DNA of 63,119 bases, counting the filler, from Neolecta irregularis DAH-3 (taxonomy: Eukaryota), in assembly GCA_001929475.1 (NCBI GenBank). It is 7 parts of 7 records of this genome, joined end to end, with 100 filler letters (N's around TTAATTAATTAA, not from the genome) between each part and the next. Parts side by side here need not be neighbours in the genome. Positions count along the whole stretch, not along the records: positions 17,293 to 38,137 come from LXFE01001159.1; 6 more parts are not named here. One strand, written 5' to 3'. The notes below the pieces were generated by a model. The model saw nothing but the letters and a program-made list of their open reading frames with translations, did no database searches and was not told the origin of the DNA. This document shows positions 1-63,119 of this stretch, in pieces. The position numbers were made by a program, and so were the translations under genes. The first letter of the stretch is position 1. Each line of letters opens with the position of its first letter.

Positions 1-932
1 TTGAGAAGGTTGGTATATTTTATGAGGCTAGTGGATTTGGTGGTGAGGCTGGGCGATTCCACAGGTAGGACAGAACACTTGCAAGCGAGCCATTTTGAGC
101 GACTACAAAGTTGATCTTGACCATGAAGAGTTGTAACATGATTCCCATACTGATGGGTTTATACTACTACACAATTAGGAGTATTCAAGCATCAGAATAA
201 TACTATTCTGCCTCCATTATTTTATTGGCTGAAATCAGCCCTTCATATAACGAAAACGGTTTGTTTGACACTTCCGTAAACTGGGTACGAAATCCCCAGA
301 ATATTGAATAAGCTACAAGTTCCCTTACATATGCTTATTGCTGTTCTTCTTTTTGATATTAGTTGGCGCACCTTCTGATATTCGGCTGCTCCACTTATGG
401 ACTATGGTTCCACAGAAGAATCTTCATTTTGCCCTTCCATTTTTTCTCTTCAGCTCCAGATACGGGACTAATATCTCGACATATTGTGTAAAATAATGAG
501 CATTCAATGTTTATAACTGAGTGCTGGTCTTGAGAAAGTAAACTTTGAGTGAGTGAACAGTTTAATAAGCGTAACCAGATGACAAGTCGAGCAGGTAAGA
601 TAAATACAAGGTATAGTACTGGAACTTGAAAAATTTCAGTTGTCCAATACGCAAATCGTTATTAGTCTAGGTTCTTGTGCAGGTTTTGCAAAGGTATTGG
701 ATGACCCAACTAATGTATAGCCAATTGGTCTAGTTACGAGTGGATTTATTCCATGGAATAAGCTATTTCATTATTGTTACAATAAATATCAGACTATATG
801 TCTGGTTGTGCCTGGACCGGGTTTATTACTTTCTTTTAGGCGTGCACCGCCAACATTTTGCTTCCGACTTTCCCCAAGGCTTTGGCAGTCATTCCTCAAA
901 CATCACCACTCGCATTTATTACTGCGCTTCCA

Positions 933-3900
933 ATGCTACGCTCTTATCTATTGACCCGTCCGCCTATACGACTATGCGCGTTGTCTGGTCGTGTAGGTAA
1001 AAGATACATGGCGACGGCCCAACCGGTAACCCAACCTCATTTCTTTGTAGCGCCATGTCGACTAGTCTAGGTACATACGGACACATTCCTGGAAGGAAAT
1101 TCGTCAAACTATATCGATGCAATGTATCAAGCGTACAAGCAGGACCCGGCCAGTGTTCATCTATCCTGGAGAGTGTATTTTCAAAACCTGGATGCAAATG
1201 TCGACCCGAAAGCTGCTTTTATTCCACCACCGATAATCATTCCCACTCCCACTGGTGGAGTTGCGACTTTCTCTCCCAGTCCAGGGATGGGAGACAGTAA
1301 AGTCACGAACCATTTGAAAGTCCAGCTTCTCGTCCGAGCCTATCAGGTTCGGGGCCACCATAAAGCCAAAATCGACCCTCTCGGTATTAAAGATGAAGCA
1401 GAACTTCAACATGGATACCCGAAGGAACTCCAGCTGCCGCATTACGGCTTTTCAGAAAAGGACCTCGATGCTGAATTTTCATTAGGTCCAGGCATCCTGC
1501 CTCGTTTCGTCAAAAAGGGACAGGATAAGATGACGCTTCGCGAAATCATCCAGACTTGCGAGAGAATATACTGCGGGAGTTATGGTATCGAGTACGTCCA
1601 TATACCTGATCGTGAGCAATGCGACTGGATTCGTGAACGAGTCGAGATCCCGCAACCCTACAAATATAGTATCGATGAAAAGAGACGAATTCTCGATCGG
1701 CTCATCTGGAGTACAAGTTTTGAAAGGTTCCTTGCAAGCAAGTATCCTAATGAGAAACGCTTTGGTCTTGAAGGTTGCGAGACTCTGATTCCTGCAATGA
1801 AGTCTCTGATCGATACATCCGTTGACCTCGGAGTTAAAAGTATCGTCATTGGAATGCCTCACCGAGGAAGACTAAACGTCCTCAGCAATGTCGTCAGAAA
1901 ACCAAATGAATCCATCTTCTCCGAATTCAGTAGTTCAACAGAACCAGGAGATGAAGGATCTGGCGATGTCAAATATCATTTAGGAATGAATTATGAACGG
2001 CCTACGCCCAGTGGTAAACGAGTAAACCTTTCCCTCGTTGCTAACCCTTCGCATCTGGAAGCTGAAGATCCTGTGGTTCTTGGGAAAGTCCGAGCTATTC
2101 AGCATTACTCCAAGGACGAAAAAGAATTCAATCAAGCAATGAGCTTACTACTTCATGGTGATGCTGCCTTTGCAGCTCAAGGAATCGTTTATGAAACTAT
2201 GGGCATGCATTCATTGCCGCACTACGCAACCGGAGGGACAATTCATATGATAGTCAATAACCAGATTGGTTTCACCACTGATCCTCGGTTTGCTCGGTCA
2301 ACGCCTTACTGTTCAGACATTGCTAAATCTATCGATGCACCTATATTTCACGTCAATGGAGACGATGTTGAGGCTTTGACATTTATCTCTGAATTAGCCA
2401 GCGAATGGCGAGCCAAGTTTAAACGCGACGTTGTTATCGATATCATTTGTTACAGAAAATATGGTCACAATGAAACTGATCAACCCAGTTTTACGCAACC
2501 GAGAATGTATCAACGGATTGGAACACAACCAAACAGTCTTGACCTTTATGTAAAACAGTTGTTGGATGAAGGTACCTTTACAGAGAAGGATATTGAAGAA
2601 CATAAGAAATGGTATCAATCTTTCTAGATGTTCTTTTTAATGTCAAAGGGTATGGGGCATGCTTGAACAAAGCTTCGATGAAAGCAAAGACTACCAGTCA
2701 ACTTCCAAGGAATGGCTTACGAGCTCGTGGAACGGTTCTAATTTTTGCAACTTTACAAACTCTTATACTTTTAAGGTTTTGCTTCCCCCAAAGATCTCGC
2801 CAGTAAAATTCTTCCCCATCTTCCCACCTCGGTTCCCGCAGAGTCGCTGAAAGAACTGGGAAATCTTATTTCTGACTATCCGAAAGATTTTAATGTTCAT
2901 CCTAATCTGAAACGAATCCTCAAAGCGAGAGGAAAAGCCGTCGATGACGGACAGGGTATCGATATGTCAACTGGAGAAGCTCTTGCCTGGGGAACATTGT
3001 TGAAGGAAGGCTCGCATGTTCGAGTGAGCGGACAAGATGTAGAACGTGGAACATTCTCCCAACGACATGCCGTTCTTCATGATCAGGTGAATGAAAGTAC
3101 ATTTATCCCACTAGCAACTATCAAAGATAACGCCTTTGTGATATGTAATAGTTCTCTTTCGGAATATGGCGTGTATGCGTTCTCGTTGTGATTTTTACTG
3201 ATAATAGTCTGGGCTTTGAATACGGATATTCCTTGAGCTCGCCTAATGCCCTTGTCGTATGGGAAGCTCAGTTTGGCGATTTCGCAAATGTTTTTTCAAT
3301 CTCTCGCTTGTATAAACTAACTAATTAGAATGCACAATGCATCATTGATCAATTTATCGCATCTGGAGAAACGAAATGGTTTCAAAGATCTGGGATTACA
3401 ATGTCTTTACCACACGGGTACGACGGTCAAGGACCCGAGCACTCGAGTGGGCGAATTGAACGATTCCTCCAACTTTGTAACGAGGACCCCAGAGTTTTCC
3501 CGAGTGAAGCCAAACTTCAAAGACAACATCAAGACTGTAATATTCAAGTTGTCTATCCCACCATTCCTAGCAATATTTTCCATATGTATCGGCGACAAAT
3601 TCGCCGAGAATTCCGAAAACCTGTATGTTCTTGTCACTAGGATATTACCAACTGGTCTAGTTGATTTATTTTTTTAGCAAGAGTCTTCTTCGCCATCCTC
3701 TCGCTCGATCGAATTTGGACGAGTTAACCGATGGTCACTTTCAACGAATTTTAAGAGACCCGGGTCATAAAGATAGAACATTGAAGCCGGAATCAGAAGT
3801 CAGAAAGATGATCTTATGTACAGGACAAGTCTACGTAGCACTTTACAAAGCTCGGGCGGCCGCCAAACTTGACGACGTTGCAATCGTCCGGATTGAACAG

Positions 3901-4176
3901 CTACACCCCTTCGATTGGGCCGGTCTCAAAACACTCCTCGAGGAGTACCCTCTTCAGGATATTTGTTGGACTCAGGAAGAACCGTTGAATGCAGGTGCTT
4001 GGAGTTTCATCTCGCCAAGATTGGAAACATTACTATATGAAACCAAATTCAAGGGATTAAAAGTTCGATATGCTGGTCGAGGCCCAAGTGCGAGTGTTGC
4101 AACAGGAAACAAAAACGCCCACATTGCAGAAGAACAGGAGTTCTTGGCGGAAGCATTAGGGACAAAACATCAGTAA
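933..4176 (+). CDS. KGD1: 2-oxoglutarate dehydrogenase E1 subunit, mitochondrial (multi-exon)
   Basis: Motifs [63 protein letters not shown] and [10 protein letters not shown]. The N-terminus [14 protein letters not shown] is presequence-like. Short GT-AG introns link the ORF pieces. Confidence 0.97.
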
Positions 4177-4471
4177 ACGGATCGGTCGGTAAGTCACATG
4201 TAATCTCCTTCTCTTAGTAAATGATAATGCAATATCAATGTCATGAAAGCTATGCCTGCCGTCCTACTAAAAGAATTGCCTATTCGGTTGGCCTGACTAA
4301 TACGAATTCGAAAACATCCTACCTACTGCGTTAGTGATACCAGTTTCGAAAAATCCTCACAATTTCAACACTACATATTTTCATTCTTGAGATACCGGAT
4401 AGACGCGTTCATATCTCCGGAAAAGCACTGCATCCCGTTCGATCTGCAAAGTTAAGCCCGGAAGAGCCTGG

Positions 4472-4678
4472 TCAGTATTGCGGTGGGTGACCACGCGAGA
4501 ATCCCGGGTAATGCATCTCTAATTCTCTTTTGTTCCACCCTCTTTTAAAATTCTTGGAAAGTAAACGAAACGGTATTGTACTACGATATTTTTGGTCGCC
4601 ATGATGGGAAATTGAATTTCTACTTTCGATAAATGACGTCAATTCTATTGACGGCACTGATATCTTGGGGCTCGCCAT
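4472..4678 (-). CDS. possible small hypothetical gene (first exon only)
   Basis: ATG-started 68-aa ORF between KGD1 and APN2; no recognisable motif. Confidence 0.2.
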   Translation of the reverse strand: MASPKISVPSIELTSFIESRNSISHHGDQKYRSTIPFRLLSKNFKRGWNKRELEMHYPGFSRGHPPQY

Positions 4679-4764
4679 TTATTGATTCTCAATGTACTAC
4701 TAAAGCTATATCTGATTCTATCGAATCCTAACTAATGTCCGAAAATAAAAACAGCACTAAGACT

Positions 4765-6468
4765 CTAATTGCCATTACACCATTTGAAAAATCCACAGCG
4801 AAATCTTTCATCTATATCATCTTTTGGTCTCGACCAATTATCATAGCCTGGACCGACATCACGACTACATATCCAAAACTTTCTCCCGCAATTTAGACCT
4901 GGTTTTTTCACGACTAATTGAATGCATGGTTCATCATGCGTAGTACAATTTGGGGGGACAGGTTTCGTGAAAATCTCGGACCAGGTTCTGGAGGAGGAAG
5001 TTTGGGATTTTCTGGATGTTTGTATCAGTTCTGATAAGGATTGATCTGGGAAGTGAGATGAATTTGTTGATTCGGGAAGTGGGTATAAATCCAGATCTGA
5101 AAGTGCAGTTTCTGAGACAGCATAGCTTTTGGATGGTGGGTTGTCATCAGAGTTTGAGCTCGTCCGTTTTTTTCCAGTAAGGAATTTGGTGATTGGCTTT
5201 TGTCTGTCACTCTTCACTTTTTCCTTCTTGGGTTTTGCGTGCACGTTCAGCGGTGAACCCTTTCTTTTCACTGATCCTGGAGGTGCAGAAGTGAGTGTGG
5301 TTGACCCTTTTTGGGAAATATTTTCAATCGTGTCCTTGACTGTTGTAGCAGGTAGATTTGCAAACATAGTCTTGATATTTTTCGTACTAAATTCACAGTA
5401 ATATCGAGCAGCAAACCGCGGTGGACAGGGGTTCTCCAGAAATCGAATATTTTTAACGAATATCCCGGGAGAGTTCAGATTGTCTAGCAGATATTGGTTG
5501 TCATGTTTTAACTTGAGTTCGATGAAGACCGGGCAATGATCTGACCCATAAATCTCGGACTGAATATCCGCTTTATCAGTCCATTGTATCAGCCTTTCCG
5601 TTATAAGAATATAGTCAATTCGGGATCCTAATAGTCAATCGCAGAATCCGCAGGTACACATGCCATAATTTCCTGGTCTAGCGTTGATTTTGGTGTTCCA
5701 ACAAGTAAACATGCCTTCTCTCTCCGGCCAAAACTCTCTAACAACATCCTTTACACAGCTTTTCAGAAAGGCTCCTAGCCATTGTCTTCCCGGATTACTC
5801 ATAAAATCACCATTCTCGCTTACTCGAAGTGCTTCTTTCGGATCGGCGGTATCGAGCAGTGAGCAGCAGACATTTACATCCCCAGCAACAATAACCTGTC
5901 TACCTGCTGCGATGAGGTTTCCCACGCGCCTTGATAAGCTATCCAGATACTGAAGTCTGTAGTCTTCGCGTTCGGGACCTGAATTATTGGGACAATAGAT
6001 TCCAATCAACACAAACATTCCGAAATCAAGAATCAATGCTCGTCCTTCAGAGTCTAGGAATTGGCCTTCAAGAAGATCAATCCCGGAATATCCACCTATC
6101 CCGCCATTTAACTCTCTCCATGGGATGCGTTTATCGTTCTCTAGACAGCCGGTGATGCCCTCCTCCGCTTTAATAGGCATGCATTTCTCTGTGTTTACAT
6201 AAACTGCGACGCCGCTATATCCTTTCTTTGCCTTTGGAAATGTAAAGAATGATTCATATCCTGGCACATGGGCGATTTGAGAAGTGAGGTCTTTGCGTTG
6301 CATCTTTAGTTCTTGGAGAACGATTATGTCTGCCCTGAGGGTTTCGAAGATTGTCTTGTAGGATCGGGATGTGGACCATGGAGAGTAGGAGAAGGGATTT
6401 CGTATCCCTAGACATGAGCACGGCTATTGCGAGCAGCTACCATTGACGTTCCATGTGACTATCCGCAT
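4765..6468 (-). CDS. APN2: AP endonuclease 2 (ExoIII family) with C-terminal GRF zinc finger
   Basis: MRIVTWNVNG start, LQELK, GYSGVA, DSEGR, GDVNV, FTCWNT and GSDHCPV motifs; C-terminal CTTHDEPC...NCGRKFWIC...CGFFKW zf-GRF. Confidence 0.95.
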
Positions 6469-6595
6469 CTTCACATTATTAGTCAACTTTGGTGGTTGCT
6501 ATCTTTAATCAAGCTCCAATAGAGTTCCACTGAAAGAAGATGAGGCGAATATCGACAACGATTGGAGAGTGAAACAATAAAATACGATCGCAGGT

Positions 6596-6816
6596 TGTAC
6601 ATGGGGTATATCTTACCAATACGGTAAGTGGCTTGACGGGAAGTATATTAAGGCGGCAGTTATATATTCCTAGCCAAATACAAATACTTAGGCTAGGTAT
6701 GTCCCTTTGTAAGAAGTACGAATACTTAGGCTAGGTATGTCCCTTTGTAAGAAGTACGAATACTTAGGCTAGTTATAACAGTTGGTCTTATCGTACTTCT
6801 AAGCGCATATTTTACA
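6596..6816 (+). mobile_element. short solo-LTR-like element, copy 1, with internal 38-bp tandem duplication
   Basis: TGTA...TTACA termini; flanks CAGGT/CAGCT (TSD with 1 mismatch); strong similarity to the reverse complement of 29713-29868. Confidence 0.8.
6697..6772 (+). repeat. 2 x 38-bp tandem repeat GTATGTCCCTTTGTAAGAAGTACGAATACTTAGGCTAG
   Basis: Exact duplication read directly from the sequence. Confidence 0.95.
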
Positions 6817-6851
6817 CAGCTACTATAGAGACAAGATGGTATGGAGCATTG

Positions 6852-6912
6852 CAGTCAAACCTGCTTACAACGAATGTGGCGTTCAAGGGTGTTGAATTCA
6901 TTATAAGGCATG
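6852..6912 (+). mobile_element. possible pogo/Tc1-mariner-type terminal remnant
   Basis: CAGTCAAACCTGCTTACAACGAA...TTCATTATAAG resembles pogo-like TIR ends; no partner end found. Confidence 0.25.
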
Positions 6913-7029
6913 TCGCACGCAGGGTGTAGCTAGATGTTGTAGGCGTTTATAGGATTATAGATTATTGATTGGTGAGCGCGGTCGTATGGGATTTCAGTCT
7001 CTTGGATCGTCAATCGACTTTTGAGGGAT

Positions 7030-7184
7030 TCTAACTAAAAGCCGGAAGTACAATAAGACTAATGTTATATCGCTAGCCTAAGTGATATGGACTTAGCTAG
7101 GTATGTTATATCTTCCGTCTTTAAACTCTCTAAGCCACCTTCCCTTGTTGATAAAGTATATCTAAGGGTATATATATCCTTACA
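7030..7184 (-). mobile_element. degenerate solo-LTR-like element, copy 2
   Basis: Minus strand begins TGTAAGGATATA and shares AAGGTGGCTT, ACTTAGGCTAG and TATAACA..GTCTTAT.GTACTTC with other copies; no TSD seen. Confidence 0.65.
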
Positions 7185-7848
7185 TTAACAACTTGGATAA
7201 AAATGAGAAAAATGATCGTTATAGTTTGTTCGAATAAAGCACTATTCAACAGTCCTAAGAGCTGGCAGCTACATGACTACTTATAGGATAACAGAAACTA
7301 TAGGAACCACAACCAGATCAAAGAAAAAGCCAAACAAGATGCCCTTTTAGGCATCCTCCACAAGATTACGTGAATGATTTTCGCGCCACACACTTTTCCC
7401 TTTTTAGCAAACTGTATCTTTTATGGTCATTCGCCTTACCTTAACATAAAACATCTGAATCAGGAGGGTTCTTAAGGAAATTAGGGCTTCAATTCAGCAA
7501 CTTCTGTCATCGGCTCTGAAAACACTTTGCTGGTTTATCGAACAAGGAGTCAAACCAGAATCAGCTCCTCAAGGTCTATGTATTACAGAATAGGGCTTGC
7601 AATAGTGGATATACAGCTGTATGGATTGCTATCCTTCAAATCTGGTCTGTTCAATGAACCTATCTGTCGTCATTCACTACAAGTTTTACATCACCGCAGT
7701 TCCGATTCGCAATCAAATCCAAGTCAAGGCTTCTTGACTGTATAATGAAAAGAATTCAACAAGTGGAACCAACCACCAACACTAGCCACACTTGCTTTAT
7801 TCACCTCATTCCCCACATTAGCTCTGCCTTACTTGGCGCCGCCTAATT

Positions 7849-10800
7849 ATGTCCGGAGCGGAACAATCGCAGCTGGCGTATGTCCTACATTTAACAAAAA
7901 TACCTAAGATAAACAGGGAACAACGTCGAAAATCAGCTCATCTTCTCTCCCACAATACTGTAAATCTCTCAAGGAAAGGTCGAAATACTCTTTTGTATGG
8001 AGATGCTGAATATCGATAGCTGGTCTCGCTGAATCCATCAAGAATTTCAAATGTCTTGAAGCCCTGCGGTCAGGAGACAAGGCTGCAATCGATAAAGCTA
8101 TAGCTCAGTATGACGATGAGAATAGAGAAGCTGTTTCTCGGGCATCTACGAGCACACTATCCTCGTCTGACCTTTCATCCCCGCTTCATATGGCGGTTCA
8201 ATGTGCTGAACCCAGTATTGTGGAATATTTATTATCTCGCCCTGCGACTGAGATCAATGCCCGGGATCAGAACGGAAATACAGCATTACATCTTGCCGCC
8301 CTGTTCGGGAGAGAAGATATCGTCGAAATGCTTATGAAGAATGATCATATGGATGATACCATAACTAATCATGCCGGCAAGCAGGCATTCGAAATAGCCA
8401 AGTATGTTGAACTTTCCCAATCAATGCAATGTATGCGTCATTATATTTTGCTTTTATTAAGAGTAGTAAATCGCTTTCAGTTTTGCGAAAAAGTTCAGGC
8501 TGGGTTTGAGAAGCTTCTCAATGATGAAAATTTGGAACTTCTTAAACAGTTCATGGAGAATCCTCGAAACACTGCCTCGGTCGACCTAAATAGACATAAC
8601 GTAGACACTGGCCGGACATTACTTCACGAAGCGGCCCAAAAGAAAAGCCTTGCAGTCCTGCAATGGCTTGTTGATGAAGGGGCAGATCCTTTTAAGCGGG
8701 ATAAGAAAGGAAAATTACCGTGGGAAGTGACAAAGGATGAAAAGGTGAAAAATATTTTGAGGAGGAAATCTACTACCCCAGACGATCAACCCCATAATAT
8801 TGGTGATCAGATGAGGCTCGCTGGGTATCTTAAGAAATGGACAAACTATACTGGCGGTTACAAGCTTCGTTATTTCATTCTCGATCATGGAGTGCTATCG
8901 TACTATAAACACCAGGGTAAATCTAGCCTGCGGTTTGATAGCTAAATACAGATGATGCTGATCAAGCTTGTCGGGGGTCGATTAATATGGGTATTGCAAA
9001 ACTCTCTCTTGATAAAGACGACAAACACGGTTTCGAGATTATCGGAAAGGGATCAGTTCGCTACCACCTCCGTGCGAATCACCAAGTGGAAGCGAACAGG
9101 TGGATATGGGCGTTGACCAATGCTATCGAGTTCACCAAGGACGAAACGAAAAATAAAAATAGGCATAGTGCTATCTATGATACAGAATCAACTTCTGCAA
9201 GAAGTAATGCCATCTACAATCATGGGCGACAACCCTCTCTTCAAAGTATATTGGCCCAAAGAACTCTGAAAGAAGGTCCCATTACCCAATCAACCGCTAT
9301 TCCAAGGTATCCTGGCGCAAGAGGGAGTCGAATTTCATCACAGTCCGAAGATGAGGAATCTATTATTGAAGATCCAGAAATGCTTGAAGAGCCTCACAAA
9401 CTCAACTTTGAGCTGACCGCAAATACAGCCCGGTTGCAGCTAGAAACGCTCGAAGAATTAAGTGCTGGGATTTTGAGAGAAGGCTTAAAAATTCGCGCTG
9501 AGGGTTTGGATGAATCTTTAGAAAACGGGGTGGCCACATTCAGAAATGCGTTGTCTTCGTTACGAAACACATTTCGAGATCTCACCAGAATGGGCGCCGA
9601 GCGAGAGAATTACTGGGCTTCGAGACTGTCAAAAGAAACTGAAATGCGTCGTTTATGGGAAGAGAATATGCATGCTCTCGCTACTGAGCAGGAACGGATG
9701 GAAAGAGATATGGAAACCGCTGAAAAAGAGCGACGAGCTACCAAGCGGATTTTGCGTCAAGTAACCCTACAACTGGAACATGCAAGTACCCCAGACACTC
9801 CCAGCGAATTTCCAAAGCTCTTATCTCAGGAATCACAGCCACGCATGTCAATGAGTTCGGTGCTATCGCGCCTCGAACATTCAGAGGACGATGACGAATT
9901 CTTTGATGCGATTGGAAGTGGAGAAGTTCCTGTTGAAAGGATGCCTCCAGTAGTCACGGATAACGTTGACGAACCAAATTCTCGCCAAGTAGATATCAAA
10001 ACAAGTTTTCATGGATACAGTCGACCTCGGGAACGAATCCCCCTCGATAACGATAATCGCCCAAAGTTCTCGCTATGGGCTATTATGAAGAGCATGATTG
10101 GAAAGGATCTCACAAAAATTGTATTATTTCCTTTCTCGTATATGATTGCTGACATGAAGACAGTCCCCGTCTTTCTCAATGAGCCTACAAGTCTTTTGCA
10201 GAGAGTCGCCGAAGATATGGAATATGTTGAACTGCTAAATACCGCTTCGCAAGCAGCTGATTCCACCGAACGTATGGTCTACATAGCTGCTTTTGCTGCA
10301 AGTGAAGTACCAATCAGTCAATTTTCTTATTCTGCTCTAATAGCTAGTATTCAAGTACAGTTAATCGAGTTGCCAAACCGTTCAATCCTCTTCTTGGAGA
10401 AACGTTTGAATATGCTCGACCAGATCTAGGCTACAGGTATATGTCCGAACAAGTAAGTCATCACCCTCCGATTTCGGCTTGCCATGCTGAGGGTGGTCGC
10501 TGGGAATACTGGGTCTGTCTCCTTCTCATTTACATGGTTAATAGATCAGGGGGAGAATAATGTGAAATCTAGATTCTATGGCAAGAGCTTTGATCTCGTT
10601 CACTTGGGAGTATGGTTTTGTAAACTTTACCCGTGTAACGGAGATCCTCCGGAATTATACACATGGCGCAAGGTTACCACATCTGTCATCGGTATCATTA
10701 CAGGATCCCCCACGATCGACAAGTATTGTCATTTTAGTGTGAAACTGGCTAATCCTTAGTTACGGTGAAAAGGAAATAAAAAATTATTCAACAGGGGATA

Positions 10801-11354
10801 TCTGTAAAATAGAATTCAAGCAACGAGGATGGCGGTCTAGTGGAGCGTATGAAGTAAAAGGTCAAGTGTGTGATCGTTCTGGAACCCCACAATGGTCACT
10901 AGGAGGACACTGGAATGACAAGATCTACGCACGGAAAGCTCATCTTGATCAAAACACTGCGTTTCTAGTATGGCAAAATCATTACAGACCGTCTGCTCCC
11001 TTTAATCTTACCCCCTTCGCGATCACGCTCAACGACTTGCCCGAAGATCTGAAGTCTTGGCTTGCGCCTACTGATACTCGACTCCGTCCTGACCAACGAG
11101 CAATGGAGGAAGGGAAATATGATCTCGCGACCAGCGAAAAGAATCGTCTTGAGGAGAAACAACGGACGAAACGTCGTGAAAGGGAAGCAAAAGGGCTTAA
11201 ACAAGAACCGAAATGGTTCAGGAAGAGTGTACACCCAGATACTAATGATGAATACTGGGAATTTCCAGGAGAATATTGGAGAAAGCGGGAAGAACTTCGA
11301 GATCAGAAAGCACGTAACAAAGAAGGGGGTTGGGAAGTGGACGACATATTCTAA
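7849..11354 (+). CDS. SWH1: oxysterol-binding protein with ankyrin repeats, PH domain and FFAT motif (Osh1/Osh2 type)
   Basis: Ankyrin GNTALHLAA and [42 protein letters not shown] motifs [28 protein letters not shown] and PTDTRLRPD. Confidence 0.93.
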
Positions 11355-11626
11355 GCAAGTCTAGTGGTGTTTTTGGATAGAATTAATTAGAATTTTACAT
11401 TACCGTTGTGGCTATTCTTTTGAAGCCAACTGAAGATTGCATCCTAGAAACCTTTGCTGGTGATACACCTAGATGATAACCTAAAACCCCATCCTCTCTA
11501 AACCCAGTGAACCTATTAGTAAGCCTATCTTGCATTTTGGTCAATCGTCGTTGAGTCATCCTGTGAGTACTTGACCGGTCTGGTCTATACTCCGCTGAGC
11601 CTTAAGGTCGTATATAGTTGCAAGGG

Positions 11627-11726
11627 NNNNNNNNNNNNNNNNNNNNNNNNNNNNNNNNNNNNNNNNNNNNTTAATTAATTAANNNNNNNNNNNNNNNNNN
11701 NNNNNNNNNNNNNNNNNNNNNNNNNN
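11627..11726. other. artificial assembly spacer (44N-TTAATTAATTAA-44N)
   Basis: Identical 100-nt spacer with a six-frame stop linker, seen six times in the window. Confidence 0.98.
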
Positions 11727-12419
11727 GGGGCTGATATTTTGGCATCTCAAAGAAATCCTCAGGAACTCGAGAGATTTTCTCAACGAAAAATGAATGGATT
11801 TCTCAAATATTGGGCAGCAAGAACCCCCAGTGCCTCCGGAGGTGATCATGGGCACGAACTTGATGCAATCGTTCTTGCTTTTCTCGCTTTATTCAGTGAG
11901 AAATTTCGTCCAGACATAACAATCATTTACGATCCAGTCGAAAAGGTACTTTTTATCGAAGGAGATAACTTGCACCTATTCATCTCCTCAGTTGACTCGG
12001 GTGATTACATTATTGTACGAGAACACTCTGCTGACACCCATGTTCCTGTCATACTTTCAACGCTCGAAAAATCTAATGAGCATTCCAAAATTGTCATGGC
12101 TATGTTTGAACAAAGTATGGTTCGTTTCCATCATGAATATCAGTATTCCGAACCCCGTTATTTCAAAATAATATGCAATTCTCTCGATCGCATTGAGAAA
12201 GCTCTATCCGTCATTGAACTTGTTGAAGATCTACTCAATCGACCTCCAGAGTACGAGCCTGTACATTACTCTATCCCAAACTTGGAAGCGGTCCGTGATG
12301 CCGTGACGGCTGTTCTTTTTAATGTATACGGAAATCCAACAACTCTTCAACTGAATGCATACCGAGGGCTCCGACAAGGCAATACCAAGTTGGGTACGGT
12401 TGATATTATCACTCAATAG
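11727..12419 (+). CDS. hypothetical protein, probably 5'-truncated by the gap
   Basis: Uninterrupted ORF of more than 226 aa with globular composition; no recognised motif. Confidence 0.6.
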   Translation, partial: GADILASQRNPQELERFSQRKMNGFLKYWAARTPSASGGDHGHELDAIVLAFLALFSEKFRPDITIIYDPVEKVLFIEGDNLHLFISSVDSGDYIIVREHSADTHVPVILSTLEKSNEHSKIVMAMFEQSMVRFHHEYQYSEPRYFKIICNSLDRIEKALSVIELVEDLLNRPPEYEPVHYSIPNLEAVRDAVTAVLFNVYGNPTTLQLNAYRGLRQGNTKLGTVDIITQ

Positions 12420-12494
12420 TTGGTTTGTTATGTGTAGCAGGACTACACACAAGAATCGTTTATGTAACTATAAACAAGTCAGAATAGATCCGTG

Positions 12495-12745
12495 ATAGCC
12501 CGGCCGATTGAAAGCCCGCGGGCTTCTAATATTGGTTAAAAGCACATGGGCAGGACCCAGAAAAACGGGCTTTTTCACACGAGACCCTGATTAAATGCCA
12601 CCCTAAGAGAAAAAGTGGATAAAGGAGAAGACAGTGTGGAGCAGCAGGCTGAGGCAGACAGGGGTGACAGAAGAATAAGAAGTTGAATAGTTGCTTCATA
12701 CTATCTAATATCACATGAGATGGCCCGTTTAGGCCCATGTACTGT
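12495..12745. mobile_element. possible hAT/MITE-like remnant
   Basis: Clustered GCCCG/CGGGC motifs; the minus strand end reads CAGTACATGGGCCTAAACGGGCC; no second TIR or TSD. Confidence 0.2.
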
Positions 12746-13029
12746 TTGTCACACGCAGGTTGTAGCTTAAGGTTTACAGGGGTTTGGTAGTTGATGTAGT
12801 TGTTGTAATGGATTGGGTGTATCTTACTCGATCAGGGCACAGCATGGAGAACAGGCCTGGAAACACTGAGGGCATGGCAATCGGCGGGGGAGGGAGGAGT
12901 AGCGAAGCTGGTATGGTGACTGCAGTTATGGTTGCGATTGCAGCTGCTGCTTTATTGTAGATGACCGAGTAGGTCAAGATGGCCGTTGCCCACCCCAGGC
13001 CGGAAGATAGGGCAATGGATCTCTATGGC

Positions 13030-13216
13030 TGTTCGAACATTAGTTCTTACCGGACACGTGGTAGATGTTGTCGGAGTGGCAAGTATATAACGTGGGGTTT
13101 CGCATACCTAACCAAGTACAATTACTTAGGTTAGGTATGCCTCTGTAAATGAAGTACAAAAATTACTTATGTTAGAATATACCGGGTCGTATTCGTACTT
13201 TGGGCGATCACTTACA
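13030..13216 (+). mobile_element. short solo-LTR-like element, copy 3
   Basis: TG...TTACA termini with a perfect 5-bp TSD ATGGC (13025-13029 and 13217-13221); shares TCTTACC, GTATATAA and AAGTACAATTACTTAGGTTAGGTATG with the family. Confidence 0.85.
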
Positions 13217-14138
13217 ATGGCAGCTTGCTCCAAGGTGAAAAAGAACAGATTCTCCTCTGCTCTGGGGTTTTATTTCCGAGTGCTGGGATGCTGCTAAAAA
13301 GAGAGATTGATATTGGTCCTAGATCCTCGAGTCCTATGACGGCTTCGCGATCGAATATTCTCAATCAAAAGGCACTCATTTTTGCCTTCGGGTCATGGGA
13401 TATCGAACATCCTAAATCGTTGACCTACTTTGATCGACTTGTATTGCTTTTTCTCAAGTGGTATGGACCCCAAGATTCTCCCAGAGGGCGATGGGATGAT
13501 AGAAACTATAAAACTCATGTCAGAGCAATCATCTCAGCCGGAGCCGGAGCTTCAGCGAAATTTGGCAATATCTAATTATCGGTGATTAATTCAAATGATT
13601 CAGTTTTTTTGCCTTTCTCTCTTTTCTTCTATTGTTGAGCAAAGCAATGTGATATACTGTTTTTGCATTTGTGATTATTTTGTTTAGAAAATAGAAAAGA
13701 TGAATGATCATGAGACGACTGATGTGTTGAATAAACTTGCATGTATAGAGCTGTAGCTAAGGGCGCGCTTTGCAAACCCTTTCTCCGTCGAATATCATCA
13801 TGATATTAGCTAATTTGTGGTATTCGAATTATCCCAAGCATTTCTCTTTCTTTCATGGTATCCCTGATGAACCCGTGAACACTCTTCAACCAAGACATCC
13901 ACTTTATTTCAACTACACCAATAATTGAATATAGCACTACTTCGGTAGTCCGCAAAGTCGCATTGCAGATAGCTTTCTGGAGAAACTGAGAATAGTGATG
14001 GGAGAGAGAGGGGAGTCTGGGACGTGGACAAGGAAAGATTCGTTATGTGGGTAGTAAACGCGCTTCAAGAAATATTTCATTGTATATATACATAAGATAT
14101 TTCAAGTTTCCCGTATCATCCGATCTTGTAAATTCTGT

Positions 14139-15146
14139 CTACATTTCATCCTTGTTCTCGTCACCATCCTGTTCTTCGACAATGGTGTCTGTCGAGGATG
14201 GTGGTGCCACGGTTCCAACGACGATTGCGGGTATCGGTGCTACGACTTGTGCGTCGATTGCGGGTATCGGTGCTACGATTGGTGTGTCCATCATATATTG
14301 ATTCCATAATACATTCATATATTGGTTAAAACTCAGGCTACCCACCTCGGTATCAAAATTCCTATTTGGCATCGAAAGTTGCTTTTTGACATAAGCCTGG
14401 AACTTTTTGTCGGCCCAGTTGAACACGTATTTCGAAGCAAAATCCTTGACAGGTTGAATAATATTGGGTACGTGTTGAATAATATTGGGTACGTCCTCAG
14501 CGTTGAACGGAATGTATTCTTTAGCACCTTCGATTACTGCCGCACAAGCATGATTGTAAACAAATGTCCCGACTGAAGACCCGATTGAAGACCCGACTGA
14601 ACTGACTGACTTCAGGCACTTGGTGATCGTTGAGTCTTCGGTGATCGTTGAGTCTTCGGTGATCGTTGAGTCTTCGGTGGTCGTTGTGGCTTCCTTACCC
14701 TTGCTCTGGTTGATCAACTCATAGAATTTATCCTCAAATTCTCGGAATGTTTTCTCTTGCGCTTCATACAGTCTCTTGTCCTCTTCTGAAAAATCACAAT
14801 CAAGCAAATCCTTTTCATCAGCTTGTTCTTGTTCTTTCTTTTCTTGTTCAATCTTTTTTTGTTCTTTGAGCCATCTTTCCTCTTGCGTCTTTATAGGCTT
14901 ACCCGTGAAACTATCCTCGTTGAAGTGATTCCAGTTGATCGTAGGTATTATGATTCTCCGGAAAGTAGTGATTGGCGTATCCTGGGTATTCTCTGGCACA
15001 TTTGGGGTATTCTGGGTAGGCTCTAGCAGAGTTGGGGTCTTGGTATCGTCTGGTGCATCTGGACCATTCTTATCTGGCGACGGAGGGTCCAACACTGGTA
15101 GAGCTGCAACGAGACCGAGGAGAACGATGAAAGGTGCTGATAACAT
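14139..15146 (-). CDS. orphan secreted protein with short internal repeats
   Basis: Intronless 335-aa ORF; signal peptide MLSAPFIVLLGLVAALP; repeats (TITEDS)x3, PNIIQ x2, VAPIPAI x2. Confidence 0.8.
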   Translation of the reverse strand: MLSAPFIVLLGLVAALPVLDPPSPDKNGPDAPDDTKTPTLLEPTQNTPNVPENTQDTPITTFRRIIIPTINWNHFNEDSFTGKPIKTQEERWLKEQKKIEQEKKEQEQADEKDLLDCDFSEEDKRLYEAQEKTFREFEDKFYELINQSKGKEATTTTEDSTITEDSTITEDSTITKCLKSVSSVGSSIGSSVGTFVYNHACAAVIEGAKEYIPFNAEDVPNIIQHVPNIIQPVKDFASKYVFNWADKKFQAYVKKQLSMPNRNFDTEVGSLSFNQYMNVLWNQYMMDTPIVAPIPAIDAQVVAPIPAIVVGTVAPPSSTDTIVEEQDGDENKDEM

Positions 15147-16163
15147 GTGCTGGTGATGTACGCGATTACTGAACAGAAAGTGGGAGATATGGCCGTTTTT
15201 ATAGACACAATGTCTCGGATTTGAGACGGATCCTGGGAAATTTTACCTCTCAAGCCACTGATCTAGATGCGTAGGTGGAACATATCATCTGACCTTTAGA
15301 AACATCTACGCAACCGGTTTGTAATGTAGCGATCTAAAAAATGAATAATTGCAAAGTCTTCATTGAAAATCCGAGACCTATTTCTCTTGATGTAGATGGG
15401 CCGTGGGCCTAAGAGTCAGATGAAGAGATGAGGAACAAGATGAGAGTGGTCAGGGTAATTGTAACGTGATATCATAACAAATTCAACATTCTTGAATACC
15501 ACATTCGTTATAAGCAGGTTCGATTGTAGTTGAAAAAGGAAAATGTCGTCCGTCACCATTGATTCAGATTGAATCTGAGATGAAATCTGAGTCACATTTC
15601 CGGCATCATTCTCAATATGTTTCAATTACATGAGTTGGTTCCGAAAATAGATCTTGGCACGGGCAACCTGGCAAAATTGTGTTTCCAGTTGGAACAAGAT
15701 TTGAATAGTATATAAAACCGAAACTAAGACCTTTTTTCGTGTGGATCAATATTCATAGTAATAGTTAAATTATGGTTTCAGTAGGTGAAAGATATGAAAC
15801 CGTATATAAACCTGAAAAGCAGGATATTTCGGCTCTTTCTCAGTGTAGATAAATATTAAGACAAGATGATAGCATTGTAACAGCTAAATCCGTACAACAT
15901 TTGAAACAGTATATAAAAACTGTAAAAGACGAGATATTCCTGGCCATTCTTGGGGTGGATAAAAGCATTTTGTATGCAGGCTTTGAGACAGTGGGGTTCC
16001 AATTTATGAGTACAATGGCTTTGAATCGTCACAGGGTAAAGTTTCACCTGGTATGTTCGAATCCATGACATCACGCGGGCAACTAGAGCAGGAGGAGACT
16101 GAGGCTGATGCTGAGTCATTGAACCAAATTCTCTGTATCTGGATTTAGTGTCGGTCAGCAAAA

Positions 16164-16262
16164 CCACGGCGACTCCAACTCCGACCACGGCGACTCCAAC
16201 TCCGACCACGGCGACTCCAACTCCGACCACGGCGACTTCAACTCCGACGATTGCAACTCCGA
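16164..16262 (+). repeat. minisatellite, 4+ copies of 21-bp CCACGGCGACTCCAACTCCGA
   Basis: Read directly from the sequence. Confidence 0.95.
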
Positions 16263-16316
16263 CAGCCGATTGCAACTCCAAAAACATCGCCGACCACGAC
16301 CCGCGATTCCAAATCA

Positions 16317-16778
16317 ATGCCCGCCATCCCCCACTGGAACGCCTTCTTTGCCCTGCGAGCGGCGCGCTCGCTGTATTCGCGGGCGGCGGTGCTGCCGAGC
16401 GCGGTGGGCGGCTTCTGCGCGGGCGTGCACTACTTTGCGTCGCACGACATCGACCCGTCGCAGCCGGTGTGGGGCATCGACCCGTTCATGGTCTACGGCG
16501 CGGCGACGTTTGCGTGTGCGGCGGGCGCGGGGCTGCTGGGCGCTCCTGTCGGCGCGGGGCTGTGGGCGCTTGTGCACCGGCGCTGCCTGCCCGAGTTCTC
16601 CGCCCGCGAGGCGCTGTTCCTGCGCCGCATCCGCGCCCGCCGCGTCGACCCGCGCTTCCAGAGCTACGCAAACCCGGTGCCCGACTACTACGGCGAGAAG
16701 ATCACCAGCGTCGCCGCCTACAGAAAGTGGCTGCGCGACCAGCGAAAGTACAACCGCAAGCGAGAAAAGTTTTTGTAG
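16317..16778 (+). CDS. PAM17: presequence translocase-associated motor subunit Pam17
   Basis: WNAFFALR start, GIDPFMVYG, two TM segments and the signature RVDP.FQSYANPVPDYYGEKI.S...YRKWLRD; intronless and very GC-rich. Confidence 0.92.
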   Translation: MPAIPHWNAFFALRAARSLYSRAAVLPSAVGGFCAGVHYFASHDIDPSQPVWGIDPFMVYGAATFACAAGAGLLGAPVGAGLWALVHRRCLPEFSAREALFLRRIRARRVDPRFQSYANPVPDYYGEKITSVAAYRKWLRDQRKYNRKREKFL

Positions 16779-16907
16779 TCTTCCTGTGTACACTATCTGT
16801 CTGATCTGACCTGACCTCTTCTGATCCTGGTCTCTGTCTGATCCTGGTCTCTTCTGATCTCTGCCCTGACCTCTGCCCATTCCTTCCGGGTCCCTCCCTG
16901 ATCCGCC

Positions 16908-17192
16908 ATTAAACAAACGCATTCGTCGACGACGACCTGCAAATTAACGCGCCCCAGAACATAGTCACCTCGCCAGCGGGCTGCTCAGGTTGCGCCCGTC
17001 GCTGCCGACCTCCACCTGCCGGTCGCTGCTGCCCTCCCCAGCAACAACCACCTCCGCCGCCCGCCCCGCCGCGCCGCACACACCGCTGGCGCGCATCGCC
17101 TCCGTCACCGTCCCGCTGCGGACCGACTGCACGCTGGGCGAGCTCGACAGCGGCCGCTCCTCCGCCTTGCGCGGCAGCGGCAGCGTGCTCAC
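16908..17192 (-). CDS. 3' end of an unknown GC-rich gene, truncated by the gap
   Basis: Open frame from the gap, a putative GTGACT...TTGCAG intron, then SSSTNAFV*. Confidence 0.4.
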
Positions 17193-17292
17193 NNNNNNNN
17201 NNNNNNNNNNNNNNNNNNNNNNNNNNNNNNNNNNNNTTAATTAATTAANNNNNNNNNNNNNNNNNNNNNNNNNNNNNNNNNNNNNNNNNNNN
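17193..17292. other. artificial assembly spacer
   Basis: N44-TTAATTAATTAA-N44. Confidence 0.98.
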
Positions 17293-17889
17293 CGATTCCA
17301 CAGGTGGGACAGAACACATGTAACAAAAGGACTGAAGCTGTCAAAGAAAATTAGCAAACACCCTATTTGAAACGAAAACAAAAGCTATTTTTTACCGTTT
17401 CTTAAGGTGTTGACGTGACACATAATTTGTTTGGAATTAGAACAGAGACTATAGAACGCAGAGGCAATACGCCATGCATAACCTTGAACCAGGAAATAAT
17501 GTAAGAAATCTGTGGGTGACGCAAAATAAGGCAACCCCGCAAATATGACAAGTACTTTAACATCCCTCTGGTTTAACATTTTACATCGTCGTTTCTATTT
17601 ACAGACTCTCGATTTCCGTCAGAGGTATTTTATAGGAAATAGAATTTCAAAGAGGAAATCGCAGTTCTAATTTTCGATGTAATTACAAATGATGGAAATC
17701 GAGCAATAGGTGCTTGGATCAGCGGTCCCTTCAGATTTATGCGAGGTTCTAATAGAATGCGAGCCTTTGAACCTGAATATATGTAGCATCTCCGACACGC
17801 AGTGTTACATTTATGGTCTCCCAATTTCTGGACATAGAAACCTCTATCACGCAGGAGTAAAGTTGTCTTGCCAGTTACAGCGGCTAACC

Positions 17890-18415
17890 TCATCTCTTCC
17901 CCCATCCTCTATCACTATTCCTATCCATCTCCAACAGTTACCTCCTTTCGCTCCTTCAGAACTTCTATAATTATCTCACGTCGTCATATCAATTGTCTCT
18001 AGTTACCTTGCAGCGCGTTGTTAGAAGTCATACGGTCAGCCAATCCAACAACGTGTTTCTGCGTTTAACCTTGAAGAACTAGGTCCTTGGATCGGCCCCG
18101 GCCAGCTATAGCTCTCTTGCATTGGGGAATGCGATCGGTTGTCTCACTGGGTTAGCCTTATCTTTTTGCTATCTTATCTTTTGTGTTTTTCCGAGTTACT
18201 GGGTATGTTCTGCTGATAGGATAAAATGCTACTTGGATTTCTTCCTCTCGACAGGGACGCCGTCCGAATAGCAAGTCAAGTTCTTCTTTTCTTTGATAAC
18301 TTGATTGTCCGCTATAAGACCTGGTCCTCACACAAACAATTCAATCTATTGCATAAAGAACCCAATACTCATCAACAATACAAACTCACTGGTGAATCTT
18401 AACTGAACTTGCGTG
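17890..18415 (+). repeat. diverged ~530-bp direct repeat, copy A (upstream of MFS gene)
   Basis: Colinear shared blocks with 21085-21650: CCTTCAGAACT, CGGTCAGCCAA, ACGTGTTTCT, TTGAAGAACTAGGTC, CGGTTGTCTCACTGGGT, GATAGGATAAAA, GATAACTTGATT, CGCTATAAGACC. Confidence 0.9.
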
Positions 18416-18829
18416 CGAAAACACGCCTTCCATCCTCCAACGCTACCGTCCCTCCCCCGGGATCTTCTGAAGTCCACTCAGCAGCGTGTCCTCGATTAGG
18501 CTCTGCTTTCCCGAACGGGACAACGCTACCTCCGGCTGATATCGCGTAACTTCTGGATCTCGTCTCTGCTTCAGCGTAGGTTCTCAGATTGATATTTCTA
18601 CATAGGAAGTAGAGTTCCTATCTGAGGCAACTCCCCGAATAGGATGCGCGCTAGAAGCCAGACAGGGGTATCGGCAGTGTTCGGTAGTTACGATCGACGT
18701 CGGAAAAAGTGGTACATCGGAATTACGCCGGCGCTTCCTCGGTCAATGGCAAATGCCTCCATTTGAACTCCGCTCCCTCATATCATATTTAACTTATAAT
18801 CCTTACAGCGATCACAACTCATCCAAGTT

Positions 18830-20582
18830 ATGGACGAGCACCGCCAACAAGACCAGCCTACTCTCATGCCAAATGTAAGACAGCATCCTGGGGACGAAGT
18901 ATATTCCCTTCAGCTAGCCTCTTCGGCCTCGTCCCTCCCTGAGACGAAAATTGAAGAGGGGGTTGACCTGGAGCGACAAGAATCGAATGAGTTGGAATTG
19001 ATAAAAACATACGATGGCGTATCAAACGATCTTCGAAAAGACGAAGGACTACGAAGAGTTTGCAGTCACGGCAACGTAGTTGGATGGGAATCTGAAGATG
19101 ACCCTGCAAACCCACGTAACTGGATTCGTTGGAGAAAAAGTGTTGCACTTGGCATCGTCTCGATGGGCTCCACATTCTCGTGCGTTGCCTGTTGTATGAC
19201 TGCCTGATGTTAATTACTGGATTAGACCACTAGCTTCGTCCATGTTTGCACCCGGTGTTAGCACTCTATTGATGGATTTTCATACGTCCAGTACGGTACT
19301 ACCTACGCTTGTTGTTTCCGTTTTCGTGCTTGGATATGCAGCTGGTCCATTGTACATGGCTTCTGCATAATTTTGTCTGACTGTCAGAATCTTGGGCCCA
19401 CTCTCAGAGATTTACGGGCGCGCACCTGTGACGAATGCTGCCAGCGTTCTCTTCTTTGTTTTCACAATCCTTTGCGCAAAGTCGACAAGTTTAAACATGC
19501 TAATCGGGATGCGATTCCTTGCTGGATTGGTTGGGTCATCACCTCTTACCATTGGTGGGGGTATCATTTCTGACCTATTCGCACCCGAGGAACGTGGTAC
19601 AGCCGTTGCCATCTTTTCCTTTGGCCCTCTCGTTGGTCCAGTCATTGGACCAATCGCTGGTGGATTTATTGCTGAAACGATTGGATGGAGATGGGTTTTT
19701 TGGATCCTTGCGATTGCGGGGGGGATTACTGCAATTGGAGGCTTGCTGTTCCTTCAAGAAACGAACGCAATGGTTCTCCTTGAACGAAAAGCTGAGAAGT
19801 TACGCAAGTCTACCGGAAATATGGAACTACACGCCTCTATGAACCGGGAAGTCAGCCCTGGAACGCTTTTGCTACATGGAATCGCTCGGCCATTCAAAGT
19901 ATGTATTATTTATATGAATCCTTATTAATCCAAATAGTTGCTCACTCAGAGCATTATCGTCCTCTGTCTTTCGCTCTATATTGCTCTGATATATGGATAT
20001 CTATACATCCTGTTTACGACCTTCACCGAAGTGTTCGAAAGTACTTACGCCTTCAACAACGGAACAGCAGGCCTGTCTTACCTTGGAATCGGTATCGGAT
20101 TTCTAATTGGTTTATTCATCGTCGGAAACACATCAGATCGTATATTCATATACCTTTCTAAGAAAAATGGTCGTCAATTACCCGAATATCGATTTCCAAT
20201 CATGATTGTGGGTGCTATTTTCGTTCCAGTCGGCCTTTTCTGGTATGGATGGTCTGTTGAAAGACATGATCATTGGATTGTTCCAATTATCGGTACAACC
20301 CCTTTTGGGATAGGGATGATTTCGGCCTTCTTTCCGGTTCAAGTCTACCTCATCGATGCATTCTCATACTACGCGGCGAGTGCCCTTGCCGCTACAACTC
20401 TTCTGCGGAGCTTAGCCGGCGCTTTCTTGCCTCTTGCAGGGCCTAAGATGTATGCAAAGCTGGGGTTCGGATGGGGCAACTCGCTGCTAGGAATTATTGC
20501 TTTAGCTATGCTACCAATGCCCGTTGTCTTTTTTAAATACGGCGAGAAGATTCGTTTGCGTTATCCAGTCAAGTTGGGATGA
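18830..20582 (+). CDS. MFS drug:H+ antiporter, DHA1 family (Tpo/Flr-like)
   Basis: [54 protein letters not shown] and YAASALAA motifs; 3 introns. Confidence 0.95.
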
Positions 20583-21084
20583 AGGAATAATTATTGCTAC
20601 TATTCTCATTTCTCTATAAAGCTATAGCGGAGGGTAGAATCACTGGGTTTTTATATTGCATATAAAATTGCATTTAGTTGTAATGCTGTTGATTAATTGA
20701 AAATATTTTAACCCTGTAGAGGTCCTCAGGCATTGTGTTCATGCCTCGTCGTTAATCATAATTTCATTAGGATACATAGCAGAGAGATGACCTCAAAGAT
20801 ATGCACTAATGGGGTGATAATGGTACTTGAGAAAGAGCAGATAGCGTATTTAGTAAGGTCATCAAATACAAATATTTTTGGATACGATTTAGGTGATAAG
20901 CTAGACACCGTAAACAAGAAGGCAGTAAATAATGACGAATGGCAAAATCTTGTAGAATTTGACAGCTTGTATACCGTGATGCGTAGGCTTATAAAATGAG
21001 GCATGTCCATTCATGATGAGAAGAAAGTGCAACATTTGGCGTGAGATATCAAGATCATCAGGATGGCATGGGTAATATCAGGGG

Positions 21085-21650
21085 TTATCTCCTCCCTCAC
21101 CCTCTATCCCCTAACACTATCCCTATGTACACCAGCAGTTATCCCCCCGCCCCTTCAGAACTCCAATCACTATCCTATATTGTCACAGCATTTACCTCAA
21201 CTATGTTGCGCGGAATTTTTAGACGTCGCAGCACGCGGTCAGCCAAAACCAACGACGTGTTTCTACGTTTAACTTTGAAGAACTAGGTCATTGGATCGGT
21301 CTCGCTCGCCATAGGTCTCTCGTATAGGGGGATTGCGGCCGGTTGTCTCACTGGGTCTAGTTTAGAGAAGTTTCATATCTTTTATTTTTGTTTACTTTAT
21401 CATTTTTGTTTTTCCGAGCCACTTGGCATAGCGTGTGTTCTGCGGATAGGATAAAAGGGCTGCGAAGGTTTCTTTTTCGATAGACGAAGATACTGTCTGA
21501 ATAGCGAGTCAAGTCTTTTCTTGGATAACTTGATTCCTCGCTATAAGACCCCGCCCTCGCACAGCAAAGCTTCAAACCCCATTTCCACCAAGAATCTACC
21601 ACTCGTCAAAGCAGTCAAAACTCACCGTGAACACTGATTGGAACCTGTGC
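21085..21650 (+). repeat. diverged ~530-bp direct repeat, copy B (downstream of MFS, upstream of SRA-bromo gene)
   Basis: Same colinear blocks as copy A at 17890-18415. Confidence 0.9.
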
Positions 21651-22032
21651 TAACAGACTCAATCAAAAAATGTTTGAAATACAGAGATTAAAAAAATACG
21701 TTCTTCTCAATACAATTCGTTTTAAAGTATATTGAATACAGCTGCGAATGAATTACGGATGTGGCATTCATATAATAATAATTTGGGGGATCGACAAAGT
21801 GGTTTGTGCTTTTGAAACCCAAACATCCTGGACTATCTTATCAAATCTCGGCCTGCAATCACGTCCGCCTAATTATTCTTCACTCAAATTGTGTGGAATT
21901 TCCAAAATTATCGCCATCATCAGTGAACTCCTCCAAAAGTCAAGATCACATTCCCCTTATTAAGCTGTTCTCAGACTCAAACAAACCAAAGAGAACTGAT
22001 TCACAATTGAGTTCTCAGCACCCACGAAGACG

Positions 22033-23764
22033 ATGTTCCCAGATTATTACTCTTCTTCAAATTTAAATAGCACTGATCTTTTCCTTTTTGGTCTAAACGA
22101 GGAAATTGGTTCTAATGCTTTGAATTTGACCGACTTGTCGCACTTCTCTGCTTGCGATCCACCAAAGGTACCCCTCAAGACGCCTAAAGCCAAGAAGCGA
22201 AAGTCGAGTGAATCAAATCTTATCTTCCAAACAGAAGAGCGCATTGCTCCTGGGATTATTAGACGAAGAGTCAATGGACGGCTCTCGATGTCATTCGATG
22301 ATCATATAAAAGAGAAGAAGAAGCGGATGGGAAAATCCAAGGTCTTCGGCCCGATTGAAGGATTCCCAGTGGTAAAGTCTATGTCTACAATCGCTGAAAT
22401 ATAGGGATATTGGTGGGCGTTCCGTATGGAGTGCCATCGCGACGGCATTCATGAAGCTCCAGTTGCGGGTATAGTTGGAACCCCTCAGACTGGATGCCCG
22501 TCAATTGCCATCAGTGGGGGTTACGAAGATGATGTCGACAATGGTTCCAATGTTTCTACATTCAATGGCTTATACTTAGGATACGAATTCATTTATACGG
22601 GCGCAGGTGGCAGGGACTTGAAAGGTACAGAAGAAACACGAAAAAACCTTCGCACCGCCCCTCAGTCAAAGGACCAAGAGGCTTCATCTACCAACATGGC
22701 TTTGATGAAATCTTGTGACGAAAAGTTACCGGTACGTGTTGTAAGAGGTTTCAAGGGCCGTAAACCTTGGGCACCACCGGTTGGATTTCGGTATCACAGG
22801 CAACTCTAATTTGGCTGATGTCAGATATGATGGGCTTTACCGGGTAGTAAAATATTATCAAGTAGTTGGCATTTCTGGCTTCAAGGTTATTGTTGTCACT
22901 CTCATTAAAGCTTATCTAAAGGTCTGGCGATTCGATTTTGCAAGGCTACCTAATCAACCACCTATCGACATCGAAGGAGTTTATGCGAAAGAACACCATC
23001 AATATGAGCTCGCTGGAGTTGTAATTGACGAGCAAACCGGAAAACTCCATAAGAAGGCGTCTACCCACATCAGGTCTAAAAAGGGATGCGATTCTATAAA
23101 AAACCCTGCAACACTAAAAGAAAAACCTCCAGTGATCTCTGTCAAGAGTGAGTATAGAAATGGTGTAGAAGGGAACAATTTATTGGATATAAAGCACGAG
23201 GATGAATCTTCCAAACCACGGAATTCTCGTGCTGTCGGAAAACTCTGTAAAACCAACAGAGTGAAGTCAGTACTTTCAGAAATCAATGTTCAGCAGCAGA
23301 TATTCGAGCCAATTGAATATATTGTGATGGGCGATGCTAGAGCTGAATGCAAAGAGAGAAAAATTAAACGAGAAACTGGAAGTTCAAATACGGAAAACTC
23401 GTGGGAAACGAGCTGTCAACGAATTCTTGATACTTTATTCTGCCGGACCTACGCCAATATTGCCATTTCGTTCCTTGAGCCTGTTGGTAAAGCCTTCATT
23501 CGTCCAAGTATTAACCCTGTAGATCGTGATGAATACCCAGACTATTATGAGGAAATCCAGAAACCCATAGACCTTGGGTTGGTACAAAATAGACTCGCAA
23601 GCAGGGTCTACAACTGCCCACAGGAATTCTACGACGACCTCGCCTTGATGTTCGCGAACTGTCACTACTATAATATGGAGGGCTCTGATATTGTCCAGGA
23701 TGCAACCAGGCTTGAGGGTGTGTTTAAGCGCCGGTGGGCAAAGGTGTTTGGAACAATGGAGTAG
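22033..23764 (+). CDS. SRA/YDG (UHRF1-type) domain plus C-terminal bromodomain protein
   Basis: SRA motifs FGPIEGFPVG, GIHEAPVAGI, SIAISGGYEDD, FIYTGAGGRDL, PVRVVRG and FRYDGLY. Bromodomain FLEPV-DRDEYPDYYEEIQKPIDL...YNCPQEFYDDLALMFANCHYYN. Five short introns. Confidence 0.88.
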
Positions 23765-23864
23765 AACGGAACTTTGCATATGGTGATAGCCAATTAATTG
23801 CGCAGGTGTAGTGGCCTAATATTTCTGCTGCACTTCTCCGCTTTTAATTCTCTCCTCCAATAAA

Positions 23865-24680
23865 ATGGCAGTCGCCAAATCCTTTCCGCCAGAAAAATGT
23901 CTGGTCAAAGTCTCTCAACCAAATGCTACTCTTCCTGTATACCAGATCACTTTTGCCGCTCCGCCAGATAACCGCTTGAACACGTCTTTTTGCAATGCAC
24001 TCTTCTCTGCGCTCGATTATGTTGCAACATTGCCTCCGGGAGCTGTTATCACAACCTCTGAACAAGCAAAGTTTTACAGCAATGGCCTCGATCTACAACA
24101 CGTGCATGAAACACCAGGATTCTTGCAAGGTACTCTGTACAACCTCTTTATTCGACTCTTAACCTTTCCAATGCCAACTGTCGCGGCTGTTACCGGCCAT
24201 GCGTTTGCGGGTGGTTGGATGCTTGCCATGTGTCATGATTATCGAGTTGGGAACGAGAAGAAGGGGTGGTTCTCTCTCAACGAACTTGAATTCGGAGGCA
24301 TGTCTGTTGTTCGATGAGAAGCTAATTTTATAGCATACTTGCCTTATGCAATGGTTCAACTTATGGCAAGGAAGTTGGAGCTGGCCACGTTCTCGAAGGC
24401 GGCCTTGGAAGCTTATCGATTTACTGGTCCAGACGGCATTGAACGGGGTTTTCTGGATCAGCTAGGGAAGGATCCGGAAGAAGTGTTAAAAATTGCTCTG
24501 TCGATTGGCAAGGACAAAGCCAAATTTGGCCAAAGTGCAGGTTATGGGAAGATGAAGCGAGAGGTCTGGAGAAATATAGTTCAATGTCTGAAAGAAGACG
24601 GCATTGAACGGGAAAAGATTCTGTCTAAAGAAATGGAGGCAGAAGAGAAGCGGATGGAGAGCATCCAATCCAAGTTGTAA
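23865..24680 (+). CDS. peroxisomal enoyl-CoA delta-isomerase (crotonase family)
   Basis: PPDNRL, KFYSNGLDL, FPMPTVAAVTGHAFAGG and NELEFG motifs; C-terminal SKL (PTS1); 1 intron. Confidence 0.9.
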
Positions 24681-24681
24681 T

Positions 24682-25672
24682 TTATTCAAGGTTGGATAAT
24701 ACTTTTATTCCGTGAACAAGAGCGCTCCAATCCTCTTCCCCCTTTCCCTTATCATTTGCACAGTTCAAGTTTCGAATAGCAAGATCGATCGTCGGTATCC
24801 CAGCACCGCTTCTCTCAGCCAACTCCCGGATATGTTTGGCATCTTTTAACCCATTCTTCACATTTATTCCCAAGACAGTCCCATGAGATCCATCTTTTAT
24901 TACTGCTCCGTAATTCTTAAAGCTGGGTGCTGGAAACATTTCAGTGTAGACTTGATATAAATCATTCTTATCCACTCCACATTTTTCAGCGAGTGTGAAT
25001 CCTGGTGATAAGGATGAGATGCAAGTATGATATACCCTCACCGAGAAGTTCAACTATGCCCAAGATCATAAAGTTTCCACACAGCTTTAACATTGAAGAT
25101 TTGGTTACCTCATCGCCGAGATCGATGCACAGTCTCGCTACACTTGGGACGAGTAATTTTTTTATCTTTTGACGACAGCATTTGTCTACTCCTGCTAGTA
25201 AGGCAATCAATTGCGCTTGATCAGCCTATGTATAGGGATAAGTATTGAACTATCAAAGTCATGAGCACCTACAGCAGCAACTGCTCCCATTACCGGACAA
25301 CTTTTAAATTAGCTATTATATCATAGTCACTTACTGCACAAATTTCCCGCCCTTTTCTTTCGCGATTTGACTAAGTTGTTCGACAGTATCAGGTAAAATG
25401 GTGCTCGTGTCAACAACAGTTTTCCCACTTAGACACTCCAACTTTCCGAAAATTTGTAGCACAGCTTCATCAGTCGCGAGACTCGTGAACACAATATCGG
25501 AATCAATGTCTTCAACTCTTTCAACCATTTTTGCACCTGGATTATTTTTCACAAATATTTCAGCTTTTGAAGCCGTTCGATTGTATACGGTCAATGCATC
25601 AGTTGAAGGTAGCAAATTTCTTGCCATAGGGCTTCCCATATTCCCCAGTCCAATCCATGCAATTGACGCCAT
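24682..25672 (-). CDS. NAD-dependent 3-hydroxyisobutyrate/6-phosphogluconate dehydrogenase family protein
   Basis: IAWIGLGNMGSPMARNL, VDTSTILP, LKLCGNF and GLKDAKH motifs. Confidence 0.9.
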
Positions 25673-25775
25673 TTTGTTTTATAGATAAAGATAATATATC
25701 CGTTTCTGAGGGTATTGACAAAACAGGTGACTTCATCTCAATCAATCAACGTCATCTGATCCCTGATTTGAATAT

Positions 25776-26797
25776 ATGGCTCATGCAAAATATGCTTCGT
25801 TGCCGGACCTTGTAACTGCCACATAATGGTTTAATTGACGAGCAGGATTTCGCTGCAGATGTCTATGAAACTCCAGATCTGATATCCGATCATTCTACAA
25901 TTGCTGCACCGATTCTGGTTCTACTGTTACTGACAGTCAGGATACGACGCAAGATTTCCAGAGTGAAAATATCGAGACAGACGCATTGTCTCCTTCTCAA
26001 GCCAGAGAAAGGTTTATACGTGAAAGTTTAGACGCTACAGAAACAGGTATATTTTCCATTAATAATGAATTTACTTGACGCGAGATTTTTCTGGAAAGTT
26101 GGGAACTACAGGAACCTACCGAACCGGTAGGCTTACCGAGTCAAGGCGCGAAAAGATTAGCAGAATCAAACGCGAGCTAGAAGAGCTCAAAAATTCAGAG
26201 GAAAAAGATGAAGATATCTACCATTTATCAGATTTGATCGCTCAACTACAAACTACGACCCACCAGAAGTCTCTGGCGTCGTCTGCTCCTGAAAACATCT
26301 CTGAAATCGACCTTCGATTAGCCAAACTCGAAAAATGTTTAGGAATCGATACGAACAACTTTGCTACGCCAGTGCTGTCTCTTCTTTCGACAACATCAGC
26401 CAAATTATCTTTACTCAATTCGTCTGGGTTGGACACAATGATTAGACAAATCAAGACATTATTACACGAATTATCGAAGGAATTACCTGAACAAGAGAAA
26501 TTGAACGCCTTATACGCCAATCTTGAAACTATTGAAAAACTGGAGGGAATTGTCCCACATATTTTGGACAGATTGAGGAGTTTGAAAGTGATTCATGATG
26601 AATCGGCCAACGTGGTTGATGGTTTGCGAACTGTTGAATTGAAGAGCGAGGAGATTACTGAAGATATTGCAAAGTGGAAGGAAGCAGTTGAAAAATTGGA
26701 AAGCCTAATGAATCAAATTATGACGGATGTCGGTGGAAACGTATCTGTTTTGAATAGCCGGATTGCAGATTTGGAAGACAGAATATCCAAAGTATAG
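25776..26797 (+). CDS. dynactin subunit p50 / dynamitin
   Basis: N-terminus KYASLPDL-D...DVYETPDL; ES...KISRIKRELEEL; PHILDRLRSLKVIH; coiled-coil C-terminus. Confidence 0.85.
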
Positions 26798-27348
26798 CCA
26801 GGTGCCAATGCGATTTATCACCGGAACCTTCGTCATGCGCGGCCATTGTGAATTTTATGTTCTTGCATTCATCAAACCCATTTCAACAATCATAATATTA
26901 CGATTGCATGTCTAAGGAACTATGAAATGGATGTCTCACTACTTCTTTCTTAAGCGTGCGGGCTTTAATGTTTAATACTTGGCGGGTATTATTGGAGATT
27001 TTGAGGGCGCCGTAAGCTAAAAGCCATGTTTGAAGTTCTTAATCATACTTGCTGAATTAGGTCTCACGACCAGTCAAACACCCACCCAATGACGTAATTG
27101 ACATAGGGTGCATGTGGTGCCCACCAAATGTCATGAAATTTACCAATTCGTCATATTCAAATTTTAATGCCCGTTTGGTACATCACTCTTTGAGAGATTT
27201 TGGTCCAACCTCTCAACAAGGTTGGTGCTCAATATGGACTATTGAACAAATGCGAATGATATTTGCAATTAGTTGTTGGTTTTGAAATATTATCCTTTTT
27301 TTTAACTCCTTATAGTCCATTGGTAGAAATTTTTGTGTTGAAAAATCT

Positions 27349-28695
27349 TTAGACTTTATGTTTGGGTGTTGTGGGAGGACGGCTGAAGGGATTTCCACTC
27401 TCAGATGTCGTGAAAAAAGAAAAAACTGGTCCACATCTGGTTTTTCTTTTTTCAAGAAATTGGGAAGACTCGACAAATTTCATGAAATTTGGCGCGCTCC
27501 AAACGCTCCCATAGTTTAATTCATTCATTCCCAAATGCTCTGGGACTCTCGGACGTCCTAATTTAATGTGCGACCGTTTGTGACACAATCTGTCCATTGT
27601 CGTACTCCGTTTTCGCTAATATTGTCGAGGTCAAAATCTAGCCATAGCTGATCAAAAATCAGTTTAGCTCTTTCGAATACCTCCTCTTGAATTCCCACTA
27701 TTGGGCCGGAAAACTGGTAATATTCATGCAGCGAAGACAGGACATTAACTTTGAACTGTGCTAATGTCAAATACATACTTCCGCGATCGAATTGTATGAG
27801 GTGCTCCAACAATAGTGATTGGAGTGGCAAGATTTCAGGTATAGTAACTTGGCATAACCCTACATATCAGAGATGTTCCCCACAAATCTTTCTTACGACG
27901 AATCTCTTCGAGAACCCTCTTAATAATCTTCCTGAGTACCCATCTAGCACGGATAAAATCTACCCCAAGGTGAATGTCAATCATATTTTGAAATGACTGA
28001 CAATTTTCCCATGCCAGTATCTCGTTCCAGCGGGCTAGATTATTAAAATCTGGATGTTGAGTTTTTACCAGCATTATTTCCACGAGTAGAGTGGCTTAGT
28101 CCATAATCCACCCAATATCTCCAGAAGTCACTCTCAAGTGATTGTACATATTTAAGTGCCGTCGGATTTGGATTTGGGTTCAAAAGGAAACAGTAAAATA
28201 CATCTCGAATGTCACTGTAGACTTCATTTACATCAGAATAGAAACCCTTTCCAAGAAGTCCGCGAATTACTGTAAAATTGAAGAGGGTGCCGAATAAATA
28301 CCATTCGCCCAAGGGGAAAATCGTAGGTGGTTCTTATCAGTTAGTCCAACTTCCGGAACTCTCACTCACGATACATCCGTTCTAATAAGTGGTCTACCAC
28401 CTTATATGCAAGCATAATGGGGGACCACCCTCTGACGGTTGGGCTAATCGAGCTCGGAAATATATACTTCTCAAAGAATGTTCCGTCCCCAAGCTCGATC
28501 AGCCCAGCAGTCAGAGGGTGGTGTCCCATTATGCCTGCATTGTAGCTGGCACACAACCCAAGGTTCAATCGAGGGTTCTTAAAAAGGCACTCGGTCAAGC
28601 TTCCATGCCTGGATCTCCTAGTTCTAGGAAAATCCTCTATCCGTTATATCTTTCTGATCATATTGGTATTTATTACCGGCGTCCCATGACGCCAT
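27349..28695 (-). CDS. multi-exon hypothetical protein with divergent bromodomain-like helical segment(s)
   Basis: ORF pieces join in frame through plausible 34-50 nt GT-AG introns. FTVIRGLLGKGFYSDVNEVYSDIRDVF resembles bromodomain helices A-B. Start and end are uncertain. Confidence 0.55.
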
Positions 28696-29317
28696 CTAAA
28701 AGCATGTCAGCGTGATATGGGGAAGAATCAACAAGTACATAAGGAAGCTTGCTCGATACAAGCCAAAAGAAATTCCCCCTTTTATTCATTTAAAAACTTT
28801 TCTTGCTATATCTTTCCCACTGTTTTACCGTCACTAATCCATGAAATTATCATCCGAGATCTTCCATAGCACCAACTACTAGACAGCAATAGCCTCTTAG
28901 TCGGTCTCTGTAAGATGAGGCCTCGAGTACAAATAAGACTAGGATATATTGTCCCGCTTTAAGTAACGAAAACTTAGCTAGGTATGGCCTACAATAACCT
29001 TTATATACCACACCAATCAAGATACTTCTGAGATGAGACACACAACTGTTCCATGCCTCTGGCCGCATTGGTAAGCATGTCTCTGAGGAGATATTCTTAA
29101 CTCAGTGTTGGACAAAAGGGTTCTGCAAAGTGGAACTGATCGTCTTGTGAATTGTTACTAGCCAGTCAAAGCCATCACTATTCTAACCAGTGTTTTTTTC
29201 TCTAGGCCGTAGTTCAGGGCACATCCTAGGTACTTTAGCGTCGCTTATCCGCTACTTCAACCAGCTTCAGGGCTCACGTAACACAACTAAGTCTTCGCGT
29301 TAAATTTAAAAAGCTTC

Positions 29318-29513
29318 TGTAAGGATATATCCGGAGTATTACCGGATATATCTTACCAATGGAGCAAGTGGCGGAAAAGAAATAACGGCAATTGTATTGA
29401 GAAAGTATATAAGACTTAGCCGGCACACCTTAACCTAAGCTCATAAAGTCTACAAGCTTAGATTAAGGAATATAATCTAGTGTTATTTGTACACAAGAGC
29501 TCAACACGTTACA
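29318..29513 (+). mobile_element. short solo-LTR-like element, copy 4 (196 bp)
   Basis: TGTAA...TTACA termini; perfect TSD GCTTC (29313-29317 and 29514-29518). Confidence 0.9.
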
Positions 29514-29712
29514 GCTTCTTACAACAGGACTCTCTAAGCAGCCCTGAGAGTCCAAACAAAACGACTTGCTAAGATTTTAGGTTTTAAATAGTTGCAAACC
29601 GAGGATTCTTCACGACCGTTTGGCCCAATTATGATTATTAGCCAATCGCAAAGGACAGTCCTATTTCGTGCATTCATAAGGGGAAGATTGCTAGGATGTC
29701 TCTATTCCTGAC

Positions 29713-29868
29713 TGTAAGTTATGCGCTTAGAAATACGATAAGACCAAGTGTTATAACTAGCCTAAGTATTCGTACTTGGATAGGAATATCTAACTTCCAC
29801 CTTTATATATTTCCCGTCAAGCCACCTTGCCGTATTGGTAAGATATACCCTTTGGGTATATCCTTACA
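29713..29868 (-). mobile_element. short solo-LTR-like element, copy 5 (156 bp)
   Basis: TGTAAG...CTTACA termini; perfect TSD CTGAC (29708-29712 and 29869-29873). Confidence 0.92.
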
Positions 29869-30585
29869 CTGACTATGGGCAGGTTGATTTGGTTATTATC
29901 TAACTTGATACAGTACTTTTTGACATTGTCATTAACTTCTTCGAATAATTATATCGTGATGACTAATAAAAATATTTTAGCACAAACCCATTTGACTAAC
30001 AAGGTTTTATGGAATTTCCTTGGTGTCATATTTAGCGAAATGATTTTTCCGTGGAAACATTGATGCTTAAATGTCAGCATTAAATTTGCCAAGACTTTCT
30101 CCCACGTTGACAAGGCTAATTGATCAAGATTGCTTGAGCTAGTACGCTCCAGAGAGCGAGACCAGAAGGCTTGATAAATCCTACATGGCCGCCTACGTCG
30201 AGTGAAAATGCTCATTCTACTCTGCAAGGTAACCCCGAAAATCGTGGTGCATTCCATTTCTTGTATTCCAGGTCATCTTTAGTTGAGAGAACTCTGAATC
30301 GTAGGGATACCAGAACCAATTTGAAACTTGTCGAACTTTTGCAGAATGGAAGCGCGGACTATACGTGAATGTCTTGCTATCATTGAGAGGGCTAATTTCG
30401 GAATATACAGATGTGGGGACAAATATAGAGGAATCTAGAAGATCCATCTGATAGTACCACTTACTTGGTCATGTCGGAAGACTCGTCACTCTCATATTAT
30501 TTTCTTGATCACCCAAACGGTTGTATACTGTTAGGAATCGCATGTGCAAAATATATACCATCAATACAACTCCCTATCTACACCA

Positions 30586-32053
30586 TCAATCAGCTTTCTG
30601 TTGGGCAGCACCTATCTTGTGAGTTCAGCCAGCATCCATGATATACCGGTTGTAGGAAACCCCATTGCAACTTTAAAAGTGTCGTAAATAAGCCACTGAA
30701 GACCAGTCAACCTGCAATATTAGCTCCATGCCCTGAGTAAATGACATACGTTCCAATCATCAATATACGAACGGGCAACCCATTCTAATTTATTACTTCA
30801 AAGACAGAAATGTTTACCCATAAGCCCGAAAATCCGATTTGTTTATAGATCCTTCCTACGGTGGCAAAGGACCCTTCTCCAGTTTGTTTTTGGGCGTTGA
30901 TTTTAGAGACGAGTACATCTGCAGGATGACTAGCAACTTTGAGATCAAGAAGAGACCCAAATATTTACCTGACTATAGCACACAGAATTCCGGCTAGATA
31001 ACCACCGATGAAAGAAACCCCAGTTTGTTGAAGTTTGTTGTATTGCTCCTTTGGTTTCGGAAGATTTAAATATATTTGCTCAACAATGTTTTCGAAAGAA
31101 GCAAACTTAGGACATGTCAGAGAGTGAATAGTCCATAACTCACTTTCATCATTGTATACGGAATTTGACGAGCCCAGAGAGGGGAGATACCAGCATATAG
31201 TCTACTCATCAGCCATAAAATTCCAAAGGATAGAAGCAATACCCACCAAGTCCTTCTTTCGCAGTAACTCTACCCCATCCTTCTCTCGTCGTTTTGGCAA
31301 ATGGCGGGATTGATGTTTGCATCCTAACTTTGATTGCTTCCCAGGGACCTATAAATTCAGTTCTACACTCACTCTATACAATATATCCTACACAGAAGAA
31401 TATCCGCAAGGAACTCTGCACTGGCGCTTGCGGCTAGATAAACGCCGGTACGATATTTATGGGCTGCTTCTTCACCGACAACGTCTGCATACGTTTTTTT
31501 GAATAACTCGTAGAATCCATATTTACCGGCTCCTTGGAAAGAGTAGCCGATAAACGTAGGTGACCATCCTGTGAAAATTCCTCTCATGCCCTCCGCACGG
31601 TAGACCTTGCCCCATGCTTCGATGTTTGACTTGTATAACTTCGCATTCACCTGTCTGCGACCTTGTTTGTTAAACACAGACCACTAATGGGCAAGGCACA
31701 TTTGACGAGGTCCAGTGGAGTGACAATGGTCTTGTTGATTATTTGGAAGTATATAAGACGAGCTTACATGGGTTGGTCCACAAGCCCTATCTGGGTTATT
31801 TCAATTATACACGGAGCCGGAATACGCACAGAATACCTCCAATCATACATGCCGTATAGTATTTCCCCGAATATAGCTCAATGTCACCACCTGATCTTCC
31901 CGGCGACGGGAGGCTCCTCTTAACTGCAGCCTTTGCGGAAGTCTTCAAATCAAAGGGATTTCCCTCCTTGGCAGGCCCGCCAAGCCCCGATAGATTGAGA
32001 TTCGGGAGACTCAACACCCCCAAAAATGCTGATGTAGAAGTGTAGAATGCCAT
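30586..32053 (-). CDS. PIC2: mitochondrial phosphate/copper carrier (Pic2/SLC25A3 type)
   Basis: IELYSGKYY, PLDLVKCR, GWSPTFIGYSFQGAGKYGFYE, ASASAEFLAD, RQIPYTMMKF and LQWLIYD motifs; many introns. Confidence 0.9.
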
Positions 32054-32108
32054 GTGATAGACGACAGTAATTGACTGCGTGGGAGAAGACGCGGTCAACA
32101 ACGTGACC

Positions 32109-32116
32109 TGACGTCA
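32109..32116. promoter_or_regulatory. palindromic CRE/ATF site TGACGTCA, ~55 bp upstream of PIC2
   Basis: Exact motif in the proximal promoter; function inferred. Confidence 0.4.
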
Positions 32117-32628
32117 TCGCCAAATTAACCCTTTTCTCAACTTGATGTTACTAGTGGTATCCCGAGCCATCGGCATGTGTTGCTGACAAGGATCCTTTGT
32201 AGTAGAATTGACCAATGAGGCTTTCTTGAACGAAGCAAGCACATTGAAGCATAACCAGTAACAAAATATTCCTACGGTATTTGTAATTTTCTTTTGGTTT
32301 CATAATCTTCGGCCCACGACTCGATATTGTATATAGTGTAGATACGAGACAAGGGACTGGTAGCAACATTCAAATTATGGAAGATGTATAAAGCAATTAA
32401 TACATTTCCTGTATTCACTAGTTCCGCGTGATTTCTCAGCTGCCTGTGCTGCAATACTAAAATCCTATATTTAACCCCAATATCAGACTTTATAACCTCC
32501 TTCCATAAAGATAAATGAACCGGCAGTATTTCAATTCGTGAATATTAATAACAGCATACCCAAACCCAAACCGCCCCTTCGCAATGACAGAACGGACGAA
32601 TTTATCCATTCCTGAAAAGTCCTGGTTA

Positions 32629-35600
32629 TCAAGTGAGAGGCCGCGACTGCCGGGGAGTAGAATAACCACCGAGGCTCGAGTGACGGTCTTCACTGCGATC
32701 GCCAAGGGGTATCGCTGGGAAAATAAAAGTTTTCCTCCGTCGATCGCGTTCGAAGTCTCGCCATCGTTTCATTATAATATGACTAGAATCAAATTCTCCT
32801 TCCTTGTCTCCGTGGCCTTTAGAAGCTTTAGTTTCTCCGTCGATTTTCCGGGTATCACCCCATCCGAAATCATCAAAATGCCAGTCTAGACGATATTCAG
32901 TATTTTCGTTGATTGAAGAAGGGAGGATGTACATGCGTAAAGTGGAAGGACGAGATTCCAGATTGGGAGCGACAAGATATATATAAGCATCCATGCTACG
33001 TATATCCATTTCTTCGCGGTGATGACGATTAGTACTGCTGGAAGACCGAGAATGAGAGCTAGTAATACTAATGGGATTATAGGGACCGGTTTCCTGACGA
33101 TTGCGATGCTGATGACGTAAAATGTAAATGCGATTGCGGCGGGGAGTACAAGAGTTCCAATCAATTCGATAAACACAACAAACTTAAACGGTGAGAGGAG
33201 ATTTAAGAAGCAACCGTACCTGCATTGAAAAACAGAATGTCCCGCAGAGATCCCGAACGAGGATCAGTTCCATAAGATTGTGAATGGTAGAATTAATCCA
33301 TCGACGACGTTGACTTAACAAGACTCTAAATTCCTCTGGCACAGTCGTTTTACAAACCGCCTGGGGTACGAAAATCATCTTCCGTTTGGGAAAAGTTTTG
33401 AGCATCAATGTTGACAAGTATCGGTCTTCTCCGAGAAGTAGAAGATTCTTCATGTGTAACGTATCCACGACATTTTCGGAATAATGTTCAATTATATCCG
33501 GGTTGGCGAGAATAGGCACCCAATACCCCATTTGTCCCTTCGGAGTTTTAATTCGGTACATACAGAAACTAACTTGTCAAGCAAGATACTAAAGGACTAG
33601 TACCATCCAGGAAGACAGGTGACGCCTCCAAATATACTTTCAAAAGCCTTGGAAAGATGATGTGAAATAAAGTATTCAAAGACTTGAATCATGGAAACCC
33701 ACGACGCTGATTTATTCGCGATTTTTGTCTCGCCGCATAGACCCATAATTTGGGGATCTCGAACAAAGCATGAAATCATATGGGTAAGCGAATCAGGAAA
33801 CACTTTAGTATCCGCATCAACCTACAAGTCAACTCTACATTCATATTGAGAAATACCATCAAGACAGTCTCGTATCGATCGGGTGGAATACCCGTGACTT
33901 TCCAGATCCCGTTAAACATCTCGAATTCGAGCTCCGTCATACGCTCATCAAACACAACTTTTTGCAAGAACCCCATAAGAATAATTTGACTATCTCTTTT
34001 TCCACGATTTCCTGGTTTCGGATCGAGTTTCTCTTGATCAGTTCCGCATTTGACGATACAAATCATCGGGACACGCTGTTGTTTTTCAGGAGAAATGGAC
34101 AGGTCGTCGTAGTCGTAGTAGCCCGAGTAGACTTTGGCCATGTTGTGCCGTTTATATCCGTTTGCTATAGCGACGTAGGAATGCGGAATGACTTGTTCTT
34201 GCGGTACGTCGAAATCTTTCATCATTGAAAGGACGATTTCAGACGTTGTCATGTCGTTTCCGTGGCCTTTGATTAGACCGTCGCAAATCACCAGGATTAG
34301 TTTATGGCTGTTTGGATAGTCGGTCGTTGCGATTGAGTCGAGTGTTGTGCGAACTCCTTGGAGAGATTCGGAGTATGCGGTGACAAGACATATCGTATAG
34401 AGCAATGGAAACCCAAATGGCTGCCATTCTGGAGGCGGTTGAGGGACAACGCCTTCATGGCTAAATCCAGCTGGACCGGGTCCATCGTCAAGCAGCAGTT
34501 GAGAAGTTCTGTTTTCTGTGCCGAGCATTAATGAACTTGAGCTGTAATTCGAGTGTTCTCCAAGGAGAGATTTCTTGCTTTCAGCGCCTGGGGGAATGAG
34601 ACGGCTTCTTCGCTGTTGTTGGTATGCTCCACCAATCCCTCGTTCATTTGAACCACTGGCGAATTTCGATCGGGGCATAATCCCTCGGCCGTGTCTTAGC
34701 GGAGCCGGTTTGTTGATATTATTTGACCATTCTTCAATTTCTTTGGCACGTCGTTCTGAATCCTTGTAGTCCTCCGATTTGTAGCTCACGATACGAGGAC
34801 TGATGAACCACCCAAAAAAAACAGCGAGAAGAAATTTGATGGTGACTATACTCACGATAAACACCAACGAGACATAAAGGACGACTTTTGAAGCGATGCA
34901 ACCGATCGTATCGCTGTCTACCGAACCCACTCGAAGCAAATCCGCAAAACACGCTCCGGTCTTTTTCCGTCCTGTCTGCGCGAAGATATGGGTAACATCA
35001 CGACCTCGCAAACTGTCATTCAAAGTCCCATTTTGAATTTCAATCCAATCTCCCGGAAAAGAAATTTGAGAAGGATCCAACCAACTCAAAAGATCGAGAT
35101 CAATCACGCTCCCTGAATAAACCACTAAATTCCTTGACGAGTTTTTTAAATCGTCCCAGGTGAAGAAGACTTCCCCCGCCACCTGCATTTGGTAATATGC
35201 GTTTCGACCGTTGGCGGTGGTATGGCACGCGTACCCATTATACTCGTTAAAAGTACTATTCGGTGCCGTCGAACCATCTTGGGCGAAAACCGTGCATGGG
35301 AAATACCATCCCATGTTTCCGTTTTTATCCGACGTGATATTGCTTGAACTAGTAGGCTGAACAAGACTTTTACAGTGGCTATTGACATTTTGAAAGAGAA
35401 ACGACGCGTCTTTACCGCCTGCGCTCACAGGCGGGTATAGCACATTCGACCCCGCTGGGATTCCAAGAGCAGCAGGATGTCGTGAATTGGTTAAATCGTA
35501 GGTTCGTCCATTGATAATTAAATACCCCTCGCTGATTTGATTTGCTCGGAAGCGAGTTGTCGCGGCTGGGCAAACGGCTGCTGTAAAACCAAACGTGAGA

Positions 35601-36161
35601 AAGCCGACGAATGCACAGACGAGTAAGATTAGACTGATCAATCCTACTTTCTCCCTCCACGCGCGTTGTTGATTCTTTCCCACGATGCCTATAGTGTTAA
35701 ATATACATGAAAAATGGAGTATTCACCTACATTGTTAATTATTACATACTCAAAAGGGCGTTACCAAAGCATTTCATGACCGATGATGGGATGCACATCG
35801 TTACAAATCGACAATACACTGTCCAGAAACTCAATTGAGTTACCTGGGAATCTATATTCTTGCTTTTTACGGATCCTCTAGTTTCCAGCTCGACGAATTT
35901 AGTTCCAGAGCCAGAAGAATCGCCCATTTCGCTGTTCGCCACGAAATCGCTCGCGTCGTTGCCCGTTGTCGAGGGAAGGATAGCCATGTGCTGGGCATGT
36001 GTGCGATAATGATAATTCGGATGGTCTCTGGCGATTCTTTGGCGTTCCGGACGGATAAGTGAGCGTTTACGACCAAAGTCAAGTCTAGCTTCTGGATCAT
36101 GCGAAGGGGACAAAGTGAGGCCCTGGAGCGAGGACGACTTGGGCAGTTTGTTTGGCTTCAT
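32629..36161 (-). CDS. CHS3: chitin synthase class IV (Chs3 type)
   Basis: [18 protein letters not shown], cytochrome-b5-like segment, [41 protein letters not shown] and WGDTR motifs. Confidence 0.95.
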
Positions 36162-36840
36162 ATTATGGGGCGGGGCCAGCTGTCGAAGGGTATGTTGCTC
36201 TGGAGGTTGCCAAATGAACAAGTGGAATTGTGGCGGTCCAATGTTTCACACTCTCAAAATAGCAAGAGGGCAGATTCAGAAGGCAGATCCGTGGAAAGAA
36301 AACGGATATTTGCGTCGTTTTTACTGGTTGTTTACGCGATGTTAATGCTTAATATCGCCTACTAGTTGTTCCTCGGAGACGATCGGGCGGAAGCGGGCGC
36401 TTAGATGAAATAGGTTCACTCTGATTCAGTCCTGACAAGTATATTACTATCTGGGCCAGATGTCTCACAAGGATGAATCCTGATAACAAGTGATTCCTCG
36501 CGGAATGCATTCGCCAATGACACGAGGCTGAGGTCATTAGATGAAACCGCGGAGGTCATGAATACTGAATTAGAAATAGGTGGCCACCTGCCTTGGTACT
36601 CCATACCACCCCACCTCCTTTTTCTTATTTGCCTCCTTTGTTATACTCCTTTGTGAATTGCCACCTTTTCCTTCTTTAACTGCTTTGGCGTTGCACTGGC
36701 AATTACACCTTTAGGTATCTTCCGCTGTATTAACTTAACCTTGAACATCACACTAGACAGGGATTGGGAGATTTGTTTGTGTAGGCTGCACGAGACCACT
36801 CTCAGTTTTACCACCCATCCCGACCTACCGTTTCATATAA

Positions 36841-38137
36841 ATGCTCGCTACTGCAGCAAGTTCACCCGTGTCAATTCGTTCCGGAGAAACACTGGAAAAT
36901 AATTCTCTATATTATTCAACGGGTACCGACTCGTCTCGGTCTCTAACCAACCTCTATGTCCCTCAAGGTTTTCCGAATCCACAGGCCCCGCCTCAGCACC
37001 GCGCGCCGTTATTTTCCGAGATCAGTTCAGAGCCATCTCATCTCCGTCCAGGCAACAAGGTCCTTCTTCAGGACCATTCAACGACGCTAAATCTGTACCG
37101 CCTAAACGCCAAGAAATCATCAGATCCAACTGTTCAATTCGACTTTGCCAATTTTATAATTGAGACGGTACCGAGTGACGAGTCGCTGCTCAAGGAAGCC
37201 ATTGCGATTTTGAGAAAGTTGGCGGATAAAGGGTATCCCGACGCCCAGTACTTTCTCGCAGATTGTTATTCTCAGGGAACTGGAGTCAAGGGGGGAGAGC
37301 GTGATATGGACAAGGCGTTTCCATTGTTCCATATGGCCGCAAAACACGGACATACAGAAGCTGCTTGGAGGACGGCCGAATGCTACGAACATGGACTTGG
37401 GACGAAACCGGATGCAGCCAAGGCGGTGCAGTTTCTCCGGTATGGAATGAATTAACATCGAGGTTAACTCAATAGAAAAGCGGCGAGTTCGTCGCATCCA
37501 GGCGCTATGCTTCGATTGGCCAAGGCTAATTTGGAGCCGTCTTTGGGACTCCCGCTTTCCCCGCGGGAAGGGATCAAGTGGCTGAAACGGGCTGTTGAAC
37601 ATTCGACGACCAAGTTCAACTGCGCGCCCTTTGAGTTGGCGCAACTGCATGAAAGCGGGTATAAAGACGTCATCTTTCAGGATTTCCCGTATGTCGTGCA
37701 GCTGCTGTGCATGGGCTCTGATCTGGGACACGCCGAGTGCTCCACCAAGCTGGGCGAGGCGTACGAGTACGGCAACATTGGCTGTCCCGTCGATGCCGGG
37801 CTGAGCATCCACTACTACACGCTTGCAGCGATGGCTGGACATGCAGGCGCAATGTACTCGCTTTGTGCGTGGTACATGTGCGGTGCACCTGCTATTCTGG
37901 CCAAGAACGAGGCCGAGGCATATGAGTGGGCCAAGAAGGCCGCAGAGGCGGGTCTGGCCAAGGCCGAGTATGCCGTTGGCTTCTTTCTCGAGAGCGGCAT
38001 TGGCTGCGTGCGGGATGCCCTGGAGGCGAATCTGTGGTATGTGCGTGCGGCAGAACATGGTGAAGAACGCGCCCGCAATCGCCTGGCAGACAATAATTCA
38101 GCAGCGGCGGCGGAAGCGGCAGCAGCAGCAGCATCAC
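36841..38137 (+). CDS. SKT5: chitin synthase activator with Sel1-like repeats (Skt5/Chs4), 3'-truncated by the gap
   Basis: LYRLNAKKSSDP, AQYFLADCY, AAKHGH, REGIKWLKRA, SIHYYTLAA, LCAWY and AKAEYAVG motifs. Confidence 0.92.
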
Positions 38138-38237
38138 NNNNNNNNNNNNNNNNNNNNNNNNNNNNNNNNNNNNNNNNNNNNTTAATTAATTAANNNNNNN
38201 NNNNNNNNNNNNNNNNNNNNNNNNNNNNNNNNNNNNN
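38138..38237. other. artificial assembly spacer
   Basis: N44-TTAATTAATTAA-N44. Confidence 0.98.
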
Positions 38238-39329
38238 GCCGCAGTTTCATTTATCCGATACACAAAGAGCCCAATTTGAGCGGGATGGCTATCTTATAAT
38301 TCCCGATTTCCTTGGTCCAAAGATCGTATCGCTGCTTTATGGAAGAGTTGAGCAGTTACTCGATGGCTTTAGCCTCAATAGCCATCCTATGACCAGGTTC
38401 TCCACGGATGATTCACGACATATCGGAGATGATGTATAAACACAGCTAATTGGGATCATGTTTTAACACTGCAGTACTTTCTCACGAGGTATTATTATCA
38501 ATCTACAGGCAAAGCTGAATCTTAGTGGAGACAAAATTCATTACTTTCTCGAAGTATCTGATTAGCTCATTTCTTTTAATTGATACGCATAGGAAGATGC
38601 TGTAGACTCCAACGGCAATTTGGTCAAGCCTACAAAACAGGCAGTGAACAAAATTGGACATGGTGACATAGTTCCGCAGGTACCTAACTGATAATAAGCA
38701 CTACACGAGCTTGATCCCATCTTTCGGGAGGTGTCTATAAACGATAGTACTCGAAATATAGCCAAAGGATTGGGGTTCAAAGATCCACGGATGCTTCAAA
38801 GCATGATTATTTGCAAACAGCCTGAAATCGGAGGTGCTGTACCGGCTCATCAAGATTCAAGTTTCCTTTATACCGATCCACCTAGCGCTATAGGGCTTTG
38901 GTTTGCGCTTGAAGATTGTACCAAGAAGAACGGATGTTTAAGCTTCGTTCCAGGATCGCACAAGACAACACCCATTACCAAACGATTCGTGAGACAACCA
39001 GACGGTTTAAAAGGTACAGCCTTTATTCCGATAGCAGAGGCCAAAATGGAGCCCAAGCCTGAGGACTTTGTAATGGGTGAATGTTCGGCAGGTATAATTA
39101 TCACTGAGTTGAAGTAACTGGAAAGGTACGTTGATTTTGATTCACGGCAATATTCTCCACAAGAGTGGAAGGAATACAAGCACCAAGAGCCGATATGCTT
39201 ATACATTCCATGTATGGCGACTTCACCCCTGATTACTGCTAATAAAAGATGATTGAGGGTGAAGCAAAATATGATCACCGAAATTGGTTGCAGACACCAG
39301 GAAAACCATTTACCAAACTATATGTGTGA
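38238..39329 (+). CDS. phytanoyl-CoA dioxygenase family protein (PHYHD1-like), start lost in the gap
   Basis: FERDGYLIIPDF, NKIGH, QSMIICKQPEIGGAVPAHQD, WFALED, NGCL and LHKS motifs. Confidence 0.92.
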
Positions 39330-39387
39330 TACAGACCGTTAGAAAAGCTGAATTCGTAACAACATAACAAAACTCCGTTAATTTGGA

Positions 39388-41752
39388 TCACTGATCCCTC
39401 TTTTGAGCGAGGAAGTCATAGAAAGACTACTGATCAGCAAGAACCCTGGTTTCCATGTGCAAACCTCTTGAGATATCTGAACATTGCCGATACTCCGCAT
39501 TCTCTTCTTTCCCTCTTTTTGCTTATTCAGCAGCTTCATCTTTCGCGAAACATCTCCACCGTAACACTCAAAGTTAGTTGCCATGAAAAATTAAATAGAA
39601 TACTTTGGCAGTAACATCTTTTCTTTTTGCAGATATCGATTCTCTCGCGACCACCTTGTTCCCGACAGCTGCCTGGATCACAACTTCATATAATTGACGG
39701 TCTACTAGCCCCCGCATCTTTTTTACCCACTCACGTCCTCGACGTTCAGCTTGAGACCTGTGCACAATACTAGCCAATGCATCGACAGATTTTCCATTTA
39801 TGAGCAACTAGACAACTCAACAATCTGTAAAATTCTTCCGTGTTACCGAAAGTCTGAGCACGTCAGCAGGGATATAGCCTGCTTCTTCGTAGTCCAATGT
39901 AGCGTATCCCTTTGTCGAACTCTTGAGCTTGCCAAAAAAATCTTCTACCAACTGGGCCAATGGAATAATATACTTGAGCAAGACTCGCGAGGACGACAGA
40001 AATGTTTGTTCTTTCTGTATACCACGATGCGACTAGAGAATTTAGAGAGATACGAGCAGAAAACATGCCTCGCAAAGTTCAATCACAGAACCCAGATAAT
40101 CCGAAGGAAAAATCATCGTAGCCTCAACCACCGGTTCTCTAATATCTAAAACTTTTGAAGAGTGTGTTACAACATCTGGAAACTCGGAAGGATTAGAAAT
40201 AGTTCCAAAAGTCCCATCTCGATATTCGATTTGATATGGAACAGTAGGTGTGGTGATAATAACCTGTTGGAATTAATTTTGACAAGAAAACAAGTATACC
40301 TCTGCACCGTACTCGTCTTTCAATCTGTCTTGAAATACAGACAAGTGAAGGCTCCCTAAAAACCCCAAACGCCAACCTTCTCATTCAGTAAATGCATGAA
40401 GACTTGTTACCTTGTCCTAGTGCAGTTGAAGTATCTCGATGAACGGTAATACTTCTATCATTCAAAGACAAATTGTTGATGCTATCCTCGAGTCTTTTGA
40501 ACTCTTTTGTATCCAATGGGAAAGCGCCTACATATATCTAATATCAGCCTACTTCAATCCCCAAACCAAGGAGTACCATAGGTTTGGCATCTTCGAATCC
40601 CGGTAATGCTTGGACAGGTTTCCCCACGTGATAGAATGTATCTCCGATTTTCGATTCACTACTTCGTTTCATGGAGGGTACTACGTAACCAACCATTCCG
40701 GCACAAAGTCTATTGACCGGGGATTGATCAGGGTGCATTAATCCGACTTCACTGACTTCGTATTTATGACCAGTGTGTACACTTGATATTCGATCACCGC
40801 GTTGTACGGTGCCTCCAAAGACTCGGACAAGAAGAATGACACCTTTGTAGTTGTCATACCTAAATTTAGTATATCCCCTTTTGAAAAAGTTGTACCAGCT
40901 ATCTATCAGCAAACACTTGAAATTTTCATCCACAGAGCCGGTTGGCCTCAAATATAAGTTTTTTCTTTACAATGACAAGATCTCACGGTGGTACTCTTTC
41001 GATAATAGCAGGCAGTATGGCTCCTACTCCCAAACCCGTCTTTGCAGATATCGCAAGCGCATCAACTGGATCAAGTTCAAACGTCTGTTCAAGCTGCTCG
41101 AGTACTTTTCCCGGCTCAGCAGCTGGTAAATCGATTTTATTCAATACAGGTATAATCTTGAGATTTTCCGCAAACGCCAAGTAAAAATTTGCGACTGTCT
41201 GTGCTTGTATTCCTTGTGCTGCATCAATGAGCAGTAGACACCCGTTGCCTGCTTTCAGCGAATGTATGACTTCTGCTCTAAAGTCGACGTGTCCAGGTGT
41301 ATCGATCAGATTTATCATATACTCTTCCCCTTTATGTTTATATCTCATGCTACATGTTACCGCTTTAACGGTAATACCTAAAATGTCAATCAACCGCCCA
41401 CACGAGAACAAAAACCTCTTTCTTGTTCAACTTTTAATTTATCCAAAAACTGTTTATGAACGCCCAAGGTAGCAATCGTATTCGTGAGTTCGAGTAATCT
41501 GTCACTTACTACACCGTCAGATTAAAAAACCTAGTCAAACTGACATGTAGATTTTCCATGATCGATATGTGCGATCACAGAGATGTTGCGAATACGAGAC
41601 ATTGGGATTTCCGAGAGACTTTGAGCGTCTCGGTCGAGTTGTTTGGCAAGGATATACCCTCGATGCAGATGTAAATTCGATTGGCATGAAACAGTTGCTT
41701 TGATTAAATGAAATAGCAGGCCATGGACCATCCCAGTCGGACGGCATCGCAT
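39388..41752 (-). CDS. GUF1: mitochondrial translation factor GUF1 (LepA/EF4)
   Basis: [44 protein letters not shown] and [13 protein letters not shown] motifs. Confidence 0.95.
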
Positions 41753-41909
41753 TCAGGAATTGATAGTAGCGTGATCAATATTCGCAGCTTTTCTTTTTGT
41801 GGAGACAAGAAAGAAAACGCTCGTTGTGGTGAGATGATATGTGCTGTGTTTAGACGTCATCCCTTTTCCTCCACCAAGATATCACACGTTTTGTAGTCAT
41901 CCAAGAGCC

Positions 41910-44002
41910 ATGGCACAGCGGAAACTCCAAGGTCGGGGTTCTCTATCGCTATTTGGGCGCTAAATTGTATTCTAGCGGAACATGACAAGCTCACTAAAAA
42001 AGTCAATGAAGGAATGCTTGCTTTCGAGGCTATATATGAGAAACTAGCGACTTGTCAGAATCCCTCTCAAAAAGACAAACTTGAAGTCGATTTAAAAAAG
42101 GAGATTAAAAAGCTACAGAGGAGTCGAGATACTCTGAAATCATGGCTTGCTGGCTCTGACTTTAAAGACAAGAGACCACTTATGGAACAACGCAAAATGA
42201 TTGAAGCGGTACCAATTATCGTTTTTATTCAATTGGTGCTAACTATTTAAGCAAATGGAAAAATTTAAAGTCGTGGAGAAGGAAATAAAGACAAAAGCAT
42301 TCAGTAAAGAAGGTCTACAAGCAGGCGTCCGTCTAGATCCCAAAGAAAAGGAAAAGGCAGAGACTGCTGCTTGGGTTTCAAGTATGGTCGAGGAACTGGA
42401 ACGTCAAGACGAACAAGCCGAGGCCGAACAAGAATTATTACAGGTTGCCATGAAGAAGAGTAAACGAGATGCTTCGAAAGCTGAAAGATTTGATGAAATC
42501 TCACAGTGTCGGGAACGTCATAAATGGCATATAAATAAACTGGAGCTTATACTCCGACTCCTCGAGAACGGTCAGTTAGACGCAGAACAAGTGAGTGCGG
42601 GTTGTTGGTAAAAGTGCTTGTGCATTAGGTCCAAAATATCAAAGACGACGTTCAATATTACGTTGAATCTAACCAAGATCCTGATTTTGCAGAAGACGAC
42701 GCCGTTTATGACTCGCTGAATCTTTCCGCCGAGGAAGATATCTATGGGCTTGACAAGGATGCAGATTCAACTCAAGATGAACGTTCAGTTGCAGACGAAC
42801 AACCTCCGACACCACAAAAGGATGCAAGATCTCTTTGTGAAGAAATATATGCTAATGAACAAAGAATACTGAACTGAGGACGAGCCATAGCACGGTTCCG
42901 CGGCGCGCAGGATCTATTGCGAAATCACCTATAATGATGTCTGCAGTTGCGCATCCACCTTTACTGAACGGAGCGTTAAAACCTATACAAACACCCGCCA
43001 CTGTGAAACCTCTGTCAGAGCCTCTAAAATATGCTTCAGCAGCAGCAGCAGCGGCGGCGGCTCAATCGAGTTCTGTAACAGGAATCCAGCCTTTACCGCC
43101 TCCGCCTGGCACGGGATCGAGAAAACCGAGTCTTGTTCGTTCTCCCAGTACTACTGTATCTCCATCGACGTCAAAGGCCGTACCTGTAGTAAATGACGTT
43201 GTGGCATCTGACGAGCCCAAAGTGCCCGAGGTGGAAACGGAGCAAGTGCAAGAGACAGTTCAGGTCGAACCAGTCATTGAGCAAAAAAGCACAATGTCAC
43301 CTGTCCAAACGCCTGAAGAGATTCCGAGAGTTGACCAAGAGCCTTTCATTCAGGCCGAGGATGAAGCCTCGATAATGCTGGAGGAACCATGTAATGCCGA
43401 GCCCCAAGGGACGACACTTCCACCTGGTCTTCAAGATCTGATATCGTCATATGAGAATGCAAAACGCCGGTCTGCGAGTATCGATCCCGCTGATTGTGCT
43501 CAAGCACGACGTATGTTTACTCATTCGTCGATGCAAGCACCCGAAGCAAACGATGCCCAAAAGGCGAAATTCTATGCGCCTAAAGATTCGATACAAGTGC
43601 CATTATATTATCCACAGACGCCATTACCTGTGTTTGACGACCCAGAGATATATGAGCGGGTGGATGTGGATACATTATTTTATATTTTTTACTATCAGCA
43701 GGGGACATATCATCAGTGAGAGTTTCCTTGTATAACATGCTGATGGGAGATATTTGGCAGCAAGGGAGCTCAAGAACCAGAGCTGGAGGTTTCATAAAAA
43801 GTACTTGACGTGGTTCCAGCGGCATGAAGAGCCCAAGTCGATTACGGACGAGTATGAATTGGGGTGCTACCGGTACTTTGACTTTGAGGGGTATATTTCT
43901 CTGGGACAGGGAGGGATGATTGACAATACCAGGTCGTGGGTGCAGAGGAAGAAGCCTGACTTCAAGTTTCAGTATTCGTATTTAGAGGATGAGCTGCTGT
44001 GA
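41910..44002 (+). CDS. NOT3: CCR4-NOT subunit Not3/Not5
   Basis: [18 protein letters not shown] and [13 protein letters not shown] box [13 protein letters not shown]...[18 protein letters not shown]. Confidence 0.93.
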
Positions 44003-44145
44003 AAAAGACTGAACAATGGCCTGTGCATATAGCTTTTTGAACTAGTTTTGTACTACAATGTGGGTTTGTTGAATGGGGCTATTTGCCTGTCTATATCAAA
44101 GTGACGGGGCTCTGTAGGGTTGCAATGTGGATAGGTGGTTGGGGG

Positions 44146-44677
44146 TTATGTACGCTTTGTGTCTATTTCCACGGTGACGGGGCCCTGTGTCGATTAGGGG
44201 AGCGGGGGTGATGTGGATACGTCGTTTGTGAGGGAGCACTGCATATACTCGCCAAAGAGGCCGTGTTTGACGTTTGAGGGTAGTTTTTCTGCGAGGCAAG
44301 TGAGGACGAGGTCATAGAGGACTTTTGCGGCGGCGGCGTTCATGGCGCGGTGAAAGTCCGGGGTTGGGGATTTGTGGGTGAGGGCGTGGAGGGTGAATTG
44401 GGAGACGCATAGCAGGTGGCCGTTGATGTCTGTGACGCTTTGGGACCAGGGTTTTGCAGTGTCTGGGTGGTCAAAGAGCCTGATGGAGAGGATTTTGTGA
44501 GCGAGACGGTGGGCGTCTTGGGGGGAGTCGTCTGGGAGTGTGAATGGGGGGAACGCGAGGAGGGGAAATACCGGCAGCGACGGCGATGAGGACAAAGAGG
44601 CCTCTGGGGATAGAGGCGAGGGTGCCGCCGCGGACTGTGACGGCGGCCTCTGACACGCGCTGCAGGAGGGCCTTCAT
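44146..44677 (-). CDS. DTD1: D-aminoacyl-tRNA deacylase
   Basis: MKALLQRV, VSQFTL, PDFHRAM, FGEYM and ND-GPVT motifs; 2 introns. Confidence 0.93.
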
Positions 44678-44784
44678 GGGAGCAAAGATTGTTTTTCCGG
44701 CCGCGCCCGTATCGGGCAAGAGGCAGCGGCGGGTTCCGTCATCGGCGGCGTCTGCACAAGCCGACCTGTTCCTCCTGCGCGCTC

Positions 44785-45050
44785 GCTGTCGCTGCTGCTG
44801 CCGGTGCTGCTTCCTCCTGCTGCTGCTGCTTCTGCTGCTGCTGATACCGCCACTGCTGCTGCCACTGCTGCCTCTGCATCTGTGCTGCTACGCGAGCCGA
44901 GTCCGCGGCTGCTGCTGAACTAGTGCGGCTGTCGGTGCGCCTGCACGTCATAGCTCTGCTGACCGGGAGCACTGTGCTGTACTGTGCTGTGCTGTGTGCT
45001 GCCCGCTGTACTGCCCGCTGCACTGCCCGGCACTGCCCGCCCTACTGCCC
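44785..45050. repeat. GC-rich low-complexity (CTG)n, CTGTG and CTGCCCG microsatellite tract
   Basis: Read directly from the sequence. Confidence 0.85.
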
Positions 45051-45067
45051 GCTTGGATCCCCGTTGA

Positions 45068-45212
45068 CTGCAGAGCGCAAGCGCATACATCCGGCTACGT
45101 CACCTGCAAAGCGCAAGCGCATACATCCGGCTACGTCACCTGCAAAGCGCAAGCGCATACACCTGGCTACGTCACCTGCAAAGCGCAAGCGCATACACCT
45201 GGCTACGTCACC
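45068..45212 (+). repeat. minisatellite, 4 x 36-bp GCAAAGCGCAAGCGCATACATCCGGCTACGTCACCT
   Basis: Read directly; each unit carries TACGTCA (TGACGTA on the minus strand). Confidence 0.95.
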
Positions 45213-45287
45213 CGCCGCCGCCGCCCTGCGCATGTCTGCCGCCGTCGCCCAGCACCAGCCCTTTGCGCCTGCCCGCGCGCGCCCGCC

Positions 45288-45387
45288 NNNNNNNNNNNNN
45301 NNNNNNNNNNNNNNNNNNNNNNNNNNNNNNNTTAATTAATTAANNNNNNNNNNNNNNNNNNNNNNNNNNNNNNNNNNNNNNNNNNNN
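45288..45387. other. artificial assembly spacer
   Basis: N44-TTAATTAATTAA-N44. Confidence 0.98.
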
Positions 45388-45563
45388 CCCCCCAACCATC
45401 ATGCAAAACGACAACGCCATTAACCCGTAGTACATAACACGTGCTCCAACATCTGTCGTGTCCCCCAATCCTGTTTGCACTGGTCTCCCCGGCCAATCAG
45501 AAACGCGATGCGTTGGCACCTCAACCCTATATATTCAGCCCCCGGGCGATACAAAGTCGCACC

Positions 45564-47073
45564 ATGGCCGGTTCCATATCATCCGAAAACGTATCGCCAC
45601 CAATAACATTTTACGCAGCTGCCCATGCTCTCATGCGACCACGTCCTTCTCGCACAGCCACATCGCCAAAGAGTTCCGCCTCAATTACTTCAGTGAATGC
45701 ATTTGCCAAGCCAGAGATCTCCATTCGTACTACTACCCCAAAGTCAAATCATGCCCAAGACCCAGTTGAGCTGTCATCAAAAGAGTCGCAGCGACCACTA
45801 CCTGCATCTCCCCCACCCCCTCGCATGTCCGTGTTCGTTCCCTCCCAGTTTCAAATAGACTATGACGAACAACTACGCATCCTCGATTTAGGCAAGCGTC
45901 TTTTCTCTCTCTCTAATCCTAGACGCTATTACTGCTCTCCACCGACAAGGCAGGCCCGTGTTTGACAGACCCCATCAATATAAACTGTACAATGCATGCT
46001 TCCTACCTGCCGCTGGCTCGGCACACATGCGTTCGGTCGATAGACTCTCGCTCATCATTTGGCTCGAGGGTCTCGTTGCTACTCTTGCGGAGTCGCATCA
46101 TGCAAGTCTCGGCAACTGCATTGATGTCTCTTGTCGATTACTCGACTATGCATTCAACGATTTAAACAGCACGCCAGGGCAATTTATAACCCTTGAACCT
46201 AGTAGCACATTCCTCAGGACAATCGAACTCGTTCAAACTGTTTATTTGTCGTTTTTAGGGTTCGTTGGAGTTGTTGGGGATTCTTCTGAAAAGACCTTTC
46301 TCCAACTATTTCAAGATCAAGTGCAAATTGGAATCCATGATGCACTGCAACAGCCCGTCGCGACTACCCAGTCCACAGACTCGATCGTTCGTCTTTATGA
46401 ATCTCTACGAAAGTCGTTTCCCCTCTCTGTGCTCGATAAACAATCGAATGCCCCCAATTCAAGTCAACCTTTACTTTTACATCCAGAGAATATCGGGTTA
46501 TCAGAATCTAAAATTCGAAATATGGATATCCTTGGTTGGCATCAAGATGGATTCGTCGTTATTACACCGACTAATCTCTGGACCCAACATTTAGAGACAA
46601 CCGTCGCCAACGGTATGTTGACGATTTACATTTACAATACCCTCAGCCCCGTCTTTCGTCTATTCAATTATCACAGAATATCATCTTTAAAAGCACTTGA
46701 AAATTCTACACAAGTAACTCATCTCTGTTCAATAGGTCAATCACTCGATACAACCACTAGATTACTGTTCCATACTACTAGTTCTCGCAAATGGGCTGCA
46801 GACCACGGTATCGCGACGGTTGAACTCACCGTCAATGTACAAGACGCATCTCTCCGCCCTATTGAAAATACCCCTCCGGCAAACTTAATTTATCGCAGGC
46901 TTCAGATTTTGCAGTATGTCCTTGGACACCCGGTCATGTGTATCGTTCGAGATATTTATGTACGTAGCCACGCTGCTCCTCTTTCGTCGTATACAACTAT
47001 CATCTTGGGATTATTTGGTCTAGTAGTACTCATTGCTCGTTCAGTCCTTCAGGGGTATGTATCCATTGTTTAG
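45564..47073 (+). CDS. hypothetical protein with Ser/Pro-rich N-terminus and C-terminal TM (tail-anchor-like)
   Basis: Two long ORFs joined in frame by a 31-nt GC-AG intron (45892-45922); terminal hydrophobic stretch TTIILGLFGLVVLIA. Confidence 0.7.
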
Positions 47074-47249
47074 AAAGGGGCTATTGATCTGGATAGATCG
47101 CGGAGAAAGTGGTTGCAGATTCTCAGTTTTAGGCGACGGAAGAGATCACCGGCTTTGGTATAGCCGACCAAATTTTCATTTCAGTTTCCCATATAGCCCC
47201 GGTACAAGTCACATGTATAAATGCTATGGGCAAGACCCTCAATATCAGA

Positions 47250-50200
47250 TTATACTGGCATTTCAATCTTTCCAAACAATTTACCAACAATTTCAAAACT
47301 CTTATCGAGAGAATCGCTCAGCTGGCCAGAGACTAGAGTATACGCGTACAAAAGAGCGAAATCCTGGTCATCAGAGTATTTTGCTCGTAATGTGGAAAGC
47401 TTGTGCATTAAACGGTCTCTAGCATCTTCTGCAGAGGGTAATGGAAACCGATCTGGTAGCGGAAATTTAAGCCGAACAGCCGAAGCAAGGACTAGACCAT
47501 CAAACTTTATCCAAAAAAAGCGCGTACGATAAAAATACAAGAGGAGTCGGTTACACAGGTCATTACGTTCTTCTATTGTGGCTTGAAGAACGTGCCATTG
47601 TCCAGAGTTGCTTTCAATTATTTCACTTAAAGCTACTCGCATTTGAGTGAATGAGTCAAGCATCTCTTGGCATTGTGATAGTAATATCGTGTATTGTGTA
47701 ACTGGAAACGGTCCCTGTTATTAAACCTTTATTCTCCTAGTGGCATACTTTCATACGAGTCTCCCCGCTCGTTTGCGATAAAAGGACATGGAGTCTCTGC
47801 AGTTGCTGTTGCAGGAGAACTACTCGGTCAATCGTGAGGTATGGATGCATGACTCTAGGATCATGAGCACTTTGCAGGTCAATAGATTTCCGGGATCCCA
47901 TTCCGTACAATTCTTCGGTACCTTCAAGTCTCCACGACCATCCCATTTTTAACCACAAATCACTTAATTCTTCACGAAGTTTCTTTCGGGCGCTGATAGG
48001 CCAACTTTTTATCAGAATAAAGGGGCTGCGAGAAAGCGTACATGTATGCGCAGATAACCATTCCCCAAACTACACCAGCTATGACTGCAACCATTCGATG
48101 AACTAGCCTGTAAGAATTGAAGAATAAAATTATACATACCTGCTATAGTAGCGATAAATGGTGCTTGGCCACCCTCGTCCTCGTCGTCTTCATCTTCATC
48201 GGCTTGAGAAAGACTATAAGCGTAAAGCAGAATCTAACAGTTATCCCAAACCCTCACAATATTTGTTTTACCAAATTATAACTCAAAAGTATAAATCGCC
48301 CAAAAGTAGTATACCTTTTACTCTTGATGATCAAGTAGAAACAAGCAATAGCCATTATATATCCCCACACCGCGAGAAACCATGGATTCTCTGGAAATAT
48401 GATCCATGCTACAACAGCCATCGCTGCACCGAGCAAATTTCCTGAAATTCGATAGAACCCAGCGGTATTAGTTGCGCCAATCGAATAAGAGCACACGATC
48501 ATATATGTTAAAAGGCCCCATTCGCCTCTATAATGCCTGCCAATAATCAGGAATCTCTTGTGACGGGAATAAACCGGAAATAGGGACGCGTAATATCAAT
48601 AAATGAAGGAAGTACAGCGATAGCAGCGCCTACCCCTACTTTTACAGCGAATTTCATTTCATCTGTTCGCCACTTTTTCAAATATTTCCAAGTTTTGTAT
48701 TTTAGTATATTTAACGAACCTTGTGGTTCATTCGCCTGTGCCGAATTGGTTACATTTCGACTTAATTTAGGAAACTTTTGTTGTTCGACAAGAGTATCTC
48801 TCTGGAAAATAAAACTTTTGGTGGGGTTTATTTGGAATTGGGCCAATTCAGTCATGGTTTCAAGTAGACCAATCAACTCTTGTGTGAATTCTTCAAGACT
48901 GAAACTGAAGAAGTACATTGACGCAGCGATTTCTTCAACCGTTAGGCCTGATAAATTGTGTGCGTAGAGATGGGTAAGAGCTATTCGTCGAGCCTTGGAA
49001 TAGACTTGTAGAGCTTGAATAAGACTGTCGCGATGACAGCTTTGCACTAGCAATTTGAATTCTGGAGCTGGAGTAAACATTGGTTCACGAAGGATGCCCC
49101 GACAGGTATAAACAAGTGCTTTCTGTTGTATTAGATAAGAAAATTTGACTAGTGATATACCATCGGAGGTCCAAGATGGTTTGCAAAAGCAGAAAGGATG
49201 TCTAGCGGTCTTTTATTCACTGCTTCAGCTTCCTGCAAGAGTTGTCGTAATTCTGAAGAACTAGCTCGAAGACCACTTAAAGCTAGTGATAAATTCTGTC
49301 CTTTAGTTTATTCAGGGGGTGAATATACAGACCTGTAATCTCTGAATAATCATTTTGTGGAATCTGTATTCTTGCATCTTACCTTGAATAAGACACTCCC
49401 ACCATGCCTCACCCAAAGCCTTGAGCAGGTTGTCGACCGAGCATTGCTGTCTTAGTATTGGGGAGTTTAGTGTCGGTAAATTGATATCAACGCCGCGAAG
49501 ATAACAAGATGTCACCAGCGACAACGAATCTGCCAGAGAATGAAGCGCAGTCACAGTATGCTTTCTAAAATTAGAATCGAGGAGAATAATGTACCCAATA
49601 CTTGACATCGTAAATTGCACTCATGGGCCAAAGTGTATAACATACAACGTTTGATATTAGCGTTCCTAGAGCGACGATACACGTTATCTGAGCGATTTTA
49701 GGAGTCGCGAATTCGCCTTCCTGGACGTCCCCTGACTATAAGAACAACGTTTAATTTTTTAATCTCGCCTTCCTTTGCGATAACGAGAAAGATGATCATG
49801 GAAGCGAGGGAACAACAAGTATTGAATGATGGGTTGGCTAATTTCTGTTTCAGATAGGCTATTGTCCCAGTGCTTCCAGCAGTCCACACGATCAAAACAA
49901 TGATATATCCTGGAAATGTAAGAAACTGTAAACAGCGGCAACATGCCGATAGTTCGCTTGTGAATACTCTGGAAAAATAAGGTCGTGACCATACTCCCAA
50001 TTCCTGTGAAGAGTCCCAAGGCAAGAGCAAAGAGAGCAAAACAATTGGCTTCGATCATACCTAGCGTCAATTTAGATTGCAACTGAGACTTTTTGTACTC
50101 CCTATGGTTCGAAAGGGATGAAAGTAGACAGCGACCTGAAAGTCAGGATTAATGTCTGATAAACACCAGTATACAGTCGCGACTAGATGTTTTCCGTCAC

Positions 50201-50622
50201 TCTTGCCCAAAAGATTTCCGAGAAGTGGTATGAAGCTGGAAGAAAGTAAGACAAGTAAATACAGGCGTTGAGCTGTACACAGAGAGAGACCCGATGAAAT
50301 AGGCAAGGCTACACTTGAACACTCTAGATATCAGCACCAGTATTTAAAAAGGAGTGTACCCTCGGATGTCATCCTGACTGAAAGCACGTCGCACTTTGAG
50401 CCAATAATATTGATAGAGAAAACAACATCGCAGATTCTGTCGTCTATCATGATAATCGTCGAAATCATCCTCGCCGTCAAGAAGTTGGGTGGGTTCAAAG
50501 TCGCCGCTCTCAGATCCAGTGTCCGTCTCGGAGGAAAGAGTGATTGGTCTGTGGGCGCGCCGGCCTGACGGAAGCACTACGGTCACTGCACGCTGGGGGT
50601 TACCGAAAGGCCGCTCAGACAT
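47250..50622 (-). CDS. FUSC/ArAE-family multi-pass membrane protein
   Basis: VYFHPFRTIG, KFAVKVGVGA, RGEWGLLTY, IGATNTAG...R..G...GA, GRFILLSYN and SARKKLR motifs; many introns. Confidence 0.85.
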
Positions 50623-51243
50623 GGTGGATTGACTTGGACAAGTCCTAGGTGAACTGAAAGATAATGAAATCAGCCACTACGATGTGGGTTGAATAAAGTT
50701 TTTATTTGTTGTACCTCCAATACAACAACCTCCCCTTTATGACCATAACTAATACAGGAAAACAGCAAGAGCATGTCACATGAAACGACAGAAGCAATTG
50801 AGTATTCGTATGAATGTTCCTCTCTGAAAACCGGCTGGATCCTGTCAAGCAAGAACACTATAGCACCGTAATATAGTGAGAGTTTTGGGTCAAAATGGTG
50901 GCTGGCGAACGCACCCTAAACAGTCTGGCGGTATAGAATGGGGCGCGGGAGAAGATTTGTAGAGGTGATGGTTGTCGTCATCATCGTCGACAGGCTGGTG
51001 TGGCATTCACAGGGAGACATGGGGTGAAAGTGAGAGGTTGGAGGTCATGTTGTGTTGCAATTGGCAGGGGTGTCTGTTTATAACCAATCATATGTACAGT
51101 ATGGGATCGTGGCAAAATAGACCTGGATCTATGAATAATGTAAATATATGGAACCTCTCAAAACCCCGGTTTCCCAATCCGCTCGTACAATTGAAGCGGC
51201 GACACAGTTTTTCTTGGGTCAATCTAGATTTGTTAGCTCATTC

Positions 51244-52326
51244 TCAATATAAAGTAGGAACCCGTGAGAACTTCTTGCCGTACTCCATTGCAACAGGAAT
51301 TATATCTCTCAAATCACTCAGACAGTGTTTAATGGGGAAAGTGCGACTGTCTCCATTGTAGTCATCGACAACGATGAAGTGAGTAACTGGTTTTTCAACG
51401 TTCACTAGGAACGAGTATGTATCAGAAAACCATTGCAATAAATCTCTTGGGAAAAAGCCTTGCGGAAAAGGATCAATAAATTTAGGGTTGTAGTTGAAAA
51501 TATCGTATGATGATTCCGACATTCTTAGTATCGCAGGAAAGTCCCAATCGCGGTATCGAGGATCTTGACTTTGTTCCGACGACAAGATTTGGCTTCCATT
51601 AGGTGCCTCTCCGTATAGAATTGAAGACAAATGGGCAGCGTAGAGGTGTCGGACTCCGAGAAAAATGTCTTCAGAGACTATAACGCGGACAACCGTCAAA
51701 AGGCTCGGGTCTTGGACATACACAAACTGTAGAAAAGTCTCTGTAAAGTCTGCATTAGCCTGGAGTATACTTTGTTCGAGATTTTTATTGCGAGTAAGCT
51801 TATCAAGGATTCTTTTGGGATTCTTAGACATTGGATAGCCGCCAGTTTTCATCCCCATTTCCTGGTGGAAATCTCGAACGATTTTGACGCAGCCGGATGA
51901 AGTATCATCAGAACCCCCATTTGGAATCAAGATCTCCAACTGTCGGTTGGCATGGTTGTGATCTTTAAAGACGTGTGCTCGAAACGACTCGTGCTCGACA
52001 TTATGGGATGTGAATTCATAGAATTTTTCGGTAGCGGGGTCGGGTGAATATAAGAGAGATAAATACCGACTTTTGTCTGCTTTAGTTATGACTTCACAGA
52101 CTGCGGCGTTTTTCCATTCTCTGTGAGGGGGAAATGAATAACAGTTCAATAAAGTTGCTGTGAAAGACGGTATGACTTTAGAGGGGTCGATGGGTATCTG
52201 TCCGGGAGGGAAATCATTTGGATTAAACTGGGCGTGTGTAGCCATAAATTGGGAGGGGAATACAGGATCATGGGGATGTGAAATGGCTAAAGTGAGGGTA
52301 GCAATAAGGATGCTGAATAATTGCAT
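51244..52326 (-). CDS. orphan secreted protein
   Basis: Intronless ~360-aa ORF; signal peptide MQLFSILIATLTLAIS. Confidence 0.75.
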   Translation of the reverse strand: MQLFSILIATLTLAISHPHDPVFPSQFMATHAQFNPNDFPPGQIPIDPSKVIPSFTATLLNCYSFPPHREWKNAAVCEVITKADKSRYLSLLYSPDPATEKFYEFTSHNVEHESFRAHVFKDHNHANRQLEILIPNGGSDDTSSGCVKIVRDFHQEMGMKTGGYPMSKNPKRILDKLTRNKNLEQSILQANADFTETFLQFVYVQDPSLLTVVRVIVSEDIFLGVRHLYAAHLSSILYGEAPNGSQILSSEQSQDPRYRDWDFPAILRMSESSYDIFNYNPKFIDPFPQGFFPRDLLQWFSDTYSFLVNVEKPVTHFIVVDDYNGDSRTFPIKHCLSDLRDIIPVAMEYGKKFSRVPTLY

Positions 52327-52905
52327 TGCTAGAAAGGAGACGACGGAAGGAGATAAAAACAATGCGGCTACCACTTAAACTAGAGTTTCAGAGTAATTCA
52401 GATGTCTCGTGAGGTTTCCGTTCCGGCGATACACGCCCATTCTTTTGCGGCTGAACCAGACAGGCCGTAATTGTCGAACAAATAATCTAAGTGACATAAC
52501 AAGCAGTGTTATGCGGGCGCTATCCAAGTCTCAGAAGCTAAAGAGCCGAGACAAGATTCAACAAGCAGCAACGAGGATTGCATGCGAACCGAAAATAAAC
52601 AAACTAAAGAAAACCCAAGTCGGCAAGTGACTGACGGCACGCCATCACGCAGCCGTAATGTCGCCCTTGCTCGCAAGTGATCACACTGTATGGCCTGGAC
52701 AACTCCGGAAGCGAGGCCGATGCGCTTCCGCGCTTTGAGCCCGCTACCGCCCCGGTGGACGGGTAGCTGTTTCTACCCGCAAGCTTCATAAATATCTCGG
52801 GTGCCCCGATCGCCAAAGCACTCGCTCACGCCCGCGTGCGGGGACATAATCATGCCCCACGATCCGACCGTACTGGCGCCTAGCAGCACAAGCGACTATG
52901 ACTCC

Positions 52906-53005
52906 NNNNNNNNNNNNNNNNNNNNNNNNNNNNNNNNNNNNNNNNNNNNTTAATTAATTAANNNNNNNNNNNNNNNNNNNNNNNNNNNNNNNNNNNNNNN
53001 NNNNN
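52906..53005. other. artificial assembly spacer
   Basis: N44-TTAATTAATTAA-N44. Confidence 0.98.
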
Positions 53006-53109
53006 TTGTATTTGTTGTTGATAAAATCTTTATCTCGGACGTTCAATTTCCTGAAACTACTAGTTTAAAGTCTCTTTGCCAGTATCCTAATAGCCGCGTT
53101 ATTATTCCC

Positions 53110-55556
53110 ATGGCACACACTACTCTATCGCCTTATCGCGCTTGGAGTTTGGCAATTTCTCTCGGTTTCCTTACTGTTGTTGTAACTGGGATTTTGCGGT
53201 TCTTCTCGTTCAGTACACTGTCCCTATGCGCTCATAAATCAATTGACATCCCACAGATGCAAACGACCCGTATTTTTGCGAATCTACTCTAAATTCAGGC
53301 TTCTGGTTGGGTTCAAATAATTGGCAGCCATGTGGGTGTATGCTAGCTTCATATTCTCCTGAAGATATTTCCACTTGTATACCGTCCTCCCGACGCATCC
53401 TCCTGGTTGGGGATTCGATGATTCGAGAGAATTATAACGCCTGGGGAAGACTACTTGACAGCAACTTTACCGTCTCTACTGAAAAACATGCAGACCATTC
53501 AATGGAACACGGAAATCTACGTGTCGAGTTCATATGGGATCCATACCTCAATTCAACCGGTGCCCTTGCAGCTCTTACCAACCAAATTACTGCAAGAGAT
53601 CGCCCTGCAATTACACTTGTTGGGACCGGCCTGTGGTATTTACGTTACGAATCGACGAATAATCCATTCATAAAATGGAAAAATACAATGGACAACTTTG
53701 TGAAAAATTTAACCACAGATATCGCTCTAAAATCAGACTTGTTCCTCTTCCAACCTACCGGGTTGCCCAACTATGAAAAATTAGATGAGAATCGAAAGGC
53801 TACCTTCAACCGCACTATCATTAACGAAATGAACACATATCTCGGAAAGTCAACTAAAATCCACACTCTAAATGTTGCGCAATCGTTCAATCATATGATG
53901 CAGACTTTGACTGGACATGCACTAGATGGGTTCCATCCTTCGGAAAAGGTTTCTGCGACACAGATTAATCTAATGCTAAACATGCGATGCAACGAACTCG
54001 TACCAAAAGTTCCTCCCTTCAATAAAACTTGCTGCTCTCGATACCCGTCACCAAATTACGTTCAGATGATATTGTTACTATTCTCAATTTTCGTATTGCC
54101 TACAATCGTTGTTCTTACCTTTCAACGTATGTCTTTTAAACCCAGTTAACTAATTTTAAGGAGGTTCTGCGTATTCGAACACAACTAATTTACCAACAGG
54201 GAAAGGAAAAGACACCTTCCGCGCCCTAACAGTATTCCTTGTGGTTATTGCTTTTTGCTACCTTGCCGATCGAACTCAAGTATTTGGCAAGCAAAATAAA
54301 TATTGGAATTTATTCGATTTTGTGATTCTTGTGAGTATTTCTGCAATCGCTGGGTTTTTTACCCTCAAAAAGTCTGAGAAATATCAACCTTTTCTTAATC
54401 GAGACCAAACAGATGAATGGAAAGGTTCGTTGAAGATATACCATTCGCTGACCATATCTTCAGGATGGATGCAGCTTCTTATTTTAATATACCACTACCT
54501 TGGCGCCTCGAAAATCTCTCCAATTTATGCTTTTATTCGCATGCTTGTCGCTTCGTATCTCTTTATTTCAGGCTATGGCCATGCCACATATTTCTATAAA
54601 AAGTCAGACTACTCTTTTCGTCGTGTTGCAAGCGTCCTGGTTCGAATTAATCTTCTCCCTCTCTTTCTGGCATATTTCATGGGAAACGACTATCTATTCT
54701 ACTATTTTTCGCCCTTGGTCAGCTTTTGGTTCCTCATTATCTGGGCAGTGATGTGGATTGGACATTCATATAACAATAATCTTTACTTCTTGGTGTCCAA
54801 AATACTTTTTGGAGCATGCGCTACATACTTGTCTACAGTGACACCTGGGATTCTCGAATCTATATTCAAGGTGTTTCGATTGATATTTAGGACGCAATGG
54901 GATTTGAAAGAGTGGCGTTTCCGGATACTGCTGGACATCTGGGTGCCTTGGACCGGTATATTCGTCGCAATCGCGTATATCAGACTATCAGAACGGGAAT
55001 TTTTGAGTCGTGATGCCTTTGACAAGGTCAGGAAATACTCAATCATTGCTTCAATACTCGGAATTTTGAGTTTTTTGATATTCGAGTTTTCTTGCAAAGA
55101 TAAATTCGTGTACAACTCATGGAATCCTTACATCTCGTTCATTCCTATCTTATCATTTATTTTGCTTCGAAATTCGAGTCAATCGTTGCGAAGGGTGCAT
55201 TCAAAATTCTTTGGGTTTATTGGAAGATGTTCACTCGAGACCTACACGCTTCAATTTCACATTTGGTTGGCAGCGGATACAAAGGGGCTGCTAATGTTGT
55301 ATCCTACGACCTTGAGATGGCTGAACTTTGTGGTAGTGACAGCTTTATTCATTGGGTTGAGTCATGCGGTTGCAGAAGTTACTGGAACATTGACGGACTG
55401 GATAGTTGGGCCAAGAACAAAAGCGAATATGACATTGGATATTGCGGATTTAGGGGTAGCTGTTCCATTACAGCCTATATCAGACGAAGCTACGGCCGAG
55501 AAAATATCACTGATGGGTTGGAAACACAACTGGTTAGACAACTTACAATTCGAGTT
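53110..55556 (+). CDS. CAS1: Cas1p/CASD1-type glycan O-acetyltransferase (not CRISPR Cas1), 3'-truncated
   Basis: SGNH-like LLVGDS and DGFH; membrane domain YLADRT, FLNRDQTDEWKGWMQ, YLFYYFSPL, EWRFR and SLETYTLQFHIWLAAD. Confidence 0.93.
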
Positions 55557-55656
55557 NNNNNNNNNNNNNNNNNNNNNNNNNNNNNNNNNNNNNNNNNNNN
55601 TTAATTAATTAANNNNNNNNNNNNNNNNNNNNNNNNNNNNNNNNNNNNNNNNNNNN
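55557..55656. other. artificial assembly spacer
   Basis: N44-TTAATTAATTAA-N44. Confidence 0.98.
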
Positions 55657-55921
55657 CAAAAGTTCAACGGTGCCGGATGAATATCTTCCTCCCAACAAGA
55701 TTATGTTTCTTCAGAATTTGCCAGAGACGATCAACGCAGAAGCCCTCACTAGCATTTTTCGGAGGTTTACAGGCTTTAAGGAAATTCGAATGGTTCCAGG
55801 CCGAAAGGGAATTGCATTCGTCGAGTATGAACGGGACCAGGATGCAGTTGGTGCAAAACAAGGAACAAGTGGCATGATTCTCGAAGGAAAAGAAGTAAAA
55901 GTGAGTTATGCAAGAAAGTAG
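55657..55921 (+). CDS. U1A/U2B'' snRNP protein, C-terminal RRM (5'-truncated)
   Basis: PDEYLPPNKIMFLQNLP...GFKEIRMVPGRKGIAFVEY...KVSYARK. Confidence 0.92.
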
Positions 55922-57472
55922 ATGGTAGAGCGATGTTATATATGTTACTATAACGAATCTATAAAGTTTGACATTGCAGCAGAAATATATGATCCACACA
56001 AGCAAACTAATTAACAAAAGCAAATCTACATGTAAATATGACCGACCACCTTTAACTAAATAAAATATTTCATGTCGTGCAATTGGTCGATGAAAATAAT
56101 CTTTCTTTAATTTGAAATCACATAGAGACATGCCACACAAATAACAAATGCAACTACAGTTCATAAGAGGTTCAAAGACAGCCTAGTTATTGCTGCCGAA
56201 GTACAGTACTGCAAATGAGATAGAGGACCAATTTCCCAGCAAGGACACTAAGCTTGCCGATGCTAGACCTGAAATCTTAAACTTCAGTTTTCAAGGATCT
56301 GAATACCAATGACATTTTCGGGGTTTCTTCAACCATGCTTTCATTTCTCATCCTCTCATGCTCCATTCGATGTCTTTCCCTAGCTATTTTCACAGCCACA
56401 AATTGATGGGGTTTCGACAACTTTTTTGGGCGAGTCATTATTCCACTTGTTGGTTCGACGCGAGAAACCTTTTTGAACTTTATACATGTTGGTAAACATC
56501 CCATCGTCTGAAGCACCTCATATTTCGGGATATATTTTGTAGTCTTTATAGTTGAGACATATGGAACGTGCGAACAGCACAGCTAGTTAACCGTTTGCTT
56601 ATGCTAGAGCATCTAACTGAGAATTCGAATTTAGCAGCTCATGTTCTAGATTTGTTTCATTTCAGGGCCATTCCAAGCTAGTTCTCTAGCATTTCTTCAA
56701 AAGGTCATTGATAAAAGGCCTATACAATGCAATGCCATCCCTCACTATGAATTTGTGTACTAGCACATATATATCTATTTAGAATTTCAGCTCATCAGGG
56801 TCGGGGGAGGCCTGATAACAATTTCCTACCACTTCCCGATTACTATAATAATTATCTCTACCGCTCTAATTGTACAAGAACGGAACTTATTTGTTATGGG
56901 GGTCGCTTCAGAATCTTTAGTTATTTAGCATGTTCGGCAACCAGACTATGATTGTATTCCAAATCGAATTCAATACATGATTCTGTTTCAAATTCATTTT
57001 TTCGCGCTGAATGTGACGTCCATTAATGCCACCGGTCGTTAATCCGCTAGATGGAATACTCAGAATGACCTGTAAGGGAAAATCAAGCAAGAAGGCACGT
57101 TGATGACTCGGTTCTGGTTAAAAACATAGTACTCTTCCATTTTCAAAGTTTCAAACATGACAGCGAAGCGACAGCAAAACAATCCTTCTAAGCGAAGAAG
57201 GCCAAGTTATATCTGAATATACATCTACTGGGATTTCGGAATCACTCAAAGGCGTAGTTCGTAGTTAGAATCTGATATCTGGTTGCCGTCGATATTTCTA
57301 GTACAATTCACTGATTTTGTATCGCTAGGTATCCAGTATACCTGAGCTATCCACTTGAATTGGGGAAGAATATCTGCAAATATTTCCTATAAATGATGTC
57401 TTACCTTCTAATGAGTACCGACAGACCTTCCATAAATTACCTTTCCCAAGTTGCTCCGTTTCCACTGCAGTC

Positions 57473-58627
57473 ATGCAACATCGTGTACCTACGTTATTGA
57501 CGACTACCACGACTCTTATTACAGTGAGCATTACAACTTGGTGCATTGGTGACAAAAAATGGCAAAAGAACATTTCCCTGATGTTAAAGCTCGCTGGGGT
57601 GTCAAGTTAAAAAGCCTGAAAAATCAGAAGTTTTCTCGCTGGGGTATATCTTGCGTTGACTCAACGACAAGATTAACGTATTCTTAGTCCTTCTGGCGGT
57701 TTACATTGATGCTTATCTTTATTTTTTCAGTTTGACAATTCTGTACTTGGATGTTTCAAGCCCGCTGATTGACTTTCAGCCGAAGCGGAATATCAACGAA
57801 CTTGAAAAAAACAGCTTGTGAGTCGGTAGCTGCTTTGTGCATGGCTTTAATCGCCTCCTGGAAGATCTTGGCTCATCTATTTCTTTGTGAGCGTGCTTTC
57901 GCTTTACGGGGCAGGGCTTCTCGCTGGGAAGATAAGGTGTATTTCGTCAATATCTTGATGATTGTTGGGTTTATTATTCCCCCCATAAGGATCGCCATAT
58001 GTAAGCTTTATCAGATTTTAGTCACTAAATCGAGTTCATACCACGATCATCGACCCGAAAACTGGCAAGTGTATACCTAACATAGGATTTATGCCCTATA
58101 TGACTTCTCTTGGGGTTGAATATGCAGCAAGATCATGAAAAAGATTACTGACCTCTAACCATAGGTCAACTTTTGCCTAACTGCTCAATTCATTTTCCCT
58201 TTTCTAAGAAAAGGGTCATTTAAACAAATTGACTCAGATCTTCGCTCAAGCGTGAAGAAAACCGCAATAGGCAGTGCTCTGGCTCTTTTTCTGAACTTCT
58301 TCAATCTTATGCGAATTTTGGCCGAGGACACTTTCCGCGCAGAAGCTGTTCACGCCTCTACAAATCTCAACATTGCACTAAGAGTCTTGGTTTTCTACTG
58401 TAAGTGGAAATTACACGGAAATTCACATGTTAGGGTTGAGTGGATATATAGATAAAGATGTGGAAGATCTAGCTACCATATTGGCTGAAGAATTGGCTAT
58501 CACAGGAGGAAGATCAGGGCCACTGGAAATTGTCAGAACTATCCAAGTGGAACAGTTCAGTGAGATGTGCAGACATGTCGAGGAGGACCACGTATGCTAC
58601 CTTCAAACAAAAGTAGAATCACATTAA
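57473..58627 (+). CDS. multi-pass (7TM-like) membrane protein, paralogue A
   Basis: Spliced exons give MQHRVP..TWCIARWG, HLFLCERAF and KKTAIGS, with several hydrophobic segments and a C-terminal IVRTIQVEQ. Confidence 0.7.
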
Positions 58628-59174
58628 TATCATATTTTGCTAAGGGAAATTGAATGTTTTATCTTCATCTGTTCAACTGTTGTTAGTTGTTACCATTGGA
58701 TCGTACGGTGAATCTGCAGCGCTTAGTGGAGTTTGTATTTTGAAAGCGTATCTGAATCATCGCTGCTAGCTTTATTCTTTCCAAGTCCGATTTGACACGA
58801 AATTTTGGATTGTTATTGTAGAGTTTGAGGTTCCACTTTCGCGAAGATCTACCCGAATTATCCACGGCCTCTTGAACCCCTCTAGCTTGAAGACAGCAAC
58901 ATTCCTCCAACACAGCAATCCGCGAGCCTTTGGAATGATTAAATTACCTCGGACATGCCTGTTTCATTTGAAACAAAGAGCATTACGTTTGTTGTCACAA
59001 TAAAATATTGCAAGTACATGTCTCACCTGGAGTATCTTTTGACAGTCATTTGTCATTAAAGATTCTGTACATGCTGTTAGAGATTTCACAGTTCGACTCT
59101 TCTATCACCGCCATACATACGCTCATTGCTGCTTTCCCAAGTACCTGTCCATAGACTCAGTATTGTTAGCGGAA

Positions 59175-60164
59175 ATGCATCAGAATGTTCCAAGTATGAT
59201 ATCAGCGATCGTAAATTTCTGGGCATTAACCTCAATTACGTGGTGTATAGGTGCGGGTTTACTCTATGGTCTCTCAATCCATTCTATCAATTTTATGTTA
59301 TCCTTGGCTGATACTACGTAATAGCACGTTGGGGTGTTAGTTTAAAGGACTTGCGAAAACAACGTCCGGCTCGATGGCGTAAACAAATCCTCTATTATAA
59401 ATCAATAAACTGTAGTTCTATTGGCGATTTATTTCTCTTCTTTCCTATTTCTCAGCTCCCTTGTGTTCCTGTACGTTTCTTTCATGATTAAATGCCCCTC
59501 TTACCTTAAGACATAGTGGTCTTCATCTCGAATCCAAACTTGCTTGCGATAGAGTCAGTATCATATACATAGCATTCTATGCTGGATTCAGAATTCTCAT
59601 TTATTTGTTCTTGTGTGAACGAGCCTTCATCGTTCAAACTGTCTGTACACGCAGAACTGACAAGCAATATCTTGCGAATGTGTCTATGGTGATAGGACAC
59701 TTGGTCCTCTTTGGTCTGATGTTATATTGTGAGTTGACTGTGGCTAAACGACTGACCAAGACCGTGTTTCGATTTATCACCAAGTAACTAATGAATGTAT
59801 GATTGGTATGAAACTGGAAGGGGATATTCCCTTGCTTCTTTACGATTCCTTGGTAACACAAATTTCTCTGTTTAGAAGACTAATCTCTAATTGTCAGCTC
59901 AATATTAATCTTACGGTACAGTTTCTCATGGCCATCACGAAAACCCATTCTTACCGCAAACGAAATCCTCATCTTAAATCCCTCGTATTGAGGACAGCTG
60001 CCGGAAGCCTGGCTATGCTGACGACTGAAATGTCTAATCTCACCTATATAGCAACATTAAAAGAAACTAATCCAGCGTGGAAGTTCTTGGCTTGTTGTAG
60101 TGTCGATGTTGCTGCTACGGCTGTTGTGCTTCATTGTTTGTCCTCTCAAGCAAGCTATGGCTAA
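59175..60164 (+). CDS. multi-pass (7TM-like) membrane protein, paralogue B (3' end uncertain)
   Basis: MHQNVP..TWCIARWG, YLFLCERAF, LRTAAGS and WKFLACCSVD; the first introns match those of paralogue A. Confidence 0.7.
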
Positions 60165-61773
60165 GGTTTTCAGGGTTAACGGGATATTTTAGTGTTGCAA
60201 GAGAACATAAACCCATTGTATCAAAGCCTTGAGGGACAGAAACGTCTCGTCATGGAACCAACTTGAACCAAATTAAGATTCTCAAAACGACTGATCCAGA
60301 ACAATCTCATCCCGCTAAGAATTAAAGAATTATTTCTCTCCTTTTTCCTATTTTCCTCTATCTTGCCAGAATCATAAAATCTTCAATGGCTCTACAACTA
60401 CAACCTGTGTGTTACAAGTCCTTTAAAATATCCTCCAAAAGATTACTATATCATTTTCGTACCACAAGTTCTATGAAAAAGGATAGCCCTTAATTGAAAC
60501 TCGCAAGGCCGACTATAAGATTAGCGTTAATCGCCTCATGAAGAGATAGACCTTAGCAATCAGACTTTAGGGTTAGGTTTATTGACTGAGCGTTTTAAAC
60601 AACCTAACTTTGCGAACCGAAAAGTGTGGCAGAGGGCTAAATGTGTGACAGTTAGTCGTCACCGTAAGGATGACGGCTATCTCCCACACAGATACTATAT
60701 ATATTACATGGCTACTTAGTGTCCTATTGCCCTCATTCGTCGGGGGAGTCTCCACTCCTCCTTTTACCGCTATCCAGGCTTACCCCGAAGGAGCCTCTCC
60801 GTTACAAAAAGATGGCTATTCAAATCCATTTCGATGCAATCTCCGGCTTACTAAATGGATGCAACGCCCTTCCCAAAACCTCCGTTCTCTCGGCTCGCCA
60901 TTGTAGCCGTGTTCGCTAAATCTCTTTGGCGTCCAGAGAGGTACTGTACTTGAAACCCCGCCGAAATAAATTGTGAAGCTATCTCCAAACGCCGATTTGG
61001 ATGACAACTGAGCAAGACAATTCCTCCTGCGTGGTGATATCGGAGGATAGGTTTGCCGCTATAGATAGACAGGTTTTCAGAGACTTCAGGACTAAAGACA
61101 CTAAGAATTTGCTTGTGAAATGATTGGCAAAGACATGTGAAAACATGCTACGGTCGGGTATTATTATTTTAAAGCCAAGTTTAGCATTAACCTTTGATTG
61201 CCTGTCAGGATGAAATCAGCTGCGCCATCGCTCTAACCCCATACATTGACGGGATTTGCAGCTAAATTCCCACCATCATAGCTCTGAAGTAGTCGTCGCT
61301 TGCAAATAACTCTTTTATATATACGATTCTCTATTCTCCAGGTTCAAGGTTCAAGGCGAGGAGCTTAGGACGGAATAATGGAACGGCGAGGATTATAGAT
61401 ACAGATAATACTAAATAGGTGTACTTTGGTCCTTCGTATTATGATTTTGTCTCTCAGAACTGAAAAGATTGTTTTAACAGGGTTGTCAAACTATCTGGGA
61501 AACGAGAGCAAAATAGTCAAGGTGTTTGATTCAGCTTTGATAATTTGCGATTGGTTCCCCCTTGCACAAAAGCTCCTTGTGCTGTTTGCGGGACTTGTTG
61601 TTAGTGAAAAAGAGTCATTTAGCGCAAGCCTCAGGGGTTTACCTAGTTCTATTTGGTATCCTCCGTCGTAGAGACTTATAAGAGCGTAGGAAAGGGGTGA
61701 GATATTTTTAAATTCTGGGTCCCTATAAAAGATTACTCCAGGCTGCTTCCAATTTATTCGCACCTCGTTCACT

Positions 61774-62887
61774 ATGTTTTTGTCTTTTGCAACCGGGCTT
61801 CTATTTGCAACAGCAAGTGCACAGTACGCGTACCAGTTGAAGCTTTTCTCTCCTCAAGAGTGCACATATCCGGCCGGTACGAATTTTGCGTTTCATCTGA
61901 CTTATAACAGGCACATCACTGCCCATTACTCTGAATGTTCTCAATGTGACGAACGTGGCTGATGTGGGATTTACGACCGGCTACAGCATTAATTGTAACG
62001 GAAATATAGTCTCATCATCCTCGACATCGTTAAACGCAGCGGTTGGGGAAAACAACTGGTCATGGACGCCATCCGCTTGGACTGTCAGTGGATCTGGGTC
62101 TTGCACGTTTCAATTGACTTTTCACACAAACTGCGCTAGTTCGCCCGATTCGACTCTAAGTGTCTCGTTTGCAATCGGTTCGAAAACCCCGGCTACGAAT
62201 GACAAGCCTTCACGTGAGAAAGACGTCCCATGGGATTCTACTTGGGATACCTGTGTGAAGAATTCTGCTACAAATGGGCGAAGCAGTCAATCCAGCTCAT
62301 TTTCCAGTTCCGGGACTGGTTCCAGCTCAGCGTCCAATGTCGGAGACATTTTTGGTACGAGTCTCATGGCATCTCCCAATGCTGGTAGTGGTAACCTTAT
62401 TATGCCCAGCATGAGTTCCTCGGATTCATTTGTACCGACTGGGGGTAAGCCCAGCGATTCATTCAGCTCTCAAGGGTCATCTGCTAACAGCCCGGGCTCC
62501 TCTCAAGGACTTTCCAGTCAGAATCCTCCACCGCAAGCTCCCGCTCCACTGCAAACTCCTCCCAGTCAACTCATTCCTCCGCCTTCTCAGGCTACGCCGC
62601 CGCCGCTAGGATCTCTGTCGCCTGTATCGCTGGATGTTGTCCCACCTGCTGCATTATCCCCACAACCCACGAATGCTGCGAATATTTCAGGAACTACCCC
62701 GGAGAGTGTGTCTTCAAGCAATGCTCCGGTCAATCAGCTGCCCTTGGACTCCAACAAAAATATTAGTCAGATTCCGACAACCGGGTCCCCATCTACACCG
62801 AAATCTAGTAGAGGATTCGCCATGGGTTGCTCGGTTGTTGTCGTCATGGGAAGTGCTATCGTGGTGGGTGCAAGTTTCGGATTTTAA
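61774..62887 (+). CDS. secreted, probably GPI-anchored Ser/Pro-rich cell-surface protein
   Basis: Signal peptide MFLSFATGLLFATASA, 1 intron, Cys-containing beta-rich N-domain, S/P-rich stalk, and a hydrophobic C-terminal tail after SS. Confidence 0.85.
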
Positions 62888-63119
62888 TTCAAGTTTGTTA
62901 ATCTTTAATTCTTTGATATTGATTGTCCTTGAAAATCAAGATTAATTAATACCTTTTATTCGCCTCACTCCAACATTGTTTTCCTGATTTGTGGTCTCTT
63001 GCCCTAGTTCAAGGATTGACGACTTTATCCACTTACTGTTTGTATGTAGTTAGTCAGGCCTGCAGAATACCGCCCACCACTGAGAGCTATAACACCTAAA
63101 TCAATCTAACAAAGTCTCT

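Follow-up and report, generated by a model that had tools for sequence, protein, structure and literature searches.

The locus described here, in the fungus Neolecta irregularis DAH-3, raises the question of whether a single gene joins an SRA domain, a reader of methylated DNA, to a bromodomain, and, if it does, what such a protein would be for. An earlier note had placed both domains in one continuous gene and had not recognised the combination as a described architecture. The gene lies on the plus strand at 22033-23764 of the stretch of DNA that was analysed (the window, 63,119 nucleotides in length, filler included), with its ATG at 22033 and a TAG stop codon at 23762-23764. Its product is 100% identical to a deposited N. 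irregularis DAH-3 protein of 542 aa (P0001), which is obtained letter for letter when three GT..AG introns (22372-22404, 22544-22579 and 22791-22824) are removed. One further intron and one candidate intron, both retained in P0001, are included in the following arrangement.

Exon 1, 22033..22371, plus strand: start codon, diverged N-terminal motif, KAKKRK and first part of the SRA domain (..FGPIEGFPV); the exon joins give P0001
Intron 1, 22372..22404, plus strand: 33 nt, GTAAAG..TAG, with an in-frame TAG stop inside; absent from P0001
Exon 2, 22405..22543, plus strand: SRA core with the GGYEDDVDNG pocket motif (GGYEDD at nt 22516-22533)
Intron 2, 22544..22579, plus strand: 36 nt, GTTCCA..TAG; absent from P0001
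Exon 3, 22580..22790, plus strand: YTGAGGRDL, the KNLRTAPQS finger and PVRVVRGFK
Intron 3, 22791..22824, plus strand: 34 nt, GTATCA..CAG, frame 1 to frame 2; absent from P0001
Exon 4, 22825..22885, plus strand: encodes RYDGLYRVVKYYQVVGISGFK
Intron 4, 22886..22921, plus strand: 36 nt, in frame, GTTATT..AAG; retained in P0001 as 12 extra residues (252-263)
Exon 5, 22922..23486, plus strand: uninterrupted; last SRA strands (VWRFDFARL), linker, and first helix of the bromodomain up to FLEPV
Candidate intron 5, 23487..23522, plus strand: 36 nt, in frame, GTAAAG..TAG; kept in P0001 as GKAFIRPSINPV (residues 451-462)
Exon 6, 23523..23764, plus strand: rest of the bromodomain (YPDYY, and CHYYN, whose Asn is residue 513 of P0001), ending in the TAG stop at 23762-23764

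Removal of intron 1 gives FGPIEGFPVGYWWAFR, which aligns without gaps to the mouse UHRF1 SRA domain; removal of intron 2 gives DVDNGYEFIYTGAGGRDL, which is collinear with UHRF1; and removal of intron 3 gives APPVGFRYDGLYRV. Intron 4 is, judging from the alignments, a real intron that was wrongly kept in the deposited protein. Its 12 alignment columns hold residues in 0 of 93 relatives, a BLASTP comparison of P0001 with the relative P0020 places a 12-residue gap exactly at these residues, and the AlphaFold2 pLDDT of block 251-260, which holds most of them, is 67, with the flanking blocks at 84 and 97. Candidate intron 5 is quite likely real as well. Its removal gives FLEPVDRDEYPDYY, and in comparisons with 259 bromodomains from the hits, splicing raised the score in 224 cases and lowered it in 32, with a mean gain of 2.4 bits; alignments of the spliced form also extend further into the first helix of the bromodomain, and the Pfam match of the unspliced domain takes 98 residues for 83 profile positions. 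Against this, the unspliced loop aligns with a longer loop of the polybromo-1 bromodomains. The deposited protein is probably mis-spliced in two places, one intron being kept in frame and a second one probably so, and the fully spliced protein would have about 518 aa.

Counting GTA[AT]G..NAG pairs per length across the window revealed no intron-length peak. The main text of the Neolecta genome paper (PMC5309816) makes no mention of intron, RNA-seq, methyl or transcriptome, and Neolecta intron lengths were not found in the available part of PMC8476143. An intron of a neighbouring gene was sought by eye near 24300, and gave no frame-consistent GT..AG solution.

At the DNA level both domains do lie in one continuous gene. 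A reading frame without stops runs from 22745 to 23764 (339 codons) and covers the end of the SRA domain, the linker and the bromodomain; open runs reached at most 236 codons when the window was shuffled 200 times, and the chance of 339 given codons remaining open is about 3e-9. A single exon crosses the junction, and the gene lies within a gap-free contig of 20,845 bases, the nearest runs of N being at 17193-17292 and 38138-38237. These observations speak against the fusion being unused as such, whether because there are two products, because the bromodomain is a recent and decaying addition, or because the assembly is in error. Such a reading would fit the facts that the fusion is seen in one genome only and that splicing was wrongly predicted at least once in the deposited gene model. 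It is nevertheless very improbable, since the bromodomain also matches its Pfam profile end to end with its key residues kept, and the same unusual intron size, 33-36 nt, is seen in the SRA half and in the probable intron of the bromodomain half.

The SRA domain (Pfam SAD_SRA, PF02182) occupies residues 105-274 of P0001 (nt about 22345-22957, E 1.9e-43), with a score of 148.2 bits against a gathering cut-off of 30.7 and a match to profile positions 2-148 of 148. The motifs by which it had been recognised in the earlier note are all in place: GGYEDD at residue 151, YTGAGGRDL at 165 and RYDGLY at 230. AlphaFold2 gives block-mean pLDDT values of 92-98 for residues 101-250, except for 171-190 and 241-250 (82-84). 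The best Foldseek match of the SRA model is 2zkd, the mouse UHRF1 SRA in complex with hemimethylated CpG (E 3.3e-19, 38% identity), and the top matches are UHRF1 SRA structures, with TM scores of 0.71-0.75 on the target (0.71 for 2zkd). In phmmer searches the UHRF1 SRA was found at E 4.6e-34, as against 5.8e-19 or weaker for the SRA domains of plant SUVH proteins.

Residue conservation was counted over 94 aligned sequences, the query included. Y153 (93/94), D156 (92/94), T166 (90/94) and V133 (87/94) are conserved, as are the finger positions N182 (90/94) and R184 (92/94), while Y165 is Y in 69 sequences and F in the other 25. By the alignment to mouse UHRF1, Y153, D156, Y165, T166, N182, R184 and V133 correspond to human UHRF1 Y466, D469, Y478, T479, N489, R491 and V446, which make up the 5mC pocket, the Asn/Arg finger and the Val of the thumb. 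Less favourably, Neolecta has Ala at the position of UHRF1 Ser481, where 52 of the 94 sequences have S, 22 have E and 9 have A. As aligned, the residues at the pocket, finger and thumb are the usual ones of the family, and the SRA domain is most likely a Uhrf1-like reader of hemimethylated CpG.

It might be argued that the Neolecta SRA no longer reads 5mC, and instead recognises another modified or damaged base or binds DNA regardless of methylation, in what would then be an ordinary bromodomain chromatin factor. The UHRF2 SRA has been crystallised with 5hmC DNA (4pw5, 4pw6), so that SRA specificity can vary, and the CpG observed/expected ratio over the window is 0.94, so that nothing points to heavy methylation of CpG sites in this gene-rich stretch. 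This ratio carries little weight, since 5mC in fungi is usually restricted to repeats. Most studied Taphrinomycotina are without 5mC or canonical DNMTs, as far as the available parts of two sources go (PMC7862722; PMC10327204); in particular, S. pombe appears in a review table without detectable 5mC and with Pmt1, a Dnmt2 homologue, as its only entry (PMC7862722, available in part), in agreement with the remark in the earlier note that model yeasts of this lineage lack 5mC.

Neolecta itself may be different. Although the first version of a preprint (PMC10327204, in the part available) stated that no Taphrinomycotina have DNA methylases, the 2024 version reversed that statement, and its accessible text reports proteins with the methylase domain PF00145 in N. 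irregularis (10.1101/2023.05.12.540427). When the methylases of N. irregularis and S. complicata were used as BLAST queries, the same text records matches to Pneumocystis helicases and SNF2 ATPases (10.1101/2023.05.12.540427), which in our reading, not that of its authors, would fit a Dnmt5-type enzyme in N. irregularis. Taphrina deformans is listed with a UHRF1 homologue and DNMT4 by Funabiki et al., where Neolecta is not mentioned. The Neolecta SRA is 50-59% identical to the SRA domains of DNA-methylating fungi such as Tuber, which is listed with both 5mC and DNMT genes (PMC7862722, available in part). Together with the residues kept at the aligned pocket, finger and thumb positions, this identity and the reported PF00145 proteins make a loss of 5mC reading unlikely.

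The bromodomain (Pfam PF00439) lies at residues 428-524 of P0001 (nt about 23417-23707, E 6.9e-20), with 71.3 bits against a gathering cut-off of 21.7, and is intact as had been claimed, matching profile positions 2-83 of 84. CHYYN is found at residue 509, its Asn being N513, and YPDYY at residue 467; both YPDYY and the HYYN Asn align with the same positions of the polybromo-1 bromodomains. The first Tyr of PDYY and Asn513 are 43 residues apart in P0001, which we take to be the spacing in BRD4 (Y97, N140), where the Asn presumably anchors the acetyl-lysine. Two points weigh on the other side: Neolecta has ISF where many bromodomains have WPF, and the domain is poorly modelled. Helices are placed at 423-454, 468-474, 480-490, 496-512 and 519-538, with block-mean pLDDT values of only 35-67 from an alignment with just 10 bromodomain proteins. 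We infer that the domain binds acetyl-lysine, most likely on a histone tail. The view that both domains are intact is borne out, and the residues that align with the ligand contacts of UHRF1 and of the polybromo bromodomains are kept.

The source of the bromodomain is less clear. Against the HMMER hits its best single-domain scores are 58-64 bits, and it is about 30-41% identical to other bromodomains. A word-indexed search of 5.8 billion proteins, with the bromodomain region as query, gave only the protein itself and no close bromodomain relatives of 298-949 residues. The nearest named bromodomains, from Chloropicon, Dispira, chytrids and a mite, sit in multi-bromodomain proteins, and as these eukaryotes are unrelated, they do not point to any one donor gene.

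The linker between the two domains, about 145 residues in length and with a high content of K, E and S, has pLDDT values below 50 and is predicted to be disordered and flexible. A basic stretch, KAKKRK, at residues 52-57 (exon 1) is by our own reading NLS-like, a putative nuclear signal. Pfam at E up to 0.001 identifies only SAD_SRA and Bromodomain in P0001, with no RING, PHD, Tudor or UBL, and therefore "E3 ubiquitin-protein ligase UHRF1", as the protein is called in the database, is a misleading name. The deposited protein is both misnamed, not being an E3 ligase, and mis-spliced, and this matters for its expression by others.

As for the surroundings of the gene, no Pfam family was matched at E up to 0.1 by the seven ORFs listed for the 1.45 kb before it, there was no Rfam match in 20400-24000, and the next gene begins about 100 nt past the stop codon. 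The window has 29 ORFs of at least 180 aa; no DNMT was found in the 10 of these that were scanned, three of which had no match. Among the scanned ORFs are housekeeping genes, for a 2-oxoglutarate dehydrogenase, a GRF-finger AP endonuclease, an ankyrin and oxysterol-binding protein, a chitin synthase and a Cas1p acyltransferase.

The nearest relatives of the protein are SRA-only proteins from Rhizina, Morchella, Tuber, Microbotryum, Geosiphon, Puccinia, chytrids (Spizellomyces) and invertebrates, the latter including spiders, echinoderms and molluscs, and identity to this stand-alone YDG family is about 50-59% over the domain. The protein, as grouped by sequence, belongs to the stand-alone SRA ('Uhrf1-like', YDG) family of fungi and invertebrates, and not to the UHRF1 ligases with RING, PHD and Tudor domains. 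The term UHRF1-type, used in the earlier note, fits the SRA domain and not the protein as a whole.

The pairing with a bromodomain was found nowhere else in the searches. Among relatives drawn from the top 150 matches, beyond which lie the more distant SRA domains, Pfam found a bromodomain in 0 of the 93 nearest cluster representatives; none was found in 119 other best matches or in 20 metagenome loci of the closest relatives. A word-indexed search of proteins of 171-546 residues, with the C-terminal 312 residues as query, matched only the protein itself. The ESM Atlas gave no usable match by features, its structure matches were to SRA families only, partnered with RING/PHD/Tudor, HNH or caspase domains, and no paper on the pairing was found in a literature search. 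SRA plus bromodomain in one protein is new among the proteins and papers searched, in line with the earlier note. The weight to be given to this is tempered by the fact that new combinations of chromatin domains are common, and that the fusion is known from one genome only.

Taking these observations together, we lean towards a real, single, nuclear SRA-family gene with a gained C-terminal bromodomain, most likely aiding a maintenance DNA methyltransferase. A stand-alone SRA family member would have gained the bromodomain in the Neolecta lineage, and the flexible linker of about 145 residues would allow the two readers to bind bivalently to nucleosomes that carry both methylated DNA and acetylated histones. 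The protein would most likely help the maintenance enzyme, probably of Dnmt5 type, to act on methylated DNA.

A more specific form of this proposal starts from the state of chromatin behind the replication fork, where DNA is hemimethylated and new histones bear the acetyl marks of deposition (H4K5ac/K12ac, in fungi also H3K56ac). If the protein required hemimethylated DNA and acetylated new histones together, it would bind nascent methylated chromatin only, and would act as a coincidence detector for freshly replicated chromatin. It could hand over substrate to a Dnmt5-type enzyme at the right time, in place of the Tudor-PHD-RING ubiquitin relay that serves UHRF1 and DNMT1. We put this forward as a tentative and rather doubtful refinement; if true, it would be a new, ligase-free coupling of methylation maintenance to replication.

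Acetyl-lysine and 5mC usually indicate opposite chromatin states, which speaks for a role outside maintenance, with both readers working. The protein might mark a boundary, recruit factors to chromatin that is both methylated and acetylated, or block the spread of 5mC or heterochromatin into active regions, a possibility that the earlier note had raised as boundary control. It has no RING or other effector domain, which would suit such a role, and 5mC in Cryptococcus is hardly changed when Uhrf1 alone is lost, according to the available text of its description, so SRA-only proteins may have other main roles (10.1101/149385). However, the same text has Cryptococcus Uhrf1, the closest characterised relative, working in maintenance (10.1101/149385), and no catalytic or known recruiting domain was identified by Pfam. 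There is, we think, a small chance that this is the right explanation.

The reading that we prefer, an SRA adaptor aiding a maintenance enzyme, is of wider relevance in that the available part of a 2026 review (PMC13297926) calls two questions open: how Dnmt5-type enzymes of fungi locate hemimethylated CpG, and whether similar adaptors work in fungi other than Cryptococcus. Neolecta would be a natural experiment in this respect, having an SRA adaptor of the same kind together with a second reader predicted to be directed to histones. Should the two domains bind as predicted, the protein would connect 5mC with lysine acetylation, marks normally thought to be opposed, and the plan of UHRF1, in which a reader of methylated DNA is coupled to a reader of histones, would have arisen a second time with another kind of histone module. 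To our knowledge, the fungus has not been cultured so far.

Among known systems, the stand-alone YDG/SRA proteins share the SRA motifs of Neolecta and likewise have no RING or PHD; those examined are without a bromodomain, whereas the Neolecta protein has one (residues 428-524). Of the 94 aligned sequences, 26 show an N-terminal motif to which Neolecta conforms only loosely. The best-known member of this kind is Cryptococcus neoformans Uhrf1 (CNAG_00677), a 'stripped-down' UHRF1 homologue, which like the Neolecta protein is an SRA reader without Tudor and RING, and which unlike it has no bromodomain; its kinship to the Neolecta protein is read from shared membership of the fungal SRA-only family. 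In the part of its description available to us, Cryptococcus Uhrf1 is SRA-only and selective for hemimethylated DNA, and promotes Dnmt5-dependent 5mC in parallel with Clr4 (10.1101/149385).

Animal UHRF1 and UHRF2 and plant VIM/ORTH have the same type of SRA domain and, like the Neolecta protein, combine a methyl-DNA reader and a histone reader in one chain. In the UHRF1-type ligases the SRA is accompanied by tandem Tudor and PHD domains, which recognise H3K9me3 and the unmodified H3 tail, and by a RING (PMC13297926, available in part), whereas in Neolecta a bromodomain is predicted to read the histone and a ligase domain is absent. On the bromodomain side, the polybromo-1 type, BET, Bdf1, Rsc4 and Gcn5 bromodomains have in common with Neolecta a full-length Pfam match, YPDYY and the Asn of YN. 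Finally, BAZ2A and BAZ2B unite an MBD-like TAM domain with a PHD finger and a bromodomain. They likewise combine a module resembling a methyl-DNA-binding domain with a bromodomain, but their fold is MBD-like and does not flip the base, in contrast to the SRA of Neolecta, and outside the bromodomain the proteins are unrelated.

None of the N runs of the window falls within 17293-38137, so the 20,845 bases that hold the SRA-bromodomain gene are free of gaps; the contig recorded for the deposited protein has this same length. There are twelve such runs of 44 bases each, in six pairs (11627-11726, 17193-17292, 38138-38237, 45288-45387, 52906-53005 and 55557-55656) with 12 bases between the members of a pair; they leave the gene untouched, and look like contig joins or masked stretches. 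The limits of the gene were read from 21700-24000 against the stop-to-stop frames.

Features of the SRA-bromodomain gene and its neighbour
22033, plus strand: start codon, ATG
22372-22404, plus strand: intron 1, GT..AG, 33 nt, starting GTAAAG
22544-22579, plus strand: intron 2, GT..AG, 36 nt
22791-22824, plus strand: intron 3, GT..AG, 34 nt
22886-22921, plus strand: intron 4, 36 nt, in frame, retained in the deposited protein as 12 residues
23487-23522, plus strand: candidate intron 5, 36 nt, in frame, starting GTAAAG like intron 1, in the loop that follows helix 1 of the bromodomain
23762-23764, plus strand: stop codon, TAG
23866 onwards, plus strand: downstream neighbour gene, beginning about 100 nt past the stop

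The deposited protein (P0001, 542 residues) matches the translated 3' part of the gene with 100% identity and 100% coverage in a protein search, and is reproduced exactly once introns 1 to 3 are spliced out. The joins at these introns restore motifs whose alignment to the SRA domain of mouse UHRF1 is ungapped. The 12 residues encoded by intron 4 fall in columns occupied in 0/93 aligned relatives, pairwise alignment places a 12-residue gap exactly there, and the AlphaFold2 model (from 97 sequences) has a pLDDT of 67 in the block holding most of them, with 84 and 97 in the neighbouring blocks. Splicing out the candidate fifth intron, which gives FLEPVDRDEYPDYY, improved the match to 224 of the 259 bromodomains of the hits and worsened it for 32, with a mean gain of 2.4 bits and alignments extending further into the first bromodomain helix. 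Against this, polybromo-1 bromodomains have a longer loop to which the unspliced form can be aligned. On sequence grounds, 23487-23522 is probably a real intron, and with introns 4 and 5 also removed the protein has 518 residues.

The introns are tiny and uniform, at 33, 36, 34 and 36 nt, with the candidate also 36 nt. Introns this short are easily translated in error when they keep the frame and contain no stop. P0001 retains at least one as 12 extra residues, and therefore further Neolecta gene models may carry the same fault.

Exon 5 (22922-23486) runs uninterrupted from the last SRA strands, across about 145 linker residues, through the first helix of the bromodomain. The open frame across the SRA end, linker and bromodomain is 339 codons long, whereas shuffling the window 200 times gave open runs of at most 236 codons; the chance of 339 given codons staying open at this composition is about 3e-9. 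Together with the gap-free stretch and the same unusual intron size in the SRA and bromodomain halves, this bears out the claim of the earlier note that both domains lie in one continuous gene, which can be regarded as confirmed at the level of sequence. We infer a single mRNA spanning both domains.

NCBI names P0001 'E3 ubiquitin-protein ligase UHRF1 [Neolecta irregularis DAH-3]' and lists PF00439 and PF02182 as its precomputed Pfam domains. Pfam finds SAD_SRA over its whole profile at residues 105-274 (148.2 bits, E 1.9e-43) and Bromodomain over positions 2-83 of an 84-position profile at residues 428-524 (71.3 bits, E 6.9e-20), with no other domain at E ≤0.001. Upstream of the gene, seven ORFs listed within 1.45 kb gave no Pfam match at E ≤0.1, and 20400-24000 gave no Rfam match. 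RING, PHD, Tudor and UBL domains are absent from P0001 and the upstream ORFs, and the next gene follows closely downstream. The deposited name is therefore unfitting.

The SRA domain itself is, judged from its sequence, of UHRF1 type. In phmmer it matches mouse UHRF1 SRA at E 4.6e-34, compared with 5.8e-19 or weaker for plant SUVH SRA domains. In the AlphaFold2 model, the block-mean pLDDT over residues 101-250 is mostly 92-98, and the top PDB match by Foldseek is 2zkd, the complex of mouse UHRF1 SRA with hemimethylated CpG (E 3.3e-19, TM 0.71 on target, 38% identity). The residues aligned with the 5mC pocket, finger and thumb of UHRF1 (V133, Y153, D156, Y165, T166, N182 and R184) are in every case those carried by most of the 94 aligned sequences. 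The sole departure from UHRF1 at positions of this kind is Ala168, which is Ser in UHRF1 and S, E, A, C or Q in relatives. The domain is the full UHRF1-type SRA that had been proposed.

The bromodomain, also proposed to be intact, retains YPDYY at residue 467 and N513, the predicted acetyl-lysine-binding Asn of CHYYN, both aligning with their equivalents in polybromo-1 bromodomains. Its model, with five helices predicted across the domain, is poor (block-mean pLDDT 35-67) because just 10 bromodomain proteins were in the alignment. A word-indexed search with this region gave no close relative among proteins of 298-949 residues, and the nearest named neighbours are from unrelated eukaryotes, so no donor can be named.

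A HMMER scan of 1.84 billion cluster representatives gave 9027 proteins at E ≤0.001, the best 150 of which, down to about 134 bits, were examined. Among these, 93 matched only the SRA part, in one stretch each (two in the relative P0146), 56 matched only the bromodomain, being multi-bromodomain proteins with 4-9 stretches, and none other than the query matched both. Pfam found SAD_SRA in 94/94 of P0001 and its SRA relatives, and Bromodomain in P0001 alone (1/94). When the SRA region was used in a word-indexed search, 909 proteins matched at E ≤1e-10; PF00439 was confined to P0001 among the 120 examined. The named relatives, all SRA-only, come from Pezizomycetes (Rhizina, Morchella, Tuber), rusts, Microbotryum, mushrooms, Glomeromycota and chytrids, and from spiders, echinoderms and molluscs.

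The closest relative among the matches listed is the metagenomic protein P0004 (59% identity), which led to 20 metagenome loci with identities of 48-65% to the Neolecta protein by tblastn, and of 73-100% to P0004. At least 0.9 kb follows the SRA match in 14/20. A profile made from 279 bromodomains detected no bromodomain in these loci in any frame at E ≤10, and recovered the Neolecta window at E 1.7e-37 as positive control. Open-access full text, covered largely through titles and abstracts, yielded no SRA plus bromodomain protein; in part of the papers that contain the terms, these stand in unrelated contexts, for example BAH domains or figure abbreviations. The architecture appears to be undescribed, as the earlier note supposed, and confined to the Neolecta lineage.

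In four of the loci (L004, L006, L011 and L017) the tblastn match stops at query residue 251-253, the position of intron 4, which suggests an intron position common to Neolecta and these relatives. It is worth adding that 26/94 aligned sequences carry an N-terminal motif, Y[ED]..R..N[IVLM]..N...[LMIV]..LG, within the first 27 residues in 23/26 carriers and in a loose version in Neolecta (P0001 residues 4-21). Possibly it serves fungal Uhrf1-like proteins as a peptide for binding a partner.

Elsewhere in the window, ORF and Rfam scans place one rRNA gene between protein-coding stretches, with no further rRNA match and no tRNA gene in the whole window.

4401-4519, plus strand: complete 5S rRNA gene, matching positions 1-120 of the 120-position Rfam model RF00001 (97.7 bits)

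Three stretches, each adjoining an N run, have a G+C of 0.51-0.55 where the rest has about 0.42: 15856-16943, 36-38 kb and 44-46 kb. The first of them shows long open frames on both strands, in more than one frame; Pfam recognised nothing in two ORFs of these stretches (37123-38097 minus, 45892-47070 plus). From its motifs, we take the downstream neighbour for a putative crotonase/enoyl-CoA hydratase-like gene. Its two main open frames share a frame with a stop between them (around 24300-24335), where no frame-consistent GT..AG intron was found by eye.

Neolecta belongs to the Taphrinomycotina with Schizosaccharomyces and Pneumocystis (PMC10327204). A preprint on Pneumocystis centromeres stated in its first version that no Taphrinomycotina have DNA methylases (PMC10327204); the 2024 version reports PF00145 proteins in N. 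irregularis and Saitoella, and that the methylases of N. irregularis and S. complicata, used as BLAST queries, returned Pneumocystis SNF2 ATPases and helicases (10.1101/2023.05.12.540427). These matches hint, beyond what the authors state, at a Dnmt5-type enzyme (SNF2 plus methylase) in Neolecta. Taphrina deformans is listed with a UHRF1 homologue and DNMT4 (Funabiki et al.). In Cryptococcus, Uhrf1 is SRA-only and selective for hemimethylated CpG; parallel to H3K9 methylation, it promotes the 5mC that depends on Dnmt5 (10.1101/149385). Given these precedents, the best reading is a predicted Uhrf1-like reader of hemimethylated CpG that would have gained a predicted acetyl-lysine reader, the flexible linker possibly allowing two-point binding to a nucleosome. 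CpG observed/expected is 0.94 in this gene-rich window, a value neutral on repeat-restricted methylation. Purely speculatively, the protein could be a coincidence detector of nascent chromatin, recognising hemimethylated DNA and deposition-acetylated new histones. A single genome is known to carry the fusion; both reader domains are very well known, and domains of this sort are commonly reshuffled. Of the characterised proteins, Cryptococcus Uhrf1 comes closest; it consists of the SRA domain only, whereas the Neolecta protein has both SRA and bromodomain.
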